Positions 1 through 64,000 of a stretch of 64,000 bases of DNA are shown piece after piece (within the stretch, counting starts at the first letter, position 1; every line of letters starts with the position of its first letter). The DNA is from Nitrospirota bacterium. Lineage in GTDB: Bacteria; Nitrospirota; UBA9217. Made by a program: the position numbers and the translations under genes. Where the stretch lies: contig CAWFSF010000006.1 in NCBI GenBank assembly GCA_963818475.1, positions 896,001 through 960,000 of the forward strand, read 5' to 3'. The notes beneath the pieces are model-generated. The model worked only from the letters and a program-made list of their open reading frames with translations. It was not told the DNA's origin and searched no databases.

Positions 1-3000
1 GAGGAAAAATTCCCGCTTCTCGATACGGTACGCCGCTGGGTGGCACCTTACGACGGCACCGTGAAAATCGATGCCCCGGTGACTCTTATCAAGGACCCCA
101 AGAAAAAACCGGACTATAAGGACGATGGCGTACAGGTCGCGATACAGCTGGAAGGAGCGGAATTGTGGTCCACGCAGACGATCTCGGTAGAGCCCACAGA
201 TCCGAGGTCCGCGCGGATCCTTGCCAACGACTACGATACAGTGCATACGCCGGTCGGGGTGGACAGCGTTCCGGTCCATCGCGGAGACCGGCTCTACTTC
301 CGGGTGCAATCCGTGTACAACGGCCTCTATGATCAGGTCTCGTGGGACCCCATAATCACCTATCTTGCTGGTGACACGGCCCGCACGGACGCGAACGGTC
401 TTACCGAGTATGTCTATCAGGCCTCGAAGGAGTTCACGCTTGCAGGCCGCCGGGGCAAGCTCACGATGCCGATTACCGGCACCGTGCACCTGGGCGGAGA
501 ATTGAAGAAGACTAAAACGACCTCGGATGACGTTTCGATCTCGATCACGCAGAACGGAACAGAAGTGTACAGAAACACTGTCCCCTGGGACGAGACCGGC
601 ACCTTCAACGTCTCCCAGGATATTAGCGTTAAGCAGAAAGACGAACTCGTGTGGCGCGTCCTGGCCGATTCGCAGGTCGATGCGCAGTTCGATGCCTCGA
701 ATGTAACATTCAAACCTAGCATGTACTATAGCGCGGCCGACGGATATGATACGGTAACTGATAATGACGGCAAGCCGTTCATCAGTATCGATCCGCCCTA
801 TGAGATGGACCTCTATCCGGTCAACACGCTTACCGCCCCGCAGGAGTTCCTCGTAACCGCGGCGACCGGGACCCTGATCGCCGTGCCTTCTCTTGAAATT
901 AATTCCTCAATCGCTGTTCCCAGGGAGGTGGCCTTTACTGCGAAGCGCACAGGTGCATTGCTCGGGAAGGGGATCATCACGATCACCAGGGATGTTGATG
1001 GCAATCTTGTCGTTTCAGCCCCGACGCTTACATTTACTGTCGATCAGGGCGATAAGCTTTTCTTTGATTTCAGCACGCGCGACCTGACCCTTGCCGCCCA
1101 GGTAATATCGAGCAGCGTCGCCGTACATGATGAAAAGGGCAACTTTATTGATGCTCCGAGCGCCTTCCACAGCGCTGCTGCGGAAGATGTTTTCCCGGTT
1201 CCGTTCCGAGGTTGGGGCGTCGTCGGATATAACGGCAACAAGCCGCGCGACACTCAACCGATCGACCAGTCTCTCCTGGTGTTGAACGACTCTTACGATG
1301 TGAACAACGCTCGGGTCTATCCTTTCAGGCCGGTTCCTGTAGACGAAGCCTGGGGCGGGATCGACAAGAGCGCCTGGATCAAGAAAGGTGTGGTCAGCTC
1401 CTCGCGACTGGGCCTCAAAGAGATACCGTTGCTGCATTCCGATAAATTTAGCTCTTCCACAGCACCTTCGCGCATCTCGAAATCCACCAATGATTCCGGG
1501 TCGCTCATTGTCAGCGCCAGCAAAGGCCAGAGCGAAAGCCTGGTCGACTTCCAGGACATGAACGGTGATGCCTACCCCGACGTGATCGGTGGCGGCGGCG
1601 TTCAGTATACAGCGCCGACCGGAGAACTCAACGGCGGCGCGAGCGGAGGGCTCGGCTCTGCCCGGTTAAGCCGCAACGAGAGCTTCAATGTGAGACACCG
1701 ATGCGGCAGGCAACATCGCGACGTCGATTGCTAACGGCAAGGGTAACGTAGCGGCCAGCGGACAAGCCTCTGCGGGCGGCGGCTCGCAGGGCACCGACAT
1801 GCCGAGGATCGGCATGAGCGCCAACAAGGGCAACGGCACCTCAGATACCGAATACGACCTTATCGACGTCAACGGTGACGGTCTGCCGGACAAGGTGTTC
1901 AAGGGCGGCACGGTCATGCTGAACCTGGGTTACCAATTCAAGGGAGACCGGGGAGGCGTGGGAGCCGTCAACAGCGGCAGCACGGACAACGGCGGCGTAA
2001 GCATGGGTTTCCAGACCGACTGGTACAGCATGGGCGGCGGCATGAATGTCGGGCTGGACAACACGGTAAGCAGTGAAACCTACGCCGATATCAACGGCGA
2101 CGGGCTTCCTGACAAACTTAGTCCGGGCCTCGTGATGCTCAACACTGGCAGCGGATACAAGGCCATAACCTGGCCTGGTCTCGGCGAAGTGGCGCGTGAT
2201 GAGCACGTCTCCTATGGCGGCGGCGTCTACTTCACGTTTGGATTCACCATCTACGACATCATCAAGATCACGTTCAATATCGGCGTGAATATGACGAACA
2301 ATATTGGACGTCCCGAAGTGGCCTTCCGCGACATTGATGGCGACGGATATGTCGATCAACTGACCTCTACTTCAGCCGAACAATTATCAGTGGGTCGAAA
2401 TCAGATCGGCCGCACCAATATCCTTAAAACCGTGAAACGTCCGCTCGGCGGCAGCATCAGCGATCGAATACACGCGCGACGGCAATACCTATGACATGCC
2501 CCAGAGTCAGTGGACCCTTACGAAGTCGACCCTGACCGACGGCAGGAAGAACACGTACGAGACAGAGTTCGCATACAAAAACGGGTACAAGGACCGTTTT
2601 GAACGGGACTTCTACGGCTTCGAGACCGTGATCGAGAAACATGCGCCCGGTAAGTTCGACGTTTATAATAAATCGATCGAGCGCTGGATCGTGCAGACCT
2701 TCAATAATCGCGACTTCTATTTGAAGGGACTTCTGCTGGATTCGAGGACTACCGACAAGAACATGACGCATATCTGGGCCAGGACCGTCAACGAGTATAC
2801 GCTCATGCCTGTAGCGGGCTTCGACTACACTCAGTTCCCCGCCCTTTCCAGGACGGACACTTACTTCTATGACGGCAATGACAGCTCCAGCGCGAAAGAA
2901 GATGGCTTCAAGAAGAGTACCTACCAGAGGTTTGATTATGATCTCTTCGGGAATGTCAGCAAGTTCTGGGATTTCGGGGAGTTTTATCCGACGAACGATA

Positions 3001-6000
3001 TAACCGACGATATGCGCGCAGACATTGATTACTACAACGACCCGATCAAATACATCATCAAACCGCGGGAGATCAAGGTCTACGGAACCGCGAACAACAG
3101 ATCTCTTCGCTGGAGAACCTCAGGCTACGATGCAGCGGGCAATATGACAAGTCTCACGCTCCATAATACCGGTACGCCAGCGTCTGTCTCTACCATGTCC
3201 TATGATGATTACGGCAACATTCAGACCATCATAGATCCAGTTAATTACGCACTTACCTACAGCTACGATCAGACGACGTCAACGTATGTAACCGGCATCA
3301 TCGACAACTTTGCGACACCCTATTATTCCTCTGCCTCCTATAACCCGCTTTACGGGCAGATGCAGACGTCCGTTGACCTGAACATGAACATGGAGGCGAG
3401 GGGATACGACGAGTTCGGCAGGCTGATCTGCGTGTACGGACCGTATGATACGGTTCCTGTAGATCCCAACTCGTGCTCAGGCTCTCCGACCATAACCTTT
3501 GCTTACACGGCGCCTTTGGTCGCTTCGGATAATGACCTGAACGCTCCGGTCCATGCGGTTACGGTCAATAAGGCAATCTCGGCTAAGGGCACGAGCCCGA
3601 TCAACATCAAGACTGTCACGTACGCGGACGGCTTGAAACGCATCATTCAGACCAAGAAGGATGCAGATGTGTACGATGTAACGACAGGTCAGCCTGCCTA
3701 CGGTATGACCATCTCTGGTCTCGTCGCCTTCGACGAACTTGGCCGTGTTACGAGCCAGGGCCAGCCTGAATTCGAAGCTGGCTTCAATGAGGCATTCTCG
3801 GAGCTCGCAGCAACGAACCCGACATACTTCTCCTACGATATTCTCGATCGGACAACGCAGCTGCTTACACCTGATGACAAGGGGGACACGGACAGCGCCC
3901 GACCGGGCAAGTTCGCAAAAATAACGACCACGTATACGTTCGACTATTTCAACGGTAACCTCTACGCCAAGAGTGTTGTTGTAGATCCCGAAGGCAACCA
4001 TGTAATGGGCGCAAATTTCAGAGGCACCAAGGAAAGCTACCAGGACGTGGATGACCGGATCGTCGGCGTGGTCGAGTACAACAACGGCCATCTCATCAAC
4101 ACCGCTTACACCTACGATCCGCTTGGTCAGATCACCTCAGTAACGGACAACAAAGGCAATACCACCACAGTTGCCTATGACCAGGTCGGCAACAGGACTG
4201 AGATCAACAACCCGGATGCCGGCAAGACCACATACGGTTATGACGCTAACGGCAACATGACGAGCAAGCAGAACGGAAATAGCCAGAACATAGCGTACAA
4301 GTACACCTTCAACCGGTTAACTGACATAACGTACCCGCAAAGCACGACGGTGCATTATGACTACGGCCAAATGAATGAAGCCTTTAATCGCGCTGCAAGG
4401 ATCAAGCAGGTCACCGACGAGTCAGGCACCGAGTGGCGGTACTACGGCAGACTGGGCGAGACAATTCGTGAAGAGAAGATGGTGAATGCCCATACCCCGG
4501 CCGTGCAGAAGAAGAAGTATACCACTGACTACGTCTTCGACTCCTTCGGCAGAATGTGGGAGATGACCTATCCCGACGGCGAAACGCTGCACTACGCCTA
4601 CGACAAGGGCGGTCTGCTCAAGGCTGCCTGGGGCGAGAAGACGAGCAACAGGTATAACTATGTGAACAATCTCTACTATGACAAGTTTGCCCAGAGGGTC
4701 TATATCGAGTATGGGAACAAGACGAAAACAATCTACACCTACAACGACAAGACCAGAAGACTGGCAACACTCGACACGAATCTCAAGGGCGGGCAGTACA
4801 TACAGAAGCTGGGCTACACCTACGACCTTGTCGGCAACGTCAAAACTCTGCTGAACAACATCGCCATACCCACGAGCACTGCGCTCCCGGCAGGCCCTGT
4901 TCATCAAGAGTTTCTCTATGATGATCTTTACCAGATTACGAATGCAGAGGGTGGCTACACGTACAATGAGCACCCGAGGACTTCTGATGGCAAAACTACT
5001 ATCAGTCCGAATAAGTGGAATAATTATCACAACGATTTCACTTATGACACTATCGGCAACATGACCCAGAAGGTCCAGGTCAACCAGATCATTCAGCCGT
5101 CGACTACCGCGCTCCTTCCGAAGAAGACGAACTACGTGCTCAACTATGCTTATGATGCGAGCAAGCCGCATGCCGTGATTGACGATGGAGCAAAAACGTA
5201 CTCCTACGATCCGGCAGGCAACATGACCGGCTGGCAGGACAAGAACTCGGGCCAGAAGCGGACGATCAAATGGAACGAAGAGAACAGAGTTAAGGAGATC
5301 GACGACAACGGCAAGGCCACGTACTTCCTTTATGATGACGCCGGTGAACGCGTCGCCAAGAGAGGCCAGTACGGCGAGACGATCTATATCAACCGGTTCT
5401 ATGCAATAAAGAACGGAGAACTCGGAACCAAGCACGTTTTCGCCGGCGAGACGAGAGTGCTTTCGAAGGTGGTAAAGACACCGCCTACGACAACGGCAAA
5501 CAGCTCGACAACTACATCCACAACCTCGAATGTGACTTCAAGCACGACATCGACAATACCCGGCATAAACGGGTTAGACAACGGCAGGGGTAAGAAGCTC
5601 GGTATCATCAAGCGCCTGGGAGACGGTTATGTGTCAGGCATCACCCAGCCAGTCGAGAAAGATGAGTTCTATTACCATACAGACCATCTCGGCTCGAGCA
5701 ACATGATCACTGACGCATATGGCGATGTGTATCAGCATCTCGAGAACTTCCCGTATGGTGAGAGCTGGATCGAGGAAGGTGGCAGCCATGGTGGTAATCT
5801 GCCGGGATACAAGTTCACCGGCAAGGAGCTTGATCCGGAGACTAATCTGTACTATTATGGTGCACGGTACTATGATCCAGTCTTGAGCAAGTGGATTAGT
5901 GCGGATCCGATATTGGGAAAATATCTCAATGGTAAAGGAGAGAACTCGATTTATCAACCCGAAGTCCTGGCCCTCTTTAGTTATGCGCACCTTAACCCTA

Positions 6001-6659
6001 TAAAACTGATTGATCCAGATGGCAATGAACCTAATAACGCACAAGCTATTACGTGGCAACAAGCCAGGCAAATTATAATAAGCAATTCGCGAACTACAGG
6101 AAAAACAATAACACTTCAAAATCTTCTATATCTTCAAGGTGCTCGCGGCGGGAAAAAAGTCGGTCCTTTCGGTGGCGATCGCGGTGGTCGGTATGTTTGG
6201 ACTGCAAAACGAGGCTGGATGGATCTCGGTCATTTCTTTCAAGTGGCAGGAAAGGCTCAGGAAAAATTGGGATCAGCTGGGCGATTGACTGCAAAATGGA
6301 CATATCAAGGTAGGGCTGCTTTCGAAGCTGGACTTTTTGCAATGACCAGTTATGCTGAGAACAAGGATAAGGGGACAGCATCTTATAATTCCTATGAAGA
6401 TCGTCCGAGTAATAGAGCGGGAGCTGACTTTTTCTTGGGGTATTATGAGGGTGGACGGGGAAAGGAGTTACTGAAAAATCTGGACAAATTCTTCGAAGAT
6501 GCTGGAGCTGGTAGGCCTCAAGATGCAGCAAATTGGAAAAAGATGCAGGCAAGCCCTCGAACGAAACAATGGTTTGAGCAGAATGATTCGTATACGCCTA
6601 TGCTTAACCCGAGGCGAATGAATCCTCCCGTTTATCCACCAGATAAAGGAGGCCAATAA
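1..6659 (+). CDS. Large FG-GAP/TcdB-mid-like + YD/RHS repeat polymorphic toxin (5' end outside window; two apparent +1 frameshifts at ~1695 and ~2460)
   Basis: Frame open from base 1 (EEKFPLLDTVRRWVAPYDG). FG-GAP-like DxNGDGxPD repeats, YD repeats, RHS core YYHTDHLGS...YKFTGKELDPETNLYYYGARYYDP and DPDG junction. ORFs 40-1734, 1799-2494 and 2496-6659 join if one base is removed at each break. Confidence 0.9.
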
Positions 6660-7186
6660 TGAACAAAAAAATTGCAACTGCCATAATTGTAATTATTTCT
6701 TGTAGTCTAGGATTTGTTGCCGGTTACTTCACAAATTCTTTCATTCAGTTTTCTAGATCTTCGGGCATTTCCGAAAAGAGAATGAATGAACTTACTCGCG
6801 GACCATGTGAAGTACGGTTAAGAGGGATAAATGATCCTGTAATTAAATTGTTGCAAAAGGCTTATAATCTGCAAGAGACTGAACACGAAGATCTTGAGAT
6901 TAAGTCGATAAACGAATGCAGGTTTAACTATGTTTTGGAGTCAGATTTCCAAGGCGTTGCTAAAGTAATTTTTTCCCCAAGATCAAAAGGGGTCAATCGA
7001 GTTGAATTTTATAGTCGGAATGACGATTCTTTGTGGACGATGAGCGGGCCTAGTTTTGTTGCTTCCCTCTTTTCTGACGACAAACGGAACTATTTATATG
7101 ACGGATTTCGAGGCCGAATGTACGTAATGGAGAAAAATAATATTTCATCTTTTAAAGAAATCGGACAAGGGGCCCATATTAAGTAA
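6659..7186 (+). CDS. Putative immunity protein of the RHS toxin (N-terminal hydrophobic/signal segment)
   Basis: TAATG stop/start overlap with the RHS gene; AT-rich like the toxin tip; 175 aa. Confidence 0.6.
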   Translation: MNKKIATAIIVIISCSLGFVAGYFTNSFIQFSRSSGISEKRMNELTRGPCEVRLRGINDPVIKLLQKAYNLQETEHEDLEIKSINECRFNYVLESDFQGVAKVIFSPRSKGVNRVEFYSRNDDSLWTMSGPSFVASLFSDDKRNYLYDGFRGRMYVMEKNNISSFKEIGQGAHIK

Positions 7187-7187
7187 G

Positions 7188-7223
7188 ACAATCTTGGGGA
7201 CATCCTATAGCCCCCTTGTCAAG
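7188..7223. repeat. 36-bp motif ACAATCTTGGGGACAT-N-TGTCAAG (copy 1; copy 2 at 11046-11081)
   Basis: First 16 nt and last 7 nt are identical between 7188-7223 and 11046-11081; CAATCTTGGGGAC also recurs at 7227-7239. Confidence 0.8.
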
Positions 7224-7263
7224 TGGCAATCTTGGGGACGTTGTTACTTACATTGCAAAACAC

Positions 7264-7292
7264 TTGACATCGCCATTAGAAGTCGATAATAT
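7264..7292 (+). promoter_or_regulatory. Sigma70-like promoter of the RAYT gene
   Basis: TTGACA at 7264-7269 and a GATAAT/TAATAT -10-like box at 7285-7292, just before the ATG at 7299. Confidence 0.5.
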
Positions 7293-7298
7293 TCCTTC

Positions 7299-8291
7299 AT
7301 GCCGCGTCACGCTCGCTTAGACGCCCCCGGCGCCTTGCACCACATCATGGTCCGGGGGATCGATAAGTCAAACATCTTTCGCGATGCAGAGGACAAAGCC
7401 CGCTTTCTTGAGCGTCTTGGGCAAAACGTTCAGGGCTCCAAATGTTCAATATACGCCTGGGTGCTCATGGACAACCATGTTCACCTGCTATTCCGAAGCG
7501 GCCAAGACGGCATCTCAGCCGTCATGAGAAAACTCCTTACCTGGTACGCCCAATACTTTAACCGCAGGCACGGCCGGAAGGGGCATCTGTTCGAAAACCG
7601 GTACAAATCCATCCTCTGCGACGAAGACAACTATCTCCTTGCCCTTGTCCGCTACATCCATCTTAATCCCGTTCGAGCAAAAATCATCCAGACCATGGCA
7701 GAGATGGACAAATACCCCTGGAGCGGCCATCGTGCCGTGATAGAAAAGGCAAAGTACCCGTGGATGGACACGGCAACAGTATTGTCACAGTTCGGAGGCA
7801 CGAAAAGAAAAGCCAGGAATGAATATCGGCGGTTTATGCAGGAGGGCATGGATCAGGGACACGATCCCCAGTTTTCCGGCGGCGGACTTGTTCGGAGCCT
7901 CGGCGGGTGGTCCAATGTCCTCTCTATGAGACGGAAAGGCCATAAGGAGGAAACGGACGAGCGGATCCTTGGAAGCGGCGATTTCGTACATCAAGTCATA
8001 AAAGAAGCGGAAGAGAAGTCGCTGCGGCAGATGAAACTCAAAAGATCGGGGCTGACCCTGATAAAGATCGTCGAGCAGGAATGTAGAAAAGGGCAGGTCA
8101 GCCGGATGGAACTGGAGAGCGGCAGCCGGCGGTCTAAAGTAAGTCAAGCGCGTGCACAGATCGCACGACGCGGCATGAAAGAGCTCGGCCTTTCGGCCGC
8201 AGAGGTTGCGCGACATCTTGGCGTAGCCACATCAAGCATAACGCGGGCAGTTAATAAAATCGAGATTCGAGATACAATGCAACGTAAGTAA
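7299..8291 (+). CDS. REP-associated tyrosine transposase (RAYT, Y1_Tnp HUH) with C-terminal HTH
   Basis: MPRHARLDAPGALHHIMVRG, LMDNHVHLL (HUH), RYIHLNPVRA, YPWS, C-terminal HTH (LSAAEVARHLG). Confidence 0.9.
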   Translation: MPRHARLDAPGALHHIMVRGIDKSNIFRDAEDKARFLERLGQNVQGSKCSIYAWVLMDNHVHLLFRSGQDGISAVMRKLLTWYAQYFNRRHGRKGHLFENRYKSILCDEDNYLLALVRYIHLNPVRAKIIQTMAEMDKYPWSGHRAVIEKAKYPWMDTATVLSQFGGTKRKARNEYRRFMQEGMDQGHDPQFSGGGLVRSLGGWSNVLSMRRKGHKEETDERILGSGDFVHQVIKEAEEKSLRQMKLKRSGLTLIKIVEQECRKGQVSRMELESGSRRSKVSQARAQIARRGMKELGLSAAEVARHLGVATSSITRAVNKIEIRDTMQRK

Positions 8292-8907
8292 CAACGTCCC
8301 GAAAGTTCGCATTGTATGTCGTGTCTATCTGCAGTTAATAATAGAATTTCTAGCTCCGGGGTTTTCTGGCAGCGCTTGGATTCGTAATATCATTGTTTTA
8401 TGTTGGCAGAGCTGCCGAAGCCTTACGGGGCTTTAGTACGTTTCTTTTGTTCGCGTTCCTTGGAATTGCAGTTCTAAGGGCAGTCGGATTGATTTCTGGT
8501 GAGCCAGTTTCGTTCTAGGAAGAAAGAAAAGTAGGGACCCGAACGAGTTCATGCGCCATTCAAGCTACAAGGGGTCATTGGGGTCACTTCTTTACGGGTT
8601 GTTGCTCAAATGACTTTTCACAATCGGTTAAGCGCCTTGATGCAAAAAAAGTCTAAGCTAACGATAGGGAAATACCGGTTCTGTCTCTGGGGAAAGCTCA
8701 AACTGAGCGAGCCGGAGGCCTTTACCTCTGTTCTTTGAACAACGAGCTGCCTTGCTGCAGCTGCTTTCTTCGGCTTCGATACATGCGCTATCAGCACTTG
8801 GATATTTTGGATGGCACATTTTACAGTATAGATAAGGAAGCCGATAACGACAACGTATTGAAATTCATTAACACGAAAAGAACAGGATGAAAACGAGGAT
8901 ATGCAAG

Positions 8908-9308
8908 GAGCGAACTGCGGGATAATGAGACGTTCGCCAGGGCGCAGGGCGGGCGACATGTACGGACCTGGCGGCGGTCCAATGGCAACAGGAAAGGTCA
9001 TAGGTAAAGGACGACGGACTGGAGCCGCGATGTCGACATCGAGTCGCAAACGAGCGGAAGAGAAGTCAGGCGGCACAGGGAACTCGAACAGCGGGGCTGA
9101 CGCGGACAAACTCGACGGAGCGAGGAATGTAGCAAGGCCTCGTCAGCCGGCTGCGGGAGGCGAATCCCGACGGTCCAGGTACGTCAGGCCGCTCAGGGAG
9201 CAGACGCTTCTTGAAGGACTCGCATTCGGCCGGCAAAGCCCGCGCCATCGAGCCTTATCAAAACCGTATCGGGTTCCCCTGGCAAAGGAACGCTCCATTA
9301 GATGTTGT
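8908..9308. other. ~400-bp nested inverted-repeat element (structured ncRNA, MITE or attC-like site)
   Basis: Paired segments 8923-8935/9288-9300, 8936-8942/9277-9283, 8962-8971/9175-9184 and 9095-9102/9141-9148; palindrome at 9028-9041. Confidence 0.5.
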
Positions 9309-9357
9309 CTGGTTTTGATGTCATAACGTGCATTGGCTGATCGACTGATTGCACGCA

Positions 9358-10345
9358 TGCGCTCCAGGACATCCTGCCGGAGATGACGCTAGCGATTCAT
9401 ACCGGTTCCTGGCTTTACTCCGCATCGCACCGTTGTTGGTATCTTCGGTCATTGCTCGCTCGAGTGATACGACTCACTCGGCGGGGGAAAAAACAGTTTG
9501 TGGCGTCTGCAGCACGGTTCACCGGACCTTTTACGATCATAAGATCAAGCGGGTCCGTGATCTTTCTAATGGCGATGCCCGCATCTATCTGGAACTACCG
9601 GTACGACGAGTCCAGTGCCGGAGGTGCGGTAAGGTGAAACAAGAGAAGCTGGCGTTTCTGGCAGACAGTCCGTTTTATACCAAGCGCTTTGCCTTCTATA
9701 TCGGCAAGCGGTGCAGCACCTCAACGATCAAGGATGTTGCCAAAGAGTTTCATCTTGACCGAAGAGCCGTCAAAGAACTCGAAATGCAGTACATGCGGGA
9801 GAAGCTTCGTCGGGCTGGAAACCCCGGACCGAAAGTTATCGGTATCGACGAAATCTCGATCCGCAAGGGCCATACGTACCGGATCGTAGTCAGCGACCTG
9901 GAGCGGCGGCGGCCAATCTGGTTCGGAGGTGAAGACCGCTCGGAAGAAAGCCTAAACTGCTTCTTCGACGAGTTGGGGCCGAAAAAGGCTAGCAAAATAC
10001 GCCTTGCGGTCATGGACATGTGGAAGCCTTTTGAAAAGTCCACACGTCAAGAAAGCTCCGCAGGCAGCCATTCTCTACGACAAGTTCCATATCATAAGGC
10101 ACCTGAACGATGCCTTGGACAAAATTAGAAAGAGCGAATATGCCAGACTGACCGGCAACAGTCGTAAGTTCATCAAGGGTCAGAAATATACGCTTCTCTC
10201 GCATCGCGAGAATCTTACGACGGATGGGAGAAGATCGTTAAAGACGCTTTTGACTGCTAACAAGCGGCTAAACACTGCCTATATCCTTAAAGAGGAGTTC
10301 GGGCAGCTCTGGGACTATCAGTCAGAAGCCTGGGCCAGAAAGTAA
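9358..10345 (+). pseudogene. ISL3-family transposase, frameshifted and 3'-truncated
   Basis: CxxC zinc-finger motifs (CGVC, CRRC), IGIDEISIRKGHTY, VMDMWKPF, YDKFHIIRHLNDALD; ends abruptly at 10345. Confidence 0.9.
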
Positions 10346-10751
10346 AATCCTATTTGGTTCGAATCTGAAACGGATCCGTTGGCGTCAGATAACCAAATTA
10401 GGGAGGCAGAAAAACGATTAAAATTAAAATTTTCGATTGAATATGCTCAATTTTTAAAAATTATGGCGGCGGCTATTTTGCATTCGTCAATGTTTTTTCT
10501 GTTGATCCCACCAGTGAGTGGGACATAGTAAAACGTAATTCGAACATCATAGGAAAACCGACTTCCTTGCCATTCCAGACGATGAATCAGGCGGTTATTA
10601 TGGTTTTATAGTAACTAACAATGTTCGTGAATCAAAGATTGTGTACTTCGAATTTGAAGAGGGTAAGGTATTGCGTGAGCCGGTTTATGAAAATTTGTTT
10701 GACTATCTTGTCAAGGTAGGATGTAGAAAAAACGGCGAAACAAAGGAATAA
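10346..10751 (+). pseudogene. Orphan SMI1/KNR4 (SUKH) immunity protein, 5'-truncated, two frameshifts (not in ORF track)
   Basis: Manual translation: NPIWFESETDPLASDNQIREAEKRLKLKFSIEYAQFLK/YGGGYFAFVNVFSV.../DFLAIPDDESGGYYGF...IVYFEFEEG...YENLFDYL. Confidence 0.8.
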
Positions 10752-10786
10752 CGTTGGAGGGCTAATGGGGTTGTTTTGGCTCAGCG

Positions 10787-11045
10787 TGAATTGGACTTTC
10801 AGCCGATTTGAGATAAACTATCTCGAACGGAGGAAGGTCCATGCGAAAAAAGCGTCACAATTACACACCCGAGGAGAAGGTTGCGATCCTCAAGCGTCAT
10901 CTGGTCGAACAGGTCCCGATCTCAGACCTATGCGACAAGTATCAGTTGCAACCAACGGTCTTCTGCCACTGGCAGAAGCAGTTCTTTGAAAACGGTGCGG
11001 CAGCCTTCACTCAAGGCAAGGATCCCAAGCGCCAAGAAACCCAGC
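10787..11045 (+). pseudogene. IS3-family left end and truncated orfA
   Basis: MRKKRHNYTPEEKVAILKRHL...LCDKYQLQPTVFCHWQKQFFENG (HTH_Tnp_1-like) from 10841; the sequence changes at the motif starting 11046; left boundary approximate. Confidence 0.8.
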
Positions 11046-11081
11046 ACAATCTTGGGGACATACTATATAGCTCCTGTCAAG

Positions 11082-11378
11082 AGACCCTTTATTTTGCATG
11101 ATTTTCAATAAGATAATTTTCTGCATCAACTAAGAACACAGTTTTCCTTCCGGCATTCCTGCCGCTATCGCTTTATCGGCGAGTCTCTCGCATTCAGGCG
11201 AACGACGGCTTAATCGTTATATCTATCCGGCGTGCATGGCCGCCAAGAATACCTTATCCAGATTCCATCGTTCAAACGAGAGGCACTGTATTGTCCCGCA
11301 CGAGGTCAACTGCCCTCAACGTTGATGCTCGGGCTCTTGCCGAAATCGTTTTTGTGCTTCAGGATCATGCCGCTTTTT
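11082..11378 (-). ncRNA. Candidate bridge/seek RNA in the downstream non-coding end of the IS110
   Basis: Minus-strand ATCAACGTT (11318-11326) equals the left target flank (12805-12813). GGGACAATAC (11288-11297) is approximately the reverse complement of the right flank. A GAGG/CCTC stem separates them. RNA boundaries are unknown. Confidence 0.6.
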
Positions 11379-12660
11379 TCAGCGTTTTCGGATCCTCCTG
11401 CTTGAGATATTTTGGATCGAAGATTCTTTCTTCTTCATCAGCGTCCATGCGATGATCAAGAGTTTTGCGGCGAGCTTGACACGCATCTTTGTGCCGATCC
11501 CTTTCTCCCGCCCGGCCTTTGAGCTTGTTCGTAAAGTAGGCGATGAAGTCCTTGTTCTTGGCGAGGCGATAAGCGCCGCCTGATACAGTCCATACCGGAG
11601 GTCGGCCTTACCCTGTTTGGAGATGACCGGTATCGCGCTGTTTGACTTCTTGCCGCTCCGGTTCGCGCAAAGGCCAAGACCGGCCATTTTCAAGACCTGC
11701 TTCGCGTCGTAAACCGCTGAGGATTACCGATGGCCCCCAGGACTTTCGAAGAGATATCCGGCCCGAATCCCGGAATGCTCAGAAGGTACGTATACTCGGG
11801 AAACTCCAGGCAAGCATCCTCGATCTTGTCTTCCACTGACTTGATGCTTTGGCGAAGCTGCTTCAAACTGTCCACCATGACCTGCGCTTCGAAAAAAGGC
11901 CTCTCCATGGTGACAGATGGATCAACCGCGGCCCTCCAGATCTTGCCACCTTGCGGCCCTTGGATAGCTCATTGTGCCCGGCGCGACGGTACGGCAGAAG
12001 TCATCGTATTCCATGCCAGCGATCTCCGACGGATCGAGGCATTCCCTCACTACTGCCAGGGTTTCCGAGGGACCATAGTGTTGGTCCAGCTCGGGAAATA
12101 CTGCGCGAGGAGTTGGTTGCGAATGCACGCGCTTAAGCCGTGTTCCCGTTTCTTCAGCCGCCGTTTAAGCGCGTTGAGTATACGTACGTTCCGCAGCGTC
12201 ATCAGGGGGTATTCGTAAAACAGGCACTTTCCCTGGGAGATGAGATCGGCGACATTTGCAGCGTCTTTAACGTCATGCTTGTCCCAGCGGCCGTCCAGAA
12301 GCGGCCAGTTGTTCTTGACCGCGACGCCTCCCACAAGAACAACCATGTGCCCGCATTTGATCAGATGCTCCGCCAGGGGCTTGTGATAGTTTGCTGTCGG
12401 CTCGATGCCGAAAACGACTACCGTCAGGCTGTATTGAACTTTTATTCGCTCGACATAAGCGAGCAGCTTTTGAAAGCCTTCAAGCGTATTGTCAAAAACC
12501 AGATTCTTAACCAGAGTTTTGCCACGTGCCGTGCCGAAAAAAGCGTTATGTTTTTCCTTAGCCGCATCAATGCCGACGATCAAATGCTTATCCGAACCGC
12601 GAATCTCTTTCTTCAGTTGAAGAAACTGCTCAAGTCTGATATCATCTACATAGTTCTATA
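11379..12660 (-). pseudogene. IS110-family recombinase (DEDD RuvC + Tnp20), multiple frameshifts
   Basis: LIVGIDAAKEKH, FGIEPTANYH, KHDVKDAANVA, LLSIPGFGP, AGLGL...SGK, ISKQGKADLRYGLYQAA; RBS AGGAGG at ~12665-12670. Confidence 0.9.
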
Positions 12661-12831
12661 GAAGCCTCCTGTCTCTTGAATTTAGTTCCGTCATAAACTA
12701 ATTCTTAGCAAGAGGTTTCTGTTTTGGGTAGCTTATGAAAAAATATTCTTTCAGCTATACTGCTTGATTCACCTATGCTCTTTCTACTATACTTTCTACT
12801 ATATAACGTTGATACCTAGCAAGCATTTAGC

Positions 12832-12952
12832 TTGACAAACCCTACCCTATTTAAAATCACCCCATGCCACGCCAAGCGAGACTCGACGTACCCGGAGCCC
12901 TGTGGGGGCATTGGGGTCACTGAGATACAATGCAACATAAGTAACAACGTCC
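12832..12952 (+). mobile_element. Internally deleted second RAYT element (mini-RAYT)
   Basis: TTGACA at 12832; ATG 12864 encodes MPRQARLDVPGAL (RAYT N-terminus); then GGGGGCATTGGGGTCAC; 12922-12952 matches the RAYT right end 8269-8299 at 30/31 nt. Confidence 0.8.
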
Positions 12953-13180
12953 GTACGCAGTAACAACTGATTATCTTGCGAGTTCAAGTCCCGTCCGAGG
13001 AATTGTCCGTACACCTCGATAGCACGAGGGAGCGGCATCTGAGCAATCGGGACGTATGGGATTTCCCCAAGGTAACCTATAACGCTGATCGGATCCTGCA
13101 ACTGTTGAGACCCCGCCCCACCATAGCCCTTTCCGAAAAAAAGCTTGCAACAACTCAGTAAAATCAGTAATATACACCTC

Positions 13181-13819
13181 GTGAAAAAAATACAGGATTA
13201 CTTCAAAAAATACTTCATTACCGGGCTGCTCGTGCTCATCCCGATCTGGGCGACCTACTATGTGCTGTCAGGCCTGCTGGGGATCATCGACGGGATGCTG
13301 GGCGATTTGCCGGGATACTTGCTGGGACTGAAGTTCCCGGGGCTCGGCATCATCACGCTGATCCTGTTCGTGCTGTTCATCGGCGTCCTCTCCGCCAACT
13401 ATATCGGCAAGAACCTGGTCAGCTACAGCGATTCCATGATGCAACGAGTCCCGTTGGTGCGCGGTGTCTATTCCACCATGAAGAAGATCATGGATACCTT
13501 TTCCATGAAGCAGAACTTCCATGGCGTCGGACTGGTCGAATATCCCCGGAAGGGCTGTTACAGCGTAGGATTCATCACCGGCGGCCTTCAGGGTGAGGAA
13601 TTGGGTCTCACCGGCAGGTTTATGACGGTCTTTGTTCCTACCACCCCGAACCCCACAGCGGGTTTTCTTCTTCTCCTCCCCGAGACGGAGGTGCACCGGC
13701 TCAATATGTCCGTTGATGAGGGCATGAAGTTCATTGTCTCTCTCGGGCTGGTGTCACTGAGCGAGATTCAGGCCAATAAGCTTAAGAACAACGTTTGCAC
13801 TGAGGCTTCCAAAGTATGA
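13181..13819 (+). CDS. DUF502 family membrane protein
   Basis: FITGLLVLIP, VEYPRKG, VFVPTTPNPTAGFL; GTG start at 13181. Confidence 0.85.
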   Translation: MKKIQDYFKKYFITGLLVLIPIWATYYVLSGLLGIIDGMLGDLPGYLLGLKFPGLGIITLILFVLFIGVLSANYIGKNLVSYSDSMMQRVPLVRGVYSTMKKIMDTFSMKQNFHGVGLVEYPRKGCYSVGFITGGLQGEELGLTGRFMTVFVPTTPNPTAGFLLLLPETEVHRLNMSVDEGMKFIVSLGLVSLSEIQANKLKNNVCTEASKV

Positions 13820-15201
13820 AACCGACCGTGGTGATCCTTGCAGCAGGGCTGGGGACGAGAATGAAGTCCGGCCTTGCCAAAGCCCTGCACCCTCTTGCGG
13901 GACGGCCGCTGATCCAGCATGTTCTGGAGGCTGTTTCGGGGCTCGCTGCTGAACGGACCGTTGTCGTGCTGGGCCACCAGGCCGACCACGTGCGGAAAAT
14001 AGTGGAAGGGTACGGCGCAACCATAGCGCTCCAGGCAGAGCAGCTCGGCACGGGACATGCGGTGATGCAGGCACACGAGGTCATTGCTGCGGCGAAAGGA
14101 CCGGTCCTGATCCTCTGCGCTGATACGCCGCTGCTCACCACGACCACGCTGCGTTCGATCGTAGATCTCCATGCCGCGTCCCGCGCTGCGGTGACGGTCA
14201 TGACGGCCGTGGTCCTGGATCCCTTCGGGTACGGCAGGGTCGTGCGGAGCAAGGGCGGCATCACGCGCATTGTCGAGGAGAAGGACGCCACCACGGCCCA
14301 GAAAAAGATCATTGAAGTGAATGCCGGGATCTACTGTTTTGAACAACGGTTCCTGCTGGAAGCGCTGAAGTCCATCGGAAATAAGAACGCACAGGGTGAA
14401 TACTATCTGCCGGATACGATAACGCTGGCGCGGAAAAAACGACTCGTTGTGGCGGGCCTGGTCTGCGAAGACCCTGATGAGGTCATGGGGGTCAATACGC
14501 GGGTCGACCTGAGCCGCGCGGAACATATCATGCGTTCCCGGATCAACCGCGCCTGGATGCTGGCAGGCGTGACCATGCTCGACCCCGGCGCGACCTTCAT
14601 CGGGAGCGAGGTCACCTTGGGCCGCGACTGTATCCTGTATCCGAACGTCAGACTCGAAGGAAAAACAACGATCGGTCAGGGATGCACGGTCTTTCCAGGC
14701 ACCCGGATCGTGGACAGTACCATCGGCAATGCAGTGACGGTCAAGGACTGCTCCGTGATCGAAGAGAGCGCGATCGACGACAGCGCTTCGGTGGGGCCCT
14801 TCGCTCATCTCCGGCCCGGTTCGGTCATCGGCGCCCGGGCCAGGATCGGCAACTTTGTCGAGATAAAGAAAACATCCATTGGCGAGGGCAGCAAGGCGAA
14901 TCATCTCGCCTATATCGGCGACGCCACCGTGGGAAAAGACGTGAACATCGGCGCCGGCGTGATCACCTGCAATTATGACGGTTTCGATAAATTTGCGACG
15001 ATCATCGAGGACGGAGTATTTGTCGGCAGCGACAGCCAACTGGTGGCGCCGGTCCGGATCGGACGCGGGGCGCTTATCGCCGCAGGAGCCACGATCACGC
15101 GCGATGTCCCGGCTGATGCCCTGGCCATCAGCCGCCCGCCGCAGGACATACGCGAAGGTTTTGCCGGAAGGCGAAGGAAAATGAAGCAAAAAAAGAAGTG
15201 A
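13816..15201 (+). CDS. glmU: Bifunctional UDP-GlcNAc pyrophosphorylase/glucosamine-1-P acetyltransferase
   Basis: ILAAGLGTRMKS, QLGTGHAV, GEYYLPD, VGPFAHLRPG, GNFVEIKK, hexapeptide repeats. Confidence 0.97.
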   Translation: MKPTVVILAAGLGTRMKSGLAKALHPLAGRPLIQHVLEAVSGLAAERTVVVLGHQADHVRKIVEGYGATIALQAEQLGTGHAVMQAHEVIAAAKGPVLILCADTPLLTTTTLRSIVDLHAASRAAVTVMTAVVLDPFGYGRVVRSKGGITRIVEEKDATTAQKKIIEVNAGIYCFEQRFLLEALKSIGNKNAQGEYYLPDTITLARKKRLVVAGLVCEDPDEVMGVNTRVDLSRAEHIMRSRINRAWMLAGVTMLDPGATFIGSEVTLGRDCILYPNVRLEGKTTIGQGCTVFPGTRIVDSTIGNAVTVKDCSVIEESAIDDSASVGPFAHLRPGSVIGARARIGNFVEIKKTSIGEGSKANHLAYIGDATVGKDVNIGAGVITCNYDGFDKFATIIEDGVFVGSDSQLVAPVRIGRGALIAAGATITRDVPADALAISRPPQDIREGFAGRRRKMKQKKK

Positions 15202-15203
15202 TT

Positions 15204-15375
15204 TTGATGCATTCGTAAAAAGTCGAGAAGGCCGTCTTTGTGAGGGTCCCTTGCCGTCATTGCGAGCCAAAGGCGAAGCAATCTCGAAGTTGGTATCTGC
15301 CTGGAAAAACGAGATTGCCGCGTCGCTCCGCTCCTCGCAATGACAGCAGTTGGGGACTTCTTACGAGACCATCAA
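15204..15375. repeat. Nested palindromic intergenic repeat (REP/MITE-like)
   Basis: Outer IR TTGATG..TCGTAAAAAGTC / GACTTCTTACGAGACCATCAA; inner IR GTCATTGCGAG (15256-15266) / CTCGCAATGAC (15334-15344); half copy at ~47501-47547. Confidence 0.75.
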
Positions 15376-15420
15376 TCTTGCACTTTGCAATTTGTGTTAC
15401 GAACTGAGGTGTTTTGATCT

Positions 15421-17250
15421 ATGTGCGGAATTATCGGCTATATCGGCAAAGAACCTGCAGTCCCGATCCTGATCGAGGGGCTTAAAAAGCTTGAGTACCG
15501 CGGCTATGATTCTTCAGGCGTGGCGGTCATGCAGAATGACAAGATCGAGGTCCGCAGGGCCGTGGGCAAGCTCCAGAACCTGGAGACGCTGCTTCGCAGC
15601 GAATCGCTGAGCGGCAGGATCGGTATCGGACATGTCCGCTGGGCCACGCACGGCCGCCCGTCCGAGGAGAACGCCCATCCGCACCGCGCCGGCAACATCG
15701 TGGTCGTGCACAACGGCATCATCGAAAACTATATTACGCTCAAAAAAGAGCTCGCTGCCAAGGGCCGCACCTTTCTGTCCGAAACTGACACAGAGGTCAT
15801 CGCTCAGTTGATTGACAGCCTTGCCAAAGACGGCGTCAGCCTTGAAACGGCTGTCCGGGAAGCGACCCGCCACCTCGAAGGGGCCTACGCCATAGCGGTC
15901 ATCGACGAGCGTGACCCCGAGGTCGTCATCGGCGCACGGAAGGGCAGTCCGCTGGTTGTCGGTCTCGGCCAGGGTGAGTTTTTCCTGGCTTCGGATATCC
16001 CCGCCATTTTGCACCGCACGCGCGACGTGCTGTTCCTGGACGACGATGAGATGGCCATCCTTTCGGATGTGGGGGTCCGTATTACCGACCTCAAAGGCAA
16101 TGAAGTGACCCGCGAGATCACCCGCGTCCTCTGGAACCCGGTGATGGCGGAAAAGGGCGGTTACCGCCACTTCATGCTGAAGGAGATCTTCGAGCAGCCC
16201 CGGGCGATCATGGACACCATCCGCGGCCGCATTTCCCAGGAAACCGGCGCCATTCATCTGGAAGAGGTCGGCATCGGTCGGGAGCGCCTCAATACGATCA
16301 AGAAGATCTTTATCGTTGCCTGCGGCACGTCATGGCATGCCGGCCTGGCGGGCAAATACATGATCGAAGAGCTCGCGTCGATCCCGACCGAGGTCGACAT
16401 CGCATCGGAGTTCCGGTACCGTAATCCCCTGGTGGGCCCCGACGACCTGTTCATCGCCATTACCCAGTCGGGCGAGACCGCCGATACGCTGGCTGCCATG
16501 CGCGAGGCCAAGAAAAAAGGGGCAACGGTCATTGTTGTCTGCAATGTCGTTGGATCCACGGCGAGCCGCGAGGCCGACGGCGTGGTCTATACCCACGCCG
16601 GACCCGAGATCGGCGTGGCTTCGACCAAAGCCTTTACAGCACAGCTTACGGCGCTCTACCTCTTCGGCCTGTTCTTCGCCGGATTGCGCAAAACGCTTGC
16701 TATTGACGAATTGAAGAAGAAGCTTGCCGACCTGGTGCACATTCCCTCGCTTGTTGAGCGCTGCCTTGAGGACAACGAACGCATCGAGCAGATCGCGAAG
16801 CTTTTCTTCAAGGCCAACGACTTCCTGTACCTCGGCCGGGGGCCGAACTTCCCGGTAGCGCTCGAGGGCGCGCTCAAACTGAAAGAGATCTCATACATCC
16901 ATGCCGAGGGGTATCCGGCTGGAGAAATGAAACACGGTCCGATCGCGCTGATCGACGAGAACCTGCCCGTCGTGGTCCTGGCCGGCAGGAACGGCGTCTA
17001 TGAAAAGATCCTGGCCAATATCGAAGAAGTGAAGGCCCGCGGCGGGATCGTCATCGCGATCACGACCGAGGGAGACACCGAGATCGTCAAGCGGGTGGAC
17101 CACGCGGTCGCGGTGCCGGCGACGAACCAGCTGTTGATGCCGATCCTCCTGTCCATCCCGCTCCAGTTGCTGGCATACCACATTGCCGTGCTGCGCGGCG
17201 CCGATGTTGACCAGCCCCGAAATCTAGCCAAGAGCGTAACGGTGGAGTGA
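15421..17250 (+). CDS. glmS: Glutamine-fructose-6-phosphate aminotransferase
   Basis: MCGIIGY, LEYRGYDS, HVRWATHG, SIS domains, PRNLAKSVTVE. Confidence 0.98.
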   Translation: MCGIIGYIGKEPAVPILIEGLKKLEYRGYDSSGVAVMQNDKIEVRRAVGKLQNLETLLRSESLSGRIGIGHVRWATHGRPSEENAHPHRAGNIVVVHNGIIENYITLKKELAAKGRTFLSETDTEVIAQLIDSLAKDGVSLETAVREATRHLEGAYAIAVIDERDPEVVIGARKGSPLVVGLGQGEFFLASDIPAILHRTRDVLFLDDDEMAILSDVGVRITDLKGNEVTREITRVLWNPVMAEKGGYRHFMLKEIFEQPRAIMDTIRGRISQETGAIHLEEVGIGRERLNTIKKIFIVACGTSWHAGLAGKYMIEELASIPTEVDIASEFRYRNPLVGPDDLFIAITQSGETADTLAAMREAKKKGATVIVVCNVVGSTASREADGVVYTHAGPEIGVASTKAFTAQLTALYLFGLFFAGLRKTLAIDELKKKLADLVHIPSLVERCLEDNERIEQIAKLFFKANDFLYLGRGPNFPVALEGALKLKEISYIHAEGYPAGEMKHGPIALIDENLPVVVLAGRNGVYEKILANIEEVKARGGIVIAITTEGDTEIVKRVDHAVAVPATNQLLMPILLSIPLQLLAYHIAVLRGADVDQPRNLAKSVTVE

Positions 17251-17253
17251 TGC

Positions 17254-17328
17254 AATTGCGGATTTCGGATTGCGGATTTCGGATTTAAATTCCGTTCATT
17301 CCGCAATTCACATTCCGCAATCCGCAAT
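17254..17328. repeat. Heptamer tandem repeats in inverted arrangement (TGCGGAT/ATCCGCA type)
   Basis: TTGCGGATTTCGGATTGCGGATTTCGGATTT ... ATTCCGCAATTCACATTCCGCAATCCGCAAT; related runs at ~19997 and ~29224. Confidence 0.8.
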
Positions 17329-17332
17329 AGTT

Positions 17333-19558
17333 ATGGACTATTTAGAGAATCTCAATCCGCCTCAGCGCGAGGCTGTTCTGTACGGCGACGGGCCGCTCCT
17401 GATCCTGGCCGGCGCGGGCAGCGGCAAAACGCGGGTGATCACCAGCAGGATCGCGCATCTGATCCGCGAGCGGCACGTCGATCCGAGCAACATTCTAGCG
17501 GTCACCTTTACGAACAAGGCGGCCAACGAAATGCGGGAGCGGGTGGAGCGGATGATCAGCATCCCGCTGAACCGGCTCTGGATCAGCACGTTCCATTCGT
17601 CCTGCGTTCGCATCCTGCGCCAGCACATCAATGCGCTGGGGTATCAGAAGCAGTTCGTGATCTATGACGAAACGGACCGGTCCTCGCTCATCAAGGCTTG
17701 CATGGCGGACCTCAGGATCGATGCCGAGCAGTACCAGCCCCGGGCGATCGTAGCGCGCATCAGCGCGCTCAAGAACAACCTGACCGACGCGGAGCAGTTC
17801 GCCAGAACAGGAGGCCGGTTCGGCTTCGAAGAGGCGGTGGCGCGCGTTTATGCCCTCTATAGCGAGAAACTGAAGGAGTCGGGCGGGGTGGACTTCGACG
17901 ATCTGCTCATGCTGACGGTGAGGCTCTTCGAGGGGCACCCGGACGTGCTGGCCTACTACCAGGACCTGTTCAAGCACATTCTGATCGACGAGTACCAGGA
18001 CACGAACCATGCCCAGTACCGTTTTATCAGGCTTTTGACGGCGAAACATAAGAACCTCTGTGTGGTGGGTGATGACGATCAAAGCATTTACCGGTTCCGG
18101 GGCGCCGATATCTCGAACATCCTGAACTTCGAGAAGGACTTCCCCAACGTCAAAGTCATCAAGCTTGAGCAGAACTACCGTTCAACGAGCAATATCCTGG
18201 GCGCGGCAGGTGCTGTGGTCAGCCGCAACCTCGGCAGGAAAAAGAAGGAGCTTTGGACCGAGAAGCGTGGCGGCGAGAAGATCCTGTGCTACAAGGCAAC
18301 GGACGAGAAGGACGAAGCTCGCTATATCTGCAGGACCATCCAGCAGCAGATCGACGAGGGCAGGAGCCTGCGCGAGATCGCGGTGCTGTATCGCACCAAC
18401 GCCCAGTCACGCGCCCTGGAAGATGCACTCCGGGACCGGGGAATCCCGTACCGGATCTTCGGCGGCCTGCGGTTCTATGACCGCAAGGAGATCAAGGACA
18501 TCATCGCCTATCTGCGGGTGCTGCATAATCCCGCTGACGTGGTGAGCCTGCGCAGGATCATTAATGTGCCTGCCCGGGGCATCGGCGATACCACGGTCGA
18601 CAAACTGGAACGTGCTGCAAACCTGGCAGGTACGGGCCTCTATCAGGCGGTTGCCGGCGCAGAGCAGACCGACGTCACCCCTGCGGCAAAGCGGAAGCTT
18701 CGGGACTTTACCGCCATGATGGACCGTTTGCGGGAACTGACGGGCGTGCTGACGATCACGGACCTCGTAAGACGGGTGATCTTCGAAAGCGGTTACGGCA
18801 CTGCACTCGAACAGGAGAAGTCGATCGAATCCCGGATCAGGCTCGAGAACCTTACGGAGCTCATGACCGCTACCGAGGATTTCCTGGAGCAGCACCGGGA
18901 CGCATCGCTCGCCATGTTCCTGGACCAAGTGGCGCTGATGACCGATTCAGAACAGCAGATGTCCGCCGAGAGCAGGCGCGGGAACAATGATTCGGTGACG
19001 CTCATGACGCTTCATAGTGCCAAGGGTCTGGAGTTCGCCGTGGTGTTCCTGGCCGGGATGGAAGAGGGGCTGTTCCCCCATTCCCGGTCTGCTGAAAACG
19101 AGGACGAGCTTGAGGAGGAGCGCAGGCTCTGCTACGTTGGCATGACACGGGCCAAGGAGCGCCTCATCCTGACCCATGCCCGGGAACGCCGGCTCTACGG
19201 GTATCCGCAGGCGAACCTGGTGTCGCGCTTTATCCAGGATATCCCGGACGAAGCGATCGAAATGACTGGCGGTGATTTCGCGGCGGCCATTCAGGTCAGG
19301 GAACCGCAAAGGTGGAACACGGCCATTTCACCACCGGCCAGAAAAGGGCCGCCCGTCATCCATCCTGCGTCACCCAGCCAGAAGGGCGCGGCAGGATCTC
19401 CCTTTTACAACGGCGCGGTGGTGCGTCATGCCAAGTTCGGGCTCGGTACGGTGCAGCGGTCTGAGGGGGCGGGCGATGACCTCAAGATCAGCGTCAGTTT
19501 CCCGGGACACGGAGTGAAGACGCTTGCGGTGAAGTATGCGAATCTGGAGATCATTTAG
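17333..19558 (+). CDS. pcrA: ATP-dependent DNA helicase PcrA/UvrD
   Basis: LAGAGSGKTRV, VTFTNKAA, IDEYQDTN, VGDDDQSIY, LEQNYRST, TLHSAKGLEF, EERRLCYVGMTRA, C-terminal Tudor-like domain. Confidence 0.93.
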   Translation: MDYLENLNPPQREAVLYGDGPLLILAGAGSGKTRVITSRIAHLIRERHVDPSNILAVTFTNKAANEMRERVERMISIPLNRLWISTFHSSCVRILRQHINALGYQKQFVIYDETDRSSLIKACMADLRIDAEQYQPRAIVARISALKNNLTDAEQFARTGGRFGFEEAVARVYALYSEKLKESGGVDFDDLLMLTVRLFEGHPDVLAYYQDLFKHILIDEYQDTNHAQYRFIRLLTAKHKNLCVVGDDDQSIYRFRGADISNILNFEKDFPNVKVIKLEQNYRSTSNILGAAGAVVSRNLGRKKKELWTEKRGGEKILCYKATDEKDEARYICRTIQQQIDEGRSLREIAVLYRTNAQSRALEDALRDRGIPYRIFGGLRFYDRKEIKDIIAYLRVLHNPADVVSLRRIINVPARGIGDTTVDKLERAANLAGTGLYQAVAGAEQTDVTPAAKRKLRDFTAMMDRLRELTGVLTITDLVRRVIFESGYGTALEQEKSIESRIRLENLTELMTATEDFLEQHRDASLAMFLDQVALMTDSEQQMSAESRRGNNDSVTLMTLHSAKGLEFAVVFLAGMEEGLFPHSRSAENEDELEEERRLCYVGMTRAKERLILTHARERRLYGYPQANLVSRFIQDIPDEAIEMTGGDFAAAIQVREPQRWNTAISPPARKGPPVIHPASPSQKGAAGSPFYNGAVVRHAKFGLGTVQRSEGAGDDLKISVSFPGHGVKTLAVKYANLEII

Positions 19559-19579
19559 GAGCAACTGCAAGTCGAATTT

Positions 19580-19661
19580 AACCGCTGAGACGCAGAGGCG
19601 CAGAGAAAATCTTTATTATGTTCAATGCGCCCTCCTCCGCGTCTCCGCGTCTCGGCGGTGG
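19580..19661. repeat. Intergenic palindrome with CGCAGAG/CTCCGCG units
   Basis: ACCGCTGAGACGCAGAGGCGCAGAG ... CTCCGCGTCTCCGCGTCTCGGCGGT. Confidence 0.7.
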
Positions 19662-19705
19662 ATAATGACTTTTTACTGCAATATAGACTTTTACAGGAGT
19701 CCAGA

Positions 19706-19993
19706 ATGAATATCACGAAGCAGGAAGTAGAACATGTTGCCAGGCTTGCCAGGCTGGAGTTGTCGGAGCAGGAAAAGGAAAAATTGACTGAGCAGCTTTC
19801 GGGCATTCTCACGTATGTGGAGAAGCTGAACGAGCTCACAACCACGGGTGTGGAGCCGACGGCGCATGTGCTCGATATCAGCAACGTCATGCGCGACGAT
19901 CTGCCTGCCGAGAGCCTTTCCCAGGAGCGGGCGCTGGCCAATGCGCCGGATAAGGCGGCAGGACATTTCCGCGTGCCGCTCATAATTGAATAA
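19706..19993 (+). CDS. gatC: Asp/Glu-tRNA amidotransferase subunit C
   Basis: ITKQEVEHVARLARLEL...ALANAP...FRVP; RBS CAGGAG. Confidence 0.95.
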   Translation: MNITKQEVEHVARLARLELSEQEKEKLTEQLSGILTYVEKLNELTTTGVEPTAHVLDISNVMRDDLPAESLSQERALANAPDKAAGHFRVPLIIE

Positions 19994-20050
19994 TACGATT
20001 TCGGATTGCGGAATGAAAACAAAGAATCAAGAACGGAAAAAGAGGATATC

Positions 20051-20422
20051 ATGTTTAGATTGATGCTGCGATCAAAGATCCACCGGGCGACCGTAACGGA
20101 CGCAAATCTCGAATACGAGGGTAGCCTGACCGTTGACCCGCTTCTGCTCGAAGCTGCCGATATGCTTCCCTATGAGCAGGTGCGCGTGTCGAACCTGAAC
20201 AACGGCGAACGTTTCGAGACCTATCTCATACCCGGAAAGCGCGGTTCGGGAGACATGTGCCTGAACGGCCCTACGGCGCGCAAAGGAGCCAAGGGCGACA
20301 AGATCATCGTTTTCTGCTATGAGTACTACAACGAGCAGGAGCTGAAAACCTTCAAGCCCAATATTGTTCTCGTCGACGACCGAAACAAGATGGTTTCCGT
20401 GGGCCACGCCATAAAGGAGTAG
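20051..20422 (+). CDS. panD: Aspartate 1-decarboxylase
   Basis: [20 protein letters not shown] (Gly-Ser autocleavage site), NGERFETY. Confidence 0.95.
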
Positions 20423-20424
20423 CG

Positions 20425-21885
20425 ATGGAGTTATACGAGCGGACAATTCATGATTTGCACGATATGCTGAAGAAGGGCGACACCACGTCCGAGGCCCTCA
20501 CGGAATCCGTCCTCGGCAGGATAGCTGCCGTGGACGACAAGGTCAAGGCCTATATCACGGTCACGGCCGATATTGCCCGGCAGCAGGCGAAGGAAGCGGA
20601 CAAGCGGTTGAAGGCCGGAGACAACTCCTCGCCGCTCCTCGGCATACCGCTGGCGATCAAGGACAACATGTGCACCGAGGGCATTGCGACGACCTGCGCC
20701 TCGAAGATCCTGAAGAACTTCATCCCCCCCTATGATGCGACAGTGGTTTCGCGGCTGAAGCAGGCCGGTGCCGTGATCTGCGGCAAACCGAACATGGATG
20801 AGTTCGCCATGGGCTCGTCAACGGAGAATTCCGGATTCTTTGCCACGAAGAACCCCTGGGACCTCAGCCGGATCCCGGGCGGATCGAGCGGCGGGTCGGC
20901 TGCCGCGGTCGCTGCTGACGAATGCATCGGGTCCCTCGGTTCGGACACGGGCGGGTCCATCCGTCAGCCTGCTGCCTGCTGCGGCGTGGTGGGTCTCAAA
21001 CCGACCTACGGCCGGGTGTCGCGGTTCGGTCTGGTGGCTTTTGCATCGTCCCTGGACCAGATCGGCCCCATTACGAAGGACGTAACGGATACGGCGATAA
21101 TAATGAACGCAATCGCCGGACATGATCCCCGGGACTCAACATCGGCGAATATCCCGATGCCCGATTTCACTAAGGCGCTCAAAAAAGACCTGCAGGGCAT
21201 GAAGATCGGTCTGCCCAAGGAGTATTTCATCGAAGGCATGGACCCCGGAGTGGACAAGGCCATGAAAGCCGCTGTCCAGACGCTCAAGGGGCTCGGGGCG
21301 ACGCTGGTGGAGGTCTCGCTGCCGCACACGGACTATGCAGTGGCAACGTACTATATCCTTGCCACGTCCGAGGCAAGTTCCAATCTGGCACGCTATGACG
21401 GCATCAAGTACGGGTTTCGTGCTGAAGGCGCCAAAGATCTGCTCGACCTGTACATGAAGTCGCGCTCCCAGGGGTTCGGCCCCGAGGTCAAGCGGCGCAT
21501 CATGCTCGGCACCTATGCGCTCTCGGCTGGGTACTATGACGCGTACTACAAAAAAGGACAGCAGGCGCGCACGCTGATCAAAAAGGACTTTGATGACGCA
21601 TTCAAGGTCTGCGACGTTATCGCCACGCCAACGGCGCCGACGGCTGCGTTCAAGATCGGCGAGAAATCGTCGGACCCGCTTCAGATGTATCTGTCCGACA
21701 TCTTCACGATCAGCGTGAACCTGGCAGGCATCCCGGGGATATCGATCCCCTGCGGGTTCACGGGCAATGACCTTCCGGTGGGCCTGCAGCTGCTCGGTAA
21801 ACATTTTGACGAGGAGTCGATCCTGAGGGCAGCCTTCGCTTATGAGCAGGCCACGGAGTGGCACAGGAAAAAACCGAAACTGTAA
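20425..21885 (+). CDS. gatA: Asp/Glu-tRNA amidotransferase subunit A
   Basis: Amidase signature [44 protein letters not shown]. Confidence 0.97.
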
Positions 21886-21978
21886 CGACAGTGTCCAGGA
21901 TTCAGGGGCCAGGGTCCAGGTGGGCGCCCCCTGCGTGGCGACTTTATTGCGGATTACCATACGAAGAGGTAGATCATC

Positions 21979-23409
21979 ATGAAATATGAAGCAGTGATCG
22001 GGCTTGAAGTGCATGCCCAGCTCCAGACGAAGACCAAGATATTCTGCGGCTGCGAGACCAAATTCGGCGAAGATGCCAACACGAGGACCTGTCCCGTCTG
22101 CATCGGCATGCCCGGCGTGCTGCCGGTCCTGAACCGGAAGGCCGTCGAGTACATTGTCAAGACCGGCCTGTCCACGCACGGGAAGGTAAGCCCCTCCAGC
22201 CGGTTCGCTCGCAAGAACTATTTCTACCCCGATCTGCCGAAGGGGTATCAGATCTCGCAGTACGAGCTGCCGATCATCGAGGGCGGCCATGTCGAGATCG
22301 TCATCGACGGGAACGTAAAGCGCATCGGCATCACCCGCATCCACCTCGAGGAGGACGCTGGCAAGAACCTGCACCAGTCAGCCGGAAACGCAAGCCTGGT
22401 TGATCTGAACCGGGCTGGGACGCCGCTCATGGAGATCGTGTCGGAACCCGATATCAGGACCGCAGAAGAAGCGTCTGAGTATCTCAAAAAGCTCCGCTCC
22501 ATCCTGCGCTACATCGAGGTGTCGGACGCGGACATGGAAAAGGGCAATTTCCGGTGCGATGCCAATGTCTCGATCCGTCCCGTCGGCGCCAGTGAGTTTG
22601 GCACCCGGGCCGAGATCAAGAACGTGAACTCCTTCAAGTTCGTTCAAAAAGCGATCGAGTATGAGATCAAGCGACAGGCGCAGATCCTTGACGAGGGCGG
22701 CCGGGTCATTCAAGAGACGCGGCTTTTCGATTCGAACAAGGGCGTTACCTTCTCGATGCGGAGCAAAGAAGAGGCGCACGACTACCGGTATTTTCCCGAA
22801 CCGGACCTGGTTCCTGTCAAGATCTCAGCTGAAACGATCGAAGAGATCAGAAAATCCATTCCCGAACTGCCCGACGCGAAGCGTGAGCGGTTTGCCAAGG
22901 ACTATGGCCTTCCCGAATATGATGCCGATATGCTCACCCAGAGCAGGGCCATGGCAGGCTATTTCGAGGATGCGGCGAGGCTTTCGAACCAACCCAAGAC
23001 CGTATCGAACTGGATGATGGGGGAACTGATGCGGCTGCTCAATGCCGACGGCAGGGAGATCGATGACAGCCCGATCAAACCGGACCGTCTTGCGGGTTTG
23101 ATCAAGATGATCGACAGCGGCGTGATCAGCATCAAGATCGCCAAGACCGTGTTCGAGGAGATGTACAAGAACGGAAAGGATGCGGAGACCGTTGTTCAAG
23201 AACAGGGGCTGGTGCAGGTATCGGATACAGGAGCCATTGAAACGATCATCGACGAGGTTATCAAAGCGAATCCCGGTCAGGCTGCTGAGTACAGGGCGGG
23301 CAAGGACAAGCTGTTCGGATTTTTTGTGGGCCAGGTTATGAAAGCGAGCAAGGGCAAGGCGAACCCGGATGTGGTTAACCAGCTTCTGAAACAGAAATTG
23401 AGCGAATAG
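21979..23409 (+). CDS. gatB: Asp/Glu-tRNA amidotransferase subunit B
   Basis: [45 protein letters not shown], YqeY-like tail. Confidence 0.97.
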
Positions 23410-23463
23410 CAGTCTCAGGCAACAGCGAAGCGAAAATTCAAACAATCGGTAGGGGGACAAGCA

Positions 23464-24159
23464 ATGCTGAAACAAGTGCACAAACATATGAACTGGCTTA
23501 TGTGGGGCATCGTCATCCTGATCACGGTCACGTTCCTGTTCTTCGGGATCTATCCGTCCAGTACGACCGGCAACACGGTGGCCAACGTGAACGGCGACGT
23601 TATCACCGGTGAGGACCTGAACCGGGTGTACCGGAACCTGTACGATACGTATAAACAGATATTCAAGGACCAGTTCAACGAGGCTATGACGAAGACCCTC
23701 AGAACACAGGCTTTGCGCGAGCTGGTGCAGAACAGGCTCCTGGTCCAGGAAGCAGGCCGCATGGGCCTCAGGATCAGCGATGACGAGCTCCGGGGCGCTA
23801 TCCTGAAGATCCCCGCCTTCAGCCCGCAGGGCAAATTCGACCAGAAGACCTATGAATACTATCTGCAGCGCGAGAATATAACCCCGGCTGTGTTCGAAAC
23901 AGAACAGCGGGAGTTCATGCTGAGGAAGAAGCTGGAGAGCCTGATCGAGGACAGCGTGGATGTGACCGATGCGGAACTTGCAGCGGCATATGCATTGTCG
24001 AACCCGAAGGCCAAAGCCGGCGACCTCGAGAAGAACAAGGAGTCTTTCAAGAAGGGGCAGTTGCAGAAGAAGCGGAGCGAGGCGCGAGACGCTTTTGTCC
24101 GCGGGCTGGAGAGCAAGGGCAAGGTGGTCCTGAACGATAAGGCATTGGCAGCGAGCTGA
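23464..24159 (+). CDS. SurA N-terminal-domain membrane-anchored chaperone (PpiD-like, no parvulin domain)
   Basis: N-terminal TM helix, VANVNGDVIT, LLVQEAGRMGLRISDDEL, IPAF...GKFD. Confidence 0.75.
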   Translation: MLKQVHKHMNWLMWGIVILITVTFLFFGIYPSSTTGNTVANVNGDVITGEDLNRVYRNLYDTYKQIFKDQFNEAMTKTLRTQALRELVQNRLLVQEAGRMGLRISDDELRGAILKIPAFSPQGKFDQKTYEYYLQRENITPAVFETEQREFMLRKKLESLIEDSVDVTDAELAAAYALSNPKAKAGDLEKNKESFKKGQLQKKRSEARDAFVRGLESKGKVVLNDKALAAS

Positions 24160-24303
24160 TCAGATCGTCGCTTCCCACGCAAGATCGCCGATCATCTCCC
24201 CTTGAACGAATTTCCTGATCTGCAGTCAGGACCGCGTCAGGCTGGTCTATAAGCGGAGCCCCTGTGGGCTCCGCTTCCACTCGCACTTATCAGACGTTAG
24301 TCC

Positions 24304-24503
24304 GATAATCCTAAAAACATCCTTTGACACTGATCAAATCGGATAAGAGTCGGATAACGGCGGATTTTTTCCTGATACATGGTTCACCCAATAAGTGAGT
24401 GCGTTGTTTACGATTTATCCGCTTTTATCCGTTGTTAATCCGCTCCTTCCGTGTCCAAATGCTTTTTTCAGGATAATTCCGTGTCAAGTGCTTTTTAGGG
24501 TGA
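24304..24503. repeat. Nested intergenic palindromes with CGGATAA/TTATCCG units
   Basis: Arms GACACTGAT..CGGATAA.. / ..TTATCCG..CCGTGTC; similar elements at ~30232-30316 and ~44545-44725. Confidence 0.6.
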
Positions 24504-24508
24504 CGGGC

Positions 24509-25909
24509 TTATGGCGCCAATCGCTCCTCCAACGCTCCGAAGAGATGGATGACGCTGCGGCATGCCCGCTCCCAATCCTCGATCAGCAGGCTTTCGTTCA
24601 CGGAATGCGTTGCGGAGTAGGGGTCGCTGACGCTGAAAAGCAGGGCCGGAACGCCGCCGAGCGCATCAGTGATCGTCTGCACGAATGGAATGGATCCGCC
24701 GGCCCCGATGACCACGGGCTTTCTGCCATAACCCTGCTCCAAAGCATGCAGAGCTGCTTCGAAGGCCGGTCCGCTGGTATCGGTCTTCCACCAGGGCGAA
24801 GACGATTCCGGATCGATTGTCACGGTTACTCCCCAGGGAGCATGAGCGCGCAGATAGCGGGTGAGCAGGTCCAGGGTCTCCTGCGGATCCATGTCCGGAA
24901 CGATCCTGATGCCGACACGGGCCCACGCCGCGTCGTTGATGATGTTTGCCGCCTGCTTTCTGCTGCTGGCTTCAACGGCGTTCACGGCGATGGAGGGGCG
25001 GTGCCACATCTTTTCGTAGACCGAGCCTGCGCCGCCGGTGATCCGCACGCTCTCCAGCAGGGTGGACTGCTTCCGGTACAGGGCTTCGCGGAACGGGAGC
25101 GCATCGAGCGCGGCCTTTTCCTCAGGGGAAAGGGGATGCACCTTGTCGCACAAACCGGGTATGGCCGGCCGGCCCTGATCATCCACCAGCGCTGCCAGCA
25201 TTTTTGAGAGTGCCAGGACGGGGTCCGGCAGAGGTCCGCCCCAGGTGCCTGAATGGACGCTTGAAGCCAGGGAACGGACCTCGACGTTCACGGTCACCGT
25301 GCCGCGGAGCGAAGCCGTAAGGGTCGGCACGTTGCTGTCGAAATGCTCGCTGTCCGCGATCAGCACCACATCGGCTGCGAAGAGCTCGCGATGCTGCTCC
25401 AGCAGCTTGTACAGATTGGTCGATCCGATCTCCTCTTCGCCCTCGATCAGGACCTTGACATTGATCGGCAGCCGGCCGGATGTGGCCAGGTACGACCGGA
25501 TCGCAGCAGCGTGCATGACCGCGCCGCCCTTGTCATCGGCGGTTCCCCGTCCGTAAAGCCTGCCGTTCCGAACGATTGGTTCAAAGGGCGGCGTTGTCCA
25601 GAGCGCCTCGCGCCCTGTCGGCTGGACATCGTGGTGGGCGTACAGAAGAATGGTCGGCTTTCCGGGCGCCTCAGTCCATTGCCCGAAGACCGCAGGATGC
25701 CCCTGGCCGGGATCAAGGATGCGGACATCCGTGAGCCCGCTTGCAGCGAGCATGCGGGAGGTGAACTCCGCACTCTGCCTGACCGGTGCCGGGTCAAACC
25801 CGGGGAAACTGATGCTGGGGATCCGGACCAGTTCTTTCAGATCGTCGAGATAGGATGATCGCGCTTTGTCGAAGTGCGCAAGGGCTGAGGCAAGATGGCT
25901 GCTGTTCAT
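24509..25909 (-). CDS. M20/M25/M40 family metallopeptidase (dipeptidase-like)
   Basis: LYAHHDVQP, LYGRGTADDKG, IEGEEEIGS, GGSIPF, HSVNE. Confidence 0.92.
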   Translation of the reverse strand: MNSSHLASALAHFDKARSSYLDDLKELVRIPSISFPGFDPAPVRQSAEFTSRMLAASGLTDVRILDPGQGHPAVFGQWTEAPGKPTILLYAHHDVQPTGREALWTTPPFEPIVRNGRLYGRGTADDKGGAVMHAAAIRSYLATSGRLPINVKVLIEGEEEIGSTNLYKLLEQHRELFAADVVLIADSEHFDSNVPTLTASLRGTVTVNVEVRSLASSVHSGTWGGPLPDPVLALSKMLAALVDDQGRPAIPGLCDKVHPLSPEEKAALDALPFREALYRKQSTLLESVRITGGAGSVYEKMWHRPSIAVNAVEASSRKQAANIINDAAWARVGIRIVPDMDPQETLDLLTRYLRAHAPWGVTVTIDPESSSPWWKTDTSGPAFEAALHALEQGYGRKPVVIGAGGSIPFVQTITDALGGVPALLFSVSDPYSATHSVNESLLIEDWERACRSVIHLFGALEERLAP

Positions 25910-26093
25910 GGAGGGCTCCTTCGTGAGTTATCGTATCGGAAATTATACGTGAGATAATCCGGTTGTCAACTCGTACATTCTATTCATGTTGAGGCTGATA
26001 CCCATGGTCCTATTCTTTAGAGTCTTCAGCCTTCAGTCCGTCGACCTGAATTGTGAGTATTCATTCTAAGCCGCAACAGTACTACCTTCCCCG

Positions 26094-26657
26094 TCACTTC
26101 CTGGAATGGGCCTTCTTGTACTCGATCGGTCTTTCGGTCAGCCCCTTCGGTCCCCAGATGCCCGAACGGTTCTCCCGCGCCGCATATTGTGCTTTTTTCA
26201 GACGGTCCATATGCTTGCTGTTGGGCTGGATCGTGAACAGGACGGCGTAGCCGTCTTTGAGCATCAGCTCATTGATCAAGGTCCTGTCGTCCAGCCAGAG
26301 ATAGGCTAGAAGACGGTCATATTTGTCGTACTTCGTTATGTCCGTTTCCACATGGACCATTCCGCCTGATGCTTTTATAATCTCACGCAGATGCTTCTTT
26401 GCCTTCCTTCCCCAGGGTTTCTGGCCCATTTCGGGAGCATCGATGCCGATAAGCCTGGTCCGGTATGTTTTGCCTTCCATGCGCATGACCACCGTATCGC
26501 CGTCGTTCACGTCGATGATCCTGGCCCCCGGCAATTCGCTGCCCGCCCGGACCGGTGACGCGAGAACGGACAGGCAGAACATGATCGCGGCAAGATGCAG
26601 GGCATATCGCCTGCTGATCCGGTACGTGACCATACGTCTATTGTTCATCCAGAACAT
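26094..26657 (-). CDS. Thermonuclease (SNase) family protein
   Basis: DGDTV, RLIGIDAPE, DKYDRLLAY, AARENRSGIW; RBS AAGGAG before 26657. Confidence 0.9.
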   Translation of the reverse strand: MFWMNNRRMVTYRISRRYALHLAAIMFCLSVLASPVRAGSELPGARIIDVNDGDTVVMRMEGKTYRTRLIGIDAPEMGQKPWGRKAKKHLREIIKASGGMVHVETDITKYDKYDRLLAYLWLDDRTLINELMLKDGYAVLFTIQPNSKHMDRLKKAQYAARENRSGIWGPKGLTERPIEYKKAHSRK

Positions 26658-26748
26658 GGCCGGCTCTCCTTTGTTTATGAACAGTGAGCTTGCTGCAGTG
26701 TTCAACTATCTCATACCGTACTCCTGAAAACAAGCGAAAAATACCGTA

Positions 26749-26802
26749 TTGACATCGAGCAGCAACGTGATCTATAATGTAAGTGAACATTTACTTACAT
26801 TA
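26749..26802 (+). promoter_or_regulatory. Sigma70 promoter with overlapping palindromic operator (probable TetR site)
   Basis: TTGACA 26749-26754, TATAAT 26773-26778; perfect IR TAATGTAAGT-N8-ACTTACATTA at 26775-26802. Confidence 0.8.
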
Positions 26803-26809
26803 GAAGGAC

Positions 26810-27442
26810 GTGAGCCTGATGCGAAAAACAACGATCAAGATGCGGAGTGAAGTGCGGCGGGAGCAGGTGGTCCAGGCCGCACTGAAGATCGTGGGGAAAA
26901 AAGGCGTGGGCGGCTTGACGACCTCAGCCATCGCGCGCGCGGTCGGTGTTTCCGAGGCCAACCTCTACCGCCATTTCAAGAACAAGGAAGAGATTTTGTT
27001 CGAGACTGGAAAGGGCATCGGAGCCGCCATCAGGAAAAACCTTGAGGTCGTTCTTGCCACTCCCGTGAGGCCGGTCCTCAAGCTCAAACGAGTTTTTCTT
27101 TTGCATCTTGAGTTTATCGAAAAGAACGAAGGGATTCCCCGCCTTGGCTTTTCCGAGGAGATGCACATCAATAATAAAAGGTTGAAAAAGGAATTTTTAA
27201 AGAACATTGAGCTGTATGCTTCTGGCCTGGAAGCACTTTTCCGTGACGCACAGCGCATTGGCTCTATTCGCCGGGATGTCGACCGCAAGGCGCTGGCGGC
27301 CATGCTTATCGGCATGGTGCAAGTCCTGGTCATGCGATGGTCCTTGAGCGGATTCTCGTTCTCTCTCACGTCAGAGGGTGCGAAACTCTGGAAAAACTAC
27401 GAGAAGTGCATTACGCCCGGTGAAAAAGTGAGGAGACAGTGA
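26810..27442 (+). CDS. TetR/AcrR family transcriptional regulator
   Basis: HTH IARAVGVSEANLYRHFKNKEEI. Confidence 0.92.
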   Translation: MSLMRKTTIKMRSEVRREQVVQAALKIVGKKGVGGLTTSAIARAVGVSEANLYRHFKNKEEILFETGKGIGAAIRKNLEVVLATPVRPVLKLKRVFLLHLEFIEKNEGIPRLGFSEEMHINNKRLKKEFLKNIELYASGLEALFRDAQRIGSIRRDVDRKALAAMLIGMVQVLVMRWSLSGFSFSLTSEGAKLWKNYEKCITPGEKVRRQ

Positions 27443-27443
27443 A

Positions 27444-28274
27444 ATGAAAAAAAGAGTGTTTGTCGTGGGGATTCTTCTCGCAGCGGGCATTGCCACCACA
27501 GTGGTCTATCGCTTCGCAAATTCTCCGGAGCAAGACGCCTTGGTATTGTCGGGAAACGTGGAGGTGACCGAGGTGAATGTGGGCTTCAAGCTTCCGGGGA
27601 GAGTTCAGACATTGTTTGCCGATGAAGGGCGATCAGTGAAAAAAGGCGACAAGCTTGCCGTGCTCGATGGAGCGGAATATGAGGCTCAGGTGGCACAGAG
27701 CAGGGCTGCGCTTCAGAATGTGAATGCACAGCTCGATAAAGCGAAGAGAGACTATGACCGGGCGGAGAAGCTCAATAAAGAAGAAGCCATTTCCCAACAG
27801 CAGATGGATGGCGCGAGAACTGCATACGATATGACGCTTGCGCAGGTACAGCAAGCGAGGGCAACGCTCAAGAATGCCGATGTAAAATTAAGCGATACCG
27901 TAATTTATGCCCCCATTTCGGGCATCGTGCTCAAAAAAAATGTGGAGGAGGGTGAAACCGTGTCCTCGGGCACCTCTATCGTGACGATCGGAGATCTGGA
28001 AAAGCCGTGGGTAAAAGTTTACCTGAAAGAGGACAAACTCGGATTCGTGAAGCTGGGACAGAAGGTCGAGGTCACAACTGACACCTATCCGGGTAAAAGG
28101 TATTCGGGTTCGGTCACGTTCATTTCATCGGAAGCGGAATTCACTCCGAAAGCAGTGCAAACTCAGGAAGAACGGGTGAAACTCGTCTTCGGCGTAAAGG
28201 TCAGCGTTGAAAATCAAGATGATGAACTGAAGCCAGGCATGCCGGCTGACGTGGAGATTCTTTTAAAATACTAG
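27444..28274 (+). CDS. HlyD-family membrane fusion protein (YbhG-like)
   Basis: IYAPISGIV, ISSEAEFTPK, LKPGMPADV. Confidence 0.9.
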   Translation: MKKRVFVVGILLAAGIATTVVYRFANSPEQDALVLSGNVEVTEVNVGFKLPGRVQTLFADEGRSVKKGDKLAVLDGAEYEAQVAQSRAALQNVNAQLDKAKRDYDRAEKLNKEEAISQQQMDGARTAYDMTLAQVQQARATLKNADVKLSDTVIYAPISGIVLKKNVEEGETVSSGTSIVTIGDLEKPWVKVYLKEDKLGFVKLGQKVEVTTDTYPGKRYSGSVTFISSEAEFTPKAVQTQEERVKLVFGVKVSVENQDDELKPGMPADVEILLKY

Positions 28275-28302
28275 CTTGGATTTTGCCCAAAGGGTTGAAT
28301 TA

Positions 28303-29220
28303 ATGAGTGAAGGGATAATCAAAACAGTAAATCTCACCAAATCGTTTGGTGGCAATACAGCTGTTGATCGCCTGAATCTCGACATCCGAAAAGGTGAGCT
28401 CTACGGACTTGTGGGGCCGGACGGAGCGGGGAAGACGACGACGATGAGGCTTCTCACGGCCATCATGGACACGACGTCGGGCGACGCTTCGGTTGCGGGG
28501 CACTCAATTCTCTCGGAAGGCGAGTTGATCAAGGAAAAGATCGGGTATATGTCCCAGCGGTTCGGCCTGTACGAAGACCTGACCGTCATGGAGAACATCA
28601 TCTTCTATGCCGATATTTATGAGGTGCCCGGGAAAGAACGGCCTGCCCGGATAGAGCGGCTGCTCGGGTTCAGCAACCTGACGCCGTTCAAGGATAGACT
28701 GGCCGGCAAGCTCTCGGGCGGGATGAAACAGAAGCTCGGCCTCGCCTGCGCGCTGATCCATACTCCCGAGGTCCTGTTCCTTGATGAACCGACAAACGGC
28801 GTTGACCCGGTTTCTCGCAGGGACTTCTGGAAGATACTGTACGGTCTTCTCAAGGAGGGAGTGACGATCATGGTGTCGACAGCCTATCTTGATGAGGCTG
28901 AGCGGTGCACCAGGATCGGCTTGATGCACAAAGGAAAGATACTGATCGAGGACGTTCCGAAGAACGTCAGAAGCTCTCTCCATCAGCCCATGATCGAGGT
29001 GTGGTCGGACAATGCGCGTTCATCCATCGATCTGGTGAAAAATCTGGGAGGGGTGACCAGTGTGAGCTTGTATGGGGATCGGCTGCATATTACGGTTGAG
29101 AAAAAAGTGCCGGCTGCCGAGATCATCGCCAACCTGAAACGCCTCGATATAGACGTAAAGGATTATCGGGAGATTCTTCCATCACTGGAGGACGTATTTA
29201 TTACGATGGTGGAGAAGTAA
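28303..29220 (+). CDS. ABC transporter ATP-binding protein (YbhF-like half 1)
   Basis: GPDGAGKTT, LSGGMKQK, LDEPTNGVDP. Confidence 0.92.
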   Translation: MSEGIIKTVNLTKSFGGNTAVDRLNLDIRKGELYGLVGPDGAGKTTTMRLLTAIMDTTSGDASVAGHSILSEGELIKEKIGYMSQRFGLYEDLTVMENIIFYADIYEVPGKERPARIERLLGFSNLTPFKDRLAGKLSGGMKQKLGLACALIHTPEVLFLDEPTNGVDPVSRRDFWKILYGLLKEGVTIMVSTAYLDEAERCTRIGLMHKGKILIEDVPKNVRSSLHQPMIEVWSDNARSSIDLVKNLGGVTSVSLYGDRLHITVEKKVPAAEIIANLKRLDIDVKDYREILPSLEDVFITMVEK

Positions 29221-29255
29221 GTATTGTGGATTTCGGATCGCGGATTTAAAAAAAC

Positions 29256-30188
29256 ATGACAAATATTCAAGACAACATCGCCGTTAAGGTTGGAGGCCTC
29301 ACGCGCACGTTCGGTGATTTCACGGCAGTTGATGACATCGATCTGGATGTGGCGAAAGGGGAGATCTTCGGATTCCTCGGACCGAACGGCGCCGGCAAGT
29401 CTACAACGATCCGCATGCTCTGCGGACTGATACTGCCTACGTCCGGGACCGGGATTGTGGGCGGTTTCGACATCATTACCCAGTCCGAGGAGATCAAGCA
29501 GAACATCGGCTACATGTCGCAGAAATTCTCTCTCTACGACGATCTGACGGTCGAGGAAAATATCAACTTTTATAGCGGCATCTACAGCGTTCCTGAACTG
29601 AAGAAAACGGAGCGCAAGGAATGGATCCTGGGAATGGCGGGGCTTCAGGACAAGAGGAGCACCATCACGCGGACCTTGCCGGGCGGTTTCAAACAGCGGC
29701 TCGCCCTTGGCTGCGCCATTCTGCACGAGCCGTCGATACTGTTCCTTGATGAGCCCACTTCGGGCGTAGACCCGATATCGCGCAGGAACTTTTGGAATCT
29801 GATCCATGAGATGGCAAAAGGCGGGACCACGATATTCGTCACGACACACTACATGGATGAGGCTGACTATTGCGACCGGCTTGCACTCATTTACCGGGGC
29901 AAGATCATCGCTGAAGGGACGCCGAATCAGCTGCGCAAGGAGTACATGTCGCGCGACGTTCTCGAGATAGATGCGGAACCGCTCGTCGCAGCCATGGAAG
30001 CCCTTGATCAACAGGGGATCGAGACCGCGATATTCGGCAGCGTGCTCCATGCTACGGTGGAGAACGCGAAAAACGCCATACCACGTATTTGGAAGATCCT
30101 GGGCGAAGCTCATGTAGCGGTAAGCAGGATCGAAAAGATCGTTCCCTCGCTGGAAGATGTGTTTGTGACGCTGATTGAAGTGTCATGA
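29256..30188 (+). CDS. ABC transporter ATP-binding protein (YbhF-like half 2)
   Basis: GPNGAGKST, LDEPTSGVDP, VTTHYMDEA. Confidence 0.92.
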   Translation: MTNIQDNIAVKVGGLTRTFGDFTAVDDIDLDVAKGEIFGFLGPNGAGKSTTIRMLCGLILPTSGTGIVGGFDIITQSEEIKQNIGYMSQKFSLYDDLTVEENINFYSGIYSVPELKKTERKEWILGMAGLQDKRSTITRTLPGGFKQRLALGCAILHEPSILFLDEPTSGVDPISRRNFWNLIHEMAKGGTTIFVTTHYMDEADYCDRLALIYRGKIIAEGTPNQLRKEYMSRDVLEIDAEPLVAAMEALDQQGIETAIFGSVLHATVENAKNAIPRIWKILGEAHVAVSRIEKIVPSLEDVFVTLIEVS

Positions 30189-30361
30189 TATTTGTTCATT
30201 GGAGATTATCAGAGGAACGCTTTAAAAAGCCTGGACACAGATAAGGGCTGATTTATTATGATTCAAACAGATAAATCTTCTAAAAATCATATCGTTTCAG
30301 TGTAAATCTGTGTCAAGGTTTGGCCTGTAAGTCTCCGTGTCTCCATGAAAAAGGTTGTCTT

Positions 30362-31472
30362 ATGAAGTTTCTAAGAGTCAAAGCCATTGCGAAAAAAGAA
30401 ATGCTCCAGATCCGGCGCGATCCGTTGAGCCTTGCCATGGCGTTTCTGATGCCCGCTCTTCTTCTTATCATCTTCGGATACGCCATCACCCTCGACGTGA
30501 ATAATCTCACGACTATCGTCTACGACCGCGACCGGAGCAGCATGAGCCGGGAATTCATAGCTGAACTTACCGCTTCCGGGTATTTTACCATCGTCCGACA
30601 GCGCCGAGACGCCGCAAGAGATCGACAGCTATCTCGATAAGGGCAAGGCTCGCGTCGCTATCTCCATTCCTGATGATTTTTCACGGGACATACATGCCGA
30701 ACGCACGGCGCAGCTGCAGATCATTGTGGACGGGAGCGACTCGAATACCGCCACCATCGCCCTCGGTTATCTTACTGCGCTTACGGAACGCTATTCTCTG
30801 AAGTTGAGTGGAGGCAAGGCCGCGCCAGTCATCGATATCCGTATCCGGGTATGGTACAATCCGGAACTCAAGTCCAGGAACTTCATCATCCCCGGCCTCA
30901 TCGCGGTGATCATGGTGGTGATCGCGGCGCTTCTCACGTCGCTTACGGTGGCGCGTGAGTGGGAGCGAGGGACCATGGAGCAGCTTATCGCCACGCCCGT
31001 TAAGCCGCCGGAGCTGGTCCTCGGAAAGCTCATCCCGTATTTTCTCATCGGTTATCTGGACATGGCGATCACGGTGGTCATGGCGGTGTTCCTGTTTGAG
31101 GTCCCGCTCCGGGGGAATGTAGCACTTCTTGCCGTGATCTCGGCGGTGTTTCTCTTCGGCGGGCTCGGCCTCGGGATCCTCATTTCCATCGTAACAAAAA
31201 ACCAGCTTGTAGCGAGTCAGATCTCGATGGTTGCGACCTTTCTTCCGGCTTTTCTGCTCTCGGGGTTCATGTTTGCCATATCGAACATGCCGCCGGTGCT
31301 CCAGGCGGTAACGCGGATCGTACCCGCACGATATTTTGTCGCTGTACTGAAAGGCATCTTTCTCAAAGGCAACCCGTTGCGGCTCCTTTTGCCGAACGCG
31401 ATATTTCTGCTCATTTTCGGGCTGCTTACGTTCGTTGCAGCGAACCGGAAGTTTAAAAAGAAAATAGAATAA
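30362..31472 (+). CDS. ABC-2 permease (YbhS-like), apparent +1 frameshift at ~30597
   Basis: KKEMLQIRRD; WYNPELKS, AREWERGTMEQL; ORFs 30320-30640 and 30726-31472 join. Confidence 0.85.
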
Positions 31473-31523
31473 ATAAGACAGGGTTCAGGGGACAGGGCAC
31501 AGGGGGCAGGAGCTTCAGAGCTT

Positions 31524-32636
31524 ATGCGAAAAAGTATTGAACGCATAAAACAGATGGTGATCAAGGAATTCATCCAGATATTCCGGGACAAGAGGATGAA
31601 GGCCATCGTCTTCTTCGTCCCCATCATGCAGACGCTTGTGTTCGGCTATGCGGTGACCACTGACGTGAATAATGTCCCGACCGCTGTCTACGACCTTGAT
31701 CAGTCATCGGAAAGCCGCGAACTCATCAGACGGTTTTCCGCTTCCGGTTATTTCAATATTCAAATAAGCGCCGATTCCACTTCTCAATTGCAGGACGCGC
31801 TCGACCGCGGCACCGTCATCCTGGCCCTCCAGATCAACAGGGGCTTCTCATCAGATCTGAAGAAACGCGGACCTGCGGCCATCCAGGTCCTGGTGGACGG
31901 GACCGATTCAAACACCGCCATGGTTGCCGTGGATTACGTCAACCGGATCGTTCAGAAATACGGGCGGGACCTGTCCGTCGCAACCGTTCCCCAGCGGCTT
32001 GATGTGCGATCCCGGGCATGGTACAACCCTGAGCTCAAAAGCAAGAACTACAACGTACCCGGCGTCATAGCCATGGTGATCATGCTCACTTCGCTGCTCC
32101 TCACCTCCATGGCCATCGTGCGGGAGCGCGAGATCGGGACCATGGAACAGCTCATGGTCACGCCGCTCCGGCCCGCTGAACTGATCCTGGGGAAGACGAT
32201 CCCTTTTGCCTTGATCGCGATCTTCGATGTCGTCCTGGTCACCGTCATCGCATCGTTGACCTTCCATATTCCGATCAGAGGTTCGCTGCTTCTGCTCCTG
32301 CTTTGCACCGTTATCTATCTTTTGTCCGTACTCGGGATCGGTCTTTTCATTTCCACCATCGCAAAAACACTTCAACAGGCCATGATGGCCACGTTTCTCT
32401 ATTACATGCCCGCGGTGCTCCTGTCGGGGTTCATGTTCCCCATTGAGAACATGCCGCCGGTTTTTCAGTATGTAACCTATGTGAACCCGCTCAGGTATTT
32501 TCTGGTCATCATCCGCGGGATCTTCCTGAAAGGGAATGGCATCATCAGTCTCTGGCCGCAGATGGCGGGCCTCCTCGTGCTCGGCATTGTGATGATCACG
32601 GTCAGTTCGCTCCGTTTCCGGAAACGGTTGGGATAA
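31524..32636 (+). CDS. ABC-2 permease (YbhR-like)
   Basis: KEFIQIFRD, WYNPELKS, VREREIGTMEQLMVTP, LLSGFMFPI. Confidence 0.92.
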   Translation: MRKSIERIKQMVIKEFIQIFRDKRMKAIVFFVPIMQTLVFGYAVTTDVNNVPTAVYDLDQSSESRELIRRFSASGYFNIQISADSTSQLQDALDRGTVILALQINRGFSSDLKKRGPAAIQVLVDGTDSNTAMVAVDYVNRIVQKYGRDLSVATVPQRLDVRSRAWYNPELKSKNYNVPGVIAMVIMLTSLLLTSMAIVREREIGTMEQLMVTPLRPAELILGKTIPFALIAIFDVVLVTVIASLTFHIPIRGSLLLLLLCTVIYLLSVLGIGLFISTIAKTLQQAMMATFLYYMPAVLLSGFMFPIENMPPVFQYVTYVNPLRYFLVIIRGIFLKGNGIISLWPQMAGLLVLGIVMITVSSLRFRKRLG

Positions 32637-32811
32637 GATAGTTCAACCCGTACCCGATGCCCCCCCCTTTATCTGTGTTATATTTTAAACATTCGTTCAG
32701 TATTTGCATGCTGATCATTATTGTGAAAAGCTCTATGAATAAATTATGAATTTATTATAGAATGAATAAATTATACACACAAAGTTGCTAAGATAAACAA
32801 GGAGGTGCGGA

Positions 32812-33513
32812 ATGACAAAGAAAACAGCATTCTGGATTTTTTTTATCGGAACGGTTTCCTCGGCAGTTATATTCTTGTGGCTGACCTGGGACACCCATCG
32901 CCAGGTCGAGGCGCTGTCCCACGTTGACAAACTTTCGGACAAAGTCGTCGAAGGGAAAAGAACGTTCGAAAAGTACAACTGCAATGACTGCCATACGATC
33001 CTGGGGTTCGGCGCATATTACGCGCCGGATCTCACCAAGGTCGTCCAGCGCATCGGCGAGGAAGGCATTCGTTTCCGGGTTAAAGAGCCAGCCAAGGCCC
33101 TGGCCTCCTCGTGGCGAAAGATGCCGGATCTGAAGGTCTCGGATGCCGAGATCGACAGCCTCGTCGCATTCTTCACCTGGGTCGGGAACATCGAGAATGG
33201 GGACTGGCCTCCGCAGGACAGCAAAAAGCGCCTCTCCCGCAGCGAAGAGCGGATGGTCGCGGGCGTGGGAGTGTCGCCGGGCGCCGCGGTCTTTCAATCT
33301 CGAGGATGCATGAACTGTCATTCCCTGCACGGCACCGGCGGGACCTTTGGCCCGGCACTGGATACGATCGGTCGGAAACTGAACCTTGAGCAGATCGAAC
33401 ACTATATCCGGGACCCCAAGGCGGTGAACCCCCAAGCCATGATGCCGGCCCAGACAACGCTCTCCGAAAAAGAACTCGAAGAAGTCGCAGGGTTCCTGGC
33501 GAACTTAAAATAG
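32812..33513 (+). CDS. norC: Nitric oxide reductase subunit C with two heme-c motifs
   Basis: N-terminal TM, CNDCHTILGFGAYYAPDLTK, second CMNCH domain; directly upstream of norB. Confidence 0.85.
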   Translation: MTKKTAFWIFFIGTVSSAVIFLWLTWDTHRQVEALSHVDKLSDKVVEGKRTFEKYNCNDCHTILGFGAYYAPDLTKVVQRIGEEGIRFRVKEPAKALASSWRKMPDLKVSDAEIDSLVAFFTWVGNIENGDWPPQDSKKRLSRSEERMVAGVGVSPGAAVFQSRGCMNCHSLHGTGGTFGPALDTIGRKLNLEQIEHYIRDPKAVNPQAMMPAQTTLSEKELEEVAGFLANLK

Positions 33514-33519
33514 GAGGAT

Positions 33520-34854
33520 ATGATGGAATACCGTTCACAGAAAATAGCTTACTGGTATTTTGCCATTGCCCTGCTCCTGTTCACACTCCAGGTCGTCATG
33601 GGACTCTGGCTTGCATACAGCTACAGCTTTACCGTGCCGCAGTGGATCGTGGATAATTTCTCATTTGCCACAGCGCGCGCCATGCATACGAACCTTCTGG
33701 TGCTCTGGATGCTGCTCGGGTTCATGGGAGGCACGTATTACATCGTGCCCGAAGAGACGAAGAGCGAGATCTATTCAGCGAAGCTCGCCTGGTTCCAGCT
33801 GGTCGCCCTGGTCGCTACGGGAGTAGTTGCTCTCGTGGGTTTTGTATTCGGCTGGACGCAGGGCCGCCCGCTCCTGGAAATACCGACGTCCCTCGATCTT
33901 GTCGTGGTCGTGGGCGCACTCGTATTCCTGTTCAATGTCGGGATGACCATGTACCTGGCGAAACGCTGGACCGTGATCCAGGGCACGCTCCTCGGCGGTC
34001 TGCTCTTTCTGGCGCTCCTGTACCTCTTCGGAATACCGTTCTACCGGAACGAGGTGATCGACTGGTACTACTGGTGGTGGGTCATCCATCTCTGGGTGGA
34101 AGGCGCCTGGGAACTCGTAACCGCGGCCATTTTCGCGTTTGTGCTGATGAAGCTGACCGGAGTTGACCGGCAGGTAGTCGAGAAGTGGCTGTACGTCGAG
34201 ATCGGACTTTTTCTCTTTACCGGCATCGTCGGGACGGGCCATCACTACTACTGGATCGGCGCGCCCAAGTACTGGCTCTGGTTCGGCGGGATATTCTCGG
34301 CCCTTGAACCGCTTCCGATCCTGCTGATGCTCATCGACACCATGAACCACGTCAAGAAACGTGAGACGAAGATCGTCAATCCGCTCACCTGGACCATTGC
34401 GATCGGCTGCGCGGTGATGCACATGATCGGCGCAGGGATATGGGGCTTTATGCACACGCTGCCGCAGATCAACTACTATACTCACGGCTCGCAGGTCACG
34501 GTCTCACACGGACATCTGGCGTTCTTCGGGGCCTATGCGCTTCTGAATATCATGGTCTTCTATTACGCCATGCCGAAGATAAAGGGGATCGAGGTTTATG
34601 ATGATTCCCGCGGAAAAGTCGCTTTCTGGACCATGTCCACGGCGATGATGCTCATGGGGCTCTCGTTCGGCATCGCCGGCGTCGTGCAGTCCTATATCGA
34701 GCGGGTGCTCGGCATGGGATATATGGTCGCACAGTCCTACATGCGGCTCTGGCTGGGCGTAACATTCTTCCTGGGTATCTGTTTCTTTATCGGGGTCCTG
34801 ATCATGGTCACCGACCTGCTGACCCTCAGGCCAGCCAGGAAAACATCAGGATAA
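33520..34854 (+). CDS. norB: Nitric oxide reductase large subunit (cNOR)
   Basis: ARAMHTN, WWWVIHLWVEGAWE, GTGHHYYW, FSALEPLP, HGHLAFFGAY. Confidence 0.93.
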   Translation: MMEYRSQKIAYWYFAIALLLFTLQVVMGLWLAYSYSFTVPQWIVDNFSFATARAMHTNLLVLWMLLGFMGGTYYIVPEETKSEIYSAKLAWFQLVALVATGVVALVGFVFGWTQGRPLLEIPTSLDLVVVVGALVFLFNVGMTMYLAKRWTVIQGTLLGGLLFLALLYLFGIPFYRNEVIDWYYWWWVIHLWVEGAWELVTAAIFAFVLMKLTGVDRQVVEKWLYVEIGLFLFTGIVGTGHHYYWIGAPKYWLWFGGIFSALEPLPILLMLIDTMNHVKKRETKIVNPLTWTIAIGCAVMHMIGAGIWGFMHTLPQINYYTHGSQVTVSHGHLAFFGAYALLNIMVFYYAMPKIKGIEVYDDSRGKVAFWTMSTAMMLMGLSFGIAGVVQSYIERVLGMGYMVAQSYMRLWLGVTFFLGICFFIGVLIMVTDLLTLRPARKTSG

Positions 34855-34863
34855 AGAGTTCTT

Positions 34864-35052
34864 ATGATGAAACAACCCGTTGTGAATCAGGATCTGTGCA
34901 TCGGCTGCGGACACTGTGCCGAGGTCTGTCCGAAGGTTTTTGAGCTGGCGGACGAAAAATCAATGGTGGTAGGACCTGACAATTGCGATACCTGCAACTG
35001 TCAGGAGGCCATCGATACCTGCCCGGTGCAGGCGATCAGCTGGAGCGAGTGA
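34864..35052 (+). CDS. Single-cluster ferredoxin (copy 1)
   Basis: CIGCGHCAEVCP...AIDTCPVQAI. Confidence 0.9.
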   Translation: MMKQPVVNQDLCIGCGHCAEVCPKVFELADEKSMVVGPDNCDTCNCQEAIDTCPVQAISWSE

Positions 35053-35098
35053 GCTTTTCCGTAGGAATAAAAAAGAGAATGAAGAAGGATGTGCAGAA

Positions 35099-35567
35099 AT
35101 GGAAATGAGCGTCCCCGGACCGTTGAAGGAGGAGCATGACGAACTTCATGCAGAGCTAGTTGCTGCTACCAAAGCTGGTGGAAAAGTGAGCGAAGCAGCC
35201 CGTGCCGTTGCAAAGTCACTGCATCCCCACTTCGTCAAGGAAGAGGAATATGCGCTGCCTCCGCTCGGGCCTGCTGATGATGCTGGCAGATGGCGGGACG
35301 CCCGCGGATATCCCTGCCGTCATTGCCATGACCGACAAACTGAAGAATGATCTTGCTCATATGCTCCATGAGCACAAGGTCATCGTCGGAGAACTTCACA
35401 AGCTCATGGAGGCTGCAAAAATCGAAAAAAGACCTGAATTTTTCCATTTCGCGGAAAAACTGAAGCTGCACGCGCAGACCGAGGAAGAAGTTCTTTATCC
35501 AGCCGCTATTATGATCGGAGAGTATCTGAAACTCAAACTTAAAGAACAAAAAAGGAGCTCATCATGA
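35099..35567 (+). CDS. Hemerythrin/HHE-domain protein, apparent +1 frameshift at ~35268
   Basis: EEHDELH, HFVKEEEYALP, EHKVI, HAQTEEEVLYP split over two frames. Confidence 0.8.
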
Positions 35568-36202
35568 AAACGTGGAAGACCGTGGCGAGAGTGGCATGTA
35601 CGGTTGTTTTATCGTCGGGTCTCTGGCTGACCATTCCCGGCGTCGCATCGGCACATTGCGATACCCTCGATGGCCCGGTTGTTATGACTGCCAAAGCGGC
35701 ACTCGAAAAAGGCGATGTCACGCCGGTCCTGAAATGGGTAAAAAAAGATGACGAAAAAGAAATACGGGATCTATTTCAGAAAACGATAGTAGTCAGAGGC
35801 AAGGGGAAAGAGGCAAAGGAACTTGCGGACAGGTTCTTCTTTGAGACGCTTGTCAGGATCCACAGGGCTGGAGAAGGCGCCCCGTACACGGGATTAAAAA
35901 GCGAGCCTGCTGAACCCATTATTACCGCTGCGGACAAAGCGCTGGAGAACGGCTCAGCGGACGATCTCGTAAAACAAGTAACCGATGCCGTGGCCAGAGG
36001 GATTCGCGAGCGCTTTGAGCATGCTAAAGCAACGAAAGTCAATGCCGATAAAAATGTCGAGGCGGGTCGGGAGTTCGTTGAGGCCTATGTGGTTTTTACC
36101 CACTATGTGGAACGGTTGCACGAGGATGCCTTGGCCGGTGGCGCCCACCACAGCATGAAGAGTGTGACGAAGGCTGAAGGTATGGAAGGCCATCAGCATT
36201 GA
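35564..36202 (+). CDS. Secreted conserved protein (DUF6448-like)
   Basis: Signal peptide then AHCDTLDGPVV, FFETLVRIHRAGEGAPYTGLK; His-rich C-terminus. Confidence 0.75.
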   Translation: MKTWKTVARVACTVVLSSGLWLTIPGVASAHCDTLDGPVVMTAKAALEKGDVTPVLKWVKKDDEKEIRDLFQKTIVVRGKGKEAKELADRFFFETLVRIHRAGEGAPYTGLKSEPAEPIITAADKALENGSADDLVKQVTDAVARGIRERFEHAKATKVNADKNVEAGREFVEAYVVFTHYVERLHEDALAGGAHHSMKSVTKAEGMEGHQH

Positions 36203-36261
36203 TCAGCGCTTAGCAATGCAGATCGTGTTTACAGCAACGTGATCAACTGTCACAAGATGAA

Positions 36262-36291
36262 GCTCCTGGTTATTGCAGGGGCATTTTTTTT
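36262..36291 (+). terminator. Rho-independent terminator after the nor-linked operon
   Basis: GCTCCTG-loop-CAGGGGC followed by a T-run. Confidence 0.6.
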
Positions 36292-36628
36292 GCTTACCCG
36301 AATTTTAAAGTGCACTGCTAATTTCCTGGTTATCATCAATGCCATCTTCTATATGCTATACGGAAAACGGTATTGCTCTTCGCTGGCCGTAGAGAGCTCA
36401 AGTCCTTTTTCCTGGTGTTAAGGTCCTGACGCTCGGTTCTCTGAAATTCAAAAAACGGTTTGACTGGAAGGGCATGCATGCATAAGCCTTTTTTATGACA
36501 GGATGTGCTATAGTTGACCAATAAAGCTCAGGACTCAACGCTCCAAAAACGTGGCAGGACGCTATTATTCAATCTTTTCGAGCAGATAGGCCGGGGGAAG
36601 TATCTGTCTACCGAACTGAAAAAATCCC

Positions 36629-39082
36629 GTGAAAATACGTTCAATCATAATCATATTTGCAGCTCTCGCATTCCTCACCTCAGCTGTGGGGGGCTCTCTG
36701 TACTATTTTTCGATGAAAAAGAGCGCTGTCGCGGAACTGCACAAAGAAACGGCCGATACACTGGACGATATGGCCGGACGCATTTCCCTCTACTTCGAGT
36801 ATTATCAAAAAATCGCCGCCTCATTGTCGGGACTGAAAGAAATACGGCGGGCTCTTGTGATAAAGCGGGGGAGCACCTTGAGCGAGGCAAATGCGATTTT
36901 GTCCCAATTTCAAAAGAACATCGGCGTTGAGGTCTGCTATCTCATTGATCGTTCCGGAACGACCATCGCTTCTTCGAACGACGATACACGTGAAAATATT
37001 ATAGGAAAGAACTACGCCTTCCGGCCATATTTTACCAGCGCGCTTGCGGGAGATCCAACCGTTTATATGGCTCTTGGCGTGACCTCGGGAAAGCGGGGCG
37101 TGTATTACAGCCACCCTATACACGACGAGAGCCGCTCAAAGGTGATCGGCGTGATCGTTTTGCAAGCATCCGTTGATTATCTGGAACAGGAGCTGAAAAG
37201 ACAATTTGACGGCGTGATGGCCATTACCAATGCACAGGGCGTCATTTTCGCGTCCAGTCGAGAAGGCTGGCTGTTGCATACCCTCTGGAAAGAGGCCCCT
37301 GACGTGCTGTCTGAGATCGCATCGACCCGTCAGTTTGGGAGCGCTGCCCTGAACTGGACAGGACTGGAAAAGATCGATCAAGGGCATGCTCGTGATGATG
37401 CAGGCCACCGCTACCTGATCCACGAGGCAGCGATCCCGAGCTGTCCGGGCTGGAAGGTGCTGTTTCTGCATGACCTGGGCATCATATCGAGCAAGGTATC
37501 GGGCGTGATGCTCAGGCAAACCGGTTTCATCATCATACTGATCTGCCTCGGCATCGGCGTGGTGAGCCTCGTGCTGTACCGTAAAGCGAACAGCGAGATC
37601 CTGAAACGAAAAAAAATGGGCGAGGAGATCAAGAACATAAATACCACCCTGCAGGCCATGATCAAGGCATCGCCGCTGCCGATCGTGGGTGTTGATGCCG
37701 CCGGCGCCACCGTGTTGTGGAACCCGGCTGCGGAGAGGGTCTTCGGCTGGTCCGAGCAGGAAGTACTTGGACGGCCGCCGCTCATCGTTCCCCGGTACCT
37801 TCAGCAGGAGCATATCTCTATCCGGAACAGGATCATCGACGCTGACACGATAACGGGAGTGGAAACGCGGCGTATGAAAAAGGACGGCACACTGATCGAT
37901 GTTACGGTCTCGTCAGCGAACATCCATGATGACCGGGGAACAAGCGTGGCAGCCATGGGGATCTACGAGGATATCACGGAGAGCAAGAAGGCCGAGGATG
38001 AGGTCCGGTTCCTTGCCGCGATCATCCAGGACCTGCCTGATGCAGTATGCGCCATTGATACCGCCGGCAGAGTGGTAACCTGGAACAACGGCGCAAGCAG
38101 AATGCTGGGGTACCGCCCGGATGAGATGATCGGCAAACCCATAACGACCGTTATCCCCGAGGACATAGCGCAACAGGAATTCGACCACTGTTTGACGCTC
38201 TTGAATAAGGATGGTTTCTTTTCCAAATACGAATCGGTCAGACTGGCCAGGGACGGCAGGATGGTACCGGTGGAACTCACCGCTGTTGCGATAAAGGACC
38301 GGACGCAGACGATCACCAACTATGCCTCGATCATGATAGACCTGAGCGACCGCAAAAAAGCTGAAGAGGAGCGGCTGAAAGTTCACGTGCTGGAGTCGAT
38401 CGGATTCCTGGCAGCAGGGATCGCCCACGACTTTAATAATCTGCTCAGCATCATTCTGGGAAACATTCATATCGCCAAAATGTCGCTGCCGTCGGACGAG
38501 AAGGCCTATAGCAGGCTTACCGATGCCGAAGGCGTCATTGACCTCGCCAGCGAGCTGAGCAGGCAACTGCTCACCTTTGCCACCGGCGGCGATCCCCGCA
38601 GAATGCTGATGCCGCTGTCGGGCTTGTTTGCCGATACGGTCACGGCGCTGTTGAAGGGCTCGACGATCCAGGCGGTATTTGACCTGCCGGATGACCTCGC
38701 CGATGTTTCTATCGATGAAGGACAGATGAAGCAGGTGATCAACAACCTGGTGATCAACGCGACAGAGGCGATGCCGAAAGGCGGTGCGCTCACGGTCCGG
38801 GGAAGAAATATCGAGGTATCTTCACAGGACAGCCTACCGATGCGCGAAGGTCGCTACCTGCAGCTGTCGATCAGCGATACCGGCGCCGGAATCCCGGCTG
38901 AAAACCTGGCCAGGATCTTCGACCCCTATTTTTCCACGAAGAACACCTACAACCAGAAGGGCCTGGGGCTCGGCCTTGCCGTGTGTTATTCGGTCATCAA
39001 AAAGCATGACGGCCTTCTTACCGTCGAATCGGAGGTCGGCAGGGGTACGACCTATCATATCTATCTTCCCGTCACCTCCTGA
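36629..39082 (+). CDS. Sensor histidine kinase (dCache, 2 PAS, HisKA, HATPase)
   Basis: Two TM helices, YAFRPYF, PAS (WNPAAERVFGW; WNNGASRMLGY), GIAHDFNNLL, GLGLAVC. Confidence 0.93.
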   Translation: MKIRSIIIIFAALAFLTSAVGGSLYYFSMKKSAVAELHKETADTLDDMAGRISLYFEYYQKIAASLSGLKEIRRALVIKRGSTLSEANAILSQFQKNIGVEVCYLIDRSGTTIASSNDDTRENIIGKNYAFRPYFTSALAGDPTVYMALGVTSGKRGVYYSHPIHDESRSKVIGVIVLQASVDYLEQELKRQFDGVMAITNAQGVIFASSREGWLLHTLWKEAPDVLSEIASTRQFGSAALNWTGLEKIDQGHARDDAGHRYLIHEAAIPSCPGWKVLFLHDLGIISSKVSGVMLRQTGFIIILICLGIGVVSLVLYRKANSEILKRKKMGEEIKNINTTLQAMIKASPLPIVGVDAAGATVLWNPAAERVFGWSEQEVLGRPPLIVPRYLQQEHISIRNRIIDADTITGVETRRMKKDGTLIDVTVSSANIHDDRGTSVAAMGIYEDITESKKAEDEVRFLAAIIQDLPDAVCAIDTAGRVVTWNNGASRMLGYRPDEMIGKPITTVIPEDIAQQEFDHCLTLLNKDGFFSKYESVRLARDGRMVPVELTAVAIKDRTQTITNYASIMIDLSDRKKAEEERLKVHVLESIGFLAAGIAHDFNNLLSIILGNIHIAKMSLPSDEKAYSRLTDAEGVIDLASELSRQLLTFATGGDPRRMLMPLSGLFADTVTALLKGSTIQAVFDLPDDLADVSIDEGQMKQVINNLVINATEAMPKGGALTVRGRNIEVSSQDSLPMREGRYLQLSISDTGAGIPAENLARIFDPYFSTKNTYNQKGLGLGLAVCYSVIKKHDGLLTVESEVGRGTTYHIYLPVTS

Positions 39083-39124
39083 TCCTGATGGAGCTGCTGC
39101 GCAATCGGAAAAAAGGAGATATTC

Positions 39125-39313
39125 ATGAAAAAACCGATGATAGATGCCGATGTTTGTATCGGATGCGGTCATTGTGCAGAGGTCTGTCCACAGGTGTTCG
39201 AACTGGGGGATGATGAAAAATCAACCGTGATCGGACCCGATCAGTGTGGATCCTGCAACTGCCAGGAGGCGATCGATACCTGCCCGGTCCAGGCCATCAG
39301 CTGGAGCGGTTAG
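39125..39313 (+). CDS. Single-cluster ferredoxin (copy 2)
   Basis: CIGCGHCAEVCP...CQEAIDTCPVQAISWS. Confidence 0.9.
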   Translation: MKKPMIDADVCIGCGHCAEVCPQVFELGDDEKSTVIGPDQCGSCNCQEAIDTCPVQAISWSG

Positions 39314-39344
39314 AGGAAAACCTGAATCGTGACTGGTTTGTCCG

Positions 39345-39377
39345 GGGGTGCAGAAACAGCGCACTCCCTTTTTATTT
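39345..39377 (+). terminator. Rho-independent terminator
   Basis: GGGGTGC-loop-GCACTCC followed by a T-rich tract. Confidence 0.55.
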
Positions 39378-39539
39378 GCCGTTTCGGCACAATTACGCCC
39401 GGAGCGTGATCACCACAATATATTTTCTTGCCATTTATAATCTCCTGTAGTAACTTCATACAGGCTCAGCGCATACTATCGATGCCGGTTATGCCTATGC
39501 ACGCTGTACTTTAAAATCTGAACCCTGACTGGTGCTGCC

Positions 39540-40361
39540 ATGTGTGACCTCTGTACAAAACACGGTGAAGGAAAGATCTGGTACAAAAATGCCAGGAACT
39601 ACGCTCAGGACCTCCTGTCCGACCTTGAACGGCGCCGGTATATCGAGAATTTCCTGTCCTCGGCATTCAGTGAAGGGTTCCAGACCCTGGGGCGGCTCGA
39701 AACCATTTACCGGAAAAAAGGCAAGCTCCCCGAAGCGGTAAAGACCGCCATGGTCACCAAGGCAAAAGCCGAGCATTACGGCCAGGTTCTGCCCATCGAA
39801 GAGATCAGCGACGTGGTGCGCCAGGCCAAAACCGTGGTGCGCATGCCCTGTGCCTGCCGGTGGAACATCGAGAAAAAAGAAGAGCGTTGCTGTTACGCGG
39901 TCAGCTACGGTCCCGAGGCCTGGTACCAGGGCATCGATATGGGCTATTTCGGCAAAGCCTCCGATGAGGGGCTGGAATCCCTCTCTCCTGATGACGCCAT
40001 CGAACAGATGACGGCCATGGAGGCAGGGGGCTCGGTCCATACGATCTGGACCATGATGACGCCCTTCATCGGCGCGATCTGCAACTGTTCTCCCGACGAC
40101 TGTCTTGCCATGAGGACGCTTTCCCGCACCAGCGTGGAGACCATGGAGCGGGCTGAGTATGTGGCGCGGGTGGACGAAACGCTCTGCAGCGGCTGCGGGC
40201 TCTGCGCTGATCGATGTCATTTTCTTGCCATTGACAGCCACCGTCATAGCGGTGCGTCCCATGCCCACATCGATCCGCACAAGTGCTTTGGCTGCGGCTT
40301 ATGCCGCGGGGCGTGCAGCACCGGGGCGATCTCGCTGGTGTTGCGGCAGGGTAGCGTTTGA
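39540..40361 (+). CDS. 4Fe-4S dicluster domain protein
   Basis: MCDLCTKHGEG, CACR, ICNC, CSGCGLCADRC, CFGCGLCRGAC. Confidence 0.85.
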   Translation: MCDLCTKHGEGKIWYKNARNYAQDLLSDLERRRYIENFLSSAFSEGFQTLGRLETIYRKKGKLPEAVKTAMVTKAKAEHYGQVLPIEEISDVVRQAKTVVRMPCACRWNIEKKEERCCYAVSYGPEAWYQGIDMGYFGKASDEGLESLSPDDAIEQMTAMEAGGSVHTIWTMMTPFIGAICNCSPDDCLAMRTLSRTSVETMERAEYVARVDETLCSGCGLCADRCHFLAIDSHRHSGASHAHIDPHKCFGCGLCRGACSTGAISLVLRQGSV

Positions 40362-40385
40362 ACGTATACAGAAAGGTCCCTGGCA

Positions 40386-40895
40386 ATGCGGAGCATGACG
40401 ACGATGCAGGCCTGTATGTGGTGCTCACAGAATATCGGTACAGCAGAAAACAGGGTTGAAAGCCTTCTGTGCGGCTGCTGTATGGAGCATTTCTCACTAC
40501 CGCCCGGCGGGCCGATCCAGAAACACCTCGACGATTTATTATTCCCGGTCCTCGGTGTCGAACTGTATGCCGGAAAACATATGATAACCAGGGTCGTGAA
40601 CAGTAGCGCCTGTGCCTGGCTGAACAAGGATCCGGTGGAGATAATTCGGCATCTTACCGGCAATGTCATTGAGTGCGTCCATGCCCGCCTTCCTGAGGGA
40701 TGCGGAGGCGCTCTGCCGTGCAATGCCTGCGAAGTCTTGCGTTCAGTCGCCGGAACCGTTAAGACCGGCGAACCTGGGATCGCGGTCCCGGCGATGCTGC
40801 AGCGGGAAAATGCCGGTCATCCCATTGGAATGATGCTCAGGCTCACGACCATGAAGGCAGGCGGTCTGGTTCTGTTGCGGCTGGACACGCAGTGA
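40386..40895 (+). CDS. Cys-rich hypothetical protein
   Basis: CMWC, LCGCC, ECVHARLPEGCG, CNAC; in operon orientation. Confidence 0.65.
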   Translation: MRSMTTMQACMWCSQNIGTAENRVESLLCGCCMEHFSLPPGGPIQKHLDDLLFPVLGVELYAGKHMITRVVNSSACAWLNKDPVEIIRHLTGNVIECVHARLPEGCGGALPCNACEVLRSVAGTVKTGEPGIAVPAMLQRENAGHPIGMMLRLTTMKAGGLVLLRLDTQ

Positions 40896-40929
40896 TCCAT
40901 GAACTCCGCTCTGTTCGAGGTACTATCCT

Positions 40930-41334
40930 ATGACTATGACCCTTAAAGAATACTTCCAGAGTGTCAGCGGCACCGGCATCCTGTCGACGGCTGACAGCGC
41001 GGGCGCGGTCAATGCAGCGGTCTACTCCAAACCGCATGTGCTCGATGACAGGACCGTGGCCTTTGTCATGCGGCAGCGCCTGACGCACCACAACCTGCAG
41101 TCGAACCCCTTTGCCGCTTATCTTTTTCTTGAGAACGCCCCGGGACACCAGGGGCTGCGGCTCCATTTAAAAAAGCTGAGGGAAGAGACCGATCCCGCAG
41201 CTATCGAACCGTTCCGTATGCGGCACCTGTCCCCTGAAGAGGAACTGAAAAGAGGGCCCACTTACCTGGTCATGTTCACGGTAACAAAGGTTCTTCCGTT
41301 GAGCGGGAGTGGAGAGGCGAAGGCCGGATTGTGA
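40930..41334 (+). CDS. Pyridoxamine 5'-phosphate oxidase-like FMN-binding protein
   Basis: GILSTADSAGAVNAAVYSKPH, RLTHHNLQSNPFAAYLF. Confidence 0.8.
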   Translation: MTMTLKEYFQSVSGTGILSTADSAGAVNAAVYSKPHVLDDRTVAFVMRQRLTHHNLQSNPFAAYLFLENAPGHQGLRLHLKKLREETDPAAIEPFRMRHLSPEEELKRGPTYLVMFTVTKVLPLSGSGEAKAGL

Positions 41335-41351
41335 CTGTCGGGAGAGGCACC

Positions 41352-41816
41352 ATGAGGAGCACTATGCAGACAATGGGGAAAACAGGAGCAGTACTGATCA
41401 TGACGATCGTCGTGGCAGCGTGTCAGCAGACGCCGCCGCAGGTCAGCATCGAGGATGCGAAAGCGGAAATGTCGCCGGCCATCGTGGGCGAGGCCATCGT
41501 GTCCCTCAAGATCGTGAACCAGGGCGGCACTGACGTGTTGACGGGCGTGAGGACGGATCTTGCCGGAGCCACGGCGTCGTTTCATGCAATGCAGGGGCCG
41601 CGCATGGTGACCGTGGATACCATGCCTGTTCCTGCCCGGGAGACCCTGGACCTGAAACTGGGCGGTTCGCACATCATGATAGAGCATATGGCGAGGGCTG
41701 TGAAAGAGGGTTCTTTGCTCACGATCACCCTGGTCTTCAAAAAATCCGGCGAAAAACAGCTGCAGCTTACGCTCCAGAAAGCCCCGTCCCTGCGCATGAA
41801 CCAGAGCAGCCGCTAA
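41352..41816 (+). CDS. Copper chaperone PCu(A)C family lipoprotein
   Basis: Lipobox-like VAAC; H..M..GGSHIM copper motif. Confidence 0.8.
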   Translation: MRSTMQTMGKTGAVLIMTIVVAACQQTPPQVSIEDAKAEMSPAIVGEAIVSLKIVNQGGTDVLTGVRTDLAGATASFHAMQGPRMVTVDTMPVPARETLDLKLGGSHIMIEHMARAVKEGSLLTITLVFKKSGEKQLQLTLQKAPSLRMNQSSR

Positions 41817-41894
41817 CTGCCGGGGTTCACGTTGCGCAGTCTCGCAGCCGCATGCAAATTACCGAGCAAATCGTGGCAGGTTTATAACTCCTTT

Positions 41895-42855
41895 ATGAAG
41901 AAAAAACACAATCAGGCGGTCCGCCGCGACCCTCCTCCTGTTCCCCCCAGCTCAGACACGGCAAAAGAAGGCGTGATCATTGCCCACCATGGCGTGGCTG
42001 TTGAGGTCCTGTCGCTTGACGGTACGCGCAGCCTGGTGCGCGTCAAACGGCGCTCCGGTCATGTGGTCGGCGACCGCGTGGAGGTCATTGGCGAGGTCCT
42101 GCGCCGACTGGACAGGAGAACAGAGCTGCGCCGCAGGGACGCACGAGGCGGCATCCATCTGGTCGGCGCTAATCTTGACGTTCTCGGTGTGGTCGTTGCC
42201 CACCTGCCAAAACCACCTCCCGGGTTCATCGACCGGGCCATTGTTGCGGCACGAGTGGAAGATCTCCAGCCGTTTCTGGTCATCAATAAATGCGATCTTG
42301 AGGATTCGGCGGGATTTGTCCTTGCGCTGCAAAAAGCCTATGACGCCACCATCCCTGTTTTCCCGCTTGAGCGCCGCTGCCATGACGGGCCTCGGTCCGC
42401 TGAGGGACTTTCTGGGCAAGGGACACCGGGGGGCGTTTGTGGGCACGACCGGCGTGGGCAAAAGCTCGCTGCTGAACGCGCTCTGTCCTGACATTGATCT
42501 CAAGGTAGGGCAGGTCAATGAAGAAAGCGGCAGAGGCCGCCATACAACCACCGTTTCAACGCTTCATTCCTTGTCAACGGGCGGAGAGCTGATCGATACA
42601 CCCGGTTTTCAGGATTTCGGGCTGGTGGATATTTCAGCGCAGGACCTTGCCATGCATTTCCCGGGGTTTGAAAAGGCAGGCTACGGCACCTGCCGTTTCC
42701 GGGACTGCCGGCATCGAACTGAGCCTGGCTGCGCTGTTCTGGACCTGGTGAACAAGAACGAGATCGCCCAGGAACGGTATACTGCCTACCTGGAGGTCCT
42801 GGACGAGGTCGAGGCAGATGAGGCCCGGATGCGGCGCAATGAATGGAAAAAATAA
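41895..42855 (+). CDS. rsgA: Ribosome small subunit-dependent GTPase A, apparent +1 frameshift at ~42368
   Basis: INKCDL, GTTGVGKSSLLN, GRHTTT, IDTPG, CRFRDCRHRTEPGC. Confidence 0.9.
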
Positions 42856-42927
42856 GCGCTCGCTGATCCTGGCTTTGCTCTGCATGCGGAAAAGAGTGTA
42901 TGGGAGGTTACGGCAGGAAGGGGAAAC

Positions 42928-42961
42928 AAAAAAGCAGGCCCTGTATGAACAGGACCTGCTT
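42928..42961 (-). terminator. Rho-independent terminator downstream of csp
   Basis: AAGCAGG...CCTGCTT stem with an A-run on the plus strand (U-tail on minus). Confidence 0.7.
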
Positions 42962-42974
42962 GGATGGATCAGGC

Positions 42975-43175
42975 TTAGACCTTTACAACGTTGGCTGCCT
43001 TGGGGCCTTTGGGCGAGTCGACAACGTCGAACGTGACGTTCTGACCTTCGGCCAGGGATTTGAATCCGCTGTCCTGAATGTCGCCAAAATGTACGAATAC
43101 ATCGCCGCCATTTTCACGAGTAATGAAACCAAAACCCTTGGAATCGTTGAACCACTTTACTGTACCATTTTCCAT
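42975..43175 (-). CDS. Cold-shock protein
   Basis: [29 protein letters not shown]. Confidence 0.96.
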
Positions 43176-43407
43176 GATGAGCTACCTCCTTCTTGTGAAT
43201 TGAAGCTGACGGAAAAGGCCAAAAAAAAGCCGCAAAGCCAATGTCTTTGCGGTTACCCTACAAGTACATCCGGAACTTCTAGAGAACATAATGCCACTTC
43301 AGTCACCAGGAAGTCAAGGATTATTATTGTTCAGGGTTATTATTGTTCAATCCGGCCTGGATCCGGTCTACAAGAAGGCCACTTGCTTTTTTCCTCATTG
43401 TGCTGAC

Positions 43408-43424
43408 TACCCTTAAATTACCCC
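43408..43424 (+). promoter_or_regulatory. 17-bp motif TACCCTTAAA(T/A)TACCCC, copy 1 (others at 44726-44742 and 47591-47607)
   Basis: Three near-identical copies, each in an upstream intergenic region. Confidence 0.65.
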
Positions 43425-43611
43425 GCTGTTCCGCTCCAAAAACCTTGCAATCGCGCATTACTTATTATATTCTTTGCCAAGAAACAGTTTGAGTATCCGC
43501 TGAACATGAACGAACATAATCTTCAGCATGGAGAGGACCTGAACTGCCGTACCTGGTCGGTGGGCGCACATTCGAATAAAAAAACTGAATGACCAAGCTT
43601 GGAGGTAGATA

Positions 43612-44451
43612 ATGCAGATCACGTGCTGGGGGGCAAGGGGTTCAATACCCATTTCCGGAAAAGAATATCTGAACCATGGCGGCGATACCACCTGCATCGA
43701 GATCCGGACCAAGGACGATGATGTCATTATCATCGACGCCGGTACGGGCATGAGAAAGCTCGGGAACAAGCTGCTTGCTTCGAACAAACGAACGATGCAC
43801 CTTCTTTTCACCCATGCCCATTGGGACCACCTCATGGGTTTTCCTTTTTTTAAACCCATCTACATGAAGGGGACCAGGATCAGCATGTACGGATGTCCCT
43901 ATGCGCAGGGTTCCGTCAAGGACATCCTTTCCCGGTCCATGACCGCACCTTACTTCCCCGTGGAGTTTGGACAGTTGCAGGCCGAGATAACCTCGCAGAG
44001 CGTGTGCGAACAGGAATTTGCTATTGGCTCCATCCGTATCAGTTCCATACAATTGAACCATCCGAACCAGGGCATGGGTTACCGGTTCACCGAGGATGGC
44101 AAGAGTTTTGTTTTTCTCACGGATAATGAACTGACGCACCGCCATGCCGGGGGGGAAGCCTACGAGGAGTATGTCAGGTTTTCAGCCGGCGCCGATCTGC
44201 TGATCCATGATTCTGAATATACTGAAAAGCAGTATGCCATGACAAAAGGGTGGGGGCATTCTGTGTATACCGATGCGCTTCGCCTGGCCATGGACGCGCA
44301 GGTCGGACAGTTCGGTTTGTTCCATCACAACCAGGAACGGACTGATGATGAGCTGGACGGGATGGTGGAGGATTGCAGCAACCTGGTCAAAGACAGCAAT
44401 AGAACTATCTCCTGTTTTGCCGCCCAGGCAGGGATGGTCATTAACCTTTAG
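43612..44451 (+). CDS. MBL-fold metallo-hydrolase (RNase Z/phosphodiesterase-like)
   Basis: WGARGSIP, IDAGTG, THAHWDHLMG, GWGHS, LFHH. Confidence 0.9.
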   Translation: MQITCWGARGSIPISGKEYLNHGGDTTCIEIRTKDDDVIIIDAGTGMRKLGNKLLASNKRTMHLLFTHAHWDHLMGFPFFKPIYMKGTRISMYGCPYAQGSVKDILSRSMTAPYFPVEFGQLQAEITSQSVCEQEFAIGSIRISSIQLNHPNQGMGYRFTEDGKSFVFLTDNELTHRHAGGEAYEEYVRFSAGADLLIHDSEYTEKQYAMTKGWGHSVYTDALRLAMDAQVGQFGLFHHNQERTDDELDGMVEDCSNLVKDSNRTISCFAAQAGMVINL

Positions 44452-44544
44452 AAGGGAAGATATTTTCTGAGCTTCCCCTGAGGAGTACGCGGATCACGAT
44501 TCTGCCTGGCAAGTTTTCCACGATTTTTCCCGTCAGTAAGCATT

Positions 44545-44725
44545 ACCCTATAAACGGCAGTTGGCCGCAGATTTACTCAGATTCACGCAGATAAAATCAG
44601 GCATTCAGGATTAAAGAAGTTTCACCCCAGGGGTGAGTCTTTTATCGTGTTAATAGGATTTGTTTTGTAAGTTTTTATCCGCGTTTATCCGATTTTATCT
44701 GCGGCCCAAATACTTTTTTCAGGAT
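44545..44725. repeat. Intergenic palindromic element with GCAGAT/ATCTGC units
   Basis: GGCCGCAGATTTACTCAGATTCACGCAGATAAAA ... TTTTATCCGCGTTTATCCGATTTTATCTGCGGCC. Confidence 0.7.
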
Positions 44726-44892
44726 TACCCTTAAAATACCCCATCCATAGAGGCCAAAGCGCTTGCCTAAACCGTTCCTGTATAGTATTATCTTGCTAAC
44801 AAAAAATAACATTCACGACCGATTTCATCGGTTTTTTACCCGAAAGATGCGGCCCTGAAACTTTCAGGCCTGCCCGTAAACCTTCAAGGACT

Positions 44893-46275
44893 ATGAAACT
44901 TCCCGCAATGCCGACGATACTGGAGAGTCTGACGCCCCGGACCCTATTTGAAAAACTGACCATTGTCAGCAAAATGCTGATGGGGTATATGACGCTTGTT
45001 GTACTTACCGTGATCGTCGTGACCTATGCACTACTGAACCTGCAGCGATTGAACAAGCTGAACAGCGAGATCGTCAACGTTGAGATCCCTATCCAAAAAG
45101 CAGCTGAGGCGATGCTGGACACACACCTTGCCCAGGACACGTTCGAAAAACGCTATCTGATCCTCGGGGACAACGATATGCGCACCTTGTTCCGGAAGCG
45201 CGCCGGGGAGTTCAATCAATGGCTGGCGGTGCTGAAGGAGATGCCCGACCATGATCCCGACCTCATGAAAAAGATCAGCGAACTAAATAACCAGTACTGC
45301 ACTCTCTTTGATCGTGAGGCAAGGCTCATACAAGCCGGCGACCTTAAAGCTGCAGAGTCCATTTCACAAGGCAGACTGAAGAAACGGTCCGAAAAACTGC
45401 TGGAACTGCTTCGGTTCATGTCACGGGAGGCCAAACGAGCCCAGGGCCGCAAGATGATAGCCATGACTGAGCTTGGGAGGTCCGCCCTGTACACCACGGC
45501 CATCCTGTGCATTCTGAGCCTCGTGGTCGGAGTGCTGTTCAGCATGATCGTGACCCACCATATTTCCTCACCACTGGTAAAGTTGCACGTGGCGACCACG
45601 CATATCGCAGAGGGCAATTTTACCTATGATCCACAGATCACCAGCAGGGACGAAACCGGGGCACTGGCGCAGGCTTTTGTCACCATGGGAAAGCGTCTCA
45701 GCTCGCTTGAAGAAATGTACCGGGACGCGAGCCCGCTCACGCGGCTGCCCGGCGGGATCGCCATCGAGAATATCCTGAAACGACGGCTTGACTCGGATCA
45801 GCGAATCGCTTTTTGTCTGCTCGATCTGGACAATTTCAAAGCGTTCAATGACCACTATGGCTATGCTCATGGCAACGAGGTGCTGAAGGAAACAGCACGT
45901 ATCATCGAGACAGCGACACTGGAGAAGGGTACCCCAGAGGATTTTGTCGGTCATATCGGCGGCGATGACTTTGTCGTCATCACGACACCGGCGCGTATGC
46001 GCGGCGTCTGCGAGGAAACGATACGGCTCTTTGACCTGCGCATCCCCGCGTTCTACAACGAGACGGACCGGACCAATGGTTTTATCTTCGGAAAGACACG
46101 CCAGGGTCAGGATATGCAGTTCCCGCTCATTAGCATTTCGATCGCCGTGGTAACTAATGAAAAGCGCACGATCAAAGACGCTCTTGAAGCGGCAGAGATC
46201 GCAGCCGAGCTCAAGGATTACGCGAAGACGATCCCGGCTAGCGTCTATGTGGTGAACAAAAGGCTGTCTGCATAA
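44893..46275 (+). CDS. Membrane-bound HAMP-GGDEF domain protein (GGDDF variant)
   Basis: 2 TM helices, HAMP, DLDNFKAFNDHYGY, GHIGGDDF. Confidence 0.9.
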   Translation: MKLPAMPTILESLTPRTLFEKLTIVSKMLMGYMTLVVLTVIVVTYALLNLQRLNKLNSEIVNVEIPIQKAAEAMLDTHLAQDTFEKRYLILGDNDMRTLFRKRAGEFNQWLAVLKEMPDHDPDLMKKISELNNQYCTLFDREARLIQAGDLKAAESISQGRLKKRSEKLLELLRFMSREAKRAQGRKMIAMTELGRSALYTTAILCILSLVVGVLFSMIVTHHISSPLVKLHVATTHIAEGNFTYDPQITSRDETGALAQAFVTMGKRLSSLEEMYRDASPLTRLPGGIAIENILKRRLDSDQRIAFCLLDLDNFKAFNDHYGYAHGNEVLKETARIIETATLEKGTPEDFVGHIGGDDFVVITTPARMRGVCEETIRLFDLRIPAFYNETDRTNGFIFGKTRQGQDMQFPLISISIAVVTNEKRTIKDALEAAEIAAELKDYAKTIPASVYVVNKRLSA

Positions 46276-46513
46276 GCATCGGGCCTGCCGCTGCAATTCA
46301 TGCCTCGGACACCTAATCGCTGAAAACGATAACAGTGACCTCTGCCTCCCTCCTTGCATCTCTGCATGCTGTATCGTTGTTGCCAGTCCCGGCAGTGAGG
46401 TTCCCTGCAGTATCCGCGATTTGACTTTGTCAGGGACCTCTGATAGGATTGCCCGGCACTTGACTGAACAATATTTATTACTACCCCAACGGGGTACTAC
46501 GAGGAGTGTGACC

Positions 46514-47363
46514 ATGGACCAACAGCGCATCATATTTACACGGTTCCAGAGCGACGGCGGAGAGATGTTCAACGATATCTACGCCATCGATCCCGACGGG
46601 AAGAATGAGGTCCGGCTCACCACCAATCCGGGACCCAGCGGAGTATATGCGGACAATGCCGCGCCCCGGTACAACAAGGACAGGACGATGATCGCGTTCG
46701 TCAGCACGAGGAACAATGAACACAAACTGTATAATATATTTTTCATGGATCTCGCCACGCAGAAAACGGCGCAGATCACCTCGGGAAATCTAGATATCTC
46801 CAGTGTTGACTGGTCGCCTGATGACAGCCGTCTGGTCTTTTCCTGCAGGGACAACAAGGGGCTTCAGCAGATACACCTGGTCAATCTGGACGGCAGCGGC
46901 CTGACGAAGCTGACGGAGGGGCCGGAGGAGAACATGAACCCGCTCTGGTCCCCGCGGGGCGATCTGATCGTGTTCACGCAATTCATGCGCGACAGTAAAA
47001 CATCGCAGATCTTTACCATGGATACGCAGGGCAAGCAATCGTGTGCAGCTTACCTCCGATGAAACGGCCCATAGCAATCCATCCTGGTCGCCTGACGGGT
47101 CCTGGATTGTTTATCGATGCGATCTGGATACGCCGCATCTCCGTAAGATCAATATCGAGACCCGGGAGATCGTGTTGTTCGATGCTCCTTCATCAGGCGC
47201 TGATTCATCTCCGGTCTGGTCCGGCAATGAGATCGTGTTCTCGAGCAACTGCGACTGGGAGAAAGCCGAGTCCATATTCAATCTGTATAAAATGTCCGAT
47301 GCCGGAGGGAACATCCGGCGGATAACGACCAACCAGACCTTTGAGTATTGCGGCGACTGGTAG
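46514..47363 (+). CDS. TolB-like PD40 beta-propeller protein, apparent +1 frameshift at ~47035
   Basis: Repeated WSPD/WSPRG motifs; ORFs 46421-47062 and 47043-47363 join. Confidence 0.8.
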
Positions 47364-47745
47364 GGGATGCAGGCTTCAGGTGGAGATGCACCGGGGAAAT
47401 ACTACAAACAAGAGTTGGGAAGTACCTATCCCGAACATCTCCCGTAGAGAAAACTTCCTGTCCTGTTCCCTCCATTCATCGCCCCCGACAGTATCGCGTG
47501 GCTCCGCTCCTCGTAATGACAGACCGAGACTTTTTTCGAAACGATCAGCCGTTACAGCCCATTTTATAAAACCCATGTTATAAAACAGATTACCCTTAAA
47601 TTACCCCATAATTGTCATTGCAATTGTTTGTAATAAGATGTATTTTTGTGACTATTAAAAATAGTTAATTCCGAAAAAATTAGAAATGCGGGGCATATAT
47701 GGTGAAAATTTAATGAACTGTGTCGAATGGGTGAGCGGGGACATT

Positions 47746-48108
47746 ATGTGCAGCGAGCAAAAAGTGATGGTCGTGGATGACAACGCAGAACTCAGAAGCA
47801 TGCTTCGCTACGGGCTGGACTCTTACGGCTTCCAGGTGACTTTTTGTGAGAACGGTGCCGAAGCCCTCAAAAAAGTCATGCATGATGAATTCGATTATAT
47901 CATCACAGACTATCAGATGCCGCAGATGAACGGCATAGAGCTTACGAAGAAGCTTCGTGAACACTCATCACGGACCATCATTATCGGGATGAGCGGAGAA
48001 GATCTCGGCATAGACTTTTTGAAGGCCGGCGCAAATGATTTTCTTCAGAAGCCCTTTGTACCGTACCGGCTCGCCATGATGATCGATGGCGGGGACATCC
48101 TCACCTAA
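47746..48108 (+). CDS. Single-domain response regulator
   Basis: VMVVDD, ITDYQMPQMNG, FLQKPF; start approximate. Confidence 0.9.
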   Translation: MCSEQKVMVVDDNAELRSMLRYGLDSYGFQVTFCENGAEALKKVMHDEFDYIITDYQMPQMNGIELTKKLREHSSRTIIIGMSGEDLGIDFLKAGANDFLQKPFVPYRLAMMIDGGDILT

Positions 48109-48284
48109 AATATGCCCTCCGGCGCTTCACCTGTCGATCAGCTTATCCTTGTCAGCTTTTCCTCCCGTCCCTTAATCAGCAAGCCCGTTGCTGGACAATG
48201 ATGTCCGGTTTCTGTTACAATGCTGCCCACTATACTGCCTGGCTGTTCTGACTGCCACGCGAATATTGCAACGTGGGGGTGCCT

Positions 48285-48680
48285 ATGGACTCTGCTGCTG
48301 ATCTGGCAAAGAGACACGGTTTGGAAAAATATCTGGACAAGCCTGCCGAACTGAACGATGCGATCTTCAACCTTATGCTGCTGCAGGAAACCATGCAAAT
48401 AGAGCAAGCACAGCGGCTAAAGATCCGTGGCAGCGACACCGAGACAATCACGAGCAAACGGTCGGTGCACGGCAAGTTCATTGCCGGTTGTACCGGTGAT
48501 AAACAGTACCGTTATGCCGTGGAAACCGCACTCCGGGCCTCTACCGCCATCATAGCGGTGTTTCAGCGCGGTCTTTTTATCAGCATGCTGAAACGGATGG
48601 GCATTCCCGAGGACCGGATAGCCCAGTATTGCGACAGTGTCATCATCTCCGACGATACTCATTGCAGCGACATGGATTGA
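48285..48680 (+). CDS. Hypothetical protein
   Basis: ~131-aa ORF on the same strand as its neighbours; no recognised motif. Confidence 0.5.
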   Translation: MDSAADLAKRHGLEKYLDKPAELNDAIFNLMLLQETMQIEQAQRLKIRGSDTETITSKRSVHGKFIAGCTGDKQYRYAVETALRASTAIIAVFQRGLFISMLKRMGIPEDRIAQYCDSVIISDDTHCSDMD

Positions 48681-49067
48681 ACCGACTCACGACTGACTCA
48701 GCGCCGGCCCCGATCCCGATGCTCGCGACCACCGCCCCCGCCGCGGCCATCATGGTGACCATCGTCTATGGGTACAAAAACGGGGAAACAGCCGCTCATT
48801 ACTGTCAGGAGGAAAGCGAAAAAGATCAAACGAATGTGCTTTATCATGGATTTTTCCCTCTCTTGATGCAAATTTTATCCTTGTTCAAATGGGACAGGTA
48901 TACCCTCATTTCTAGTATATCACGGTGCAGGGGGTTTTAATGACAGGTTGGCTCAGAGCGGCATTCAACGCGATAGCGAATGCCTGTAGTCTGCGAGACG
49001 TTTTAAAATCCTGTCCTTGACAAGTGCCGCGGTCCGCTTTATCATAGCTCTACTGGAGGAGCGGCGG

Positions 49068-49772
49068 ATGTCTCAGTATTTTAAAATGGTCTACGCGTAT
49101 AAATTCTCCGAGGGACCGATCATAAAATTTGACCTGCTCCTGGATGAGAGGACGCTGGCATTTATACCAGGGGAACGCCCGGGTCTGCCGGACTGGGCCC
49201 TCCTGGGTTATCATCAATGCGCGATCTGTCCGCTCGATGAGCGGAAACATCAGTATTGCCCCGTTGCCGCAAACTTCTCCTGCATCTCTGAAAAGTTCAC
49301 TACCTTTAACTCGCATGACCGGGTAAGCGTGGTGGTCCTCGTTGAAGAACGGACCTATCAGAAGGACACGACGGCTCAGATGGGGCTCAGCCCGCTCCTG
49401 GGTATCGTTATGGCAACGAGCGGCTGCCCGATCATGGACCAGCTCAAACCCATGGTGCGGTTCCATCTTCCCTTCGCGAGCCTGGATGAAACGATATTCC
49501 GCATGGTCTCCATGCACCTGGTGGCGCAGTACCTCCGCAAGGAGGCGGGCAGGAGCGCTGACTGGTCCCTGAACGGATTAACGCGGATCTACGAGCAGGT
49601 CGCAGCAGTGAACCGCGATTTTGCCGACCGGCTGCTCGGTGCGGCCAGGAATGACGTCAACGTGAATGCCCTTGTGAACCTTGATGCATTCGCCCTAATG
49701 GTGCCGCTGGCGGCGGACCGGATGCTCAAAAAGATATCCCCCTACTTTTCCGCACTATTGGACCGTCCCTGA
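49068..49772 (+). CDS. Conserved Cys-containing protein (DUF6901-like)
   Basis: QCAICPL...CPVA, MATSGCP, LKPMVRFHLPFA. Confidence 0.7.
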   Translation: MSQYFKMVYAYKFSEGPIIKFDLLLDERTLAFIPGERPGLPDWALLGYHQCAICPLDERKHQYCPVAANFSCISEKFTTFNSHDRVSVVVLVEERTYQKDTTAQMGLSPLLGIVMATSGCPIMDQLKPMVRFHLPFASLDETIFRMVSMHLVAQYLRKEAGRSADWSLNGLTRIYEQVAAVNRDFADRLLGAARNDVNVNALVNLDAFALMVPLAADRMLKKISPYFSALLDRP

Positions 49773-49880
49773 CGCGGAACCCCCGCGTAAGCCTGGTAAT
49801 CGCCAGCGATCACGGACCGAACTTTCTTCTTTAACTTGTTGTTTCTCCTGTGTTACAATTACTATTGGAGGCAGTTGCCG

Positions 49881-50783
49881 GTGAGATCATTCAAGGAGAT
49901 CAAGCACGATTACCGGTTCACGGCGGATGACGAGCTGCGTCTTGCAGAACTGCGTCCTTTCATGGAAGAACATGCCGAGGAGGTTATGAGCACGCTCGAT
50001 CTCTGGATCATGGGAACCAAAGGGGCTGCGCAATTCTTCACCGACGACACCAGGAAAAAACACGTTTTCGAGGCCCAGCGAGTATGGTTCCTGGAGCTCT
50101 TTTCCGGGACTTACGACAACCGCTATTATGAAAAGCTCATCCACATCGGAGCCACCCACGTGCGGCATGCTGTTGATGCCCATTACATGAATCGGGCCGT
50201 CAACCTCGTCAGGAACGCCTGTACGGGCCTTCTGCAGAGCAGGGAAGAGGACCGGGCGGAAACGACGAGCAAGATCGTTTCGCTCGGCAAGATCCTTGAC
50301 ATCAGCCTTGATGTCATAACCACCTCCTATATCGAGGAGGAGATCAAGACCTATTCGCCGGTCTATAAAGTAAAGAGCGCGTTGATCAATTTCTCGGAAC
50401 GGTTTTCCCAGACCACCAACCTGGTGCTGGTGCTCGCGCTCATCGGCCTTACGCTCGGCGTTGTCTGGCTCTTTGTGCAGGATGTGCTGCATCTCCTGTC
50501 CGGCGATGTGGAAGGGGGCATTATCGCGGCACTGGGCTCCATGCTGCTGCTGTGGCTCATGATCGAGCTGATGAACACCGAGATCTCCCACCTCAAGGGC
50601 GGGAAGTTCCATATCAGCGTGTTCGTGGGCGTGGCCCTGGTGACCATGATCCGGGAGACCATGATCGCGACGCTGAAGCATGAAAATCCGGAGTCGATCT
50701 ATTACCTCATCGCCGCCATCCTGGTCATCGGATTCGTCTACTGGATCGTGACCAGGGCCGAGGACAGGCCTCCTGGCAAGTAG
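49881..50783 (+). CDS. Protoglobin-domain protein fused to a PsiE-like membrane domain
   Basis: Globin-sensor motifs (WFLELFSG..YYEKLIHIGATHV..KILDI); C-terminal TM helices with IELM...VALVTMIRE. Confidence 0.8.
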   Translation: MRSFKEIKHDYRFTADDELRLAELRPFMEEHAEEVMSTLDLWIMGTKGAAQFFTDDTRKKHVFEAQRVWFLELFSGTYDNRYYEKLIHIGATHVRHAVDAHYMNRAVNLVRNACTGLLQSREEDRAETTSKIVSLGKILDISLDVITTSYIEEEIKTYSPVYKVKSALINFSERFSQTTNLVLVLALIGLTLGVVWLFVQDVLHLLSGDVEGGIIAALGSMLLLWLMIELMNTEISHLKGGKFHISVFVGVALVTMIRETMIATLKHENPESIYYLIAAILVIGFVYWIVTRAEDRPPGK

Positions 50784-50867
50784 CTGTACATACTACTCAA
50801 TAAATCTGTCCGCCAGGCAGTGGGACATGAAAATATCACGGTGATGCGGATGCAGGGAGGGTGTTAG

Positions 50868-51490
50868 ATGGATAAAGATCTAAAACAGTGCGGCATTTCC
50901 GAAGAGGATATCAGGGCGGGACTCGCCGACCTTAAGGGTTTTGTGGACATCACCGAAGAGGACCTGATGAAGATCTATTCCTCGGCGCTGCGGCATGCGA
51001 GGAACCGGTGCGCAGTCAGGTATGACCGTTGCCGATCTCATGACCAAAGACGTGGTTACGGTGAAGAAGGATACGCCGCTGGAAGAAGCGGCACGGCGCC
51101 TCACGGGCCTCAGGATCAGCGGCATGCCTGTTGTGGATGATCAGGACAAGGTCATCGGCGTGATCGGCGAACTGGATATTATGGCTGTGCTGAGCGGGAA
51201 AAAAACACGGGGCCTCAAAGACCTGATCCGCCGCATCATGGGGGAACCGTCGCCGGAGCGGAAGGAGGGCGACCAGGTGGGGCATGTTATGAGCACACCC
51301 GCGATCACCATCAAAAGCTACTTTTGACGTGCGGGATGCGGCGCGGGTCCTGGATTCTCACCGGATCAAGAGGCTGCCGGTCGTGGATGACGATGGAAAG
51401 CTGATCGGCGTCATCTCCCGTGCCGATATCGTGCGGGCCATGGGAAAGACCATGGAGGAAAGAGCTGCCTTGTCGATGCAGAAACGCTAG
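50868..51490 (+). CDS. CBS-domain protein, apparent frameshifts at ~51014 and ~51318
   Basis: FVDITEEDL, VADLMTKDV, ISGMPVVD; continues RIKRLPVVDDDGKLIGVISRADIV to TAG at 51490. Confidence 0.8.
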
Positions 51491-51508
51491 GATGAGGGCT
51501 GGTCCGCC

Positions 51509-52054
51509 ATGACAATTTCTGAATATATTCTGAAGATGAAAGGCAGCACCAAAAGCCCTCCCGGAGTGGGGATCGGCGAACTTGCCTGGTCCTGGCTCGG
51601 TTCGGTGCTCGGCATCGGTCTCTGCGGTTATCTATCGTCCCGGTATTTCGAGCCGAGAGACCTCTCCCTGATCATCGGTTCTTTCGGCGCTTCGGCAGTC
51701 CTCGTCTACGGCGCTATCAAAAGCCCGCTGGCACAGCCGAGAAATCTTGTGGGCGGGCATATCCTCTCCGCGCTTATCGGCGTGGCCTGCTTTCAGTTCT
51801 TCGGCAATACGATCTGGATCGCCTCCGCGCTGGCGGTGTCCTTTGCCATCGTGGCCATGCTTGTCACCAAGACGCTTCACCCGCCGGGAGGAGCTACAGC
51901 GCTTATCGCGGTCATCGGCGGCGCCAAGGTCCACAGCCTCGGTTTTTTCTATGCACTCGTCCCCGCCGGCGCCGGCGCCGTCATTCTGCTGATCGTCGCG
52001 CTCCTGGTGAACAACCTTTCCCAAAACAGAAAGTATCCGGAATACTGGTTGTAA
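51509..52054 (+). CDS. HPP family membrane protein
   Basis: GSFGASAVL, SPLAQPRN, LHPPGGATAL. Confidence 0.92.
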   Translation: MTISEYILKMKGSTKSPPGVGIGELAWSWLGSVLGIGLCGYLSSRYFEPRDLSLIIGSFGASAVLVYGAIKSPLAQPRNLVGGHILSALIGVACFQFFGNTIWIASALAVSFAIVAMLVTKTLHPPGGATALIAVIGGAKVHSLGFFYALVPAGAGAVILLIVALLVNNLSQNRKYPEYWL

Positions 52055-52264
52055 TACCGCCCCTTATCCCGCACGGTTACCCTCACCGACAATATTTTAT
52101 ACCAGTTGTATTAAAACAGATCGGCCAAGAAGTATTCAGTATGTTAAAATGGCAATTTTCGAGTAAACTGGCTCTGTAAGGGTCAGTCCTGACTCATCAC
52201 AAGCGTCTTCACTCCGTTCTTCCTGCATATATACTATTATCATGACGCCAGAAGGTCGAAGCGC

Positions 52265-52915
52265 GTGAAATGGCCGGGAGACATAGCTGAAGCGAAGGCG
52301 GCGCAGGAGCTGATGCGCAGGAAGGTCAAGATCATTCCTTTCCGCGGCCGGCCGCGCTTCGTCGCAGGCGTGGACGCGGCCTTCTCTTCAACCCGGATCT
52401 TTGCAGCGGCATGCGTTTACCGCCTTTCCGACCTCACCTGCGTGGAACAGGCAACAGCCGCGCAGGACCTGCTTTTTCCGTACGTTCCGGGTCTGCTTTT
52501 TTTCCGGGAAGGACCGGCTGTCATCGAGGCCATCAGCAGACTGAAGCAGCGGCCCGATGTTATTCTGGCTGACGGTCAGGGCATTGCCCATCCCCGCGGG
52601 ATCGGGATCGCATCGCATATCGGGGTCGTGCTGGACATCCCTGCTATCGGATGCGCGAAAAAGCGGCTGGTCGGCGAATTTCGAGACCCGGGTGCGAAAA
52701 AGGGTGACTGGGAGCCTTTGCATTACCGCGATATGCTCGTCGGGGCAGTTCTCAGGACGCGCGACAACGTGCAATCCTTGTTCGTCTCGCCCGGTCACCG
52801 CATTGATGTGAGCACAGCGGTCAAGATCGTGCTGTCCTGCCTCGGTCGCTACCGCATCCCTGAACCTATCCGGTGCTCGGATATGCTGTCGAGAAAGATC
52901 ATGCGAGAGTCGTGA
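52265..52915 (+). CDS. nfi: Endonuclease V
   Basis: VAGVD, FPYVPGLLFFRE, DGQGIAHPRGIGIASH, FVSPGH, RIPEP. Confidence 0.93.
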   Translation: MKWPGDIAEAKAAQELMRRKVKIIPFRGRPRFVAGVDAAFSSTRIFAAACVYRLSDLTCVEQATAAQDLLFPYVPGLLFFREGPAVIEAISRLKQRPDVILADGQGIAHPRGIGIASHIGVVLDIPAIGCAKKRLVGEFRDPGAKKGDWEPLHYRDMLVGAVLRTRDNVQSLFVSPGHRIDVSTAVKIVLSCLGRYRIPEPIRCSDMLSRKIMRES

Positions 52916-53015
52916 GAGGCAGGTCTTCCCCTTTGACTATGCGTCGAGTCAGCAAGGAGCGGTTTTTATGATTTAAATCATGGCTGGCGCTGCGTGTTTC
53001 ATTATATTCTGAGGC

Positions 53016-53510
53016 ATGAAACCCTCAATTCCCGACACAGGAACGGTCATCAGGCTGGAAGGCGAAAATGCAGTGATCCGCATGAAAGGGGACGGGTCTT
53101 GCAGGAAGTGCGGAGTTGCGGTATTAGGCCTGTGCAGGGGGGGACTTATGCAGGTACTGACCGTCAAAAATTCGAAGAGGGCTCGTATCGGAGACACCGT
53201 TAAGATCGGGCTGGTTCAAGGGGTTCAATACACGGGTTATGTACTGGCCTATGTAATCCCATCGGTTGCGCTGATCTTCGGCGCAGTGGGAGGCCATTTC
53301 CTTGGATCTTATGCAGGTTTCCCACCATTGGATATTATTGCGGGCTTCACCTCGCTGATCGCGGTCTCGTTTTTATCCTTGAGGCGATTAAAGCGTCTGG
53401 ATGCTTCCTCTTCGATCGAGATCGTGAAAGTGCTTTTCGATCCCTGGAATCCCGGATCCCGGAGATCCGATGAAGAAACTATCCCCGATTACTCCCTTTC
53501 AAACTTCTAG
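53016..53510 (+). CDS. RseC/MucC family protein
   Basis: G.V....., CRKC...C motif, GDTVKIG, AYVIP, two TM helices. Confidence 0.75.
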   Translation: MKPSIPDTGTVIRLEGENAVIRMKGDGSCRKCGVAVLGLCRGGLMQVLTVKNSKRARIGDTVKIGLVQGVQYTGYVLAYVIPSVALIFGAVGGHFLGSYAGFPPLDIIAGFTSLIAVSFLSLRRLKRLDASSSIEIVKVLFDPWNPGSRRSDEETIPDYSLSNF

Positions 53511-53699
53511 CTGATCGTCCTTTTCATGACATTTTTTCTGATCGCTTTTCTCCTCCTCCTCATCGTCGTCCAGCATCCGGTACTTCGGCCCTTCGATATC
53601 ATCATACTGACCGCTCTTGACCGCCCAGAGGAAGAACATCCATCCGGCGAATCCCGCTCCCAGGGTCAAAAAGATCAGGAGGAGCATGCTCCACATCAT
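53499..53699 (-). CDS. ccoS: cbb3 oxidase maturation protein
   Basis: FLWAVKSGQYDD. Confidence 0.9.
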   Translation of the reverse strand: MMWSMLLLIFLTLGAGFAGWMFFLWAVKSGQYDDIEGPKYRMLDDDEEEEKSDQKKCHEKDDQLEV

Positions 53700-56149
53700 G
53701 ATGACAACCTCGCGCGCATGGAATTGCCGACCACCGAGAGCGAACTGAACGCCATGGCTGCAGCGGCCATGACCGGGTGCATAACGCCAAGGATGGCCAG
53801 GGGGATCACGACAATGTTGTAGAAGAAGGCCCAGAAGATATTCTGCTTTATGATCGCGAAGGTCTTTTTCGAGAGTGCTATGGCGTCCGCGACCAGCCTG
53901 AGGTCAGAGCGCAGAATGACCATGTCCGCGCTTTCAAGCGCGATATCCGTGGCCCGACCCATGGCGACACCGACTGTGGCCTGCACCAGTGCAGGCGCGT
54001 CATTAATGCCGTCTCCTGCCATCAGCACGTGCCTGCCCTCATGTTCCATCTGCCTAATTTCGGCTGCTTTATCAAGCGGCGAGGCCAGGGCCTTCACTTG
54101 TTCAATGCCGGTCTTTTGCGCAACAGCCTCGGCAGTAGGCAGATTGTCGCCCGTGATCATCATGACCCCGAGCCCTGCTTTCCTGAGCATGCCTACTGTT
54201 TCAATCGCTTCTTTTCGTATCGTATCCGCTATGACGAACATGCCGCATAGGGACCGGTCCTGGCACAGATAGACAACCGTGGCTCCTGATTTTTCGCTCT
54301 CGGCGATCTTTTTGAGCTGCTCGATCCCCAGTACTGCATCAATGCTGCTGCCCATGCCCTCGGTTTCGATGAACTGGCGGTTGCCGATGAATTCTGTTTT
54401 CCCGAGAATTGTGCCACGTATCCCTTTGCCGGCTACTGCGGAAAAACCAGAGATCTCGTAGGGCTCCATCGCATTCCCGGCTTCGACAATTGCCTTGCCC
54501 AGCGAGTGTTCCGAGCAGCGTTCCAGGGAAAGTGCAAGCCGGAGTGCTTCACTGTCGGTCATACCTATGCCGCGAGCCTCGCTCAGGACCGGTTTTCCTT
54601 CAGTTATGGTCCCGGTCTTATCCAAAACCACGAAGTCAACGGCCGCGGCCTTTTCGATCACGTCTCCGCCTTTGATCAGGATTCCCCGTGAAGCTCCGTG
54701 GGACGTGCCGATCAGGATGGCCAGGGGAGTGGCGAGCCCCAGGGCGCAGGGGCAGGCGATCACCAGGACCGAGACCGCGTTCATGACTGCCCGGGAGACC
54801 GGAGCGTCAAGGTAAAGCCAGCCCAGGAACGTCAGCAGTGCTATGAGCAGGACCGCGGGCACGAAATAGCCCACCACCCGGTCGGCTAAGGCCTGGATCG
54901 GCGCGCGGCGCGACTGAGCGTCCTCAACTGCCTGGATGATCCTGGCGAGCACTGTGTCCTTTCCTGTCGTGGTGATCTGGAAAACGAAGCTTCCGTAGAG
55001 GTTCTGCGTACCGCCGAAAACCTGTGCTCCCGGTTTTTTTGAAGAGGGCTTCGACTCGCCGGTGAGCATGGATTCATCAGCTTCAGATTCTCCGGCCACG
55101 ACCATGCCGTCGATCGGTATCCGTTCACCGGGTATCACTTCGATAAAATCTCCGGGCCGCAGCGATGAGAGGGGGACCATTTGTCGCACTGCCAGGTGCG
55201 TCCACGCTCCGGCTTCCTGCTTCCGCGTGGCATCCAGCTTCCGGGCTGTTTTGGGCGTCAGTTGCATCAATTTGTGGATCGTTTCCGAGGCTTTTCCTTT
55301 AGCGCCTGCCTCGATGTATCTGCCGAGGAGAATGAGCGTAATGATCATGGCCGCCGTATCAAAATAGACCTCTCCGCCCGTAGCCATCTGGTATATGCTG
55401 TATCCGTATGCGGAAAGGGCGCCGGCCGTGATCAGGACATCCATGTTCAACGTGAGGTTCACCATGCCCCGGAAAGCCCCCTTGATGAGCGGCCAGCCCG
55501 AGTAGAACAGGACCGGAGTCGTGAGCAGCAGCGAGATCACATGAAAGAGGGATTTGAGCTTTTCGTCAATACCCTGAAAATACCCGGCATAGAGGGCAAC
55601 GGAGAACAGCATGAGCTGCATGGAAAAGAAAGCCGCGGTGCCGAAGCGGAGCAGCAGGTCGCGGGTCTCGCGCTGCTGTGCCTGTTCGAACTGGCCCGAG
55701 AGGAAGGGTTTCGCCGTGTAGCCGATGGACGCGATCCGCCCGATGATCGCGCCTATGTCGGTCTTGTCCGGGTTCCAGCGGATCTTTGCCCGGTGGGTGG
55801 CGTAATTCACCCTGGCGTAGGATATTCCGTCCGTCCTGGCGAGGATCTTTTCGTTCAGCCAGACGCAGGACGCGCACCGGATGCCGTCGAGGATGATATC
55901 GGTTTCTATCTCCGTGCCCGCGGGCCGCAGGCCGTCCAGGAAGGCGGAAACATCCACGGATTTTTTTTCAGCCGGGCCGGGCGTCCATGTCCGCCGTTTT
56001 GCGTAAAAGTCATCGAGCCCTTCGCTGTGGATAAGCTGGTAGATGCCGCTGCACCCGTGGCAGCAAAAGACCTTCGGCTGTCCATCCACGTCTTCGTGGA
56101 TCGCGTTGCGCTTCGATACTTCGAGCAGGCAGTGGTCACAGGTCAACAT
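53696..56149 (-). CDS. ccoI: Cu-translocating P1B-type ATPase (CcoI/FixI)
   Basis: CDHC, FCCHGC, CASC, TGES, ACPCALGLATP, DKTGT, GDGINDAP; lies in the cco operon. Confidence 0.92.
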   Translation of the reverse strand: MLTCDHCLLEVSKRNAIHEDVDGQPKVFCCHGCSGIYQLIHSEGLDDFYAKRRTWTPGPAEKKSVDVSAFLDGLRPAGTEIETDIILDGIRCASCVWLNEKILARTDGISYARVNYATHRAKIRWNPDKTDIGAIIGRIASIGYTAKPFLSGQFEQAQQRETRDLLLRFGTAAFFSMQLMLFSVALYAGYFQGIDEKLKSLFHVISLLLTTPVLFYSGWPLIKGAFRGMVNLTLNMDVLITAGALSAYGYSIYQMATGGEVYFDTAAMIITLILLGRYIEAGAKGKASETIHKLMQLTPKTARKLDATRKQEAGAWTHLAVRQMVPLSSLRPGDFIEVIPGERIPIDGMVVAGESEADESMLTGESKPSSKKPGAQVFGGTQNLYGSFVFQITTTGKDTVLARIIQAVEDAQSRRAPIQALADRVVGYFVPAVLLIALLTFLGWLYLDAPVSRAVMNAVSVLVIACPCALGLATPLAILIGTSHGASRGILIKGGDVIEKAAAVDFVVLDKTGTITEGKPVLSEARGIGMTDSEALRLALSLERCSEHSLGKAIVEAGNAMEPYEISGFSAVAGKGIRGTILGKTEFIGNRQFIETEGMGSSIDAVLGIEQLKKIAESEKSGATVVYLCQDRSLCGMFVIADTIRKEAIETVGMLRKAGLGVMMITGDNLPTAEAVAQKTGIEQVKALASPLDKAAEIRQMEHEGRHVLMAGDGINDAPALVQATVGVAMGRATDIALESADMVILRSDLRLVADAIALSKKTFAIIKQNIFWAFFYNIVVIPLAILGVMHPVMAAAAMAFSSLSVVGNSMRARLSS

Positions 56150-56816
56150 AGAGCTTTATTCCTTTGTACAGAAAATAGACGCCCATGACGATGACGATGA
56201 TGCCGCTTGCCCGGTAGATACTGCCCCGGAGCGTTGCGCTGAGCGATGTTATGGCAGCTCCGAATAAAAGCAAGGCAGGAAGCGTGCCGAGGCCGAACAG
56301 CAGGGTCGTTGCCATGCCGGGAACCAGTCCTCCGGTCCCGGCTGCGGCGATGAATACTGTGTAGGAGAGTCCGCAGGGGAGCAGGCCGATCAGGAGACCG
56401 AGGGGATAGTAGTGAAATGGCGAAGATGACGACCGGACCTGGTGGGCCAGCCGGAGGACCGGGAAATTATGCTTCTCGATCCATGCCATTGAGCCGGTTC
56501 TCGAAACGATGGCCATCCCCATGGCGACCATCATGATGCCGGCAAGAAGGGCCACGATATTCTGGATCCCTGCAAGTCTTCCGGCGACATTGACAAAAGA
56601 GCCCGATAACCCCATGATCCCGCCGATGATCCCATAGGTCGTTATGCGGCCCAGGTTGTACAGAACATGAGGGGAGAAGCGGCTGAACCACGGCAAAGCC
56701 TTGCCGGATGTCGTCGCGAGCGTATAGGATGCGACAAGCGGTCCGCACATGCCGATGCAGTGGCCGAAGCCGCCGAGAATGCCGGTCGTGAATGCCAGGA
56801 GAAAGCCGGGTTCCAT
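56136..56816 (-). CDS. DsbD_2/TauE-like membrane protein (cbb3 assembly)
   Basis: HCIGMCG, YNLGR, LLPCGLSY, FGLGTLP. Confidence 0.88.
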   Translation of the reverse strand: MEPGFLLAFTTGILGGFGHCIGMCGPLVASYTLATTSGKALPWFSRFSPHVLYNLGRITTYGIIGGIMGLSGSFVNVAGRLAGIQNIVALLAGIMMVAMGMAIVSRTGSMAWIEKHNFPVLRLAHQVRSSSSPFHYYPLGLLIGLLPCGLSYTVFIAAAGTGGLVPGMATTLLFGLGTLPALLLFGAAITSLSATLRGSIYRASGIIVIVMGVYFLYKGIKLYVDL

Positions 56817-56817
56817 G

Positions 56818-57288
56818 CTACCTGACCTCAAATATAAAATCAGCCGCAACAGACTTTCCCGCATCAGTAGCCGTTACTTTTGCTTTCCAGGTTTTATGAC
56901 CGCTCATGCATCGGGTAATCGTCCCGTGTCCCTCATATCTTCCGTTCTTGCCCCGCTTCAGGGCCACCTGGTTCTTACCCATGTACATGCCGGGCATGGT
57001 GAACTCAAGCAGGACCGTCGCATCATGGACAGGTTTCCCGTTTTTGGAAAGCGATACGATGAAAGTAAGGTCCGACATCGCCGTCACCGGCCTGGGCAGT
57101 ATCTCGAACTTGATCTTCGTGCCGTCGTCAGTTGCCGTGATACAGGGGCCTTGCTGGATGTCGCAGTTTATCCCGTGTTCTTCTGCGGCAGCGGCTGTGA
57201 GCATAGCCGTGCTCAACATCCCTGCTGTCAGGATAATCCCGGCGAGGTATCGCAACCGCCTCATGATCATGATGATTAACCGTTTCAT
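56818..57288 (-). CDS. FixH/YtkA-like periplasmic protein
   Basis: Signal peptide, MPGMYMG, GRYEG; start uncertain. Confidence 0.7.
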   Translation of the reverse strand: MKRLIIMIMRRLRYLAGIILTAGMLSTAMLTAAAAEEHGINCDIQQGPCITATDDGTKIKFEILPRPVTAMSDLTFIVSLSKNGKPVHDATVLLEFTMPGMYMGKNQVALKRGKNGRYEGHGTITRCMSGHKTWKAKVTATDAGKSVAADFIFEVR

Positions 57289-57740
57289 TGGGCTCCTTGT
57301 TCAGCGTATGCGGCATTTTTTAAACTGGCATGATCGCCGCGATGATCGATATCGCTTAGTATGTCCCAGCTCCCCTTGAGCGGAAGGTCAATGGAGGCAT
57401 GGTAACTGTTGTCAGAATGTCGTGCCATTGAGTACGTTTTATCGTACTGCCGCGTTGAAGGCCTGCTGACCGTAACGTGGACCACAGCATCGGTCAACGG
57501 GGCCCGGTTCTTATCTATGATCAGCAAAGACAGTTCGTTTTGTCCCGTTTTGAACTGCGGGTTTTGCAGGATGACGGTCCATCCCAGCTTCGCTTTATTT
57601 TGCATCGTCCGGTCCCATGCCAGTCCGGCTTCATAGGGTTTCTCCACAACGATGCCTTCGAAACTGTCCATTCCGACAACGATGGTCCCTATGGTGGCGG
57701 CAAGGCCGATGATGCAAACCAGGGTGATCAGTGTGCGCAT
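57285..57740 (-). CDS. FixH (CcoH)-like protein
   Basis: N-terminal TM, GIVVEKPYEAGLAW, RPST, GSWD. Confidence 0.75.
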   Translation of the reverse strand: MRTLITLVCIIGLAATIGTIVVGMDSFEGIVVEKPYEAGLAWDRTMQNKAKLGWTVILQNPQFKTGQNELSLLIIDKNRAPLTDAVVHVTVSRPSTRQYDKTYSMARHSDNSYHASIDLPLKGSWDILSDIDHRGDHASLKNAAYAEQGAQ

Positions 57741-57755
57741 GGTATAAAAAACCTT

Positions 57756-58970
57756 TCATTGAATGTTCGGAATCGCAAAATAAATACTTTTTGACAGGCT
57801 CTTGTCCGTTTGTTCGGACCGGAGGGTCAACGTGATCGTCGCGGGACGGTGTTCTTTTCCCGATATTCCCGGCAAGGACACGGCGACCCGTGTATGCGTC
57901 ATGTCCGCGCTCTTCGGCAGCGTGATCGCGGCGGGCGAGACCGCAGCCGCACCGGTCGACGCTGATGCGAAGAGGACCAGTTGAAGGTCGGACGCGCTCA
58001 TATTTCTCAGCGACAGTTCATAGGTGTTCGTTATACTACCATCCGCGCCTATTGCAGGGGGCGTTGCATAGTCCAGGCGCATGGTCATGTCAAAGGGCAT
58101 CCGCGTTGCAGAGAGATAGATAAGAACCGCAAAGGCCGCCACGGCAACGGCTCCGGTGATTAAGGGAACTGCCCGGACCCCCGAGCCGCGCACTCCCGGG
58201 GCGCCGAAGGTGTACTGCACCAGCGATGAGCGGCCCCGCCGGGCCATTCGGTCGGTGCAGGCGTCCACGCATTCGGCACAGTGGATGCATGCCGTCTGTG
58301 AACCCTTTCTGATGTCGATGCCGACGGGACAGGCTGCTGCGCAGGCGTTGCAGTGCATGCACTCCTCAGCGCGCCGGGGATCGAAGGCCACCACCAGCGT
58401 TCGCTCGTCGAACAGCACGCCCTGCAGTTTTGCATAGGGACAGACCGTTGCACAGAATGTCCTCCGCAGAGCGATCAGATCGAGAGCGATGATGATGAAG
58501 AGGACGAGGAAGGATCCCGCCACGATCTTCGCCGCCATTCCGCCGGCTGTCAGCAGAGCAGGCAAATCGTAGGGAGAGACGAAATACCCGATCAGGCTTG
58601 CCGCGATGACCATGCTCACCAGGATGCCTGCTGCGAAGGGGGCAATTTTCCGGAATCCACGCCGCTTCCCAGCAGCATCGAAGAGATCAGTGGCATCGAC
58701 CAGTATCGTCTGAGGGCAAAGCCATCCGCACCACATCCGGCCAAAGAGCGTTGTTGCCACGATGCCAGCAAAGGTTATAAATATCACCGCGATCAGGATG
58801 ATGAAAAAATCCGCCATCGGGACCGTGGTGCCGAAAAGCAGGAGCCGAAGGGTCGGAACATCGAACCGGAAGGCGCTTTCCCCGCCCACGCGCAGAAAGG
58901 GGAGCCCGACGAAGATGAGCAGCAACACGGCGCCCAGGGAACGTCTGAACCGGTGGAACTTCCTACTCAT
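57756..58970 (-). CDS. ccoG: cbb3 accessory 4Fe-4S membrane protein
   Basis: GRMWCGWLCPQT, FCATVCPYA, CMHCNACAAACPVGIDI, CIHCAECVDAC; ATG 58970 overlaps the end of ccoQ. Confidence 0.88.
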   Translation of the reverse strand: MSRKFHRFRRSLGAVLLLIFVGLPFLRVGGESAFRFDVPTLRLLLFGTTVPMADFFIILIAVIFITFAGIVATTLFGRMWCGWLCPQTILVDATDLFDAAGKRRGFRKIAPFAAGILVSMVIAASLIGYFVSPYDLPALLTAGGMAAKIVAGSFLVLFIIIALDLIALRRTFCATVCPYAKLQGVLFDERTLVVAFDPRRAEECMHCNACAAACPVGIDIRKGSQTACIHCAECVDACTDRMARRGRSSLVQYTFGAPGVRGSGVRAVPLITGAVAVAAFAVLIYLSATRMPFDMTMRLDYATPPAIGADGSITNTYELSLRNMSASDLQLVLFASASTGAAAVSPAAITLPKSADMTHTRVAVSLPGISGKEHRPATITLTLRSEQTDKSLSKSIYFAIPNIQ

Positions 58971-59106
58971 CGTCATCCAGCATTGAATATTTCGCTTCTT
59001 CAACCCTGGTGCGCCGCTTTGTGGAGTAGTAGTGCGCGATGATTATGACAAAGAGGACGACGAGGGCGAGCCCGAACAGAAAATATGCCCATGCTTGTTT
59101 TTCCAT
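58963..59106 (-). CDS. ccoQ: cbb3 oxidase small subunit (47 aa; not in ORF track)
   Basis: MEKQAWAYFLFGLALVVLFVIIIAHYYSTKRRTRVEEAKYSMLDDDE. Confidence 0.8.
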   Translation of the reverse strand: MEKQAWAYFLFGLALVVLFVIIIAHYYSTKRRTRVEEAKYSMLDDDE

Positions 59107-59133
59107 ATACGATACCTGTCTTTCAGGGGGAGT

Positions 59134-59241
59134 TCAGTTTTTTGTATCGTTCTTCCTGCCGCCTGCCGCAAAAATAAGCACGATGATGCCGATCACCGCT
59201 GCAGTCGTAAAACCGATCGTTGCAAAAATTGACAAGTCCAT
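59134..59241 (-). CDS. 35-aa single-TM micropeptide in the cco operon (not in ORF track)
   Basis: MDLSIFATIGFTTAAVIGIIVLIFAAGGRKNDTKN, preceded by RBS GGAGG. Confidence 0.6.
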   Translation of the reverse strand: MDLSIFATIGFTTAAVIGIIVLIFAAGGRKNDTKN

Positions 59242-59333
59242 GGAATGCTTCCTCCTTCCAGGGTCGTTAAGGGTGTGGAGCCAGGGCCGCGCCTGAAGGA
59301 TAATGGCAGCAGTACCCTGACTCCACAGGGGGA

Positions 59334-59516
59334 TTACGGTTTCACCGATTCCGTATACGCGCGCTCCTGGGACCAGCCGCTGATGGATGGCGTATAGGCA
59401 ACAAAATAATAAACGCCGAAGAGAATGAGCCCCCAGAACAGAAGCAGCCAGCCCAGAGGGAGTGCATGTGATGTAGCCTTTGCTTCAAAGTCATGAATGT
59501 TGTCATCTTCAGCCAT
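59334..59516 (-). CDS. Stand-alone CcoP/FixP N-terminal membrane domain
   Basis: LPLGWLLLFWGLILFGVYY...WSQ; no heme motif. Confidence 0.8.
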   Translation of the reverse strand: MAEDDNIHDFEAKATSHALPLGWLLLFWGLILFGVYYFVAYTPSISGWSQERAYTESVKP

Positions 59517-59527
59517 GGCATTTCTCC

Positions 59528-60464
59528 TTATTTTTTCCCCTGGAGCGATCTGATATAAGCAACCAGCGACCATATCTTGTTCTTGTCCAATGTTCCGGAG
59601 TAGGAGGGCATGCCGCCTTTAGCCGTCCTTCCGTCCACGACCATGTTGGGTTGTGTGCCGTTGTTGATGACTTCGAAGTAATCGTCATCAGGTATATCGC
59701 CGGCGACATACAAGAAAGTCGTATCCGTCAGGTTCGGTCCGATGGCGCCTTTCCCGTCAGCGCCATGGCATGCGGCGCAGTGCTGTTTGTACAAGGCCGC
59801 GCCCGTGCCGATCGCGGCGGTGTCCCCGGCAAGCGGGTTCGGAATAGGCGTTTCCTTGACCAGCGGCTGCGCCGTTGCTGCGGAGGCCCTCTTGACCGAC
59901 GTGCCGATCGACCTGAACGTACGCGATCAGGGCGTCCAGCTCATTCTTGTTTTTCAGTTCTGCGATCTCGTCCGGCGCGATGGGGAAATCATTCGCCTTC
60001 ATATGCGCCTGGATCTCCGCAGGATCGAGCTTGTTGTTCTTCATCCATCCGTAGGCCGGCATATTGGATTCAGCGAAGATCGCCTGGGCGTTGTCAAAAT
60101 GGATCTCATGCCACTTGTCCGGATATTTGCCGCCGATGCGCGCCAGGTCCGGGCCGGTGCGTTTCGATCCCCAGAGGAACGGACGGTCATAGGCGAACTC
60201 CCCGGCCTTCGAGTATTCGCCGTACCGCATGACCTCGGTCTTCAGCGGACGCACCGTCTGCGTGTGGCAGTTATTGCAGCCTTCGCGCTGGTAAATGTCC
60301 TTGCCCGCAAGCTGCAGCGCGGTGTAGGGTTTCAGGTTCGCCAGTTTCGGATGCATCTCCGGCGTCAGCATCGGGATGAACATGGTGACTGCGGTCCCGA
60401 TGAGGATGACGACGGCCGCGACGATCGCGAACAGAATGGGTTTACTGTAGAGATTGCCTGCCAT
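59528..60464 (-). CDS. ccoO: cbb3 subunit II fused to an extra cytochrome c domain, apparent frameshift at ~59911
   Basis: EGCNNCHTQTVRP, LWGSKRTGPDLAR; continues in another frame to CAACHGADGKG..IGPNL..GMP. Confidence 0.88.
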
Positions 60465-60473
60465 GATATCCCC

Positions 60474-61877
60474 CTATGCCTTCGCGCCGGCAGGCGGGAG
60501 CGCCTTGCCTTTGCGCATCGTCATGAACACATTGTAGATGAAGAAGAGCATGCCGATCGTGAAGATCACGCCCCCGATCGTCCTCATTTTCCAATAGGGA
60601 TAGTTCTTGGCCACAACCTCTATGAACGTATAGGTCAGGCTTCCGTCAGGGTTCGTGGCCTTCCAGAGCGCGCCCTGCATGATCCCGGTGATCCACATGG
60701 TGATCGAGAAGATCAGCTGGCCGATCAGGACGAGCCAGAAATGGATATTCGCGATCTTTACGCTGTAGATCTCCGTGTTGTAGATCTTCGGGATGATGTA
60801 ATAGATGGCTGCCGCCGTTGTCATCGTTACCCAGCCCATGGTCCCCATATGCACATGGCCGGGGACCCAGTCGGTATAATGAATGAGCTGGCTCACCACG
60901 CGCAGTCCCTGGGTCGGCCCCTGCACGGTCTGCAGGCCGTAGAACGTGATGCCGAGGATGAAGAACTTGGTGAGATAATTGGTCTGCATCTTCGACCAGT
61001 CGGTGCCGACCGTATAATACCCGTTCACCACGGAACCCCAGGACGGCGCGATCAGGAAGATGGTGAAGGCGATGCCCAGGGTCTGGATCCAGTCGGGCAG
61101 GGGCGTGTACACCAGATGGTGCGCTCCGGTCCAGAGATAGGCGAACACCAGGGACCAGAAGGCGATGATCGAAAGACGGTGGCTGTAGATCGGCAGGCCC
61201 GTTGATTTGGGCAGAAAATAATAGAACATGGCAAGGATGGGCGTGGTGAAGATGAAGCCCACGGCGTTATGCCCGTACCACCATTGCACGTTGGCGCTGT
61301 TGACGCCGGCAAAAAGATGATAGGACTTGGTAAGCCCGGCAGGGATCGACAGGTTGTTCACGATATACAGCACGGCCACGGCGACGACCGTTGCAAGGAT
61401 GTACCAGAGGGAGATGTACATCTGCTCTTCTTTGCGCTTGATGATCGTGCCGAAGATGTTCACGGCAAAGATCACCCAGAGGATGACGACGCCGATGTCG
61501 AGCGGCCATTCAAGCTCCGCATATTCCAGTGACTGGTTCATGCCGAGGAACAGGCTGAGCGCAGCGAGCGCTATGGCGGCATTGAAGAGATACAGATGGA
61601 ACCGCGCGAGCTTTGGGAACAGCAGCGGCCGTTTGGTGAGCCTCATGATGATATAGTAGAAAATCCCGAAGATCGCGCCGATGCCGAGCCCGAAGGCGAG
61701 CCCGTTCGTGTGCACCACCCGCAGCCGTCCGAAGGTGAAGTAGGGCGCGATGTTCAGTGACGGCATCCACATCTGGATGGATATCCAGAGCCCGATCACG
61801 ATGCCGACGACGCCCCAGAATATCGAGGACAGGATAAAACCTTTTACCGTTTGATTATCATATTGATAATCATTCAT
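60474..61877 (-). CDS. ccoN: cbb3-type cytochrome c oxidase subunit I
   Basis: FGRLRVVHTN, EYAELEW, QWWYGHNAVGF, GAHHL, HVHMGTMGW. Confidence 0.96.
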   Translation of the reverse strand: MNDYQYDNQTVKGFILSSIFWGVVGIVIGLWISIQMWMPSLNIAPYFTFGRLRVVHTNGLAFGLGIGAIFGIFYYIIMRLTKRPLLFPKLARFHLYLFNAAIALAALSLFLGMNQSLEYAELEWPLDIGVVILWVIFAVNIFGTIIKRKEEQMYISLWYILATVVAVAVLYIVNNLSIPAGLTKSYHLFAGVNSANVQWWYGHNAVGFIFTTPILAMFYYFLPKSTGLPIYSHRLSIIAFWSLVFAYLWTGAHHLVYTPLPDWIQTLGIAFTIFLIAPSWGSVVNGYYTVGTDWSKMQTNYLTKFFILGITFYGLQTVQGPTQGLRVVSQLIHYTDWVPGHVHMGTMGWVTMTTAAAIYYIIPKIYNTEIYSVKIANIHFWLVLIGQLIFSITMWITGIMQGALWKATNPDGSLTYTFIEVVAKNYPYWKMRTIGGVIFTIGMLFFIYNVFMTMRKGKALPPAGAKA

Positions 61878-61923
61878 ACCAGTTGCCTCCTTATGCAGGA
61901 CCTTTGGTCCCCGATTTATATAA

Positions 61924-62322
61924 TTATCTTCCCCGCAGTTTGTCGATCGTTTCTTTTCTGAGACGTTCCTCCACCTCCCTTCGGATGTCCACCCATACCG
62001 GGTGAACCGCGCAGGAAGAGCTCATTTGGCACTTTTTATTGTCGACTGCGCACACATTTATGCCGGCAGGCCCCTGGATCGCTTCCATGATCTCCAGGAG
62101 GGATATTTCGGCCGGTTTTTTGGCGAGCCTGAAACCGCCGTGCATGCCGCGAAGGGAGCCGACGATCTTGCTGCGGATAAGCCGCTGGAGGATCTTGGCC
62201 AGAAAGGTCTTCGGGATGTGCATTGCATGGGCGATCTCGGTGACGTTGGCAACGAGGTCCTTTTCGCGTGCAAGATACAGCACACACCGTACGGCATAGT
62301 CAGTTTCTCTGGTAACGAGCAT
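61924..62322 (-). CDS. Rrf2 family transcriptional regulator (three-Cys, Fe-S type)
   Basis: DYAVR, FLAKILQRL, RGMHGGFRL, C-x6-C-x5-C..HPVW. Confidence 0.92.
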   Translation of the reverse strand: MLVTRETDYAVRCVLYLAREKDLVANVTEIAHAMHIPKTFLAKILQRLIRSKIVGSLRGMHGGFRLAKKPAEISLLEIMEAIQGPAGINVCAVDNKKCQMSSSCAVHPVWVDIRREVEERLRKETIDKLRGR

Positions 62323-62405
62323 AAGGTCTTTCTTTAGAAGATCTTCACTGACAAGATAAGTCTATCACAGGATTCATCGACAATATGCGGCCTGTCTTGT
62401 CTGTC

Positions 62406-62432
62406 AGTATAGGACTAAATTAGTCCTATACT
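62406..62432. promoter_or_regulatory. Perfect palindromic operator upstream of the rrf2-cco operon
   Basis: AGTATAGGACTA-AAT-TAGTCCTATACT; minus-strand TTGACA at ~62450-62455 lies within a second IR (62441-62480). Confidence 0.75.
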
Positions 62433-62551
62433 ACCACAAGAAAATTGCTTGTCAAGGGAAAGTATGATGACAAGCAATTTTTGCAATTAAATGACCTTAC
62501 CTGTTCTGTATCCACGGACGGTTCATAGTGCTAACACCATGATAAACCGGA

Positions 62552-62866
62552 TTAATCCACCGGTGTCACAATCGCCATCACGACAAGTTTTTCACCTTTG
62601 TCCGCGGCAAATCCGTGAAGGACGTTGGGTTCGCAGAGGATGCAGGTCTTTTCATCTGCCTCGACCTTTTCCTCGCCCACGGTGAAGGTGCCCCTGCCTT
62701 CGACACAGTACATCATGAGCCGCAGCGGGGCTTTATGCGGATCAAGCTTCTGGCCGGCTTCCAGGCACATGAGCGCAACACGCATCTCCGGTTTGTCCGA
62801 CAGCATTTCCCGCGAGATCCGGTTGGGTGTAAACTTTATTGCTTTCTTGAGGTCGATCGTTTCCAT
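62552..62866 (-). CDS. Cupin-domain protein
   Basis: LEAGQKLDPH, VEGRGTF, PNVLHGF; RBS AAGGAG. Confidence 0.85.
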   Translation of the reverse strand: METIDLKKAIKFTPNRISREMLSDKPEMRVALMCLEAGQKLDPHKAPLRLMMYCVEGRGTFTVGEEKVEADEKTCILCEPNVLHGFAADKGEKLVVMAIVTPVD

Positions 62867-62881
62867 GGGTACTCTCCTTGA

Positions 62882-62922
62882 GTGAATCGGTGAATCGGTG
62901 AATGGGTGAATGGGTGAATGGG
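62882..62922. repeat. Octamer tandem repeat GTGAAT(C/G)G x5
   Basis: GTGAATCG GTGAATCG GTGAATGG GTGAATGG GTGAATGG. Confidence 0.85.
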
Positions 62923-62987
62923 TGGTCAGCTTCATGGTTACATTATATCAGGAAGGGAAGAGAAGCGGTATGACGTGCATCATAGGG

Positions 62988-63923
62988 TTACCACCAGCGC
63001 CAGAGGGAAATGACGAAGATGATAACAAAAACGAGGGCGAGGTTCATATAGGCGAAGAGGTAGAAGAGCCGTTCGTGGAAGGGTTTTTCCGGTTTCCTTT
63101 CATCGGTGACGAGCATTCCCACCTGGGGCATGGCCAGGATTTTGTCCTCGCCATGGGGTGCGGTCTTAAGGGCCTCGGTCAGGTCGTTGCCGGCAACATG
63201 TTTCACCATATGGGCTCCGTTCTTCCAGAGCCTGTTGTTCGTCACGTTGTAGACCATGCCCTTGTAGCTGATGTAAGCCGGTCTGTTTTCTTTTCCGTCG
63301 AAATGGGAAAGTTGCTCCGGGGTTATTTCATTGGAAATGAGTGCCGCGACCGGGCTTCTCAGCTTTTGGCGCAGCCTCGGCCCGATGTAGGTGGCAGTGA
63401 TCAAAGCACTCGTGAGCATGACAAAAAACAATACTATTTTGATGCTTAAGAGAATGCCGAAGCGAGTGGTGTAAAAGGACTCAAGATTCGGCATGCGCGC
63501 AATGGTCAGGAGCGTACCGGTCACCAGGATAACGACCATGGACAGCATGCCGAGCCGGAGCTCTCCCTTGGGCAGGCCTTTGGAAGCATAAGCAGGTTTC
63601 AGCAGAAGGTGGACGTATATGATGGTCCCGAACCAGACGATGGCTGCCAGCAGGTGGAAGTAGCCGATGAAGAGCCGAACTGCGTGCTGTGTGGTCGTCA
63701 ACTGGCGGTATTGGCCCTTTGCCTTCAGTTCCGTGAGGAACTGTTCTCCCGCAGGCGTGAGATTCCCGCCGCCGATAGCGTCCACATGACATTTGCCGCA
63801 TTCAAAACCCGTCTGTTTTGCATAATCGGGTGTCGCAAGCGCGTTCGCAGGAAAGAGTAATGTGCCGGAAATAGAAATGATCAGCAGGGAGAGAAGGAAA
63901 AAGAAAAGTCGGAATAGGTTCAT
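62988..63923 (-). CDS. Membrane protein: heme-c motif + CopD-like TM bundle + cytochrome b5-like domain
   Basis: CGKCH after the signal peptide; HLLAAIVWFG TM region; FDGKENRPAYISYKGMVYNVT..W..G.H..HVAGNDLT..APH. Confidence 0.8.
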   Translation of the reverse strand: MNLFRLFFFLLSLLIISISGTLLFPANALATPDYAKQTGFECGKCHVDAIGGGNLTPAGEQFLTELKAKGQYRQLTTTQHAVRLFIGYFHLLAAIVWFGTIIYVHLLLKPAYASKGLPKGELRLGMLSMVVILVTGTLLTIARMPNLESFYTTRFGILLSIKIVLFFVMLTSALITATYIGPRLRQKLRSPVAALISNEITPEQLSHFDGKENRPAYISYKGMVYNVTNNRLWKNGAHMVKHVAGNDLTEALKTAPHGEDKILAMPQVGMLVTDERKPEKPFHERLFYLFAYMNLALVFVIIFVISLWRWW

Positions 63924-64000
63924 GGAACGAATTATAGATGAGCATGCGGTAAATGTAAATGTTTTTGTGAGAGCTGATTTTTCAGCATTACCTCATGATT

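Follow-up and report, generated by a model that had tools for sequence, protein, structure and literature searches.

The region at positions 7188-13115 of the window (the whole 64,000-nt stretch of Nitrospirota DNA analysed here) is very probably the right end, now decayed, of a variable island of ~57 kb with an RHS toxin gene; its junction motifs are ends of described mobile elements (Table 1). In the original prediction, an HUH enzyme cut and pasted DNA at these motifs and diversified the toxin/immunity region in an integron-like way. This scheme was not supported. The motif coordinates on which it was built were all correct, and the proposed tie between motif and HUH enzyme was confirmed: genes for this class of Y1 transposase lie between inverted repeats whose tip is GGGG[AT]C.

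Table 1. Features of the RHS island end, in window coordinates.
Feature	Position	Strand	Remarks
RHS-repeat toxin gene, 1387 aa	2496..6659	+	Pfam RHS_repeat 5.1e-19, TcdB_toxin_midN
Putative immunity gene, 175 aa	6659..7186	+	start overlaps RHS stop codon
TIRtron TIR outer tip, solo (ACAATCTTGGGGAC)	7188..7201	+	left half of IS110-type target
NCR-end remnant (downstream of transposase gene) of IS110/IS1111-type element t1, 24 nt	7202..7225	+	100% identical to tip of full 1738-nt copies C2:737277, C6:870295
TIR-L, TIRtron copy 1	7226..7257	+	runs into TTGACA promoter-like box; 7232-7257 pairs with 8278-8303 (26 nt, 92%)
TIRYT gene, 330 aa	7299..8291	+	Y1 HUH transposase domain and C-terminal HTH; Pfam Y1_Tnp 5.9e-13
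TIR-R, TIRtron copy 1	8278..8303	+	includes GTCCC at 8296-8300
AT-rich piece, 267 nt	8304..8570	.	54-aa hydrophobic ORF
IS5/IS1182-like IS, 3' end fragment	8580..9391	-	terminal repeat GGGGTCACTTCTTTACGGG...; extra ~370 nt at 8824-9195 with degenerate TIRYT-like stretch
ISL3-family transposase fragment	9392..10345	+	frameshifted, C-terminally cut; Pfam Zn_ribbon_ISL3, HTH_Tnp_ISL3, DDE_Tnp_ISL3 (to profile position 168/240)
SUKH (SMI1/KNR4) immunity pseudogene	10346..10751	+	N-terminally cut; three frames (stop-to-stop ORFs)
IS3-family left end and first ~68 codons of orfA	10771..11045	+	Pfam HTH_Tnp_1; 89% identical to G003 IS3 that continues beyond break
TIR-L outer tip, TIRtron copy 2 (ACAATCTTGGGGAC)	11046..11059	+
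IS110/IS1111-type element, window subtype, 1748 nt	11060..12807	-	inside TIR-L of TIRtron copy 2; transposase split into at least 3 frames; Pfam DEDD_Tnp_IS110 5.7e-18 and Transposase_20
Rest of TIRtron copy 2	12808..12952	+	inner TIR-L variant, promoter-like box, first 13 codons (12866-12903), 18-nt filler (12904-12921), last 31 nt with TIR-R
Group II intron 5' fragment, ~96 nt	12953..13048	+	directly 3' of TIR-R; 91% identical to the initial ~98 nt of six full copies (1.92 kb)
Native intergenic flank upstream of DUF502 gene	13079..13144	+	includes TGAGACCCC at 13106; aligns with three same-genus genomes from 13079-13102 on

The 13-mer CAATCTTGGGGAC occurs at 7189, 7227 and 11047 (three copies versus 0.11 expected; at least three in 0 of 100 shuffles) and is the outer tip of the TIRtron inverted repeat. 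Further motifs are GGGG(T/G)CATTGGGGTCAC at 8571 and 12904 (17/18 identical), GTCCC within TIR-R, GTCC at 12949-12952 and TGAGACCCC at 13106-13114. These do not form the single class that had been proposed, but are the ends of longer repeats: one of 36 nt, an inverted one of 26 nt and the terminal repeat of a different IS. We rejected a link between the 8571/12904 motif and the HUH enzyme, as the motif belongs to the terminal repeat of the IS5/IS1182-like IS. Nor does TGAGACCCC mark a junction or the right border of the island: it lies inside a native flank, conserved beside the DUF502 gene in three genomes of the same genus. The generic GGGG[AT]C motif is depleted rather than enriched in the window (48 sites versus 72.4 +/- 8.7 expected), and among words of the same composition hardly any, if any, is rarer genome-wide than GGGGAC (1711) or GGGGTC (1811). 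Seven of the 48 sites fall within 7188-13115, where about 4.4 were expected pro rata, and six of these seven lie at most 10 nt from a module border.

The supposed RAYT is indeed a Y1 HUH transposase, but its class is TIRYT, with a C-terminal HTH and flanking 26-nt inverted repeats. Its HUH motif (HVH) and catalytic Tyr (RYIHLNP) are intact, and both are conserved in 5/5 aligned proteins (this one with four paralogs and orthologs); the HTH_23 and Bac_DnaA_C matches were below their Pfam gathering cut-offs. The gene and its ~26-30-nt terminal inverted repeats (TIRs; TIR-L on the left, TIR-R on the right) make up a ~1.07-kb unit, the TIRtron, with the outer tip (A/T)C(T)TTGGGGAC. In G005 (82% identity), G011 (78%) and G002 (93%), conservation of copy 1 spans precisely the stretch delimited by its repeats, between unrelated flanks; the TIRtron probably moves as a unit. 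As predicted, the second RAYT-type gene carries a deletion, which is internal (12866-12952): 12922-12952 is 97% identical to 8269-8299, and the filler at 12904-12921 matches the 8571-region repeat. The family-A tip found here, GGGGACGT, fits 6/8 positions of GGGGWSAS, which is the TIRYT repeat consensus in the available parts of PMC3733652 and PMC6006769, and family B (GGGGTCAG) fits it fully. TIRYT loci lie near RHS loci above chance expectation in this genome.

REPIN/RAYT systems, reportedly treated by Nunvar in 2010, resemble this arrangement in that a Y1 HUH gene is flanked on both sides by a short repeat in inverted orientation, which is also present as gene-less doublets. They differ from it in that this genome has 11 Y1_Tnp matches and only about a dozen family-A repeat copies, and in that the repeats are TIRs, not palindromic REPs; RAYTs are typically single-copy and REPINs number tens to hundreds, according to the available portion of Bertels 2017 (PMC5581495). 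TIRtrons were described in 2013 (Di Nocera, De Gregorio & Rocco, PMC3733652) and, as far as the accessible text of both papers goes, they equal TnpA-Y1 subclass 2.1 with its Bac_DnaA_C/HTH_23 tail (Quentin et al. 2018, PMC6006769). In the same text, published TIRtrons share with our unit a RAYT-like Y1 HUH protein that is longer than RAYTs and has a C-terminal Bac_DnaA_C/HTH_23-like domain, TIRs instead of REP hairpins and a GGGG-W-S tip, and with this genome several diverged copies and few gene-less repeat doublets. Unlike them, several copies here adjoin RHS loci and are struck by an IS110-type element, neither of which is mentioned in the available parts of PMC3733652 and PMC6006769.

The 36-nt repeat is the end of t1, an element of 1738 nt that encodes a 443-aa transposase on the opposite strand; this genome holds two full copies of it and six truncated (solo) ends. 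Copies of the window subtype, 84-87% identical, were found in G016 (four) and G009; its junctions in the window read GGGGAC/ATAC...TATAAC/GTTG. At the complete insertion sites from three genomes, the IS lies between GGAC and GTNG in 8/8 cases, with GGGGAC in six of the eight. A pattern search for the IS tip gave 77 matches in 23 of 64 family genomes; among the 30 loci listed, AC precedes the tip in all 30 and GGGGAC in 16.

The IS110-type element combines a DEDD recombinase with a ~310-nt non-coding region (NCR) downstream of the transposase gene. At ~229-269 nt, the NCR contains two short target matches: GTCCC(C) corresponds to the left flank read on the bottom strand, and ACGT(T/A)G... to the top-strand sequence that spans the junction. 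The A variant of ACGT(T/A)G occurs in three G016 copies with the right flanks GTAG, GTGG and GTAG, one of them with an 11-nt exact match. The t1 guide GTTGTGTCC fits the G016 flanks at 8/9 positions versus 5 to 7/9 at its own three sites; over 9 nt, cognate pairs are not uniquely the best matches, so that co-variation rests mainly on one position. We estimate that ~0.7 single 7-mer guide matches are expected by chance. By analogy, the element would be guided by RNA like published IS1111/IS110 elements. IS1111-type elements possess a downstream NCR and a seekRNA that matches both target strands, and one of them, ISPa11, targets REPs (Siddiquee et al. 2024, PMC11187229); the available part of PMC8450116 gives ISPa11 and ISPpu9 as REP-targeting IS1111/IS110 members. 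Our element shares with the seekRNA/bridge RNA-guided elements (PMC11187229) the DEDD transposase and long NCR downstream of the gene, the oriented insertion at one short sequence without target duplication, the short NCR matches to both target strands and the insertion into another element's repeat. It differs in that its target is the TIRtron tip, not a REP, attC site or Tn21 end, and in that its guide RNA is predicted. We found no subterminal inverted repeats in the element; as these are a hallmark of that group, its placement in IS1111 proper is tentative.

Other modules come from further elements. The IS5/IS1182-like fragment is 99.6% and 95.6% identical to C1:342042-342452, which runs on into a 493-aa DUF772+DDE_Tnp_1_6 transposase; its terminal repeat makes inverted pairs elsewhere, and 8991-9153 is 74.7% identical to 7933-8108. 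As predicted, the IS3 orfA is broken at a motif (11045/11046) and the junction at 10345, beyond which (from 10343) other ISL3 copies continue, has none; the junctions at 9391, ~10771, 12807 and ~13048-13079 are likewise motif-less. A full copy of the intron matches Rfam RF02005 and RF00029, RVT_1 and GIIM (the window fragment itself is a weak Rfam match), and ...GACC precedes all six full copies. According to the available part of PMC1702495, group IIC introns sit after inverted repeats. The 5' end in the window likewise directly follows one, with the differences that this repeat is a TIRtron end, that ~96 nt are left and that, with an Rfam match to D1-D4-6, the IIC class is putative. Unrelated metagenome contigs stop or diverge at the module borders 9390/9391, 10343, 11045, 12951 and 13048; they end at 11045 and continue beyond 13048 in the intron. 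The AT-rich piece at 8304-8570 gave no repeat and no Pfam match and could be left over from the original RHS tail.

Two ORFs upstream of the RHS gene (1-1734 and 1799-2494) appear to belong with it to one large gene, which a single 3418-aa open frame matches in a relative. The small overlapping gene matched no Pfam family below E 0.01; its position suggests an immunity role. What had been taken for an orphan SMI1/KNR4 gene is an N-terminally cut pseudogene in three frames, with SUKH_5 (3.6e-5) and SUKH_6 (8.5e-6) matches that are both below cut-offs. The locus varies among relatives, as anticipated: G003 has another RHS island at the same position, and in G005 the flank matches C6:850783-852469 and then leads straight into the DUF502 spacer. 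It resembles RHS loci with orphan tips and immunity genes in its RHS gene with an overlapping small gene at the 3' end, the decayed SUKH gene further on and the different RHS content of a same-genus genome at the same chromosomal place. It differs in that its tail consists mostly of insertion sequences and that we recognised no orphan toxin tip within 7188-13115.

We propose that two TIRtron copies inserted downstream of the toxin/immunity pair and that the IS110/IS1111-type IS entered site-specifically between GGGGAC and GTNG within their tips. Such insertions leave the outer half, CAATCTTGGGGAC, joined to the IS end and account for the motif at 7189, where the IS is cut down to 24 nt, and at 11047, where the 1748-nt IS is dead. 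The copy at 7227 is a tip without interruption. The other junction motifs are ends of further elements, namely the IS5/IS1182-like IS (8580), a footprint of the same junction (12904) and TIR-R/intron (12952/12953). Against this explanation count the complete TIR-L, instead of the inner half, after the IS remnant at 7202-7225, the retention of the same IS end in all six solo ends and the lack of a source for the 267-nt piece. The incomplete fit of the family-A tip to GGGGWSAS, the HTH matches below cut-off, the missing subterminal inverted repeats and the guide matches that are not uniquely best for cognate pairs also weigh against it.

An extension, which we consider rather unlikely, accepts these element ends and adds active nicking by TIRYT at the outer ends of its own repeats. 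If neighbouring DNA were then deleted, or the site repaired from another copy, an intact TIR-L would be joined to upstream sequence (the end of the immunity gene, the interior of the IS110-type element or IS3 orfA), and the HUH enzyme would remodel the tail without cassette capture. Nicks at its own repeat tips may help form the sharp junctions: the left terminus (G/A)CAAYMTTRGGGAC adjoins four unrelated sequences, and the truncated IS ends (five of the six solo ends here and one in G003) are followed by a complete TIR-L in 4/6 and by internal TIRYT sequence in 2/6 cases. By our reading, two of the four joints with a complete TIR-L show an 8-nt microhomology, which in the window is GCAA(T)CTTG and in G003 is CATCTTGG. 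All six solo ends of this genome retain the IS end that is distal to the TIRYT gene, and the transposase-side 110 nt of the IS are confined to the window copy and the full copies. However, the truncation points are scattered (24-29, 41-46, 86, 257, 296 and 350 nt here, 427 nt in G003), five of the 12 printed truncated-end junctions in other genomes have no repeat at the joint, the 6-to-0 asymmetry of ends is a small sample, and ordinary decay with selection against an active transposase could look alike.

Very improbable is the cassette capture proposed originally, in which an HUH enzyme cuts at GGGG[AT]C, pastes arbitrary DNA between the sites and so diversifies the toxin/immunity tail without an integrase. 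The motif truly is the tip of the enzyme's own repeats, and the closeness of GGGG[AT]C sites to module borders, the differences among related genomes and the TIRYT-RHS proximity would also fit. But the assignable pieces between motifs are fragments of autonomous mobile elements with their own enzymes (IS110/IS1111-type, IS5/IS1182-like, ISL3, IS3 and group II intron), and the exceptions are the decayed SUKH gene, a pseudogene and not a cassette, and the 267-nt piece. Besides the TIRYT gene, we found no intact gene in the window that lies between two motif copies. Of the three CAATCTTGGGGAC copies, two are junctions of an element with a DEDD recombinase, not an HUH enzyme; the motif-less junctions and the genome-wide depletion of the generic motif also argue against capture. 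Integron attC/cassette arrays likewise repeat a short recombination motif at the module borders of a variable locus, but the modules here are not promoterless intact genes, no one recombinase serves all borders, and the borders come from at least five unrelated mobile elements. We give even less credence to chance similarity in a G+C-rich genome, with no common cause behind the motif coincidences. GGGGTCAC at 8580 comes from an unrelated DDE-type IS and TGAGACCCC is native, so that the motif list was partly heterogeneous. For the 13-mer, chance is refuted by its excess over expectation; moreover, TIRtron repeats or IS junctions account for at least 24 of the 66 genomic TTGGGGAC sites, and the same junction was found again in other genomes.

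Thus, GGGG(A/T)C represents the tips of described kinds of transposons, chiefly the TIRtron and the IS that homes into its tip, and the region is a transposon graveyard, not a new gene-capture machine.

The original prediction held that breakpoints in the RHS toxin/immunity tail at 7188-13115 share a GGGG[AT]C motif, at which an HUH enzyme would cut and paste arbitrary DNA pieces in an integron-like manner. The motif sequences it listed do stand in the window where it placed them, and CAATCTTGGGGAC (7189, 7227 and 11047) occurs three times versus 0.11 times expected, a count reached in 0 of 100 shuffles. A repeat search of the window recovered both an 18-nt pair (8571/12904) and a 31-nt pair (8269/12922). 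The expected enrichment of the generic motif did not materialize, however: the window contains 48 GGGG[AT]C sites versus 72.4 +/- 8.7 expected, and across the whole genome (4.66 Mb) GGGGAC (n=1711) and GGGGTC (n=1811) are the rarest or nearly the rarest among words of the same composition. Since the hexamer is not enriched, the signal resides in longer repeats with a common GGGG tip. The junction motif is real, but it is heterogeneous and brings together several unrelated element ends and native DNA.

The proposed tie between motif and HUH enzyme was confirmed, because the GGGG tip is part of the repeats of a TIRtron, that is, a gene for a Y1 HUH transposase with a helix-turn-helix (HTH), termed TIRYT, between terminal inverted repeats (TIR-L and TIR-R). 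The 330-aa product of 7299-8291 matched Pfam Y1_Tnp above cut-off (5.9e-13), and both HVH (the HUH motif) and the Tyr of RYIHLNP are kept in five of five aligned sequences. The gene lies between 26-nt inverted arms (7232-7257 and 8278-8303) that are 92% complementary. In the searchable text of Di Nocera et al. (2013), RAYT-like genes between terminal inverted repeats are named TIRYT/TIRtrons, with the motif GGGGWSAS in most, not all, of the published repeats (PMC3733652); that of Quentin et al. (2018) assigns them to TnpA-Y1 subclass 2.1, with Bac_DnaA_C/HTH_23/HTH_28-like tails (PMC6006769). This C-terminal extension, a subclass 2.1 feature, is present in the window's TIRYT, where residues 256-321 matched HTH_23 (2.6e-4) and Bac_DnaA_C (9.2e-4), both below Pfam gathering scores; in a TIRYT paralog, HTH_28 and HTH_23 both exceeded the Pfam cut-offs. 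A PDB sequence search with TIRYT returned no matches at E<=0.01. The gene unit originally called a RAYT matches an already described kind. RAYT/REPIN systems, in contrast, combine a single-copy gene with tens to hundreds of palindromic REP/REPIN sequences. Here, the source genome yielded 11 Y1_Tnp matches. Of the 18 hits in a 17-mer scan that tolerated <=3 mismatches, about a dozen are real, and the repeats are not self-complementary REPs.

Several TIRtron repeat families occur in the source genome. Family A (TTGGGGACGTTGTTACTTAC) has the tip GGGGACGT, which matches GGGGWSAS at 6 of 8 positions; family B (ATTGGGGTCAGACTTTAGAATTGACATT) has the tip GGGGTCAG and fits at 8 of 8. Paralogs at C1:262716/263796 (C numbers denote contigs of this genome) show the same inverted-repeat arrangement as the window unit, and a few repeat doublets contain no gene (for example C2:794124-794197 and C6:743099-743192). 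A second window copy (11046-11059 plus 12808-12952) retains repeats, a promoter-like box and 13 codons; its interior is lost. In three family relatives the TIRtron is kept exactly from repeat to repeat (G005, 82%; G011, 78%; G002, 93% to the contig end) between unrelated flanks, which argues, at the level of sequence, that it may move as a whole unit. Over window 7260-8275, contigs from two metagenome runs of other sediments (X2, X4) join TIR-L-like to TIR-R-like sequence across ~35 intervening letters or an unknown number of them; they represent gene-less doublets of the window's family in other organisms, with short matching sides of 21-24 nt. Repeat half-tips also form short tandem arrays, such as repeated CATCTTGGGGACGTAACGAGAA, and GGGGACTATTGGGGGACTATTGGGGTCAG (C5:187933-187980; C6:872500-872550; G003, locus L009, about 5590-5700, reverse complement).

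At 7188 and 11046, the 36-nt repeat corresponds to the end of an IS110/IS1111-type element of 1738 nt, whose 443-aa transposase is encoded on the opposite strand. Its non-coding DNA, ~310 nt downstream of the transposase ORF and at most ~140 nt upstream, follows the IS1111-subgroup layout. The 1748-nt window copy matched DEDD_Tnp_IS110 (Pfam, 5.7e-18) and Transposase_20 across at least three broken frames, and shares 55.7% identity with the full copy over transposase residues 10-334. All eight complete insertions, from three genomes, read ...GGAC-IS-GTNG, with GGGGAC on the left in six and GTTG, GTAG or GTGG on the right in five, two and one, respectively. At these sites, insertion was sequence-specific, orientation-specific and free of target duplication. 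The uninterrupted target is the intact repeat tip at 7227-7245, with a predicted insertion bond at GGGGAC^GTTGTGTCC. We found the IS end in 23 of 64 family genomes; among the 30 left junctions listed out of 77 matches, AC preceded the IS tip in 30/30 and GGGGAC in 16/30. As the junctions recur at the tip, CAATCTTGGGGAC at 7189 and 11047 is the outer half of a TIRtron tip, joined there to the IS end.

According to the searchable text of PMC11187229, the downstream non-coding region of IS1111-type elements gives rise to a seekRNA in which short segments match the target on either strand, and some such elements target REPs; ISPpu9 is another REP-targeting member (PMC8450116). In our element, two segments at conserved positions within ~229-269 of the non-coding region correspond to the target: GTCCC(C) to the bottom strand of the left flank and ACGT(T/A)G to the top strand across the junction. 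Three copies in relative G016 with ACGTAGTGTCC have the flanks GTAGTGTCT, GTGGTGTCC and GTAGTGTCC, one of which matches exactly over 11 nt; in the window copy, the candidate guide segment is ACGTTGAT and the flank GTTGATAC. When guides and targets were compared over 9 nt, cognate pairs were not uniquely best. We therefore dropped clean co-variation over 9 nt and kept the short match plus a single co-varying position. Subterminal inverted repeats, an IS1111 feature, were not found: of 45 inverted pairs, the 25 longest included none linking the outermost ~40 nt of the two ends, a search that short or imperfect repeats could escape. For the non-coding region, Rfam had no matching family at E<=1 (window copy) or at gathering score (full copy). 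Homing of an IS110/IS1111-type element to TIRtron tips appears unreported in the searchable literature using the term TIRYT, and the searchable text of PMC3733652 and PMC6006769 does not mention IS110/IS1111 targeting of TIRtron repeats.

Beside another TIRYT gene, a 2.4-kb insert (C5:404177-406592; locus L054, about 1278-3693) splits the repeat TTTGGGGAC^GTTGTGTCCTAAGTG. Its tips (ATCCTATAC... and ...TGATATATAAC) are similar to IS110-type tips, but in place of a DEDD transposase it has ORFs of 517 aa (an AAA_16/ORC-CDC6-like ATPase) and 164 aa. The insert may represent an IS derivative that carries cargo and is mobilised in trans.

Other borders had different origins. At 8580, GGGGTCAC is the start of the terminal repeat of an IS5/IS1182-like element, a repeat that forms inverted pairs elsewhere. 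The adjacent block (8595-9391) shares 96-99.6% identity with C1:342042-342452, and the sequence there leads into a transposase (DUF772+DDE_Tnp_1_6) encoded by the other strand. GGGGTCACTTCTTTACGGG at 8580 was considered as the left repeat of ISL3 and rejected, since 8595-9391 is the IS5/IS1182-like 3' end on the other strand; ISL3 starts at ~9392. Within the deleted TIRtron, 12904-12921 repeats the 8571 junction (17/18 nt identical), and we infer a footprint of the IS5/IS1182-like flank plus repeat. At 12949-12952, GTCC forms the end of TIR-R, with ~96 nt of a group II intron 5' end directly behind it. This intron has six full 1.92-kb copies, each preceded by ...GACC and, at C6:880828 and C2:835843, visibly by a hairpin; a full copy gave group II matches in Rfam and encodes an RT/maturase. 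Insertion of IIC introns behind inverted repeats is known (PMC1702495). The copies share 99.6-99.9% identity, and three lie within 5 kb (C6:266.8-271.8 kb), so this intron has recently been active. A tRNA-derived attachment site at 12960-13005 (T-loop-like GTTCAAGTCC) was discarded because this sequence is the intron 5' end, and ARAGORN detected no tRNA in the window. The motif TGAGACCCC at 13106, proposed as the right border of the island, is native DNA: it lies in the upstream spacer of DUF502, which aligns with G003, G004 and G005 from 13079-13102 onwards.

Features of the window and related loci
Feature	Location	Remark
AT-rich 267-nt piece	8304-8570	no family match
ISL3 transposase fragment	9392-10345	
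SUKH immunity pseudogene	10346-10751	three frames
IS3 left end	10771-11045	with 68 codons of orfA
Dead IS110-type element	11060-12807	
Solo IS ends	C1:303567; C5:179245; C5:187925; C5:609855; C5:633221; window 7202-7225	
Full group II intron copies	C6:241299, 266831, 268958, 271792, 880828; C2:835843	
TIRYT genes or fragments 1-3 kb downstream of RHS genes, source genome	the window; C1:301.8-306 kb; C5:185-195 kb; C5:626-636 kb	
TIRYT genes or fragments 1-3 kb downstream of RHS genes, other genera	G021:C5:100.9-103.9 kb; G050:C5:18.4-21.2 kb	
G003 island		RHS gene with phospholipase-A2-like tip, small gene, 427-nt IS end fragment
G003 island, further		family-B TIRtron, 1440-aa RHS gene, amidase

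The assignable modules between the motifs are thus IS and intron fragments and pseudogenes, with one 267-nt piece left without assignment; intact promoterless genes, each bounded by a recombination site, were not found among them. Unrelated metagenome contigs end or diverge at 9390/9391, 10343, 11045, 12951 and 13048, which fits the module borders. No sequencing run matched more than 9% of the sampled words, and those listed did not include an RNA run. In four runs compared with the window, contigs covered single modules only (one low-depth run had window-identical pieces), and the covered parts revealed neither excision joints nor joints to variant inserts at the locus. An integron-like capture mechanism is not supported.

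Comparison with relatives placed these modules in an island. A gene whose end lies at C6:852469 in the source genome goes straight into the DUF502 spacer in G005. This direct joint defines C6:852470-909070 (~56.6 kb) as an island relative to G005, and the first ~13.07 kb of the window form its right end. G003, of the same genus, carries a different RHS island at this place. The locus is variable, as predicted, but the variation consists of whole mobile elements and RHS genes. The window's RHS/TcdB_midN-like gene appears as three consecutive ORFs (1-1734, 1799-2494 and 2496-6659), where a relative has a single 3418-aa frame, and may be disrupted. Over 15 nt, the final codons of the putative immunity gene (7164-7178) and the IS remnant (7206-7220) show 87% complementarity, which may be fortuitous or form a terminator-like hairpin.

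In the source genome, four RHS loci have TIRYT genes or fragments no more than 3 kb away, and a fifth RHS locus contains a family-B TIRtron left repeat and the first ~40 TIRYT codons. Among relatives, 4/30 TIRYT-like matches were at most ~5.3 kb from an RHS match (G021, 1/4; G050, 1/3; G016, 1/6; G010, 1/17) against a rough expectation of ~0.6; the 30 were hand-picked by score and frame length among the matches listed (32 more exist), and G021 and G050 belong to the same genus. These counts hint at an association, which could simply reflect IS-tolerant RHS tails.

The IS remnants are one-sided. In the source genome, the 110 nt at the non-coding end of the IS, the end with the presumed guide-RNA region, were found in two full copies and six solo fragments, those at the transposase end only in the two full copies and the window variant; no solo fragments of the transposase end were found there. 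All six solo ends examined (five of the six in the source genome, one in G003) adjoin TIRtron sequence, with a complete left repeat beyond them in 4/6 and internal TIRYT sequence in 2/6; identity between these fragments and the live IS is 97-100%. In other genomes, the IS was truncated at 13 of 22 testable loci, with some joints at GGGG-tipped repeats and some not. Two 12-nt junction patterns gave 88 and 71 matches in 64 genomes; the reversed control of the first gave ~60 (hand-summed), and that of the second was similar as judged by eye only. Finally, IS3 orfA in G011, of another genus (locus L012, reverse complement), is broken within 2 nt of the corresponding point in the window (11030-11060) and also joined to a TIRtron left repeat, reflecting either an old common composite or a preferred insertion site.

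How did these one-sided ends arise? If TIRYT nicks its own repeat tips, adjacent deletions or repair would follow without cassette capture, and such events would account for the one-sided ends, the IS3 break and the RHS proximity. Ordinary decay in a tolerated junkyard explains these points equally well. A more elaborate scheme sees TIRtron tips as hubs of layered parasitism that actively remodel RHS toxin tails. The tip of a Y1-transposase unit would be the programmed homing site of an RNA-guided IS110/IS1111-type element; the same IS ends would bring non-transposase cargo into tips, for example the ATPase insert; and TIRYT nicking at its own tips would cause one-sided deletions. The latter would leave the seekRNA-bearing IS end joined to TIRtrons and erode neighbouring toxin/immunity genes. 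Such deletions, if real, would explain why solo ends are asymmetric (6 to 0) and also why TIRtrons cluster at RHS loci. Taken jointly, we consider the three steps unlikely.

The window elements are further cases of known kinds, and the tempting reading of an HUH-driven, integrase-free integron gives way to a concrete, testable anatomy. TIRtron-RHS proximity and one-sided IS remnants are modest leads rather than results. The searchable text of the 2013 paper that named TIRtrons (PMC3733652) and of the 2018 study (PMC6006769) reports no TIRtron experiments; a clean natural set is available in this locus and its relatives, with an intact unit, an internally deleted unit, gene-less doublets and orthologs in new contexts. 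If the targeting is truly unreported, RNA-guided DEDD recombinases would gain a new class of natural target in TIRtron tips, and the apparent natural reprogramming between IS subtypes would be useful for engineering such enzymes.

Follow-up and report, generated by a model that had tools for sequence, protein, structure and literature searches.

A fossil IS110-family insertion sequence with a putative bridge RNA gene downstream of its transposase gene, inserted in the inverted repeat of a Y1 transposase unit

The stretch of Nitrospirota DNA analysed here (the window, 64,000 nucleotides) contains a broken IS110-type transposase gene followed by a non-coding tail, which raises the question of whether this tail encodes a bridge RNA and, if so, how that RNA is built and where it is aimed. 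Bridge RNAs are known from IS621 and the IS110 group (Durrant et al., 2024, PMC11208160; Hiraizumi et al., 2024, PMC11208158), and seekRNAs from the IS1111-group elements ISEc11, ISPa11 and ISKpn4 (Siddiquee et al., 2024, PMC11187229). The layout rules used below were drawn from parts of these three papers, and statements on the known systems refer to those parts. The results indicate that the segment 11058–12807 on the minus strand is very probably a fossil IS110-family insertion sequence that once moved by bridge-RNA-guided recombination. It is a further bridge-RNA member of the IS110 family, and this family type is already known.

The gene remains were located by Pfam on fragments and by tblastn:

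11386–12655, minus strand: transposase pseudogene with a DEDD/RuvC-like domain and a Transposase_20 domain

The window fragments matched PF01548 (E 5.7e-18) and PF02371 (E 2.9e-5 and 2.9e-4), the domains of an IS110 transposase. The same domains were found in the intact protein (PF01548, E 1.8e-19; PF02371, E 5.9e-16) of a sister element that lies in the same genome and is 70% identical to the window element. The sister protein scored 152.5 bits with the NCBIfam model NF033542 for IS110 RNA-guided transposases (cut-off 140) and resembles the structures of IS621 (E 9e-14) and ISCro4 (E 1e-11), the IS621 match being confined to the C-terminal part. It is 430 aa long and, with its homologues, covers a range of 427–442 aa. 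When this protein was used in tblastn, the alignment to the window gene passed through frames 3>2>3>2>1>2>1 and contained in-frame stops, and a start codon is lacking. With six or more frame changes the window copy is a fossil, and the preliminary description of the transposase as IS110-type (PF01548, PF02371) and broken was correct. A protein search of a plasmid collection returned only relatives below 30% identity, all labelled merely IS110 family, and an ISfinder name can therefore not be attached.

It is very unlikely that the window copy is still active, whether through frame changes that are assembly errors or through an RNA that serves the intact sister transposase in trans. Its ends, both RNA loops and the parts of a junction promoter (described below) are intact, and the adjoining ISL3 gene is likewise split, so that indel errors are possible. 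Against this, the frame changes and stops fall within 1.3 kb, whereas both sister copies are open over 430 aa in the same assembly. In addition, the subtype of the window element has a single copy in the genome, and its use in trans by the sister would be mismatched, because left donor guide and right-end tip have GTAT in the window copy and GGAT in the sister.

The ends of this fossil were placed from the sister element and 70 aligned foreign loci, in which the junctions were read:

11060–12805, minus strand: element body, 1,746 bp, or 1,748 bp including one core copy
12806–12807, minus strand: core GT, left copy, the sole overlap of left junction, right junction and uninterrupted sites
11054–11059, minus strand: core GT, right copy (11059–11058), with right target CCCC
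12799–12805, minus strand: left-end tip TATATAG, which forms one arm of a short subterminal inverted repeat and is the putative right donor half-site
11060–11070, minus strand: right-end tip, CTATATA followed by GTAT, which forms the second arm of the inverted repeat and is the putative left donor half-site

The junctions of the sister and the related loci showed that the first base of the element is 12805 (TATATAG..) and the last base 11060 (..TATAGTAT). The left end is about 147 nt long and opens with TATATA in 54 of 57 foreign rows (TATATT in the other three); a 12-bp tandem duplication directly follows the tip TATATAG. The right end, about 315 nt, is non-coding and lies downstream of the transposase gene. 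The subterminal inverted repeat measures 7 bp here, and its family consensus, TATA(T/G), measures 4–5 bp, beginning at the first base of the left end and 4 nt from the tip of the right end. Only GT is common to both junctions and the empty sites, and no further duplication was found, as in site-specific insertion by IS110 elements. Uninterrupted target copies in the same genome read ..AACAAC-GT-CCCCAAG.., and together with the 70 related loci they give a 2-bp core (GT) and the gapless target ATCAAC-GT-CCC.

These boundaries differ from those first proposed, namely a 9-bp core (TACTATATA at both ends) and a gap of about 5 nt between the guide-matched segments, an architecture longer than that of IS621. 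It is true that TACTATATA brackets the element and is rare: it occurs exactly twice in the 64-kb window, at 11061–11069 and 12797–12805, with a mean of 0.04 in 100 shuffles, none of which reached two. GGGACAATAC also complements the right junction with one bulged base. However, the uninterrupted targets have no TATATA between their halves, so that the rebuilt empty site ATCAACGTT-ATATA-GTATGTCCCC gives way to left target (LT)-GT-right target (RT). The sister and foreign ends likewise share GT only, the left end beginning with TATATA and the right end finishing with ..TATAGGAT, and the ACAATAC part of GGGACAATAC is near-constant across the family although the right-end tips vary. The two guides overlap on GT, just as those of IS621 do on their core. 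A 9-bp core with a gap is scarcely credible. TACTATATA is part of the near-palindromic tips of the element, which produce the apparent long core as an artefact, and the element boundaries are hereby corrected.

With the 2-bp core in place, the interrupted sequence could be identified:

12806–12957, plus strand: internally deleted Y1/RAYT-like unit whose left inverted repeat is split by the insertion

As had been suspected, the insertion site belongs to the tip of a RAYT-like (Y1 transposase) unit; it falls in the terminal inverted repeat that such units carry. The remnant retains TTGACA, 13 codons (MPRQARLDVPGAL) from an ATG at 12864, and a right inverted repeat at 12930–12957; the same N-terminus and repeat context were found in the intact Y1_Tnp genes of this genome (276–327 aa). 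Genes of the target units carry the Y1 (HuH) domain PF01797 (E 7.8e-10 and 2.6e-13) and score 63.8 bits with the curated model REP_Tyr_transpos (NF047646), below its cut-off of 80. At least four near-full-length paralogues at 65% identity or more are present, besides more distant ones, rather than the single copy per genome among REP arrays that characterizes a RAYT. Each unit is flanked by inverted repeats, and the target behaves like a multi-copy IS200-like element. The 9-mer AACGTCCCC was not over-represented genome-wide (44 occurrences, about 46 expected), and it is only the subset of AACGTCCCC in the shared inverted-repeat context that marks Y1 units.

Matches to this target occur in the tail of the element:

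12808–12813, minus strand: left target ATCAAC, lying within the inverted repeat of the Y1/RAYT-like remnant; the left target guide opens with the identical six bases
11319–11326, minus strand: putative left target guide ATCAACGT (LT plus core), 8/8 identical to its own left flank
11293–11297, minus strand: putative right target guide GGGAC (complementary to the core and CCC), 5/5 to its own right flank

The claim that guides match both flanks of the element's own insertion site (8/8 and 5/5) thus held. On the left, ATCAACGTT is present at 11326–11318 of the minus strand and matches the left flank, and the junction, that is, the LT boundary, was placed by family comparison. On the right, GGGACAATAC is present at 11297–11288, and only its GGGAC is a target guide; the remainder, including the ATAC part, is not, because ACAATAC stays near-constant while the right-end tips differ. 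The A at 11292 is likely the handshake base for the last right-end base, T, an assignment that follows the IS621 layout (PMC11208158). Both sides of the loop have the composition of a bridge-RNA target loop, in which the 5′ side equals LT plus core (8–9 nt) and the 3′ side complements core plus RT (4–7 nt).

The preliminary description had asked whether guides and flanks covary across homologues. For the left guide, the junction was found in 59 of 72 rows, which gave 48 unique pairs (15 perfect, 15 with one mismatch) and a mean identity of 6.56/8, compared with 4.82 (sd 0.14) after permutation. The 30 distinct guide 8-mers included 15 with a perfect own flank, 20 at 7/8 or better and 10 at 6/8 or worse; some of the ill-fitting rows (L015, L023, L030 and L081) are mislocated junctions. 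For the right guide, a loosened pattern was used to read the junctions, a stricter one having matched 4 of 72 rows only; the junction was found in 63 of 72 rows (14 unique pairs), and the mean match was 4.0/5, compared with 2.79 after permutation. The variant right guides ATGAC, AGGAC, AGAAC, ATTAC and GATAC match their flanks at 5/5, and AGAC matches at 4/5 by column reading, its GTCT flank being read directly. One mismatch is seen in variant rows (L060; L030; a GGGAC guide beside GTTCC), and L023 matches at 2/5. On both sides, covariation was found and none of 10,000 permutations reached the observed value, figures that overstate independence because related sequences share ancestry.

A covariance model had been recommended; the model R1 delimits the following:

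11187–11344, minus strand: candidate bridge RNA gene with a target-binding and a donor-binding loop, defined by R1 with four covarying helices
11302–11317, minus strand: hairpin GAGG..CCTC capping the target-binding loop (helix 2, 100% of cells paired)

The RNA was found at full length (model positions 1–168) in the window copy, with a score of 119.7 bits, the lowest among the complete matches (137–155 bits for the others). Two of the nine pairs of the target-loop basal stem are broken in this copy, which, together with the low score, suggests that the RNA may be decaying along with the transposase. RNAalifold alone recovered only two hairpins and the guide–guide complementarity; the two basal stems were placed manually before being tested for covariation. 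Among 65 sequences, the 29 pairs of the four helices were paired in 90.6% of cells, compared with 30–48% when the partners were slid. Double changes occurred in 16 of the 29 pairs and compensatory changes in all four helices, and the doubly changed cells numbered 147, compared with 48.8 ± 6.7 in shuffles, none of 500 reaching that number. In helix 2, whose GAGG/CCTC stem is present as described (11317–11314 and 11305–11302, minus strand), three of four pairs showed double changes. A bridge RNA is thus very probably encoded 3′ of the transposase in the order left guide, hairpin, right guide, as first proposed, and in 72 of 80 related loci it lies downstream of the transposase gene.

Other searches were negative or uninformative. 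Rfam 15, searched with E up to 1 over 9000–15000, gave no family match to the element; the sole match in that range was a sub-threshold group II intron at 12976–13087 (22 bits, gathering score 49). Single-sequence folding of the tail gave an uninformative z-score of 0.05, and nothing in a scan of the minus strand for consensus promoters and terminators exceeded shuffles. Among the sequencing runs that a search listed for this stretch there was no RNA run, and the DNA runs had shares of 0.12 or less.

The matches between tail and flanks might instead be DNA-level features, such as protein-binding sites or the scar of a target-copying recombination. Both guides are short and the RNA reading is reached by inference, which leaves some room for this view; it is nevertheless highly improbable, since all four helices retain their pairing through compensatory changes, which are expected of an RNA and not of a DNA site. 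Moreover, the guide segments keep their places in the loops and vary in step with the independent insertion sites of many lineages, and the arrangement, handshake base included, is that of the IS621 RNA solved by experiment. By analogy with the biochemistry of IS621 and ISEc21, we infer that the RNA is made, bound by the transposase and directs recombination.

In this RNA, the putative donor loop was placed at about 11260–11215, and an outward hexamer was found near the right-end tip:

11248–11252, minus strand: putative left donor guide GTATT (family consensus GGATG), 4/5 to the right-end tip GTAT plus G
11215–11222, minus strand: putative right donor guide ATATAAC (complementary to the core and TATAT), then handshake base G at 11215
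11075–11080, minus strand: outward −35 hexamer TTGACA in the right end, found in 57 of 66 family right ends

GCAAGAGC at 11340–11333, earlier put forward as a weak donor-guide candidate, turned out to be the 5′ strand of the target-loop basal stem. The G-to-T change in the left donor guide parallels the GGAT-to-GTAT change in the right-end tip of the window copy, and GAAT and GCAT variants match too; the permutation test of this guide was weak and did not reach significance (871 of 10,000, from only seven unique pairs), and its second core base has no match in any member. The right donor guide fits the core and left-end tip at 7/7 in the window copy, and TAAC alone is kept family-wide. A 7-nt right donor guide for the whole family was considered and rejected, since most members read ACGTAAC against a left end starting GT-TATAT. 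The base after AC in the right donor guide covaries with the last LT base (CG 56, AU 6, GC 2, GU 1); these handshake columns, 37 and 171, show nine double changes, a covariation as in IS621, from which the handshake-guide concept derives (PMC11208158). A circle-junction promoter had also been suggested, and its TTGACA (11080–11075) is indeed present and conserved. The −10 hexamer, however, is more likely TATATA than the TATAGT named before; the spacer between TTGACA and TATATA, core included, is 17 nt in 48 of 66 right ends and in the window copy as well.

The mechanism proposed is as follows. An RNA of about 160 nt with two internal loops, encoded after the transposase gene, would carry target-loop guides that jointly specify the 11-bp site ATCAAC-GT-CCC. 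The donor loop would read the joined ends of the circularized element, ..TATAGTAT-GT-TATATAG.., through a left donor guide GUAU(U) and a right donor guide AUAUAAC, and the handshake base beside each right-hand guide would pair with partner DNA after strand exchange. Circularization would join the outward TTGACA to the left-end TATATA, creating a promoter that serves the transposase gene as well as the RNA behind it.

Compared with known systems, the element resembles IS621 in its two internal loops, its guides overlapping on a 2-bp core, a 3′ side with about 5 nt complementary to the top strand, a handshake base after each right-hand guide, the short subterminal inverted repeat and the DEDD and Tnp_20 transposase domains. 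Unlike IS621, whose RNA lies before the gene in the left end, its RNA (11344–11187) follows the gene remains (12655–11386) in a long right end; the core is GT instead of CT, the transposase has 430 aa against 326–341 aa with distant similarity only (E 9e-14, C-terminal part), and the left donor guide leaves its second core base unmatched throughout the clade. IS1111-group elements share the non-coding region and RNA downstream of the gene, the short left end, the junction promoter on circularization and site-specific insertion without duplication, and some of them aim at repeats or at the tips of other transposons.

That the element is a canonical member of the IS1111 group, with a seekRNA in which the top-strand-complementary segment comes first, long subterminal repeats and a transposase of 330–350 aa, is nevertheless improbable. 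The position of the long non-coding region downstream of the gene and the lengths of the ends (left about 147 nt, right about 315 nt) do agree with PMC11208160 and PMC11187229. The order of the two target matches, however, is reversed, the bottom-strand match preceding the top-strand match as in IS621 and ISEc21. IS1111 subterminal repeats are usually 11–13 bp (7–17 bp), with 7-bp left and 3-bp right extensions (PMC11187229, PMC11208160), whereas here the repeats are of 4–5 bp in the family and 7 bp in the window copy, the terminal extensions break that rule, and the sister transposase exceeds the IS1111 length by about 90 aa. In this clade, loops and guide order are thus IS621-like and the downstream position is IS1111-like, the subgroup being placed by features alone.

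Insertion into conserved sequence of repeated or mobile elements is likewise seen in ISPpu9/ISPpu10 and ISPa11 (REP sequences), IS4321/IS5075 (Tn21 inverted repeats) and ISEc21 (IS3 transposase genes). What is hit here, in contrast to these elements, is the tip of an inverted repeat belonging to multi-copy Y1 (IS200/RAYT-like) units of Nitrospirota and Desulfobacterota genomes. A literature search listed no paper on this IS110/Y1-inverted-repeat pairing, and the supplements of the cited papers may already list the clade or IS110-type elements whose non-coding region lies downstream. The genome also holds right-end or RNA-only modules comparable to the ssr9 modules of ISPpu9 (PMC12288879); three of six right-end-only remnants are bracketed by two right-target copies.

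Translocation of the bridge RNA between element ends has been proposed previously. It is conceivable, but rather unlikely, that the clade is a third class of the IS110 family and a living intermediate of this translocation, its right-end-only remnants being footprints of one-ended or aberrant RNA-guided events and not plain deletions. If true, this would mean that loops, guide order and handshake of the IS621 type have been kept, the RNA having shifted to the right end and following a 430-aa transposase. These results leave the current view of RNA-guided transposition unaltered.

What is documented is a large clade, with thousands of members, from uncultured lineages of Nitrospirota and Desulfobacterota. 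Since its downstream bridge RNA obeys IS621 rules, the IS621-style programming logic probably applies to it, and the roughly 30 natural left-guide variants with known insertion sites offer data at hand for studying how far mismatches are tolerated. The site specified by the guides falls within the terminal inverted repeat of Y1 units, implying that the clade parasitises another mobile element. It thus adds a case in which one transposon family homes into the inverted repeats of another, the Y1/RAYT-like units.

The boundaries of the decayed IS110-family copy on the window minus strand were examined with a sister element, which is present in the source genome in two full copies (98.5% alike) and has 70% identity to the window element. 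The sister junctions read AACAAC-GT/TATATATC on the left and TATAGGAT/GT-CCCC on the right (slash, element end), and uninterrupted sites in the genome read AACAAC-GT-CCCCAAG. Therefore, the empty site is left target (LT)-GT-right target (RT), and only GT is duplicated by the element. On the same evidence, the window insertion is laid out as follows:

12813-12808, minus strand: LT ATCAAC, left flank
12807-12806, minus strand: first core GT, left junction
12805-11060, minus strand: IS110 element body
11059-11058, minus strand: second core GT, right junction
from 11057, minus strand: RT CCCC, right flank

The preliminary description had taken the bracketing 9-mer TACTATATA as the core. It does occur exactly twice in the window (11061-11069 and 12797-12805; mean of 0.04 in 100 shuffles), but it is actually the left tip TATATAG together with a near-palindromic right tip CTATATAGTA. 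A 12-bp segment of the left end is also repeated in tandem (TATAGTAGAAAG, present twice; 12776-12805, minus strand); the left end of the foreign locus L010 is otherwise similar but lacks this duplication.

All strings previously noted in the tail were found on the minus strand: ATCAACGTT (11326-11318), GAGG..CCTC (11317-11302), GGGACAATAC (11297-11288) and TTGACA (11080-11075). The reading of this tail as a right-end bridge RNA held in substance, but not in its geometry of a 9-bp core and a gap of about 5 nt, as the core is GT only.

For the intact 430-aa sister transposase, 7,999 candidates were scored and over 5,237 of them were homologues with E <=1e-30; a species-genome scan gave 80 foreign loci with 51-97% identity, mostly in Nitrospirota and Desulfobacterota MAGs. 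With blastn, 72 of these loci had a recognisable element tail. The family alignment comprised 70 foreign loci of sufficient length and the two local elements (72 rows). The left end starts with TATAT in all rows with a readable left junction, and with TATATA in 54/57 foreign rows; it lies about 135-141 nt from the gene in most loci and 86-153 nt in some.

Structure was tested on 65 of 68 distinct references (L012, L045 and L088 omitted). The predicted RNA has four helices, the target loop and the donor loop each being flanked by its own basal stem and hairpin. Paired cells made up 90.6% in the 65 sequences, compared to 30-48% with partners slid. Double changes occurred in 16 of 29 pairs and in 147 cells, compared with 48.8 +/- 6.7 cells after shuffling (0/500). 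The alignment was turned into a covariance model, which matched the full-length RNA at 11344-11187 (minus strand) with 119.7 bits, the lowest among complete matches (others 137-155), and two of the nine pairs of the first stem are broken in the window copy. In L045 (1436-1552) and L088 (2781-2885), which also carry an insertion in the donor-loop region, a second weak match (41-48 bits) lies just upstream of the main one; the RNA gene may have been partly duplicated in tandem there.

It had been proposed to check whether guide segments covary with insertion-site flanks across homologues, and they did so on both sides. For the left side, the 8 nt preceding the left end were compared with the loop segment of the same element (59/72 rows, 48 unique pairs). 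Identity averaged 6.56/8 for own flanks and 4.82 (sd 0.14) for permuted flanks (0/10,000), or 3.73 versus 2.23 at the five variable positions, values that are inflated, like all guide-flank statistics here, by kinship among the family sequences. Among 30 distinct left 8-mers, the own flank was perfect for 15 and matched at >=7/8 for 20. The own guide type was best or tied best in only 23/48 pairs, implying that mismatches are common on this side, along with a few mislocated junctions. For the right side, the 3' loop segment was complemented and set against the 5 nt after the element end TATAGGAT (63/72 rows, 14 unique pairs), giving 4.0/5 versus 2.79 permuted (0/10,000). Guides ATGAC, AGGAC, AGAAC, ATTAC and GATAC each adjoin an exactly complementary flank, and AGAC adjoins GTCT on direct reading (4/5 in column scoring). 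The remaining variant rows comprise three with one mismatch and L023 with 2/5. In L015 and L023, AT stands both at the end of the left guide and as the core complement of the donor loop, while the right-guide core complement remains AC, which suggests from sequence a changed or mixed core dinucleotide.

In the donor loop of the window copy, ATATAAC (11222-11216) is complementary to GT plus the left tip TATAT, and the right tip GTAT recurs in GTATT (11252-11248). Across the family, TAAC alone is constant in the right donor guide; the left donor guide changes with the right tip in three variant classes (GAAT, GCAT and GTAT), with a weak permutation test (871/10,000). RNAalifold predicted pairing between the end of the left guide and the bases at and following the right donor guide, and the outer pair covaries (CG 56, AU 6, GC 2, GU 1). 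In IS621, strand exchange is followed by pairing of the handshake guide with the last left-target base (PMC11208158), and the covarying pair, judged by its sequence pattern, is a signature of such a guide. The A after GGGAC, invariant in the family, could likewise pair with the last right-end base T. The outward TTGACA suggested as part of a junction promoter occurs in 57/66 family right ends, and its spacer to the left-end TATATA, 2-bp core included, is 17 nt in 48/66 and likewise in the window copy.

The source genome contains 44 AACGTCCCC sites, at least 13 with a common longer context. There are five inverted pairs, spaced 60-1,070 bp apart. The 1.07-kb pairs flank genes of 276-327 aa with the N-terminus MPR(Q/K)ARLDVPGALHH and a Y1_Tnp domain. 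The window insertion lies within the left repeat of a Y1 unit that carries an internal deletion (12806-12957). The proposed aim at a RAYT end was right as to a Y1-unit repeat, but the Y1_Tnp genes reached 63.8 bits against the 80-bit cut-off of the curated RAYT model. A Y1_Tnp gene lies within 1.5 kb in 10 of the 80 foreign loci, on the left flank in nine. The unit family is multi-copy, with a 276-330-aa Y1_Tnp protein, a C-terminal HTH in some, and flanking inverted repeats of about 25 bp. Y1 units and remnants of the sister right end in the genome (C1-C6, contigs, with the window at C6:896001-960000) are:

window 7299-8291, plus strand: intact Y1 unit, with the 24-bp sister remnant at 7202-7225 in its repeat
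C1:262751-263731, C5:529991-530812, C5:626541-627500: further Y1 units of about 1.07 kb
C2:794126-794195, C6:1941194-1941271: short internally deleted Y1-unit derivatives
C6:903202-903225 (window 7202-7225), C1:303527-303567, C5:179161-179245, C5:609604-609855, C5:187635-187925, C5:632872-633221: sister right-end remnants

The six right-end-only remnants (24-350 bp, versus two full copies) all retain the exact right tip. A second right-target copy precedes the fragment in three of them, an inverted right tip plus target precedes one, and one begins exactly at bridge RNA model position 1.

The IS110 assignment of the window copy, the sole member of its subtype in the genome, was upheld by IS110 DEDD and Transposase_20 domains on ORF fragments between the element ends. 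Compared with the sister protein, its reading frame runs 3>2>3>2>1>2>1 with stops and without a start codon, and on this sequence the copy is a fossil. The 7-13 kb region of the window is a cluster of mobile-element remains. An ISL3-family transposase with DDE_Tnp_ISL3, zinc ribbon and HTH domains is split into two overlapping ORFs (259 and 113 aa) at 9349-10345 (plus strand), and is probably another pseudogene. A short HTH_Tnp_1 ORF (10841-11060, plus strand; IS3/IS66-type accessory N-terminus, Pfam E 1.3e-7) is probably truncated, and continues directly into the Y1-unit repeat tip and the element right flank. An Rfam group II intron D1-D4 match at 12976-13087 (plus strand; 22.2 bits versus gathering 49, E 0.076) is most likely due to chance.

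The literature search, covering sources in part, found no description of IS110 elements homing to the ends of Y1/RAYT-like units. The downstream layout is not unheard of, since Siddiquee et al. (PMC11187229) refer to IS110-type elements whose non-coding region lies downstream. By the descriptions in PMC11208160 and PMC11187229, the family shares the downstream RNA position and short-left/long-right ends with IS1111, but lacks its long subterminal repeats, 7/3-bp extensions, 330-350-aa transposase and reversed match order. In loop rules and guide order it follows IS621 and ISEc21.
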